A stretch of 64,000 nt of DNA from the human T2T-CHM13v2.0 reference genome, Homo sapiens, in NCBI RefSeq assembly GCF_009914755.1, contig NC_060936.1. The stretch is one strand, 5' to 3'. A program made the position numbers and the translations under genes. Positions within the stretch are counted from its first letter, which is position 1, and each line of letters begins with the position of its first letter. A model generated the notes under the pieces. The model searched no databases. It was not told the origin of the DNA and saw only the letters and a program-made list of their open reading frames with translations. Shown here one piece after another: positions 1 through 64,000 of the stretch.

Positions 1-891
1 GTGGGGACGTGGAGAGTCTTTATATCTAGCTCAGGGATTGTAAATACACCAATCAGCACCCTGTGTTTAGCTCAAGGTTTGTGAGTGCACCAATCAACAC
101 TCTGTATCTAGCTGCTGGTGAGGACATGGAGAACCTTTATGTCTAGCTCAAGGATTGTAAATACACCAATCGGCACTCTGTATCTAGCTCAAGGTTTGTA
201 AACACACCAATCAGCACCCTGTGTTTTGCTCAAGGTTTGTGAATGCACCAATCGACACTCTGTATCTAGCTGCTCTGGTGGGGCCTTGGAGAACCTGTGT
301 GTGGAAACTCTGTATCTAACTAATCTGATGGGGACGTGGAGAACCTTTGTATCTAGCTCAGGGATTGTAAACGCACCAATCAGCGCCCTGACAAAACAGG
401 CCACTCGGCTCTACCAATCAGCAGGATGTGGGTGGGGCCAGATAGGAGAATAAAAGCAGGCTGCCCGAGCCAGCAGTGGCAACCCGCTCGGGTCCTCTTC
501 CACACTGTGCAGGCTTTGTTCTTTCGCTCTTTGCAATAAATCTTGCTACTGCTCACTCTGTGGGTCCACGCTGCTTTTATGAGCTGTAACACTCACCGCG
601 AAGATCTGCAGCTTCACTCCTGAGCCAGCGAGACCACGAGCCCACCGGGAGGAACGAACACTCCAGACGCACTACCTTAAGAGCTGTAACACTCACCGCG
701 AAGGTCTGCAGCTTCACTCCTGAGCCAGCGAGACCACGAACCCACCAGAAGGAAGAAACTCCGAACACAGCTGAACATCAGAAGGGACAGACTCCAGACG
801 CGCCACCCTAAGAGCTGTAACACTCACCGCGAGGGTCCATGGCTTCATTCTTGAAGTCAGTGAGACCAAGAACCCACCCATTCTGGACACA
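1..891 (+). mobile_element. LTR12 (HERV9/ERV9 LTR, LTR12C-like), 5' part outside the window; lies in a ZNF605 intron, antisense to the gene
   Basis: Tandem U3 units with 7 CCAAT boxes (47-420), AATAAAA TATA-like box at ~449, poly(A) signal AATAAA at 535-540, repeated U5 units (gagctgtaacactcaccgcgaag) and a terminal ...ggacaca. An Alu remnant (892-925) follows directly, so the LTR inserted into an Alu. Confidence 0.93.
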
Positions 892-1515
892 CTGGGATTA
901 CAGGTGTGAGCCACTGTGCCTAGCCGACATGATTCCATTTATAGGACATTCTGGAAAAGGCAAAGCTGTAGTGACAGAGAACAGATAGTGGCGGCCAGGG
1001 ATAAGGGATGCACGGCCACAGAGGGGCCTCACAGACTTCCTGTGTGGTGACGGAGCCGCTCTGTCCCGACTGTGATGTTGATGACATGAACTTGGACGTG
1101 TTTTAAAACTCCTCTGAGGAAGCTGGCTCCTGGTTAAAAAGGTCTGTGCGAAATTTCAGGCACAAACATAAACAATCACCAAGGCTTTACCCTGTGGGCC
1201 TCATGGAGGAAAACTGCCCTCCCCACAACGGACGTGGTGTACAGCCAACGTACTGTGGATGCTACAGGACTATGATGTGGTCCCCGGTCCTGAGTGTATT
1301 GTTGATGCTGATGTCCCATCTATGTACACCCCTGCTAGCCTTTGCCCCAGTCCCTGATGGGAACTGCTGCAGTTAGGGCCGTTACAGAGCAGCATAGGAA
1401 GACTGAATCCACCCGACTCAGGCTATGGCTAGTTCCCTGGCCATTGGATCAGGCCGCCGGCCAGCCTCAGACTGGCAGGTAAAACAAGGTTCCTGGTGGA
1501 GACAGGACTTTTTAA

Positions 1516-1787
1516 AAAAAAAATAATTTCAACTTTTTCTTTAGATCCACAAGTCCATGTGCAGGTTTGTTTTGTGGGTTTACTGCGTAATGCTGAGGTT
1601 TGGGGTACGACTGATCCTGTCGCCCAGGTGGTGAGCACAGAACCCAACAGGCTTCCCTCTTCCCTCCCTCCCTCCCCACGTTTGAGGTCCCCTGTGTCTA
1701 CTGGCCCCATCTTCGTGTCCACGTGTACCCAGTGTTTTGCTCCCACTTATAAATAAGAACAGAGAACATTTGGTTTTCTGTTCCTGA
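1516..1787 (-). mobile_element. L1 3'-end fragment (L1PB/old L1PA-like)
   Basis: Typical L1 3'UTR sequence (catgtgcaggtttgtt...gctgaggtttggggt...tcccacttataaataagaac) in reverse orientation. Confidence 0.75.
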
Positions 1788-2509
1788 GGACGAGACATTT
1801 AGATAAAAATCAGTTCTGCTCCTAAGAAGCATTTTGTTACCCATACGGGTGCTCACCAAAAAGACTCCAGTGCTGACCCAGGAAACACAACCACCCAACT
1901 GCGCTTGCTAAATGCAGACTAAGATGTCTTCCACTCCGGAGCAAGCAGATATGTGACTGACCGCCTCATGGAGCCATGAGAAACGTCCCACAGAGATGCA
2001 GACATGGCCTAGACCGAGCCTCCGCGTGTGCTGCTTCTGCTCTCAGAAGACGGTGAACCACGGGAAACAGCTGTCCTGCTTTCCAGACTCTGGTCAAGGC
2101 TAGCAGCGCCCAAAGGTAGATTGCCAGGTCAATCGGCCATGACATTCTCGGCAGGTAGATCAATGTTTCGCTGTTTCCTTGTGGTTTGGCCCAGCCAACC
2201 CCACACATTCCACTGACTTGGGCCACACTATCCAGGCCCGACATGACCAGATCTGCTTCCCGTTCAGGTTTCCTGAGCGCAGTGCTTCTGAGAACAGCCC
2301 CAGTCCAAACTACACATCAATAGGCCCAATCATGGGGCGTCTGAGGAACCGTATCGCTCACGAGCAACAGGGTAACTGACTGTTGTAACGGACAGCTTCG
2401 GTGGCTGCTGGGAGGGGACGAGATAACCGCAGCCTGGACTACGCAGCTCAGGCAAGCGACCTCAGGCCTCACGCAGCCGTTCCCCGCAGGGCACTTCCCA
2501 CGGGTACCT

Positions 2510-2666
2510 CCAGGCTGCCCTCCGTCACGCGTCCCTCTTCTCCGGGCTGCCCTCCGTCACGCGCCCTTTTCCAGGCTGCCCTCTGTCACGCTCCTTCTCG
2601 AGGCTGCCCTCCATCACGCGTCCTTCTTCTCCAGGCTGCCCTCCATCACGCACTCTTCTTCTCCAG
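2510..2666. repeat. Degenerate ~30-bp minisatellite, 5 copies (ccaggctgccctccgtcacgcgtccctcttct)
   Basis: Units start at 2510, 2542, 2571, 2599 and 2631. Confidence 0.9.
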
Positions 2667-3856
2667 TTACAGACACCTCAGACTCCACGGGGCACGGTGC
2701 AAGGCCCTTTCATCCCCTTTCTGAAGCCTCAAATAGACGGGAGATATGTAAACCTATTTTTAAACCTTTTAAAAGTTCAGGATTTTGTGCTCAACAATTC
2801 TTAAACATGATTTATCTTTTTGGTTATGTAAAAATATTTTGTCCCTCTTGTATACAACCTTTCCAGACAGCACGTATGAATGAAAACAGGAGACATTTTG
2901 TTCTTAAGTTTTGATTACTACATGGGACACACAGGTAACAGAAAAACAAAACAAAACTGGCATCTGGGAGGCTCAGGGAAAGGGAAAAAATAATAATGAT
3001 CTTTATTTTTCAGACCTGCTCCTAAAAGCTTTCTCCTCCTCCTAAAAAACCAAACACAAGAGGTCCTCTTGCTGCCTTTCCATGGACTGTGGCGGCTGTG
3101 GACTTGGACCGTCTGCTGAGCCCACACCTCGGCTTCCTCACGGTGCTGACGAGGAGAGGCAGAGGACTGCCTTGGCTCCTGGGCTCTGTGCAGAACTCCT
3201 CCAGAGACTGTCCACACTTGATAAGGTGGGACTAACAAACTCATGTCATGGATAAACAGAATGGTTTGGAACTCAGTCCCAGGCAGGCCCTCTGAAGTCA
3301 AGGCCTAAACCCAATGATCCAGACTGGACAGAGGCCCGACAATGGGAAGCCACCTTGGATCCCTGTTAACCTCACAACCTGAGGCGTGCGTGCCCGGCTG
3401 GGGCACCTGACCTTGTGAATTCGTTGTTTCTAGGGGACCACGTGTGCCCTCTGGGATTGCACTCAGGACCTGTCTCAGCCTGGAAGACATTCAGGTCACG
3501 TTCAGTTTCCTGGCCAGTGTTCTGCTGTGCCTGAATTGATGCCTCAGGCCAGGTAAAGAAGATTCACACAGATTCTTCTGTCTCTCCAGTGGGCTGTGGG
3601 GCGTCTTTCCTGGCATGGCAACTGCCGAGGTGACTGCTGAGGCCATGTTCAGTCCTCCGGGCCCGACCATCCTGCTTGGAGTGGCGTCATAGCCATGGTC
3701 TGCTGTTGCCTCAGACGATTTACCTGGTTATTGTCACGGCCCGTCAAAGTCTGACCTATTGGGGTCCATGATGAGGTAGCCTGTTTCACACTTAGGTCCT
3801 AAAAAATCAAGGAGTGGAGTCAAGGAGTTCAGCTCCTGGTTAAATACCTGTAGTGC

Positions 3857-4202
<346 letters not shown>

Positions 4203-4571
4203 TTACCCAGCAGGCCTCAGGGGAAAACTGCCCTCCCAAGAGACTTGGTGCACGGCCAGCACACTCTGGTCTTTGAGGGGAGCTGCAGTCAGGGGTCGTG
4301 ATCTCACACATTTGCCCTTCTTACCCAGGCACCTGCACTCCAGTCTCCTGAGGCCTTTCTCAGGTGCTAATGCAAGACCTCCTCGTTGGGGTGGGGGAGA
4401 ACCCTGAAGACACTTTTCCCCACTTTGACTCAGTACCTGGTACTTTTCTACTCCCAGCCCCTCCCTCCCTACCCCAGGGTCCAAAAAAATTGCTGGAGTT
4501 TTTTGTTCAGGGCTCCCTCGGCTGAGGGCAAAGAGACAATCCCCACATCTGCACTGATGCAACTGGCTCTT

Positions 4572-5000
4572 TGTCAGAAGCATTAGAACCAAAGCGACTC
4601 CATCTTGAGTGAGGGCGAGGGAAAATGAGGCTGGAGCTTGCTGGACAGCATTGCCGGGAGGTGAGGTATTCCTGGCCTCTAGATGTTTACGGTTAAGGGA
4701 ACAGATTAATAATGTTTACTAAACAGGCCCATGCCCAGGAACGTCCTGATGTCCCCATGTCTTGAGAACAAAACCGTTTCTAATTTTGCTTTAAAGATAA
4801 TAATATTGATTCTTATAAAATATATTAAGAAAATCAATCCTTTATCACAAACCCTTGTGGCTGAGCACATCTCCCTGTGACTGTCATTGTTGTTGTCCTA
4901 CATGTCAACAAGCCTTGTACCTAGGGTGGGCGCCTTCCTCCTCCTGCTTTCCGGAATGCCCTGCTCTGCCTATGGAGTAGCTATCCTTTATTCCTTTACT
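4572..5000 (+). mobile_element. MER41-family ERV1 LTR, 3'-truncated
   Basis: Starts tgtcagaagcattagaaccaaagcgactccatcttga, matching the recalled MER41 5' end. Ends at an Alu remnant (~5000-5058). Confidence 0.72.
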
Positions 5001-5770
5001 TTTTTTTTTTTGAGACGGCGTCTTGCTCCGTCACCCAGGCTGGAGTGCAGTGGTGCCACTCCTGGCGTAGGACTGAACATCAAAAAAAGAAAATATCAGG
5101 AAGAAAGGAAAGGCAGGGAAAGGGTGAGAGGGGAGAGGCTGACTAGGTGGTAAGAATTCCTCCGAAAGGTGAGGGGACACCACAGTCTGTTTCTTGAGTC
5201 AACAAAGTATGGAAACAGAGCTGAACGCAGATCCCTGCATGTCAAGCCTCTGCCAACAGGAGCGGCATTTCCATCCAAAACACATCAACATTCCAGTGGA
5301 GAGCATACTTATGGGGACCATTTGAAGGTTTCGTAATGATCAATTCTGCCAGGTGATTTAAGTTTCTTTCCTAAAACTGGAATCTAGGTAGGATGTGCAA
5401 CCAAGACCCCATCTCAGTCCTCGAAGAAACTGTGTTCTGAATTCTTTCGATTCATGCCCTTAGCTGACATTGAGGAGCTCCAAGAAATAGTCCTAGGAAA
5501 CCTGTTTGTTTATTACAAGGCTGCTATTTAGGATCTTACCACTATGCCATGTATATGAATAATTATCAAAACATTTTCTTTATGTGTAATTATCGGAAGT
5601 ATTTGCTTCTCCAGAGTAATTTGTCTGCTTTTTCCTTTTGACAAGAGGAACCCACGTTAACTATTCCTACTTCCCTTTCTGTTATGGCTTCTGGAAATAA
5701 CAGAAAAGCTTGCAGTTCAACTCTGTAACAGGGAAGGATCCCATTTCTTATTGATCTCTTCCAACTTTAA

Positions 5771-6127
<357 letters not shown>

Positions 6128-6177
6128 TAGACCCTTCTGTGTGTTGCAGAGATTTCTGTAAGCCTCATAACACCCAC

Positions 6178-6415
6178 GAAACAGAGGATAAACCGATAAC
6201 CCACCTGTGACTGGATCATTTTCATGAAACAGAGGATAAACCGATAACCCACCTGTGACTGGATCATTTTCATGAAACAGAGGATAAACCGATAACCCAC
6301 CTGTGACTGGATCATTTTCATGAAACAGAGGATAAACCGATAACCCACCTGTGACTGGATCATTTTCATGAAACAGAGGATAAACCGATAACCCACCTGT
6401 GACTGGATCATTTTC
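6178..6415. repeat. 48-bp tandem repeat, 5 copies, spanning the ZNF605 start codon and exon 3 splice donor
   Basis: Unit gaaacagaggataaaccgataacccacctgtgactggatcattttcat starts at 6178, 6226, 6274, 6322 and 6370. The copies are identical apart from the last being 46 nt. Confidence 0.97.
6397..6411 (-). CDS. ZNF605: ZNF605 first coding segment (MIQSQ), phase-0 donor GTGGGT; CDS continues outside the window
   Basis: Minus strand reads ggaaaATG ATC CAG TCA CAG|gtgggt with A at -3. This is a typical short KRAB-ZNF start exon, and the peptide matches the recalled ZNF605 N-terminus. Confidence 0.85.
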
Positions 6416-6573
6416 CGCTGCTCTTGGGAAATCTGCTGTTTTGTGACTTCTCTTAGTCCTGACACCCTGGAGTGGCCTCTGGTCAGTGGTCTGTAAACTG
6501 AGAATACATCCTTGGTCTTGTGGGCTCTTCTTTCTTATCTCACATGAATTGTCTTGTTCCAGAGGGCTATTGC
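6397..6573 (-). other. ZNF605: ZNF605 exon 3 (177 nt; 162 nt 5'UTR plus 15 nt CDS)
   Basis: Acceptor ccactgcatccacag|G (AG at 6575-6574) and donor CAG|gtgggt (GT at 6396-6395). Confidence 0.8.
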
Positions 6574-7670
6574 CTGTGGATGCAGTGGACATTTTATTTT
6601 AGATGATCTAATTAATTTGGGAACCTAAATCTTGGTGTTCTCTTGCTGGGAGCTCAGATTATTTAAAGTCTCGAACTAGATGTTGGGTAGGCTCACACCA
6701 GGGCTAGCGGGCGGGAAGCAGGGTGGAATGTGAGCTACTAGCACGTCTCCGTCGGGTCTGACCTGCATCTAGGCCAGGTCTGCAGTACGCACGGAACTGA
6801 ACAGCCCCGGCTCCACCCATAAATGCCAGATGGAAACCACTCCCCTGGCTGGTTCAAGCAGACACCTCCAGAGGAGCACCACTACCCTAGACTGCTCAGC
6901 ACAGACATCATGAAGCTCTGGAAATGCCATGAGGACTTATCCATTTGGCAGCAATACTTCCTGGAGGCACCTAAATCAAATTACTTGTGTTAAGTGCTAC
7001 AGAGTAAAACGCCAACTTACTTCTAGGCAGGGTGGTAAACAGAAAATGGACTTTAGACGGAGATGGATCAGCCCAGGAACAAAAGGAAAACATAGATCAG
7101 AGGAACTAATGTAAGAGTAAAAAAAGAAAAACAGACACCCCTGGGCAGACGCAGGCTGGGGTGGAGCTGAGGCGTGGGTCTGAGGCTGAGCAGGGCCTGG
7201 CTGCAGCCTACAGCAGATGGGAGCCAGAGGGCGCAGCAAGACACAAGGCAGGGAATGTCTTATGTTGCCTCTTCCCCAGTTCACACCGGAACAGATACTG
7301 CCTGCACTTTCCTTCAGAAATCAGCAGTAACAGCCCAGCTGCCGGTTTCCAAGGGGTACCTGAGGCAGACCCCAGTCCCTGTGGAACTGAGGAATCATGG
7401 AGGGGTAAAGGCTGCTGCTGTTCTTTGGGTATTTTCTGACCTCCTGCCTCCAGCATCCCAGGGCTGGGAGTTGCGGGAGTGGCAACTCACAAGCTGCCCA
7501 GAGTGGGGGCAGCTCACAGCTGGAAGAGGGGGCACAATTCCCAGGTCTACCCTCTGTCCTGGGCCCCTGAGCGCCCCTCTGCTTCAACTCATCAGAAGCT
7601 TCAGAGACTAAAGCCTGGCCTTCAGCCCTTCCCTCACGCGCATCTCCAGACCACGTGGGGGAGCAGCTGA

Positions 7671-8102
<432 letters not shown>

Positions 8103-8214
8103 TGAGACAGGGTCTTGCTCTGTCACCCAGGCTGGAGTGCAGTGGCATGATCTTGGCTCACCGTAGCCTCAACCTTCCTGGGCTCAGGTGAATTCTCCCA
8201 CAACAGCCTCCTGA

Positions 8215-8406
<192 letters not shown>

Positions 8407-8528
8407 TAATAAAATTATTTTTCTTTATTTTCTACTTTTGTGAAGAGGTCTTCTGGGTTGGCAGATTTTAGGTTTATTTCCCCAAATAATCAGGCCAAAT
8501 ACTCAGGTAACTAAGTATAACCATCATC

Positions 8529-8804
8529 TTTAAAACTTTTTCAAAAGTTTTTTTTTTTTTTGAGGTGGAGTTTCGCTCTTGTTGCCAGGGCTGGAGTGCA
8601 GTGGCGTGATCTCGGCTCACTGCAACCTCCACCTCCAAACTTTTGGAGCCCTTAACCCCTCCATGATTCCTCAGTTCCACAGGGACTGGGGTCTGCCTCA
8701 GGTACCCCTTGGAAACCAACAGCCTGGGCTGTTACTGCTGATTTCTGAAGGAAAGTGCAGGCGGTATCTTTTCCAGTTTTAAAAACTTTTAAAACTTTTT
8801 CAAA
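8529..8804 (-). mobile_element. Chimeric insertion: 5'-truncated Alu (8548-8636) fused to an inverted copy of local sequence, flanked by a 17-bp direct repeat
   Basis: tttaaaactttttcaaa occurs at 8529-8545 and 8788-8804. Segment 8647-8777 is the near-identical reverse complement of 7285-7413. Confidence 0.8.
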
Positions 8805-8922
8805 GACCACAAACTGCACAAAAGATACCATCTTAGGCAGAAGATGGAAAAGACTGACCAAGATTTAAAATAAGCATAATGAACTCAAAAAGCACCACAT
8901 CCTGGTACACACGAATGCTCAC

Positions 8923-9045
8923 ACTTTACATTTCTTCACTGCCCATGGACCAGGCCACTTAGATGAAGCCAGACACGGAATCAGAGCCAAAGAACTGAAG
9001 GACACGCAGCTGCACAGGGACGCTCTTTCCTTCATCAGAATGAGT
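8923..9045 (-). other. ZNF605: ZNF605 exon 2 (123 nt, 5'UTR)
   Basis: Acceptor catttcttttcag|A (AG at 9047-9046) and donor AGT|gtgagc (GT at 8922-8921), in non-repetitive sequence between exons 1 and 3. Confidence 0.75.
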
Positions 9046-9652
9046 CTGAAAAGAAATGTCCAAAAAAAGCTTCCTGTAAACTTGGGAGACAAGAGGGACG
9101 GAAATTCTACCTCACGTAGCAATCCTGCCAAGCAACGTTTGTCCAGCACTTGCCATCTACACCTGTGGAGCGAGGCCACGTGGCCTAGGAATGGTTGTCG
9201 AGCAGCTCTGAAGCTCCCAGGGCTGAAGCAGGTGACTCCCAAGCACACGGCAAGGGCCCCACAGGCAAGGGGCTAACCGGCTAGCCAGGAAGATAACAAG
9301 TGGCACGAGGCCAGTGGCACCTTTCCAGAAAGTGAGGTAAACTGAGCGAGAAGACCTACAGCAAGAGCCCTTTTCTCGTCTTTGTGTGTCTTCACTGTCC
9401 CACAGAAATAGAGTAAGCAATGACTGAAGTCTCCGCTCCCCTGCCTCAAATGAGGGAGGAAAGTTAGGACTGGATATTAGCAAACGGCCGGGTTTTGCCT
9501 CAGGGCAACTGAAAAAAAGAGTACAGCCAGACGCCACTCCTCTGCGCGGTCTCCCACGTACCCCAGAGGCTGAGGATTGGAGAATTAGACAAGGGTCGTT
9601 CCCAGGTGACCCCACGCTCAGGAACCCCACGGTGCACAGCCAGCAGCATCCA

Positions 9653-10381
9653 CACCTGCAGGGCCCAGGAGGCGGGGACCAGTGTAGCTCACGCCTGGCA
9701 CCTGCGGAAGCAGACATCAGCGTAGCTCACGCCTGGCACCTGCAGGGAGCAGGAGGCAGAGACCAGTGTAGCTCACGCCTGCTTGGTATCTGTTGGGGGA
9801 AAGGCTTATGGGGTGCCTGTATTAACTGGCCATAAAAATATGGGACAAGAAGTTGTGGAAAGCCTCGGAGGAAAGCCTTCTTATCGCCGTGATGTTCCCA
9901 GGCTCTGAGTGAGTTGCTCCATCATCCATAAACACTGTGTTCAAGGAGAAGGACACTCCTTTGAAGCACTGGAAGCCAGACGTGCAGGCTCCTACTTAAG
10001 CCCACTCCCACTAGCTACTCTCCGATAAGTTAAAAATAGGCTGTTTGAGCACAAAGGAGATTCATTTAAACCACCAGTGCTATAGATTACACGTATGATG
10101 GGCGCACTGCCTCCCTTTCACTGTTTCGCCCTGAACGTCTGCTTCTTAGCTGTAAGTGATGGTACTCAATCAATAGAGTGGAGACCAGAACCCTGCGCCT
10201 TTTGCAGCCTCCGATTTGCAATTGGCCCCCTGGCCCTCACTCTTTATGCACTCTTAACCTGTCTCTTCTCATTCCTTTGTCGCCACCGGACTTTGGGTAC
10301 CCTACGGGTGGTGTTGAGGCTGGTCCCCAACAGTATCTGCAGGGAGCAGGAGGCGGAGACCAGTGTAGCTCGCGCCTGGCA
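9653..10381. repeat. ~38-50-bp degenerate minisatellite (cacctgcagggagcaggaggcggagaccagtgtagctcacgcctgg), 4 copies, split by an LTR
   Basis: Three units at 9653-9785 and one at 10333-10381. Confidence 0.8.
9791..10332 (+). mobile_element. Solo ERVK-class LTR (LTR22/HML-5-like) with 5-bp TSD gtatc
   Basis: TG...CA termini (tgttggggg...ccccaaca) and TSD at 9786-9790 and 10333-10337. The family name is from memory of the consensus ends. Confidence 0.7.
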
Positions 10382-11104
10382 TTGGCTCCCAAGTTCTTAA
10401 TGTCTCCCTCTCCGTCATTAAGAGAATCAAGGTAAGACTCAGGTCACCAGGGGAGACAGGTCCCAGTGTCAACAGGGACAGTTAACAGCCACAGTCTCTC
10501 TGGAAGCATTGGCTGAACTCTGGATTCTGACCCAAACCGTGGTGAATGGCAGAGCAAGGACACTGAGGTAGGAGGAATTCCTAGAAATGGCGGGAAAGGA
10601 GAGGCATGGCGCAGGCTTCGCCCGTTCGCAGCTGAAGTAGAGAGAAAGGTCAGAGGCTCTAAGAGGACTCTTTCTAGTCCGCAGTGTGAAGGGTTTGCGG
10701 CTCGAGGCAGATTCTCGAGAAAAAACATCCTGGAAGAGCCCAGAGATTGGCATCCAAAGACGCAGCTCCTCCTGAGACGCCTGGGAGCTCCTTCAGGCTT
10801 GTGGCACAGAGGTCGGGGGCTCTACCATCTAGGAGGCCCAGAGAGAAGCCCTGACTACAAAGAGACCCCATAGTTACTGGCATCCAAACCTGGGGTCCCT
10901 GAGATCAAGGTCCCCCTGCCCTCCCGGAAGCTTCGAATTAGTTCGGACCCTTTTTGAGTGAATGCAGAGGGGACCTCCTCCGGCTGCTTCTCCAGCAAAG
11001 GGAACATCTTGTCGTCCTGAGTCCAAAAGCAGCCACCCTGGCCTCCCCCTTCAGAATCCTGAGTATTTAATCCCTCTGCTCTCACATTCACACCGAAACT
11101 CTCA

Positions 11105-12758
11105 CCCCACACACACTGATCTACAAGTACACGCACACTCAGACATGCGCACACACTCACGGATGCACACACATGCACACGTACAGACACGCACATACGT
11201 GCAGACGTGCACAGACGCACATACAGACACACAGACATGCACACACAGACGCACACGTACAGACATGCGCAGACATGCACACACACAGACGCACACACAC
11301 TCAGACACACTAATACACCCGTACATCACACACAGACGTGCACACACACTGATGCACACGTACACACACACAAAGACAGGCATACACAGACACCCTGAGT
11401 ACATCGCACATACACTCACAGACACACACAGATACACAGGTACACACACAGTACACACAGACATGCACACACACTCACAGATATGTACATCACACAGACA
11501 TGTACAGACATACTGATAACACACGTACATCACAGACATGTACACACAGACACACTGATACATCATACACAGAGACATGTACACACACTGATAACGAACA
11601 TCACACATACAGACATGTACAGACACACTGATACAAATACATCACACATACTCACAGACGCACACACATACTGATACACACGTAACGTATACACAGACAC
11701 GTACACATAGACATGCACACACACACTCAGACACACTGATACACATGTACATCACACGCAGACATGTACAGACATACTGATAACACGTACATCACAGACA
11801 TGTACACACAGATACATCATACACAGACATGTACACACACTGATACGTACATCACGCATACTCACAGACGTACAGACACACTGATACACAAGTACATCAC
11901 GCATACACACACACTGGTACATAACGTATACACAGACGTACACACAGACATGCACACACACTCAGACACACTGATACACATGTACATCACACATACACTC
12001 AGACACGTACATACAGACGCACATGTACATCACACACAGATACACGTACACACAGACACGTACACAGACATGCACACACTGATACACACGTACATCACAC
12101 ACACAGACACGTACACACAGATACACACGTACATCACACATATACGTACACACAGATACGTACATCACACACACTCACAGACACGTACACCCACAGATAC
12201 GTATCTCATACATATACACACTCAGACATGCACGCAGATTCATACATACATCACATATACACACACACGTACACACACACTGATGTACACGTACGTCACA
12301 CACACACATACACACACTGATGCACACGTATACCATACACACAGACATGCACACACTCAGACACAGATACACACGTTCGTATCACAGACACGTACAGATA
12401 CACTGATGCACACGTACATCCCACATAACATACACAGACATGCACAAACTCAGATATACACGTACACCACACATGCACACACAATGATACATACATGACA
12501 CATACACATGTACAACACACATCACACAGACAAGTACACACACATTGATACACATGTACATCACACATCACACACATACACATACACCACACATACACAT
12601 ACACGCATACATCACACACTATACTCACACTCATACACACATACACACTCATACACACATCACACACATTCAAACACATACGTACATCACACAATACACA
12701 TTCCCACACACGTACATACATCACATACACACACGTTCACACACATCACACACACACA
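11105..12758. repeat. ~1.65-kb degenerate (CA)n/(TACA)n low-complexity tract (UG-rich on the ZNF605 pre-mRNA)
   Basis: Near-continuous purine/pyrimidine alternation with recurring acacactgatacacacgtacatcacac motifs. Confidence 0.95.
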
Positions 12759-12936
12759 GTCTCATTTACTCGCTACGAAAGCAGCATTTGCTGAATTCCT
12801 ATTACACACCAGGCACTGTTCTGAGCACACGGGAAAGACCACTCAACAAGATGTACGGTGTCTCTGCCCTCTAGGGAAACAGCCAAGTAAATAAATGATT
12901 TCTGACTGTGAGCGCTCAGAAGAAATTTTAACTGTG

Positions 12937-14482
<1,546 letters not shown>

Positions 14483-15155
14483 TAAGGCCACTAACTTCTA
14501 ACTCCACATTCACCGCAAATGGCAAACAAACTCTTAGGCTCCCCAGGCTTCCCTCTCACTGACACCCACAGGGTCCCCAATTTCTCACCCTCACCCACCC
14601 GCACACCCATCACAGACACTTGCACGCATACTTGGCATTGATCCCAAGCCCTCCGATCATTCCTCCTCACAGACCTCACTGCCCACCCCATCAGTCATTC
14701 AGTCATCTCTGGTACCCGGTCACTAATACAAACAAGCTCCTTCTCACCTGGTTCCAACACCCTCAAATAACAAAGCCAATGCCAGGGCACGAGCCAATAA
14801 AACTGTCCCCCATTCAACGATGTACACTGGACCCTTTATTCCTAATCCTCCACAGGCCCCCAGACACTTACCATTCCTACGTCACACCATAGACCTCACA
14901 TGCCAGGCAGAGTTATCCCTACAGGCCCAACTGATGACTGGACCTCAGTGACTCCCACAGGGCTTTTAAATACAGATGCCAGACACCATAATCACCAGCA
15001 CCCCCAAAGCCCCACTTAAGAATCACCACAGACTGAAACCCCAAACTCTGAGTCCCAAAGGATCCCCACAGAACTCAGATACTCCTGCAGATGAGCTGGG
15101 GAGGGGAGGAGAAGGGTGGGGAGCGGGGGAGAAGGGGCTTCAGTCACTCCTGCAG

Positions 15156-18100
15156 GTGAGGTGGGGAGGGGATGAGAAGGATGGGGGAGGAGAAGGGTGG
15201 GGAGGGGAGGAGAAGGGTGGGGAGGGAGGAGAAGGGTGGGGAGGGGAGGAGAAGGGTGGGGAGGGGAGGAAAGGGTGGGGAGGGGAGGAAAGGGTGGGGA
15301 GGGGGGAGAAGGGGTGGGAGGGGAGGAAAAGGGTGGGGAGGGGGAGAAGGGTGGGGGGAGGGGGGAGAAGGGTGGGGAGGGGAGGAGAAGGGTGGGGAGG
15401 GGGGAGAAGGGTGGGGAGGGGGGAGAAGGGTGGGGAGGGGGGAGAAGGGTGGGGAGGGGGGGAGAAGTGTGGGGAGGGGGGAGAAGGGTGTGGGGAGGGG
15501 GAGAGGGTGGGGAGGGGGGAGAAGGGTGGTGGAGAGGGGGAGAAGGGTGGGGAGGGGGGGGAGAAGGGATGGGGAGGGGGGAGAAGGGTGGGGAGGGGGG
15601 AGAAGGGTGGGGGGAGGGGGGGAGAGGGTGGGGGAGGGGGAGAAGGGTGGGAGGGGGCGAAGGGGAGAGGGGGGAGAAGGGGTGGGGAGGGGGGAGAAGG
15701 GTGGGGAGGGGGGAGAAGGGTGGGGAGGGGGGAGAAGGGTGGGGAGGGGGAGAAGGGTGGGGAGGGGGGAGAAGGGTGGGAGGGGGGAGAAGGGTGGGGA
15801 GGGGGAGAAGGGTGGGGAGGGGGGAGAAGGGTGGGGAGGGGGAGAAGGTGGGGAGGGGGGAGAAGGGTGGGGAGGGGGGGAGAAGGGTGGGAGGGGGGAG
15901 AAGGGTGGGGAGGGGGGGAGAAGGGTGGGGAGGGGGAGAAGGGTGGGGAGGGGGGAGAAGGGTGGGGAGGGGGGAGAAGGGTGGGGAGGGGGGGAGAAGG
16001 GTGGGAGGGGGGAGAAGGGTGGGGAGGGGGGAGAAGGGGTGGGGAGGGGGAGAAGGGTGGGAGGGGGAGAAGGGTGGGAGGGGGGAGAAGGGTGGGAGGG
16101 GGGGGAGAAGGGTGGGGAGGGGGGAGAAGGGTGGGAGGGGGGGAGAAGGGTGGGAGGGGGGAGAAGGGTGGGGAGGGGGGAGAAGGGTGGGGAGGGGGGG
16201 AGAAGGGTGGGGAGGGGAGAAGTGTGGGGAGGGGGAGAAGGGTGGGGAGGGGGGAGAAGGGTGGGGAGGGGAGGAGAAGGGTGGGGAGGGGGAGAAGGGT
16301 GGGGAGGGGGGAGAAGGGTGGGAGGGGGGAGAAGGGTGGGAGGGGGGGAGAAGGGTGGGGAGGGGAGGAGAAGGGTGGGAGGGGGGAGAAGGGTGGGGAG
16401 GGGGGAGAAGGGTGGGAGGGGGAGAAGGGTGGGGAGGGGGGGGAGAAGTGTGGGGAGGGGGGAGAAGTGTGGGAGGGGGGAGAAGGGTGGGGAGGGGGAG
16501 AAGTGTGGGGAGGGGGGAGAAGGGTGGGAGGGGGGGAGAAGGGTGGGAGGGGAGGAGAAGGGTGGGAGGGGGGGAGAAGTGTGGGGAGGGGGGAGAAGGG
16601 TGGGGAGGGGGAGAAGTGTGGGAGGGGGGAGAAGGGTGGGAGGGGGGAGAAGGGTGGGAGGGGAGGAGAAGGGTGGGAGGGGGAGAAGGGTGGGAGGGGG
16701 AGAAGGGTGGGGAGGGGGGAGAAGGGTGGGGAGGGGGGAGAAGGGTGGGGAGGGGGAGAAGGGTGGGGAGGGGGAGAAGGGTGGGGAGGGGAGGAGAAGG
16801 GTGGGGAGGGGGGAGAAGTGTGGGAGGGGGGAGAAGGGTGGGGAGGGGAGGAGAAGGGTGGGAGGGGGGAGAAGGGTGGGGAGGGGGAGAAGTGTGGGGA
16901 GGGGGGAGAAGGGTGGGAGGGGAGGAGAAGGGTGGGGAGGGGGGAGAAGGGTGGGGAGGGGGGAGAAGGGTGGGAGGGGGGAAGAAGGGTGGGGAGGGGG
17001 AGAAGGGTGGGGAGGGGGGAGAAGGGTGGGGAGGGGGGAGAAGGGTGGGAGGGGGGAGAAGGGTGGGGAGGGGGGAAGAAGGGTGGGAGGGGGAGAAGGG
17101 TGGGAGGGGGGGAGAAGGGTGGGGAGGGGGGAGAAGGGTGGGAGGGGAGGAGAAGGGTGGGAGGGGGGAGAAGGGTGGGAGGGGAGGAGAAGGGTGGGAG
17201 GGGGGAGAAGTGTGGGAGGGGGGGAGAAGGGTGGGGAGGGGAGGAGAAGGGTGGGGAGGGGGAGGAGAAGGGTGGGAGGGGGGAGAAGGGTGGGAGGGGG
17301 GAGAAGGGTGGGGAGGGGAGGAGAAGGGTGGGAGGGGGGGAGAAGGGTGGGAGGGGGGAGAAGTGTGGGAGGGGGGGAGAAGGGTGGGGAGGGGAGGAGA
17401 AGGGTGGGAGGGGGAGAAGGGTGGGGAGGGGGGAGAAGGGTGGGGAGGGGGGAGAAGGGTGGGAGGGGGAGAAGGGTGGGAGGGGGAGGACAAGGGTGGG
17501 GAGGGGGGAGAAGTGTGGGGAGGGGGGAGAAGTGTGGGGAGGGGGGGAGAAGTGTGGGAGGGGGGAGAAGGGTGGGGAGGGGGAGGAGAAGGGTGGGGAG
17601 GGGGAGAAGGGTGGGGAGGGGGAGAAGGGTGGGGAGGGGGGAGAAGGGTGGGAGGGGAGGAGAAGGGTGGGGAGGGGGGAGAAGGGTGGGAGGGGGGAGA
17701 AGGGTGGGAGGGGGAGAAGGGTGGGGAGGGGGAGGAGAAGGGTGGGGAGGGGGGGAGAAGGGTGGGAGGGGAGGAGAAGGGTGGGAGGGGGGAGAAGGGT
17801 GGGAGGGGAGGAGAAGGGTGGGGAGGGGGGGAGAAGGGTGGGAGGGGGAGAAGGGTGGGGAGGGGGGAGAAGGGTGGGGAGGGGGGGAGAAGGGTGGGAG
17901 GGGAGGAGAAGGGTGGGGAGGGGAGGAGAAGTGTGGGAGGGGGGAGAAGGGTGGAGGGGGAGGAGAGGGGTGGGAGGGGGGAGAAGGGTGGGGGGGAGAA
18001 GGGTGGGGAGGGGGGGAGAAGGGTGGGAGGGGGAGGAGAAGTGTGGGAGGGGGGGAGAAGGGTGGGGAGGGGAGGAGAAGGGTGGGGAGGGGGGAGAAGG

Positions 18101-21100
18101 GTGGGGAGGGGGGAGAAGGGTGGGAGGGGAGGAGAAGGGTGGGGAGGGGGGGAGAAGGGTGGGGAGGGGAGGAGAAGGGTGGGGAGGGGGGGAGAAGGGT
18201 GGGGAGGGGGGAGAAGGGTGGGAGGGGGGAGAAGGGTGGGAGGGGGGAGAAGGGTGGGGAGGGGGGAGAAGGGTGGGAGGGGGAGAAGGGTGGGAGGGGA
18301 GGAGAAGGGTGGGGAGGGGGGAGAAGGGTGGGAGGGGGGAGAAGGGTGGGAGGGGGAGAAGGGTGGGAGGGGGAGAAGGGTGGGGAGGGGGGAGAAGGGT
18401 GGGGAGGGGGGAGAAGGGTGGGGAGGGGGGAGAAGGGTGGGAGGGGGGAGAAGGGTGGGAGGGGAGGAGAAGGGTGGGGAGGGGGGAAGGGGCGGGGAGA
18501 AGGGTGGGGAGGGGGGGAGAAGGGTGGGGAGGGGGAGGAGAAGGGTGGGAGGGGGGAGAAGGGTGGGAGGGGAGGAGAAGGGTGGGGAGGGGAGGAGAAG
18601 GGTGGGGAGGGGGGGAGAAGGGTGGGAGGGGGGAGAAGGGTGGGAGGGGAGGAGAAGGGTGGGAGGGGGGAGAAGGGTGGGGAGGGGAGGAGAAGGGTGG
18701 GGAGGGGGAGGAGAAGGGTGGGGAGGGGGGAGAAGGGTGGGGAGGGGAGGAGAAGGGTGGGAGGGGGGAGAAGGGTGGGAGGGGGGAGAAGGGTGGGAGG
18801 GGGGGAGAAGGGTGGGAGGGGGGAGAAGGGTGGGAGGGGAGGAGAAGGGTGGGGAGGGGAGGAGAAGGGTGGGGAGGGGGGAGAAGGGTGGGGAGGGGGG
18901 GAGAAGGGTGGGAGGGGGAGGAGAAGGGTGGGAGGGGGGAGAAGGGTGGGGAGGGGGGAGGAGAAGGGTGGGAGGGGAGGAGAAGGGGTGGGGAGGGGGG
19001 AGAAGGGTGGGGAGGGGAGGAGAAGGGTGGGGAGGGGGGAGAAGGGTGGGGAGGGGGGAGAAGGGTGGGGAGGGGGGAGAAGGGTGGGGAGGGGAGGAGA
19101 AGGGTGGGAGGGGGAGGAGAAGGGTGGGGAGGGGGGAGAAGGGTGGGAGGGGGAGGAGAAGGGTGGGGAGGGGGGAGAAGGGTGGGGAGGGGGGGAGAAG
19201 GGTGGGGAGGGGGGAGAAGGGTGGGAGGGGAGGAGAAGGGTGGGAGGGGGGAGAAGGGTGGGGAGGGGAGGAGAAGGGTGGGAGGGGGAGGAGAAGGGTG
19301 GGGAGGGGGGGAGAAGGGTGGGGAGGGGAGGAGAAGGGTGGGAGGGGGAGAAGGGTGGGGAGGGGGAGGAGAAGGGTGGGAGGGGGGAGAAGGGTGGGAG
19401 GGGGAGAAGGGTGGGAGGGGAGGAGAAGGGTGGGGAGGGGAGGAGAAGGGTGGGAGGGGGGAGAAGGGTGGGGAGGGGAGGAGAAGGGTGGGGAGGGGGG
19501 AGAAGGGTGGGGAGGGGGGAGAAGGGTGGGGAGGGGGGAGAAGGGTGGGAGGGGGGGAGAAGGGTGGGAGGGGAGGAGAAGGGTGGGGAGGGGGGGAGAA
19601 GGGTGGGGAGGGGGGAGAAGGGTGGGGAGGGGGGGAGAAGGTGGGAGGGGGGAGAAGGGTGGGGAGGGGAGGAGAAGGGTGGGAGGGGGGAGAAGGGTGG
19701 GGAGGGGGGAGAAGGGTGGGAGGGGGGAGAAGGGTGGGGAGGGGAGGAGAAGGGTGGGAGGGGGGAGAAGTGTGGGAGGGGGGGAGAAGGGTGGGAGGGG
19801 GGAGAAGGGTGGGGAGGGGAGGAGAAGGGTGGGGAGGGGGGGAGAAGGGTGGGAGGGGAGGAGAAGGGTGGGAGGGGGAGAAGGGTGGGAGGGGGGGAGA
19901 AGGGTGGGGAGGGGAGGAGAAGGGTGGGAGGGGAGGAGAAGGGTGGGGAGGGGGGGAGAAGGGTGGGAGGGGGGGAGAAGGGTGGGGAGGGGAGGAGAAG
20001 GGTGGGGAGGCGGGGGAGAAGGGTGGGAGGGGGGAGAAGGGTGGGAGGGGGGAGAAGGGTGGGGAGGGGAGGAGAAGGGTGGGAGGGGGAGAAGTGTGGG
20101 AGGGGGGAGAAGGGTGGGAGGGGGGGAGAAGGGTGGGGAGGGGGGGGGAGAAGGGTGGGGAGGGGGAGGAGAAGGGTGGGGAGGGGAGGAGAAGGGTGGG
20201 GAGGGGGGGAGAAGGGTGGGGAGGGGTGGAGAAGGGTGGGGGAGGGGGGAGAAGGGTGGGGAGGGGGAGGGAAGGGTGGGGAGGGGGGGAGAAGGGTGGG
20301 GAGGGGGAGGAGGAAGGGTGGGGAGGGGGGAGAAGGGTGGGGAGGGGAGGAGAAGGGTGGGGAGGGGGGAGAAGGGTGGGGAGGGGGGAGAAGGGTGGGG
20401 AGGGGAGGAGGAAGGGTGGGGAGGGGGGGAGAAGGGTGGGGAGGGGGGAGAAGGGTGGGGAGGGGTGAGGAGAAGGTGGGGAGGGGGGGGAGAAGGGTGG
20501 GGAGGGGGGGAGAAGGGTGGGAGGGGGGAGAAGGGTGGGGAGGGGGGGGAGAAGGGTGGGGAGGGGGGAGAAGGGTGGGGAGGGGGAGGAGAAGGTGGGG
20601 AGGGGGGGAGAAGGGTGGGGAGGGGGGGGAGAAGGGTGGGGAGGGGGGAGAAGGGTGGGGAGGGGGGGAGAAGGGTGGGGAGGGGGGGAGAAGGGTGGGG
20701 AGGGGGGAGAAGGGTGGGGAGGGGGGGAGAAGGGCTGGGGAGGGGGGAGAAGGGTGGGGAGGGGGGGAGAAGGTGGGGAGGGGGGAGAGGGTGGGAGGGG
20801 GAGAAGGGTGGGGAGGGGGGAGGGGGGGGAGAAGGGGTGGGGAGGGGGGGAGAAGGGTGGGGAGGGGGGGAGAAGGGTGGGGAGGGGGGGAGAAGGGGTG
20901 GGGAGGGGGGTGAGAAGGGTGGGGAGGGGGGAGAAGGGTGGGGAGGGGGGAGAAGGGAGGGGAGGGGGGAGAGAAGGGTGGGGAGGGGGGGGAAGGGTGG
21001 GGAGGGGAGGAGAAGGTGGGAGGGGAGGAGAAGGGTGGGAGGGGAAAGGGTGGGGAGGGGGGAGAAGGGTGGGGAGGGGGAGAAGGGTGGGAGGGTGGAG

Positions 21101-21851
21101 AAGGGTGGGGAGGGGAGGAGAAGGGTGGGGAGGGGGGAGAAGGGTGGGGGAGGGGGGAGAAGGGTGGGGAGGGGGAGAAGGGTGGGAGGGGGGAGAAGGG
21201 GGGGAGGGAGGAGAAGGGTGGGGAGGGGGGAGAAGGGTGGGGGAGGGGGGGAGAAGGGTGGGGGAGGGGGGGAGAAGGGTGGGAGGGGAGGAGAGGGTGG
21301 GGAGGGGGAGGAGAAGGGTGGGGGAGGGGGGGGAGAAGGGTGGGGAGGGGGGGAGAAGGGGTGGGGAGGGGGGAGAAGGGTGGGGAGGGGGGAGAAGGGT
21401 GGGAGGGGAAAGGGTGGGGAGGGGGGGAGAAGGGTGGGGAGGGGGGGGAGAAGGGTGGGGAGGGGGGAGAAGGGTGGGGAGGGGGAGGAGAAGGGTGGGG
21501 AGGGGAGGAGAAGTGTGGGGAGGGGGGAGAAGGGTGGGGAGGGGAGGAGAAGGGTGGGGAGGGGGGGGAGAAGGTGGGGGAGGGGGGAGAAGGGTGGGGA
21601 GGGGGGAGAAGGGGTGGGAGGGGGGAGAAGGGTGGGGAGGGGGGGGGAGAAGGGGTGGGGAAGGGGGAGAAGGGTGGGGGGGAGAAGGGTAGGGAGGGGA
21701 GGAGAAGGGTGGGGGAGGGGGGGAAGAAGGGTGGGGGAGGGGGGGGGAGAAGGGGTGGGGAGGGGGGGGGAGAAGGGTGGGGAAGGGGGAGAAGGGTGGG
21801 GGGAGAAGGGTAGGGAGGGGAGGAGAAGGGTGGGGAGGGGAGGAGAAGGGG
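15156..21851. repeat. ~6.7-kb G-rich minisatellite, ~19-23-bp unit (ggagaagggtggggaggggg), roughly 300+ copies, in ZNF605 intron 1
   Basis: Directly visible. Units vary in G-run length, by gga insertions, and as aagtgtggg variants. Confidence 0.98.
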
Positions 21852-23229
21852 CTTCTGTCCTGGGACGAACACACTGGTCTCCATTCACTCACTTCATCAG
21901 GTGCCCAAGTCAGGCGCTCACAGAGCCCCTCCCCTGTAACTGACATTCTGAGGCTTGCGCCACAGACCCCCTAAATTAGACCCCAGTCACTCAATGCCCA
22001 GGGATCCCTAATCCCTTATCCCCGGGGCCCCCAAGCATTCGCCCCCATGACACCCCATTCTCTAATCCACTCCATGCTGGAGCATTCACTGACATTCCCA
22101 CAGGCCCTCCCAAACACCACCTGGAAAGGGATTGTGGGGCTCTGCACAAATGCCGATCCCGCAGGCCCCTCCAATGACGCCAAGTATGACCCCCGTTGTC
22201 CACGCACTCACAACTTGCAACAGGTCCACCATTAACTTACATCCAGACTCCCTTGTCACAAATACACAGCGCCATTCCTAATGCTTCCATCATAAGATCC
22301 CCAAACACAAGCACAGAAACAAACCCCAGCCACTCGCCAGCATAGGCCACCCCATACTCGCCTCCGCTATTGGAGACAGGGGTTGAAAGAGCAACCACTG
22401 TTATTCAGCTGTCAAATAAAACATACAACTGGACAGAGCAAAGAAAGACGGTTCCAAAGGGTTATTGGAAGTGGGGAAAAAAAGACGCGGAAGAGGGTTG
22501 GGAAGGGGAAGGAGAACGGGCTTCTGGGAAGAACCGTGAAGCCACGAGACTCACGTGCATCTCTGCAAGGCAAAAAGGGTTTTTCTTTCACAGAGAGGTG
22601 TGAACAAGGTTAGCAAAGACCAGGCCTGGCCAAGCGAGGTGGAAGTGCGGGCGACCAGACAGCAGAGCGGGGAAAGCTTGACCCTGAGCCAGCCTGTTCT
22701 CAGGCGAGGCTGCGTGTTGGCTCAGGCTGGGGATGGGCCAAAGCTCAAGAAAATGGGGAAAGGAAAGAAGCTTAGCTAAAGTTTGCTTAAGGAGCATTTT
22801 GCTCCGACCGCTCGGTGGAGTTCAGCCAGTCACCGATGAGGCAAGCGACGGCAACGTGGCAGGTCTGTGTGAACAAGGGGCATCCTGGAGGCTGACCAAA
22901 GTCATATAGGGAACGGGAGATCTTTGCAGTGAGCCATTTGCTGGAACCCAAAAGGGTGGGAAATTCCTCAACCTTCGCTGTTTTCCAGGAGCACAGGGCT
23001 CTGGTGAAATCCAACACTGTCACAGCCGGCAGGCTTTCCAGTGAATGGAACCCACACAAGCAAGCCCCTAAGCCCTCCAACGCAGGCCCCCGCAGAAGCC
23101 TCATCATTCACCCCGCTGGCCTCCAATGCTCACCCAAAGGCATCCAAATCATTCATCAGCAGAGTCCTAATCGCTGCAGACAAATCCTCCACACGGCCTC
23201 CCAGGGGCCCCTCTCCCCTGGGGCCAAGG

Positions 23230-23800
23230 GCAACCTCGCGTCCCCTTGCCCCGCCCGTGCTGCACCCCAAGTCTACAGCGACCTCCATAGGCCCCCAGTG
23301 AATCGCCCAGCTGACCCCAAATCTCCCCCGACACCCACATTCAGCGCCCCGCCGCCGCCCGCCCTACAGCCCCCACCCCACCCTCTGCCTCCCACCCCCG
23401 CGCGCCCCCAGAGCCCCCGCCTGAGGCCCGCCTTCCGCGCATGCGCCCAGGCCGGTCCGCAGGCCTTTCTCGCCCCAGCCGGCAGCCAGCTCGTTCGCGC
23501 TGGGGTCACCGCGAGCCGGTCCGCAGCGGGGTCACCGCGATCCCCGGCGCAGACACAGAGGCCGCCCCCAGCCCCGCCGCCTCGTGGTCCCGCCCCCGCT
23601 GCACGCTCCCTTACCCCTCGGACCTCGCAGGGCCGCGGCGGACACGGCCCGATCGGGGACGTGAACGCGCAGAACTACATTTCCCAGCGTCCCGCTCGCG
23701 CTGGAACTACACTTCCCGGGGGGCTCGGCGGTGCACCCGCCGGGGTCGCGGATTGGAGGTTTCCGGTTGGAAAAGCCCCTTGGCGGCTAACTGGGGAGGA
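23230..23800 (-). promoter_or_regulatory. ZNF605: ZNF605 CpG-island promoter with NRF1 and two ZNF143/THAP11-type motifs
   Basis: CpG-dense. GCGCATGCGC at 23437-23446, ACTACATTTCCCAG at 23674-23687, ACTACACTTCCCGG at 23706-23719, and GC boxes. Confidence 0.88.
23615..23680 (-). other. ZNF605: ZNF605 exon 1 (non-coding; TSS approximate)
   Basis: Donor GAGGG|gtaagg (GT at 23614-23613) inside the CpG island, just downstream of the ACTACA motifs. Confidence 0.7.
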
Positions 23801-24127
23801 CTGGAAGAAATCTAGGATGGAGCCAGCACTGCTGGCCCAACATGTCTGTGAGAGAACCTAAAGGCGCCTCCAGGAGGAAGCGTCTGCATCTTTTCCTTGT
23901 TTTTTTTTTTTTTTTTTTTTGGAGGCAGGGTCTCGCTCTGTCACCCAGTGGGGAGTGCAGTGGTGCCATGAACGCTCATTGCAGCCTCAGGCTGGTCTCC
24001 GACTCCTGGGTTCAAATGATCCTCCTGCCCCAGCCTCCCAAAATGCTGGAATTACAGGCATGAGTCACTGCGTCCGGCTGCTTTTCCATTTTTCATCGTA
24101 GCTGTAAGTAATATCGGTAAATGTTAG

Positions 24128-24808
<681 letters not shown>

Positions 24809-25298
24809 TTTAGTACATCCAATCCAGCAGTATTGACAAAAGGAATGAAAATAGATGATAGGGTTGGGCGCGGTGGCTCACGGCTGTAATCCCAGCACTT
24901 TGGGAGGCTGAGGTGGGCGGATCACCAGGTCAGGAGATTGAGACCATCCTGGCCAACACGGTGAAACCCCGTCTCTACTAAAAATACAGAACATTAGCTG
25001 GGCGTGGTGGTGGGCGCCTGTAATCCCATCTACTCGGGAGGCTGAGGCAGGAGAATCACTTGAACTCGGGAGGCGGGGGTTGCGGTGAGCCATCATGCCG
25101 CTGCACTCTAGCCTGGCAACAGAGTGAGACCTCATCTCAAGAAAAAAAAAAGGAAAAATAAATGAGATGAGGACATTACAGGGAAATAAAATATATTTAT
25201 GGATATATAAAGCAGTGGCTTGTCCCTGTAGTCCCAACTACTGGAGGCTGAGGCAGGAGGATTGCCTGAGCCTGGGAGGTTGAGGCTGCAGTGAGCTA

Positions 25299-25535
<237 letters not shown>

Positions 25536-25807
25536 TCATACCTGTAATCCCACCTACTCAGGAGGTGGAGGCATGAGAATTGCTTGAACCCAGGAGGCAG
25601 AGGTTGCAGTGAGCTGAGATCTCACCACTGCACTCCACCCTGGGAGACAGAGTGAGATTCTGTCTAAAAAAAAAAAAAAAGAAAAAGAAAAACTGTAAAA
25701 GCATATTAGTTTTTTAAAATAAAAATGGGGAGAAACAGGAAACACACTCACAATTGGCAATTTAAAAAATTGAAATGGCCATAAAGACCAAATTAAAGTA
25801 TATATGA

Positions 25808-26071
<264 letters not shown>

Positions 26072-26440
26072 TGATCCGCCTGCCTCGGCCTCCCGAAGTG
26101 CTGGGATTACAGGCGTGAGCCACTGCGCCCAGCCACTCCCAGCTACTTTTTGTATTTTTAGTAGAGATGGGTTTCACCATGTTGGCAAGGCTGGTCTCAA
26201 ACTCCTGACCTCTGGTGATCCATGCGTCTCGGACTCCCAAAGTGCTGGGATTACAGACCTGAGCCACCGTACCCAGCCCACATTGCCCTGCTTCTAACTG
26301 AGATTCAACTTTATTTAAGCAAACCAATTCCATGCTCAACAGAGCTAAAATTAAAATTCTGCTTTAAGGTAGTTTTGTTTTTGTTCTCAGAAAATTTTGC
26401 TGTTCACAGATTTATGATTTTCACTTTTCTCCGAGGTTAA

Positions 26441-26719
<279 letters not shown>

Positions 26720-26849
26720 TGATCCGCCTGTCTTGGCCTCCCAAAGTGCTGGGATTACAGGCATGAGCCACTGAGCATGGCCATGGCCTTTTCTTTCATT
26801 CCAATTTTGGTCAGGAAAGAAAACAGTTTCTCTCTCTAAAAAAAAATTC

Positions 26850-29333
<2,484 letters not shown>

Positions 29334-29453
29334 TAGCTGGAATTACAGGTGCCTGCCACCACGCCCGCCACGCCTGGCTAAATTTGTATTTTTAGTGGAG
29401 ACGGGGTTTCGCCATGTTGGCCGGGCTGGTCTCCATCTCCTGACCTCAGGTGA

Positions 29454-29742
<289 letters not shown>

Positions 29743-29838
29743 TAGCCAGGATGGTCTGCATCTCCTGACCTCGTGATCTGCCCGCCTCGGCTTCACAAAG
29801 TGCTGGGATTACAGGCTTGAGCCACCATGCCCGGCTGA

Positions 29839-30039
<201 letters not shown>

Positions 30040-30619
30040 TAGTAGAGACGGGGTTTCACCATGTTAGCCAGGATGGTCTTGATCTCCTGACCTTGTGATC
30101 TGGCTGCCTTGGCCTCCCAGAGTGCTGGGATTACAGGCGTGAGCCACCGCACCTGGCCAAACTTTTTATATTTTTAGTAGAGATGGGGTTTAAACATATT
30201 GGCCAGGCTGGTCTCTTAACTCCTCCCACCTCGGCCTCCCAAAGTGCTGGGATTATAGGCGTGAGCCAGCACACCAGGCCCTTTTAGTTATTTTAAATTA
30301 GCATATCCTATGCTGATTGAAGCCCTGGAGTCAGCTATTCCTGAAGCCTACAGATCGACTTCTTTGGTTATAAAAGCCAATAGATTTCCTCTATTAGTCT
30401 AAGCTAGTTTGAGTTATATTTCTGGCAGAGCCTTATTACAAATTTACTCTTTTTTTTTTCTTTTCATTTCTTTCTGTTTGAGACAGGATCTTACTTTGTG
30501 AACCAATGGGAATGCAGTGGTGCAAATACAGTTTGCATCTCCACCTTCCAGGCTCAGGTGATCCTCCCACCTCAGCCTCCTGAGTAGCTGGGACCACAGG
30601 CACGTGCCACCATGCCTAG

Positions 30620-30832
<213 letters not shown>

Positions 30833-31196
30833 TAGTCTCAAACTCCTGACCTCAGGTGATCCGCCTACCTCGGCCTCCCATACTGCTGGGATTACAGGCT
30901 TGAGCCACTGTGTCCAGCCTAATGCCTGGTTAATTTTTGTAAAGACGGGGTTTCACCATGTTGCCCAGGCTGCTCTCGAACTCCTGAGCTCTAGTGATCC
31001 ACCCACCTTGACCTCCCAAAGTGCTGGGATTACAGGTATGAGCAATTGCACCCAGCCACAAATTCACTTTTACTTCGAAAGAGTCTTAATACAAACTTAC
31101 TGTAGTAATTATGTAGGGCATTCCCAGCATCTGTTTCCATGCCAATCAAAAGAACCCTAAGCTAAATAATTTAAAAATATAGAAGTAAAAGAAATC

Positions 31197-32438
<1,242 letters not shown>

Positions 32439-32866
32439 TGATCCACCCACTTCGGCCTCCCAAAGTGCTGGGATTACAGGCGTGAGCCATACTTTTTTTT
32501 TTTTTTTTTTAATGCATGTTGTTGCAACTCTGCTTTTTCTTCTGAGACAGGGTCTCACTCTGTCACCCAGGCTGGAGTGCAAGGGTGTGATCATGCCTCA
32601 TTGCAGCCTTGGCCTCCTCCCACTCAGCCTCCCAAGTAGCAGGGAGTACAGGCACATGCCACCGTGCCTAGATAATTTTCTGAAAATTTTTTTTGTAGAG
32701 ACAGGTTTTGCCATCTTGCCCAGGCTGGCCTCAAAGTCCTGAGCACAAGTGCTAGAATTACAGGCGTGAGCCACCATGACTGCGTGCCTGGCCCAACTCT
32801 ACCTCTTTTTTTTTTTTTTTTTTTTTTTGAGATGGAGTCTCTGTAGGCTGGAGTGCAGTGGCGTGA

Positions 32867-33151
<285 letters not shown>

Positions 33152-33769
33152 TGATCATCTAGGAACAGAATGGTTATCTTGTGTTGATTCTATCGTGTCT
33201 CACATACCCAAATGTTCTCATTGTTCTTCGCTGGTCTGTATCCTGTCGTTCATTATTTTTACAGGTGTCTATTTCTCTTACGCACTTTTCCAGGACCTCT
33301 TTTCTTTCCCGTCCATGTAAATCTAACCGTAGATTCCTAACTGTAGATTCTCCGCCCCTCCATGTAAATCTAACGGTAGATTCCTAACCGTAGATTCTCT
33401 TCCCTCAAAGGAGCTCTGCGTCGTTTTAGGCCAGTTGCAGCTTTACACGTAACAAAAGATTCATATAATTATGAATAAGAAGACCTGGGGTAGCAGGAGA
33501 CCAGGGTTCTTGTCTAATATGGATAGCTCTGGGAAGCCTGCATGATTAGGGACTATGCATTTAAACTTACGTCAACGATATAATCTCACAATCCAGGTGG
33601 AAGGACGGCCTAAGAACGGTCATAAGTGGTGACTAAGTTTGCTTCAGTTAGAGAACTGGGCATAGAATATGTGTCTGGAATTTGCTAAAAATACAATTTG
33701 TTAGGAATGTTATGAGGCTATAGCAGTGCCTTATTAGCTCTGGGTTTAGATAGAAAGGGAAGATTAAAT

Positions 33770-35706
33770 TGTGGCAGCGGCGGGCTGTCTGGAGTGCCTG
33801 CTGCCATCATGCAGGCTGCAGCAGCGGAGCACGCCTGGGGCTGCATGCTCCATGGAGCTGGGGACAAGTGAGCACGTAGTCCCTTCCAAGTTGGGGTGGG
33901 AGTTCCCCAGGTGCCACTGCAGCTGCCCAAACCACCCAGGTATCCCCGTGCTCTCAGGGTGGGGAGCAGGCTGGAGCCCCACCCTCCTGGACACAGCTGC
34001 AGCTGTCCAAACTGTGGCTGCAGATCTGAGCCTCTGGCTCCATGAAACAGGCAGGAATCCCACCCCGCCCCTCCTTCCCACGCAGCTGCAAACCATGACT
34101 GCAGACCCAGGCATCTCTGCACTCTGGAGGGCCCAGGAAGACCCCCCTGACCTCGCAGGCTGGGAAATGCCTGCTCCCCCTGCCTGGCTTTTCTCTGCTG
34201 TCGGTGCCTGCTCCAATCTCGGAGCAAAGCTGGGGCCAAGCCTGGGCACTGTCACAGCCTGGCTGGGTGTGCACGCTCTCAAGGCAGTGCTGACCCGCCA
34301 GTCCCTTGCTGCCTCAGCCCCCTCTGGACATTGGGCACTGATGAGCATAGGAGGGAAGATGATGGGGGGCTGAGGGCAGCTTGGCACTGCCCAGCCTGGG
34401 CACCATGAAGACAGCAGGAGGCAGACAGGTTCCTGGGTGGAAGGGGGCGTGTCCCTGGTGAGCCCCACCTTGAGGCCAGGAAGGGCTAGAAGGCTGGGGG
34501 CCGGGCTCCCAGTCCCGCAGACCAGAGCGGGAACTTGTGGTGCCTTTTCCAGGCCCACCCACAGCCACCCATGGACCCATTGGAAGGCTCTTTCTCCTCT
34601 CTGAGGCCCATGAAAGCCCCAGGCTCAGCCAGAGCTGAGCAGGTGTCAGGATAACCAGCTGTGGAGAAGAGCTACCCAGTCCAGGGCCTCCTCTCTGCTG
34701 AAAGCTGCAGAGATAATGGGATGACCTGCTTGTAGAGAGTGAGAACACCTCCGACTCCAGGGTGTTCTCTCTGCTAGGAGCTGAATGCTTGTCAGGACAC
34801 CCTGGCTGCAGAAAGGAGCTACCCACTGTGGGTCTCCTCTGAGCTGTTCTATTGCTCAATAAAGCTCCTCTTCACCTCGCTCACCCTTCACTTGTCCGTG
34901 TACCTCTTTCTTCCTGGTCGCAGGACAAGAACTCAGGATCTGTTGAATGGTGGGGCTAAAAGAGCTGTAACACAAACAGGGCTGAAACATGCCCCTTGCT
35001 CACCATGTTGCGAGTGCAGAGGAGAGAAGAGCTGCGGCCCTTCGGGGATCCCAGACCTGGAAGCTCCCTGAGCCAGGGCTGTGACTCCCTCTTAGGGGCC
35101 CTGTGGTCCTTGGCATCACCAAGCTTCTGAATGCCACTGCGTTTCCCAGTGCCAGCTGTTGAAGCTGCTTGTGGTGTACCTGGTCCAGCCACAGCTTTGC
35201 CGAGAGCTGGTGCCTATTCCAGCACCTGGAGCTGCCCACCCCACTGCAGCAGCCGGCATGTCTACTGTGTAGCGGCCAGACCCCATGCTCGCTCACACAC
35301 TCCTCATCGCGCCACGCCTGACTCAGCCTTTGCAGGCATAGGATCTAGACAGGTAGCGCAAGCCAAGCACAGGATCCAGACAGGTGGCGCGAGCCAAGCG
35401 CAGGATCCAGACAGGTGGCGCGAGCCAAGCGCAGGATCCAGGCAGGTGGCGCGAGCCAAGCGCAGGATCCAGGCAGGTGGCGCGAGCCAAGCGCAGGATC
35501 CAGGCAGGTGGCGCGAGCCAAGCGCAGGATCCAGGCAGGTGGCGCGAGCCAAGCGCAGGGTCCAGACAGGTGGCATGAGCCAAGCACAACATGCCAGGCT
35601 GAGTGGACAGAATGAGTCTAGAGGGCCTGAGCAAAACTCGGGCAAAGGCGCCACAGGCCACAGAGGTTTCTGGCTGGAAAAGCAACACCCCAAGGATCCT
35701 GAGACA
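33770..35706 (+). mobile_element. MER52-family long GC-rich ERV1 LTR
   Basis: Starts gtggcagcggcgggctgtctggag, has AATAAA at 34858-34863 and aagagctgtaacacaaacagg, and ends caaggatcctgagaca. Confidence 0.8.
35339..35586. repeat. 31-bp tandem repeat, 8 copies (caggatccaggcaggtggcgcgagccaagcg), inside the MER52 LTR
   Basis: Units start at 35339, 35370, 35401, 35432, 35463, 35494, 35525 and 35556. Confidence 0.96.
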
Positions 35707-35849
35707 ACTGGGGGTAAATGGAATAAAGAAAAGAACTCAGGATTTGGATCCCTAATGACCCAGACTTTATACCATAAGTCCTTCAATTGCTACCTATGTC
35801 CTTGGGCAAATAGCAAATTTTCTATGCTTGTTTCTTCACAATGAGCAGG

Positions 35850-36551
<702 letters not shown>

Positions 36552-36577
36552 TAGTTTCATATATTCAAACTATATCA

Positions 36578-36904
<327 letters not shown>

Positions 36905-36979
36905 TCATCTCAAAAAAAAAAAAGGAATGATGTTGATAAAGTGACTAACATAAAGAAAATGGGGGCTGCTCTTCCACTA

Positions 36980-37590
<611 letters not shown>

Positions 37591-38176
37591 TCTGTTAGGT
37601 TCCAACCTGAGCTGGAGTCTGAGTGGAGTTGGTGGATGGGTGGTGGGCAGCAGAAAGAACACTGAAGGGACCGAAGGTGGTTGGGACATGGCTTTATTCT
37701 CTCCCCTACAGAGTCAGCAGTGCAGTTATATCACTTACAGACAACAGTGGTTCCAAGCCAGGTATAAGCTCAAACAGTTTACATCAAATGGCTACATAGG
37801 CTGGGGGCGGTGGCTCACGTCTCTTATCCCAGCACTTTGGGAGGCTGAGACGGGCAGATCACTTGAGGTCAGGAGTTCAAGACCAGCCTGGCCAACATGG
37901 CGAAACCCTGTCTCTACTAACAATACAAAAACTAGCCAGGCGTGGTGGCAGGTTCCTATAATTCCAGCTACTTGGGAGGTTGAGGCACAAGAATTGCTTG
38001 AACCTGAGAGGCAGAGGTTGCAGTGAGCAGAGATTGCAGCCACTGCACTCCAGCCTAGGGTGACAGAGTGAGACTGTGAAAAAAAAAAGAATTTCAAATT
38101 AAGAAAAAAATACATTTTCCCCAGGAGGGAGACAAACTCTACCAAACAAGAGTTCTGCATGCCTGTCTTTTCCTAT

Positions 38177-39135
<959 letters not shown>

Positions 39136-41689
39136 TAGCCAGGATAGTCTCGATCTCTTGACCTCGTGATCCACCCGCCTCGGCCTCCCAAAGTGCTGGG
39201 ATTACAGGCGTGAGGCACCGCGCCCGGCCCAACGAGTTTTTTAAAAAATAGCTAAAAGATAATGAAATATGTCTGGAATCAGATAACTTTGAGGAAGGTT
39301 GTACAGTATGTGACCAACACATAGCTTTCCACTGAAACACGTTTTTTTTTTTTTTGGTAGTAATTTCCAGTCTAGTTGTCTGTCAAAGATTTAAACCATA
39401 ATCTTTTTTCCCCCCAGAGGTTGATACTTTCCTTATTGATTTTTTTCTTAAATAAAATCAATTATTGTCCATTATAAAAATGTTAAATCCACAGTAGGGT
39501 AAAAATAGAATGTCCAGGAACCACTTTGCACTGCCCTCATTTAGTTCTACTCCACAAAATTAACGATTGTTAATATTTTCTTGTTTATCCTTTCCGAACT
39601 CCATTTATTTGTGAGAATGGTGTCATATAAAACATCTTAGCCAGGTATGGGTGGCTCATGCTTGTAATCACAACACTTCTGGAGAGCAAGGTAGGAAGAT
39701 CGCTTGAGGGCAGGAGTTCAAGAACAGCCTTGGCAACTCAGCAAGACCCTCATCTCTTATGTTTTTTATTATGCTTTCCCTTGGACATTTCTGTATTATA
39801 TTTCGTCCCCTTTTTACAAAACCATTGACATATCTGTTTATGTGTCATGCCAAATTCAAATGAGAGTAATAGACTCTCTTGTATTGTGGGGCATCTGCTT
39901 AATTTAAACTTTGCCCAAAGAGTTTCCATGAGGGATTTGCTGACTAGTCTTTTCTTGGGATATTTTGTTTTTCATTTTCTTTTTTGCTTTCTTTTTCCTG
40001 TTCATCTTCCAGCTCCTTTAATGTTTCCTCTTGTTTTTCTCCTTCTCTCTTTCTGCCTGCTTCTCCTCCTCCTCTCCATTTCTGCTTTCCCTTTTATTCA
40101 TCTTCACTGTAATTTCCATTTGATTGTTCTGAATTTTGATCCCAAGGCATAGCCGGTTGTTTCTGTATAACAGGATCCCAACTTTTCAATTCTGTGAAGT
40201 TATCACTACCTTCCAGCCTTTGCTGACTTACATCCATGATTGTTTGGCTCTGAGTCTTCTCTCTTAGAGTCTCTGTTTGATTTTTAGAAATAAAAAAAAT
40301 TCTCAGCACCGCATGTTTTACCTCAGAAAAGTCTTGAAGTATCAGGAGCTCTCTCCACCTTGAAAACATTTCTTCTCCCACTTCCTGGATGCCATCCTTT
40401 CCCGGATTTCCTTCAAAGTCAATGGCTGCTCTTTCAAAGCTTTCTTTCTTGCTTCTCTTTCCCCTAGTGCTCTCTGTAAACCATAATCTTGAGAATCTAC
40501 TTTATTCATCCCTATAAACCTGGTAAATAGCAACATCACAGCTATAAAACCTAACAAATTGTAAGTAATATGGAAATAATAAATAACTTTGCTGAATGAA
40601 GAATGTCTATACAGAAACAAGACCAAAGATATCAAAGAATTTAGAGAAAACTTAAATAAGTAAAACAGGACAGTGGAAGACAAAGAGAAGACCCAATTCA
40701 AAAGGCAGGAGGGTGAATAATAAGCCAATTATGAAAAGCTATAAGAGAAGATGTCAACCTCTGAAAAAGTGGAGGTTCTAAAATTTGCCTCAAAGTCAAA
40801 GGTGTCTTTCAGGAGAATGTTGTTGGTAGAATATGTGAAGAATGTTGTTGGTAGGATACAGGGAGCAAAAGCTAGATTCTCGGAATAAAATGGGAGTAGA
40901 AGTTGAAGCAATGGGTAAAGACTCCAAATTTTAATAAGAAGAAGTCAGGAGGAGGCATATGTATATACAATAACAGAAACTTCTGATGTACTTTAATGGG
41001 AAGAGTAAATAATGTCAAGTTAACTTGTCTATTCAATATAATTCTACTCAAGGCCAGGCACGGCGCTCATGCCTGTAATCCCAGCACTTTGGGAGGTGAA
41101 GGTGGGAGGATTGCTTGAACTGAGGACTTCAAGACCAGCCTGGGCAACTTAGCCAGACTCTGCCTCTACAAAAAATTTTTAAAAATTAGCCAGGCCTGGT
41201 GGGGCATTGCCTGTCATCCCAGCTGCTCAGAAGTCTGAGGTGGGAGGACTGCTTGAGTCCAAGAGTTTATGGCTGCAGTGAGCTATGGTCACACCACTGC
41301 ACTCCAGCCTTGGTGAGAGAGTGGGACCCTGTCTTTAAAAAACCTACTGAAAATTTCATAGAGTTTTTCTAATTTCATGAAACGAAAGTTCAAATGGAAG
41401 AAGAAACAGTGAAAAATATCACAGAAACTAGAAAGAATTCATACTCACAAATTCAAAACCTAAAGCATGTCAACAAGAAACACTATGGGTGATAGCACAG
41501 TAAATGAAGAAACAGGGTAGCCAACCTGGAGAGGAAACTAGATGGGAGAATAAATAAAGACACTTTACAAACCAAATATCTTTTGAACATCTAGGGTGAT
41601 AAGCTAGGACAGGTTTTGGAGCAATCGGGAAGATGATAAGAAGCCACAAAAAGAGGGGAATCCAACAATGCCCCACAAGGTTTGCAGCT

Positions 41690-46745
<5,056 letters not shown>

Positions 46746-46749
46746 TGTT

Positions 46750-52540
<5,791 letters not shown>

Positions 52541-52560
52541 TTTTTTTTTTTTTTTTTTGA

Positions 52561-52755
<195 letters not shown>

Positions 52756-52861
52756 TAGTCTCCAACTCCTGGGCTCATGCGATCCACCCACCTCAGCCCT
52801 CCAAAATGCTGGGATTACAGACGTGAGCCATCGTGCCTGGCCATTTTGCACATTTTTAAAT

Positions 52862-53197
52862 CTCAAAAGGCCAATCTACAATAGTGGTGTTATCTGTAGG
52901 AGTAACTGGGGAAGTTGCGTGTCTTGTGACCAATCCACATCTTAGCAGAATTCAGGCTCCTCTCCTCCCGCTAGCTTGGTGGTCTCTCATAGGTTTTACA
53001 AAGGCAGTTGGGTTTTGGAAAAGGGCTATCATTTGAACTATAACCTAAATGTCTTCCAAAGTTAGCTTGGCCTAAGCCCAGGAATAATGAAGGCATCTTG
53101 ACAGCCAAAGGCGCGCAGAGTTGGGGGTTTGGTTAGATTAGACCTCCCCCACTGCTATAATTTTCTCACTGATATAATTTTTGCAAAGGCAGTTTCA
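52862..53197 (-). mobile_element. MER4/LTR8-family ERV1 LTR 5' fragment
   Basis: Minus strand begins tgaaactgcctttgcaaaaattatatcagtgagaaaattata. Confidence 0.65.
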
Positions 53198-53499
53198 TTA
53201 CTGGTGTGGTTCTATTTATTTGTTTTTCACATCTACTATAGTTTCTCCTTTATGAAGTTGGTTACTGTATTATTTGGTGCACTGATATTCAAAACTGTTA
53301 TTTAACCCTATGAACTGCAGCTTTTAGCTTTACAAAGCGTCCTTTTTTGCTGTGCCTTCTGGTCTGAACCCTATCTTGTTTGATATCAAAACCTCAGCAC
53401 GCCTGCGTCTCTGCTGGGGTCGGACTCTGAGTCAGTTCTACAGGCCCTGGGAAACTGGGCGTCCAGGCTCCGAGGATGGTACTGAACCTGGCGCAGCCG

Positions 53500-54230
53500 T
53501 GGGAGGGTGAACCAGGTGCCGCTGGCGGAGCCCCCTCCCAGCCTTCCTTTCCCGTCAGGCTGTGCCCCTCTCTAGATCCGCGGCAGCTGGAAGCCAGGCC
53601 TGTAACGAGGGAGCCTTCTCCGAGGATTGTGGGAGATGTAGTTTTTCCGGCGCCTTCGCGTCCTGGCGCATCGACGCAGGACGCACTTCCGCATGCGCCG
53701 CACTCCCGGCCTTAGTCGGGTGCGCGCGTGCAGGGCTGTTTCCGGCTTAGACTCAGTGGACCGGAATCTGGCCAGCGGGTGTACCTGGCTGAGTCTCTGT
53801 GGCCGCGGAGGCGCGGAGCTAAGCGGCTCGGATTATCCTGGGCAGACCAGAGACTTGACCAGCTAAACACTTCCGTCGGTCCGGGGCGTGGACGGGGCCA
53901 GATCAGCCTCCTGCTCTCCCGAGTCAGGGCCACGGAAAGGCACAAATCCATCCGTGCGACTCCTGGTACCCAGACCGGGAGGTTGTCTAGTCACGCGCGG
54001 TCCGTGTTGGGCGAGAGCTGAGGAGCCGGCGTCCCTGCCAACGACTCGGCCCCGGGACGGTCAGGAGCCTGGGGCCCTGGTCCCGCACCTGTCTTCGGGC
54101 GGACGCATCCCTCACGGTCTCTCCGCAGCCCGCGGGTCCTGCCCCCGCAGGCAGCGCGCGAACGTGGGCGTGGGGATGGCCACCAGTTTCCGGACAGCTT
54201 CGTGCTGGGTAAGTAGAGACTTTCCGTGTT
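53500..54230 (+). promoter_or_regulatory. ZNF26: ZNF26 CpG-island promoter and exon 1 5'UTR, with ZNF143-type, ETS and NRF1-like motifs
   Basis: CpG-dense. TGGGAGATGTAGT at 53630-53642, CACTTCCG at 53684-53691 overlapping GCATGCGC, and a second CACTTCCG at 53868-53875. Confidence 0.88.
54176..54208 (+). CDS. ZNF26: ZNF26 first coding exon (MATSFRTASCW), phase-0 donor GTAAGT; CDS continues beyond the window
   Basis: gggATGg strong Kozak context, 11 codons, then TGG|gtaagt. The peptide matches the recalled ZNF26 N-terminus. Confidence 0.9.
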
Positions 54231-54559
54231 TAAAATTCGACTGGATACTGAGGGTGGCCACGTTAATCTCTTCAGGGTTACTCCGGGAACTGAACTCACA
54301 TTCAGCTGTAATTGTGTGCGTAGTTTACTAGACTACCCTCCCCACCAAACCAAAGCGCCTCTGAAGCTCGCCCAAGCTCTGGCCCTGCAGAAACGTGCCT
54401 GTGGTATTCTGTGACGGGCAGTTATACTGCACTTCATGGCCAGCTGCGGGCCCTGAAGTCTGAGGATCCTCCATCATTTCATGTTTTCTACACAAAGTTG
54501 TCTTATGGAGACCCTTAGAACTTAGCTGGAGAAATGATCAGTTCCTCCTTTTTCGTTTG

Positions 54560-55150
54560 GCCAAATGCTTGTTTATGGAGTGTCCTTTTGTCTGCTGGAC
54601 TCTAAGGCTGGTGCTGGCAATGCAGAGATAAATTATGTATGTTCCTAATTTTAGAGGAGCTTTGGTTTGGTGGAGAGGGTAGTCTAGTGAACTATGGACG
54701 CAATTACAGGTGAATGAATAGGGAGAAAAGGCTAGGAGCGGAGCTCGAGAGTCCGAAAGGTAAGGGGCGGGCCAGTGGATCATCGGGACTTTATGAATTA
54801 TTGATGGAGTGAACCAGAGGGGCGTCTTTACAAGTGATTTGATTGCCAAATCCTTTGCCCTCGGTGAGTGGTGTTGACGACGTTGCCGGATGTGGTGCTC
54901 TACCATTGAGCTATACAGCCGGAGACTAGGAATGCTATTGGAAGAGGGACCCTGGGAATGACTTTCGCAGGTGTTGAATATCCAATGCCTGTATTTCAGC
55001 CTGTAACTCACATGGGAGGTCTAAACTGGAAATACATAAAGACACCTTATTGTATTCGTGGAAGCTCAGAGTGTGACCAACTGGAACCCTCAAGAGGACC
55101 GAGGTGAGGACTCAGGTTAATGAAAGGAAAGGACACACGGTGGAGAAAGG
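54560..55150 (-). mobile_element. Degraded L2-like fragment in ZNF26 intron 1
   Basis: Resembles a reverse L2 3' end (gtttatggagtgtcc...gtgctggcaatgcagagata...gaggagctttggtttggtgg). Confidence 0.45.
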
Positions 55151-55332
55151 CTGTTGTGCTAAAGAAACGAGAGAAAGTTAGGAGTGGATTTCTCCCCCTG
55201 TGAGTTTGTTCCTTTGTCAGAGATCAGTTGACTATATTTATATGGGTCTATTTCTGGGCTCTTTATTGAGTTCTATTGATCTATTTGTTGCTTCACTAAT
55301 ACCACACTGCCACACTGTCTTGATTTTTGTAG

Positions 55333-55538
<206 letters not shown>

Positions 55539-56342
55539 TAGCCATGTTGCCCAGGCTGGTCTTTATAGTAAATCTTTTGTTTTTTTTTCAAGGCAGGATC
55601 TCACTCTGTTGCCCAGGTTGGAGTGCAGTGGAACAGTCACAACTCACTGCAGCCTCGAACTCCCGGGCTCAAGGGATCCTCCACCTCAGCCTCCTGAGTA
55701 GCTGGGATTACAGGCATATGCCACCACATCAGGCTAATTAAAAATTTTTTTTTTTTTTTGTACAGATAGGGTCTCACTGTGTTGCCCTGGCTGGCCTGCA
55801 ACTCTTGGCCTCAAGCACTTCTTCCTCCTTGGCCTCCCAAAGCATTGGTGGGATAACAGGTGTGAGCCACCATGCCCAGCCTATAAGTCTTGAAGTCAGG
55901 TTCATTCTCCCAAATGTATTCTTCTGCTTCCGTATCCTGTTAGCTAATCTAAGTCTTTTGTCTGTCTGAACTTTATAATCAGTTTGTCAACATCTGCAAA
56001 ATAACTTGCTGGGATTTTAACTGACAGTGCATTCAATCTGTAGATCAAGTTGGGAAGAGCTGAAGTCTTGAATATTGAGTCTTCCTATCCATGAACATGT
56101 TATATCTCTCTATCTAGTTCTTAGTTTTCATTCAGCAGTGTTTGGTAGTTTTTCTCATATAGATTTTATATAGTATCATTATATATTTTGTTAGACTTAC
56201 ACCTAAGTATTTAATTTTTGTGGGTGCTACTGTAAATGGTATTGTGTTTTTTATTTCAAATTCAGCTTACACCTGTGTACAGGAAAGGGGTTGACTTTTG
56301 TATATTAACTTTGTATCCTGCAACCTTGGTATAATCATGTAG

Positions 56343-56600
<258 letters not shown>

Positions 56601-56754
56601 TGACCTCGTGATCAGCCCACCTCGGCCTCCTAAAGTGCTAGGATTACAGCCATGAGCCACCGTGCCGGGTCTGGTGAATTCTTTTGGACTTTGCACAATT
56701 ATGCCATCTGTGAACAAAGTTTTATTCCTTCCTTCACAGTCATTATACATTTTA

Positions 56755-57076
56755 CAGGTTAAGTATCTTTTATTCAAAATGCTTAAGACCAGAATTGTTT
56801 TGGATTTTGGATTTTTTCAGATCTTGGACTATTTACATATACATAAGATATCTTGGGGATGGGACCCAAGTCTAAACACAGAATTTGTTTATGTTTCATA
56901 TATACTTTATACGTACAGCCTGAAGGTAATTTTATACAGTATTTTAAATAATTTTGTGTGTGAAACAAAGGTTGTATTAAGTTAATGTGTGGGATTTTCC
57001 ACGTGTGAGGACTCAAAACGTTTTGAATTTTGGAGCATTTAGATTTCAGGTTTTTGGAACAGGGATTCTCATCCTG
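56755..57076. mobile_element. Tigger4/MER46-family DNA transposon MITE
   Basis: Terminal inverted repeats caggttaagtatc...gattctcatcctg flanked by TA. Confidence 0.75.
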
Positions 57077-57509
57077 TATTTTCTGTTCTTGTTTTTTTGC
57101 CTCAGATAGGACTTCCAGTACAATGTTGAAAAAGAGTGGTGAGAGGGGATTAAAGATACATTTTGCCTTGTTGATCTTAGTGGGAAAGCTTCAAGTTTCT
57201 CACAGTTAAGTATGATGTTAGTTGTAGCATTTTTCTTGGTAGATATTCTCTATCAAGTTGAGAAAGACCCTTGTTCCTAGTTTAGTGAGGGTTTTTGTTG
57301 TTGTTAATTGTGAATGGGGTTGGATTTTGTCAGATTTTTTTTCTGGGCCAGATGTGGCTCACACCTGTAATCACTTTGGGAGGCTGAGGCAGGAGGATAG
57401 CTTTAGCCCAGGAATTCAGGACCAGCCTGGGCAACATAGTGAGACCCCATCTCTACAAAAAATTAAAAAACAAAATAGCTGGGCGTGGTGACACATGCCT
57501 GTAGTCTCA

Positions 57510-57650
<141 letters not shown>

Positions 57651-58173
57651 CTATCTATGCTTTTTCTTCTTTAGTCATTTGATACGATGGAACTGATTCA
57701 AGTATTGAACCAACCTTACATACCAGGAATAAATCCCACTTGGCTGTGGTGTACACTTGTTTTTATACATTGTTGTATTTTATTTTCTAGTATTTTGTTG
57801 AGGATTTTTGTATCTATATTTATGAGATAATTTTTCTGTAGTTTTCTAGGGTTTCTGTCTGGTTTTGGTATTAGAGCGATGCTGTCTTTATAGACTGAGT
57901 TAGGATTCCCTCTGCCTTTATCTTCTGAAAAATATTGTAGAGGGAAAAAAAGATTGGTGTGATTTTTTTCCTTAAATGTTTGGTAGACTTCACCAGTGAG
58001 TGAACCCATCTTGGCCTGGCACTTTCTGGTTTGGGTGATTCTTAATTTTTGATTCAATTTAGGCTTATTAGAGTGTCTGTTTCTTTTTGTTCAGTTTTGG
58101 CAGATTGTGTCTTTCAGGGATTTGGTCTGTTTCATCTAGGTCATGAAATGTGTGGACGTAGAATTGTACATAG

Positions 58174-58507
<334 letters not shown>

Positions 58508-58614
58508 TGAACAGACTAGGTCAACTAAGTATAAGAAAAATAGCTAGGCATGGCTGGGCGTGGTGGCTCAGGCCTGTAATCCCAGCACTTTGGGAGGCCG
58601 AGGCGGGTGAATCA

Positions 58615-59142
<528 letters not shown>

Positions 59143-59265
59143 TTAATTTTACTTTCACTTATTCTTTCTTTGATGTTCTCACTTTTTAAAATATATATCT
59201 GTGGCCGGGCCTGGCGGCTCATCCCTGTAATCCCAGCACTCTGGGAGGCTGAGGCCGGCGGGTCA

Positions 59266-59538
<273 letters not shown>

Positions 59539-59889
59539 TTAAGGCAAGTTTACTTGAAATAGCAATAAATTATCTTAGTTTTTGTTTGAGAAAGACTTTT
59601 TTTTACTTTTGAAGGATAATTTTGCAGGGTACAGAATTCTGTTTTGATGATTTTTTTTTCTCTAAACACCTTAACTGTTTCACTCCATTTTCTTGCTTGT
59701 GTGGTTTCTGTAGGTAAGGTATTTTTTTTCATCTCTGGCTTATCTTTGATTTTTTGTGTTTTAAAAATGATATGCCTACGTGCAGGTTTTTTGGCATTTA
59801 TCTTCTTGGTATTCTCGGATTTTCCTCCATCTGTGATTTGGTGTCTGACATTACTTCAGCGAAATTTTCAGTAATTATTGTTTCATATA

Positions 59890-60117
59890 TAGATGCTCCT
59901 TGACTTGATGATGTGGTTACATCCTGATAAACTCATCATAAATTGAAAATCTCTTTGTCAGAAGTGCATTTTCGACTTACAATATGTTCAACTTATAATA
60001 GGTTTATCCAGATGGAGCCTCATCATAAGTTGGGGAACGTACTGAAGTGTATTGCTTCTGCGCCATTGTAAAATTGAAAAATACTAAGTCAAACCACTGT
60101 GCGTCAGGCACCGACTG
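59890..60117. mobile_element. MER47/Tigger5-family DNA transposon fragment
   Basis: Starts agatgctccttgactt...ggttacatcctgataaac. Confidence 0.6.
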
Positions 60118-60350
60118 TCTTTCTTCTGTTCTTTTCCTTTCCTTCGGGTATTTCCATTGTGCATATCTACACCTTTTGTGGCTGTCCATCTTGGATATTC
60201 TGTTCTTTTTTTTTTCCCCAGTGTTCTCTTTGCTTGAAGGTTTCTGTTGATACATCCTTAAGTTCAAAGATTTTTTTCCTCAATCTCGTGCAGTCTACAT
60301 AATACATAAGCCCATCAAAGGCATTCTTCACTTCTGTACAGTGTTTTTGA

Positions 60351-60602
<252 letters not shown>

Positions 60603-60737
60603 TGATCTACCCACCTCAGCCTCTCAAAGTGCTGGGATTACAGGTGTGAGCCACTACGCCTGGCCTGCCCATCTGTTCTTACATGCTGCCTACTTTATTC
60701 ACTAGAGCCCATAACATATTATTCATGGTTGTTTTAA

Positions 60738-61148
<411 letters not shown>

Positions 61149-62140
61149 TAGACATGATGTACTGAGTAAAAGGAATTACTTTTAATAGTACTTTACTAAT
61201 GTGGTGATGAGATGTCAGGAAAGGGTGAGCATTCTGTAGGCCCCTGATTAGGTCTGTCTCTTTGTGAGCCTGTTCTCCTGGACTCTCAACCTCACAAGTA
61301 TTTCCCAGGCCACCCCCACCCCATCTCTTAGATGGGACAGGGTGGAATTTGGTATATCTCTCTTCCCTCAGGTTAGTTAAGCTCTGACAAAACCCCAATA
61401 TATTAGGCTCTGGGAACCTGGTTGAGCTCCTGAAAGTAAAACTCAGAAAAGCTTGGGACTTTGTCTCCCTCCACTCCCACCATGACTGGGTCCCCCTGGA
61501 CTTTTTAACTTCAAACATGTACACACCTAGCCTCTAGCAATTTGTCAGTTGCAGTTCAGGTATTTCTGTCCTGACGCTTTCTCACAGAGATTTGTGATCT
61601 GGTAACTACTGTGTTTCTGCCTGTCTCTAATTTTGGGGACAGTGGTTTGTTTGCCTTGTATCTTCACTTCTCTTTCAGATCTAAGAAGAGTTGTTGATTT
61701 TTCAGTTTGTTAAACTTTTTACTTGTTAGGACAGAGTGGCTACTTCCAAACTCTTTACATGCAGAACTGGAACTATTAATTTTTGATGATACAGTTGATT
61801 CTCTTAGAACACAATTCAGTCTCTTATAACCACCCACCCATCCCAATCCCCTCTCTCTCCTCGGAGGTAATCAGTTTGATAGATATTCTTCTAGGTCTTT
61901 CCCTGTACATTTTTAATGCATATGTTTATATCCTTAAAATGTTTGTGTTGGCTTATTTTTGTGAAGTTGTATGATATTCTGTTGTATGAACATTTCATAA
62001 TTTGTCTGTTGTAATAATCTGTTATCAACATCAGTGTTTAGGTTGTTTTCAGTTACTGGTTATTTTAGATAACACGACTTTGAACCTTTTTGTACATTTG
62101 TTTTGGTAGACATCAACTATCATTTCTGTTAGGCACATAC

Positions 62141-62359
62141 CAGGATTTTTCAACCTCAGCACTATTGACATTTTGGATGGAATAATTCTTTGTTGTGGAG
62201 GAACGTCCTGTGCATCGTGGGTTGCTGAGCAGCATTCCTGGCCCCGACTTATGTAGGTGCCAGTAGCACTGCCCCACTATGACAACCGTAAAGGGCTCCA
62301 GACATTGTCAAATGCCCCCGGGGGGGCAAAATCTCCCTCCTGCCCATTGAGAACCACTG
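62141..62359. mobile_element. MER20 (hAT-Charlie) element with TSD ggcacatac
   Basis: caacctcagcactattgacattttgg...ttgagaaccactg, with a direct repeat on both flanks. Confidence 0.85.
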
Positions 62360-62974
62360 GGCACATACTTACGAATGATACTGTTGAGTCATTGTATACG
62401 TATATTTAAATTTAGTACATACTCTTAGTTTTCCAAAGTGGCGAAATGACTTCACATTCCCAGTACCAGGAATTGAGAACTGCATTTGCTCTATATCCCT
62501 TTTTATTTTCATGGAAAAGAGGTTTTCCACTTTTCAAAAAATTGCACCACCATAGTTGATGTGGGTGTGTTGTGTAGGCGTTAGCAGTATTGCCCTCACC
62601 ATGCGCTCACTGGACAGTAACACAACCCCACGAGAAGGATGGTTTGCTCCACATCCTTAACAGACTTGTATTGGCCATTGTCCCGTTGATGCTCATTTCA
62701 GGGATCAGTTGTTTGTTTCTAAATGTCTCCTTGTTTTTTTTTTTTTTTAATTCCAGTTCTCCTTTTATTCACTGTATACAACTTCTCTGTATTTTAAATA
62801 TTTACATAGTTATATATTATGATAGTTATTTGTAATAGTACTTGTTTGCTAACATCATCTGGATCATCTGTGCATCTTTATCAATTATCTGCCTATTCCT
62901 TTTGTCAGTCATATTTTCCTGCCTCATGTCTCAAAGTTTTTAATTTTTTGCTGACATTGTTTTAAAAGGAATAA

Positions 62975-63292
<318 letters not shown>

Positions 63293-64000
63293 TTACTGTT
63301 GTTTTATATCAGAGGATATTTCCCCTTTTCTCTGTCATGCAGTAGGGGAATGGCTGATCACCTCAATCAAAACAGGAATTGAGCTGTTTAGGGGCTGTAC
63401 TCTGTTACCTGTGTCTTCGGGTTTCTGGATGGTATATTTATTGCAGGCTCCTCTCTACTGGTACTTTGTTTCTGGAGCACCTTGAGGCTGCGGGAGACTC
63501 AGTCTGCCATTCCAGCCCAGCCTGCAGCTTCTTGCACTGACCAGCACTCAACAGATGTCCCATGGGGAAAACTCACTGTCCACTGGGGCACATCAAAACC
63601 TTCACTGGTTTCTCTTTCCCCTAGAATAGTCCTCTGTCTGGGCCGAGCCCTTCCTTCACTGTTCTCAAGCTGAGCAAATGGCCCAGCGAGGTAACAGCCA
63701 GCAATTTTAGCTCACCCAAGAGGAACTCTTTTCTCTCGCAATTTTAGTTTGTTTAGTCCTCCTTCCTTCCACAGGTCTCTGGTGTTTTAAAAAAGATAAG
63801 AGTATTTAGAATTTTCTAGTTGTAGCAGTAGTAGTCCAAGCATATGATTTTATTTTACATTATTGAGAGTTAGAATTATTAGGTGAAATAAAATGAAAAA
63901 CTTTCTTGGTATTTTCATTGAGAATTTATCAAATGTGCAAATTAATTTGTGGAAAATTAATATCTTTGCCATGTAAGTCTACTCATCATAAACATGGCAT

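What the first reader, a model, noticed from the sequence alone, without database searches (positions are those of the whole stretch)
6178..6415. 48-bp VNTR that multiplies the ZNF605 start codon and 5' splice site in frame
Seen: on the sense strand each unit reads AAA ATG ATC CAG TCA CAG|GTGGGT TAT CGG TTT ATC CTC TGT TTC ATG. This gives five identical donors (GT at 6396, 6348, 6300, 6252, 6204), each preceded by an ATG with A at -3. The 48-nt unit is 16 codons with no stop. Inference: donor n adds (n-1) copies of VGYRFILCFMKMIQSQ (up to 64 aa, hydrophobic and Cys-containing) ahead of the KRAB domain. Leaky scanning to the last ATG would regenerate the canonical protein. Copy number would then set the isoform repertoire, translation efficiency and possibly stability or localisation of a KRAB-ZNF. 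This is the best candidate for an undescribed system in the window.
Basis: partly seen in the sequence, partly recalled or inferred. Interest (0 to 1): 0.85.

Follow-up and report, generated by a model that had tools for sequence, protein, structure and literature searches.

The report
Minisatellite repeating ZNF605 start and donor
A 48-base stretch holding the start codon and splice donor of the human gene ZNF605 is repeated five times in a row; this is a real but already described kind of arrangement, in which the cell most likely uses only the first copy.

Summary
Window 6178-6415 is a perfect tandem array (period 48, 5.0 copies, 100% identity). Its first unit spans the end of the first coding exon of ZNF605. 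The start codon and the donor CAG|GTGGGT therefore recur four more times in the intron, and every donor would keep the reading frame.

The claim of an undescribed system does not hold. Minisatellites whose first monomer spans an exon-intron boundary are a described class: F7 IVS7, IFI6, CBS and LMNB2 (PMC1557585). I found those four arrays in this same genome. In F7 (37-bp unit, same GTGGGT hexamer) only the most upstream donor is used. In IFI6 and CBS two further copies are used.

Both RefSeq transcripts use donor 1, and no predicted model uses a later one. No RNA data and no second haplotype were available. So neither the isoform ladder nor copy-number variation could be tested.

Best reading: a near-neutral minisatellite with four silent reserve donors (confidence 0.6). 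Minor in-frame +16-aa isoforms remain possible. It is a new member of a known kind. The reiterated start codon and the NMD-proof frame make it a clean natural test of donor choice.

The parts
6178..6415 (-). 48-bp minisatellite: four full units plus a 46-base last unit, all identical
   Evidence: TRF; sequence; only one place in the CHM13 genome
6397..6573 (-). Annotated ZNF605 exon (5'UTR plus the first 15 coding bases); its last 19 bases are the start of repeat unit 1
   Evidence: RefSeq table, (2 of 2 transcripts)
6409..6411 (-). Annotated start codon, context aaaATGA
6391..6399 (-). Donor 1 (CAG|GTGGGT), the annotated 5' splice site
   Evidence: computed U1 duplex -11.4 kcal/mol, nine contiguous pairs
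6343..6351 (-). Donor copy 2 (pseudo-site), preceded by ATGs at 6369 and 6363
6295..6303 (-). Donor copy 3 (pseudo-site), preceded by ATGs at 6321 and 6315
6247..6255 (-). Donor copy 4 (pseudo-site), preceded by ATGs at 6273 and 6267
6199..6207 (-). Donor copy 5 (pseudo-site), preceded by ATGs at 6225 and 6219
6172..6177 (-). GTGGGT hexamer in the unique flank just after the array (TTC|GTGGGT), a weak donor-like site. The flank reads CGT where the unit junctions read CAT.
   Evidence: U1 duplex -6.9 kcal/mol
6127..6129 (-). Stop codon that closes the frame if the intron is read through (94 codons from 6411)

Best explanation
This is a minisatellite made by tandem duplication of a 48-bp piece of ZNF605. 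The duplicated piece held the last 4 bases of the 5'UTR, the whole 15-base coding part of the first coding exon (ATG plus four codons) and the first 29 bases of the intron. The first unit is the real exon end. The other four units lie in the intron and carry exact copies of the start codon and of the 5' splice site. The splicing machinery most likely picks the most upstream of the identical donors, as shown by experiment for the F7 IVS7 minisatellite. The four downstream copies would then be silent but competent reserve sites, and the normal 641/672-aa protein would be made whatever the copy number. The open 16-codon frame is a by-product of a period that happens to be divisible by three. Shown here: the array, its register against the annotated exon, the identity of the donors and the frame arithmetic. 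Inferred: that donor 1 is used almost exclusively, that the array is selectively near-neutral, and that the CAT at the unit junctions arose from the flank's CGT by a CpG transition before the unit was amplified.
For: Array and register. Donors identical in 5 of 5. Exon ends at donor 1 in 2 of 2 RefSeq transcripts. There are 0 Gnomon models for ZNF605 although the table holds 3266 Gnomon mRNAs on chr12. PMC1557585 (abstract and sections 4, 6 and 12 read) defines the class. For F7 (37-bp unit, UGG/gugggu, five to nine copies) it shows that only the most upstream site is used. It also shows that each pseudo-site works once the ones before it are inactivated, and that this holds in several cell types. 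The same paper reports that only the authentic site is used in LMNB2 (about 100-bp unit) and in a PDGF gene (81-bp unit). At 48 bp, ZNF605 lies between F7 and those. The F7, IFI6, CBS and LMNB2 arrays are present in this genome. The F7 sites have computed U1 duplex energies similar to ZNF605 (-10.7 to -11.0 against -11.4 kcal/mol). The sequence 21-48 nt upstream of donor 1 is 61% purine, against 36% for donors 2-5. That fits an exon-like context only for donor 1. No named protein of 52-164 aa carries the repeat peptide. The rhinoceros relative P0121 has a single Met plus four residues directly before the KRAB start, so a single copy is the old state.
Against: No RNA evidence could be examined. 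The two NM records are built from cDNAs of unknown alleles and placed by alignment, so they do not show what a five-copy allele does. IFI6 and CBS use the first two pseudo-sites as well as the authentic site (PMC1557585 section 4). [quoted passage not shown] Products from later donors would be in frame, hence not removed by nonsense-mediated decay, so even rare use could accumulate. The absence of Gnomon models is weak evidence. The protein search was limited by length and by the exclusion of sample-only proteins (1137 candidates left out).
Confidence: 0.6

Rival explanations
1. Donor 1 dominates, but donor 2 (and perhaps donor 3) is used in a minor, copy-number-dependent share of transcripts. 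That would give ZNF605 isoforms with 16 or 32 extra residues ahead of the KRAB domain, as in IFI6 and CBS.
For: [quoted passage not shown] All five ZNF605 donors are identical and fairly strong (U1 duplex -11.4 against -14.0 kcal/mol for the consensus). All products are in frame, so none is an NMD target.
Against: No annotated or predicted transcript uses a later donor. The monomers of IFI6 (12 bp) and CBS (31 bp) are shorter, while F7 at 37 bp already shows exclusive use of the first site. No matching protein was found.
Confidence: 0.27
2. Intron-proximal dominance. On multi-copy alleles all five sites are occupied by U1 and the last one (6205) is spliced. The five-copy allele would then mainly make a protein with 64 extra N-terminal residues, and copy number would change the protein itself.
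For: [quoted passage not shown]
Against: The natural in vivo cases listed in PMC1557585 all use the upstream site or sites. The intron here is about 12.5 kb, so 48-192 nt hardly changes the distance to the acceptor. Nothing in the annotation supports it.
Confidence: 0.05
3. The array works as RNA rather than as coding sequence. In this view a cluster of five U1-binding sites just inside a long intron strengthens definition of the weakly coding exon or suppresses premature cleavage in the intron, and copy number tunes the expression level.
For: There are five strong U1-complementary sites within 240 nt. The general role of U1 beyond splicing is named in abstracts listed, which I did not read further.
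Against: Nothing here tests it. The array shows no special RNA structure (z = -1.46; 8 of 100 shuffles fold at least as well). The single-copy state is ancestral. Perfect identity of the copies fits recent neutral expansion as well.
Confidence: 0.06

Closest known systems
F7 intron 7 (IVS7) 37-bp minisatellite (Borensztajn et al. 2006, PMC1557585)
   Same: The first monomer spans the exon-intron junction. The authentic donor is followed by copies of identical sequence. The intron hexamer is the same (GTGGGT), followed by a pyrimidine-rich stretch. Copy number is similar: 5-9 in the paper, and 6.1 copies with six GTGGGT sites in CHM13. Computed U1 pairing is similar.
   Different: The F7 unit is 37 bp, not a multiple of 3, so most pseudo-site products shift the frame. 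Only 4 exon bases lie in the F7 monomer, against 19 in ZNF605. F7 has no start codon in the unit, and the exon is internal and fully coding. The F7 copies are 96% alike, against 100% here. F7 behaviour is shown by experiment; ZNF605 behaviour is not.
IFI6 (6-16) 12-bp minisatellite at the exon 2 / intron 2 border (Turri et al. 1995; known to me through PMC1557585 section 4 and a reference list; the paper itself is not held)
   Same: The donor is reiterated by a minisatellite that starts at the exon end. The unit length is a multiple of 3, so extra donors add whole codons.
   Different: The IFI6 unit is 12 bp with about 25 copies at 85% identity in CHM13. The donors are so close that U1 footprints must overlap. 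The insertion is internal to the protein, not at the N-terminus. No start codon lies in the unit.
CBS intron 13 31-bp VNTR and LMNB2 ~100-bp minisatellite (as listed in PMC1557585 section 4)
   Same: They belong to the same class, in which the first monomer carries the donor. Both arrays are seen in CHM13: CBS period 31, 17.8 copies, 92% identity; LMNB2 period 105, 11.9 copies, 95% identity.
   Different: CBS uses two pseudo-sites and LMNB2 uses none. Neither unit holds a start codon. I could not check their register against exons, because no exon table was available for those chromosomes.
Short-distance tandem donors (GYNGYN type) and protein-coding VNTRs (both recalled, no call)
   Same: Alternative 5' splice sites in tandem, and a repeat whose copy number could change protein length.
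   Different: Tandem donors of that type are 3-12 nt apart and are not made by a minisatellite. In coding VNTRs the repeat lies inside the annotated coding sequence, whereas here only the first 15 bases of the array are annotated as coding.

Membership tests
Minisatellite whose first monomer spans an exon-intron boundary (F7 IVS7 / IFI6 / CBS / LMNB2 class, PMC1557585) | Head-to-tail array of several monomers of minisatellite size (about 10-100 bp) | tested here: met
   Period 48, 5.0 copies, 100% identity
Minisatellite whose first monomer spans an exon-intron boundary (F7 IVS7 / IFI6 / CBS / LMNB2 class, PMC1557585) | The first monomer contains the annotated exon-intron junction | tested here: met
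   The array starts at 6415 and the exon ends at 6397 in 2 of 2 RefSeq transcripts
Minisatellite whose first monomer spans an exon-intron boundary (F7 IVS7 / IFI6 / CBS / LMNB2 class, PMC1557585) | [quoted passage not shown] | tested here: met
   5 of 5 sites have the same 11-mer and the same computed U1 duplex
Minisatellite whose first monomer spans an exon-intron boundary (F7 IVS7 / IFI6 / CBS / LMNB2 class, PMC1557585) | Copy number varies between people (VNTR) | not testable with these tools
   Only the CHM13 haplotype is available. PMC6467913 lists ZNF605 among genes with an insertion or deletion in a UTR but gives no position in the text, and supplements are closed.
Minisatellite whose first monomer spans an exon-intron boundary (F7 IVS7 / IFI6 / CBS / LMNB2 class, PMC1557585) | Splicing uses the most upstream site, alone or with the next one or two | not testable with these tools
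   No RNA data. The annotation is consistent with this: donor 1 in 2 of 2 transcripts and no Gnomon model.
Protein-coding VNTR | Repeat units lie inside the coding sequence of the expressed transcript | tested here: not met
   Only 15 of the 238 bases are annotated as coding. The rest would be coding only if later donors were used.
Short-distance tandem 5' splice sites (GYNGYN type; definition recalled) | Alternative donors a few nucleotides apart | tested here: not met
   The spacing is 48 nt

The most novel reading that the evidence does not exclude
On alleles with several units, a measurable share of ZNF605 transcripts is spliced from the second to fifth donor. Because the unit also carries the start codon and keeps the frame, carriers would make KRAB zinc-finger proteins with 16-64 extra hydrophobic, cysteine-containing N-terminal residues. 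The amounts would be set by copy number, and initiation at the reiterated ATGs would give a second layer of N-terminal variants. This would be the first case in which a minisatellite multiplies start codon and donor together. All its products escape nonsense-mediated decay, so it would also be a natural human allelic series for testing whether upstream-first or intron-proximal choice rules among identical 5' splice sites.
Probability: 0.2. Interest if true: 0.55.

Novelty: new member of a known kind. Interest (0 to 1): 0.3.

Why it matters
If only donor 1 is used, the array is one more example of a described curiosity and has little effect on ZNF605. Its value lies in being a clean natural experiment. 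The identical donors are 48 nt apart, every alternative product is in frame, and the products should therefore be stable. Read counts in genotyped people would report donor choice directly, without the loss of frameshifted products that clouds the F7 and CBS cases. That bears on an old disagreement: cell-based work finds that the first of several identical donors wins (PMC1557585), while in vitro work finds that the one nearest the acceptor wins (PMC3413131). The array also matters for variant interpretation. A mutation of the annotated donor or start codon of ZNF605 may be buffered by the next unit. Short reads and indel callers will also be unreliable across this exon end.

Tried and rejected
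Other copies in the genome. A search of CHM13 with the 238-bp array found only the array itself (1 place). It is therefore not part of a dispersed repeat, although the tool skips simple repeats and closed regions.

Proteins carrying the repeat peptide.
- The 94-aa read-through frame found nothing: 43 word-sharing candidates, 0 at E <= 10, and 1137 sample-only candidates left out. Only proteins of 52-164 aa could be seen.
- A search with the zinc-finger exon gave 436 proteins at E <= 1e-150 among 7412 candidates. The best 120 were listed, all at 64% identity or less. All were paralogous zinc-finger proteins and none was a primate ZNF605, so it gave no orthologue N-termini.
- A search restricted to the linker (residues 1-124) gave 1 protein among 5 candidates, the rhinoceros model P0121.
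- All three protein searches are now used. Primate isoforms could not be examined.

RNA structure hiding the later donors. The fold of 6150-6450 is unremarkable (z = -1.46), so I rejected structure as an explanation.

Signal peptide or membrane segment in the extension. The highest 19-residue Kyte-Doolittle mean is 1.16, below the usual 1.6 cut-off, which I recall. I rejected this idea.

Dating from the perfect identity of the copies. With a recalled rate of 0.5e-9 per base per year, the chance of no change in 238 bp is 0.89 at 1 Myr, 0.30 at 10 Myr and 0.05 at 25 Myr. Identity therefore only says the array is younger than a few tens of Myr, or is being homogenised.

Inferring the GRCh38 copy number from published coordinates. 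I abandoned this. The anchors lie on one side of the array, and a 6.7-kb variable-looking array lies between them.

Literature on this array. The word ZNF605 was paired with six other terms:
- VNTR: 2 papers
- tandem repeat: 7 papers
- sQTL: 0 papers
- splice: 8 papers
- minisatellite: 0 papers
- insertion: 12 papers
I read the ZNF605 passages of 5 of these papers and judged the rest by title and abstract. None describes the array. Supplementary tables are closed, and tables in the SV and VNTR catalogues (for example those of PMC6467913 and PMC5477513) may list it.

The PDGF example in PMC1557585. I found no many-copy 81-bp array in the PDGFA span of CHM13. I did not check PDGFB.

No splice-site scoring model (MaxEnt or a deep model) was available. 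I used U1 duplex energy as a crude stand-in.

Full report
What is there. The minus strand of the window is the sense strand of ZNF605. TRF finds one array in 5500-7200: 6178-6415, period 48, 5.0 copies, 100% matches, no indels, score 476. In sense orientation each unit holds GAAA, the start codon and four more codons (ATG ATC CAG TCA CAG), then GTGGGT and 23 further bases that end in a pyrimidine-rich stretch. RefSeq places the end of the exon at 6397 and the coding part at 6397-6411 in both ZNF605 transcripts, NM_183238.4 (the select one) and NM_001164715.2. The first unit is therefore the true end of the first coding exon, made of 4 bases of 5'UTR and the whole 15-base coding piece, plus the first 29 bases of the intron. 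The remaining four units are intronic copies. The array occurs once in the CHM13 genome.

- The five donor 11-mers are identical (CAG|GTGGGTTA), with exon-last bases at 6397, 6349, 6301, 6253 and 6205.
- Each donor is preceded by an ATG in the context aaaATGA (6411, 6363, 6315, 6267, 6219). Each unit junction adds one more in-frame ATG with T at -3 (6369, 6321, 6273, 6225).
- The unit translates to a 16-residue peptide, VGYRFILCFMKMIQSQ, with no stop.
- When a script joins each donor to the KRAB-A exon and the rest of the gene, all five frames stay open: 641, 657, 673, 689 and 705 aa, or 672 to 736 aa with the optional 93-nt exon.
- Two cautions apply. First, 2 of 3 sense frames of the unit are open. 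By my arithmetic, a period divisible by three with 16 stop-free codons has a chance of roughly 0.15, so the open frame is no sign of selection. Second, variable number cannot be seen in one haplotype.

How strong the sites are and what differs between them. Pairing to the 5' end of U1 snRNA, computed with ViennaRNA, gives -11.4 kcal/mol and nine contiguous pairs for all five sites. A full consensus site gives -14.0. The other ZNF605 donors give -5.4, -9.7, -9.2 and -11.6. The sites are good, and they are identical to beyond +27 on the intron side. The only difference is further upstream: positions -48 to -21 are 61% purine before donor 1 (true exon) and 36% before donors 2-5 (the pyrimidine-rich tail of the previous unit). 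The RNA fold of the region is unremarkable (z = -1.46). The possible extension is moderately hydrophobic but below the level of a membrane segment.

Origin. The unit junctions read TTTC-AT-GAAA, while the unique flank after the last unit reads TTTC-GT-GGGTG. The simplest history is a duplication of a 48-bp segment ending in CGT. A CpG-to-CpA change in the first copy then created the extra ATG, and that unit was amplified. This history is inference. Perfect identity of the copies only bounds the age loosely. The black rhinoceros model P0121 is 73% identical in the linker. It has a single Met plus four residues directly before the KRAB start, so the short first coding piece is old and single-copy outside primates.

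What is known. Borensztajn et al. 2006 (PMC1557585; I read the abstract, introduction, first results section and discussion) describe exactly this arrangement as a class: minisatellites whose first monomer spans an exon-intron boundary, so that the donor is reiterated in the intron.
- Their members are IFI6/6-16 (authentic site plus 25 pseudo-sites, of which the two most proximal are used constitutively) and CBS intron 13 (15-20 repeats, two pseudo-sites used).
- The last is F7 intron 7 (37-bp monomer, five to nine copies, donor UGG/gugggu, only the most upstream site used).
- With about 50 minigene constructs they show that every F7 pseudo-site works once those before it are destroyed.
- The most upstream working site is always chosen. 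Pseudo-sites strengthened up to a consensus value of 91 still do not compete. The result holds in several cell types.
- I confirmed four of these arrays in the same genome: F7 period 37, 6.1 copies, 96% identity, six GTGGGT sites; IFI6 period 12, 24.8 copies, 85%; CBS period 31, 17.8 copies, 92%; LMNB2 period 105, 11.9 copies, 95%.
- I found no 81-bp many-copy array in PDGFA.
- ZNF605 meets the three structural criteria of the class. It even shares the intron hexamer of F7.

What it most likely does. Among the natural cases the short monomers (12 and 31 bp) let the next one or two copies be used. The longer ones (37, 81 and about 100 bp) do not. At 48 bp, and with an exon-like purine-rich context only before donor 1, ZNF605 most likely behaves like F7: donor 1 is used, and the other four are silent reserve sites. 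The annotation agrees. Both curated transcripts use donor 1, and ZNF605 has no predicted model, although the same table holds 3266 Gnomon mRNAs on chr12 and several for the neighbouring ZNF genes. I give this reading 0.6.

Evidence against that reading.
- The curated mRNAs come from unknown alleles and are placed by alignment, so they are silent about a five-copy allele.
- IFI6 and CBS show that extra copies can be used.
- In vitro, substrates with two identical strong donors about 174 nt apart bind two U1 particles and splice almost wholly to the downstream, intron-proximal site. Lowering active U1 shifts use to the upstream site (PMC3413131, passages only).
- All ZNF605 alternatives are in frame, so they would not be cleared by nonsense-mediated decay.
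Intron-proximal dominance and a U1-cluster regulatory role get about 0.05 each.
The first ATG has a purine at -3, which by the recalled Kozak rule is the main determinant. A ribosome would also have to pass 2(n-1) in-frame ATGs to reach the last one.
- One caveat applies to that point. The select transcript has five upstream ATGs, all closed by stops before the main ATG, so reinitiation may blur the choice of start.

Novelty. The class is described, so the array is not an undescribed system. I found no paper describing this ZNF605 array: six searches pairing ZNF605 with a second term gave 2, 7, 0, 8, 0 and 12 papers, and none is about it. The closest mentions are as follows. ZNF605 is listed among 23 constraint-intolerant genes with an insertion or deletion in a UTR (PMC6467913, passage). 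It is also among 10 genes with recurrently mutated UTRs in a tumour genome study (PMC5477513, passage). Neither text gives a position, and supplements are closed. What is new relative to the known members is that the unit carries the start codon as well as the donor and that every product would be in frame. I rate it a new member of a known kind, of modest interest (0.3). Its main value is as a clean natural test of how identical 5' splice sites are chosen.

Limits. I had no RNA data, no second human haplotype, no primate genomes and no splice-site scoring model, and the protein word search returned no primate ZNF605. The statements on IFI6, CBS, LMNB2 and PDGF splicing rest on the introduction of PMC1557585. 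The original IFI6 paper is not held.

Noticed in passing
window 15160-21850: A very large G-rich minisatellite lies in ZNF605 intron 1: 19-bp unit on the + strand, about 351 copies, 88% matches, 6.7 kb, TRF score 9597. It is C-rich on the gene's sense strand. It could account for the hg19 gene span quoted in PMC6928650 (34,874 bp) being shorter than the CHM13 distance from stop codon to transcription start (37,532 bp).
   Followed up: no
window 9791-10332 (+): A solo LTR of 542 bp has TG...CA ends and is flanked by the 5-bp target duplication that PMC5142424 gives for its HML-10 LTR in a ZNF605 intron, antisense to the gene. It was the only such pair in the window (1 pair among 25 occurrences of the 5-mer). 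It is absent from the masked_repeat list, so that list is not a full repeat annotation. The 48-bp array is absent from it too.
   Followed up: partly
window 11210-12758: A CA-rich complex repeat of about 1.5 kb with many overlapping TRF periods.
   Followed up: no
window 6412-6573, 8923-9045, 23615-23678 (-): The 5'UTR of NM_183238.4 holds five upstream ATGs and that of NM_001164715.2 holds two. All are closed by stops before the main ATG, and two are one-codon ORFs. Translation of ZNF605 may therefore depend on leaky scanning or reinitiation.
   Followed up: partly
L004 2105-2329 (F7 intron 7, chr13): In CHM13 the F7 minisatellite has six GTGGGT sites. The first and last differ from the middle four at intron position +7 (A instead of G).
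   Followed up: partly
L012-L014 (PDGFA, chr7): No many-copy 81-bp array like the one PMC1557585 cites for a 'PDGF gene' is present in the PDGFA span of CHM13. Only two-copy arrays of 91-118 bp are there. PDGFB was not checked.
   Followed up: partly
window 6172-6177 (-): The unique flank directly after the array begins with the same GTGGGT hexamer as the intron (TTC|GTGGGT, weak as a donor at -6.9 kcal/mol). The single-copy ancestor would thus have had two GTGGGT motifs 27 bases apart, a possible aid to slippage.
   Followed up: no
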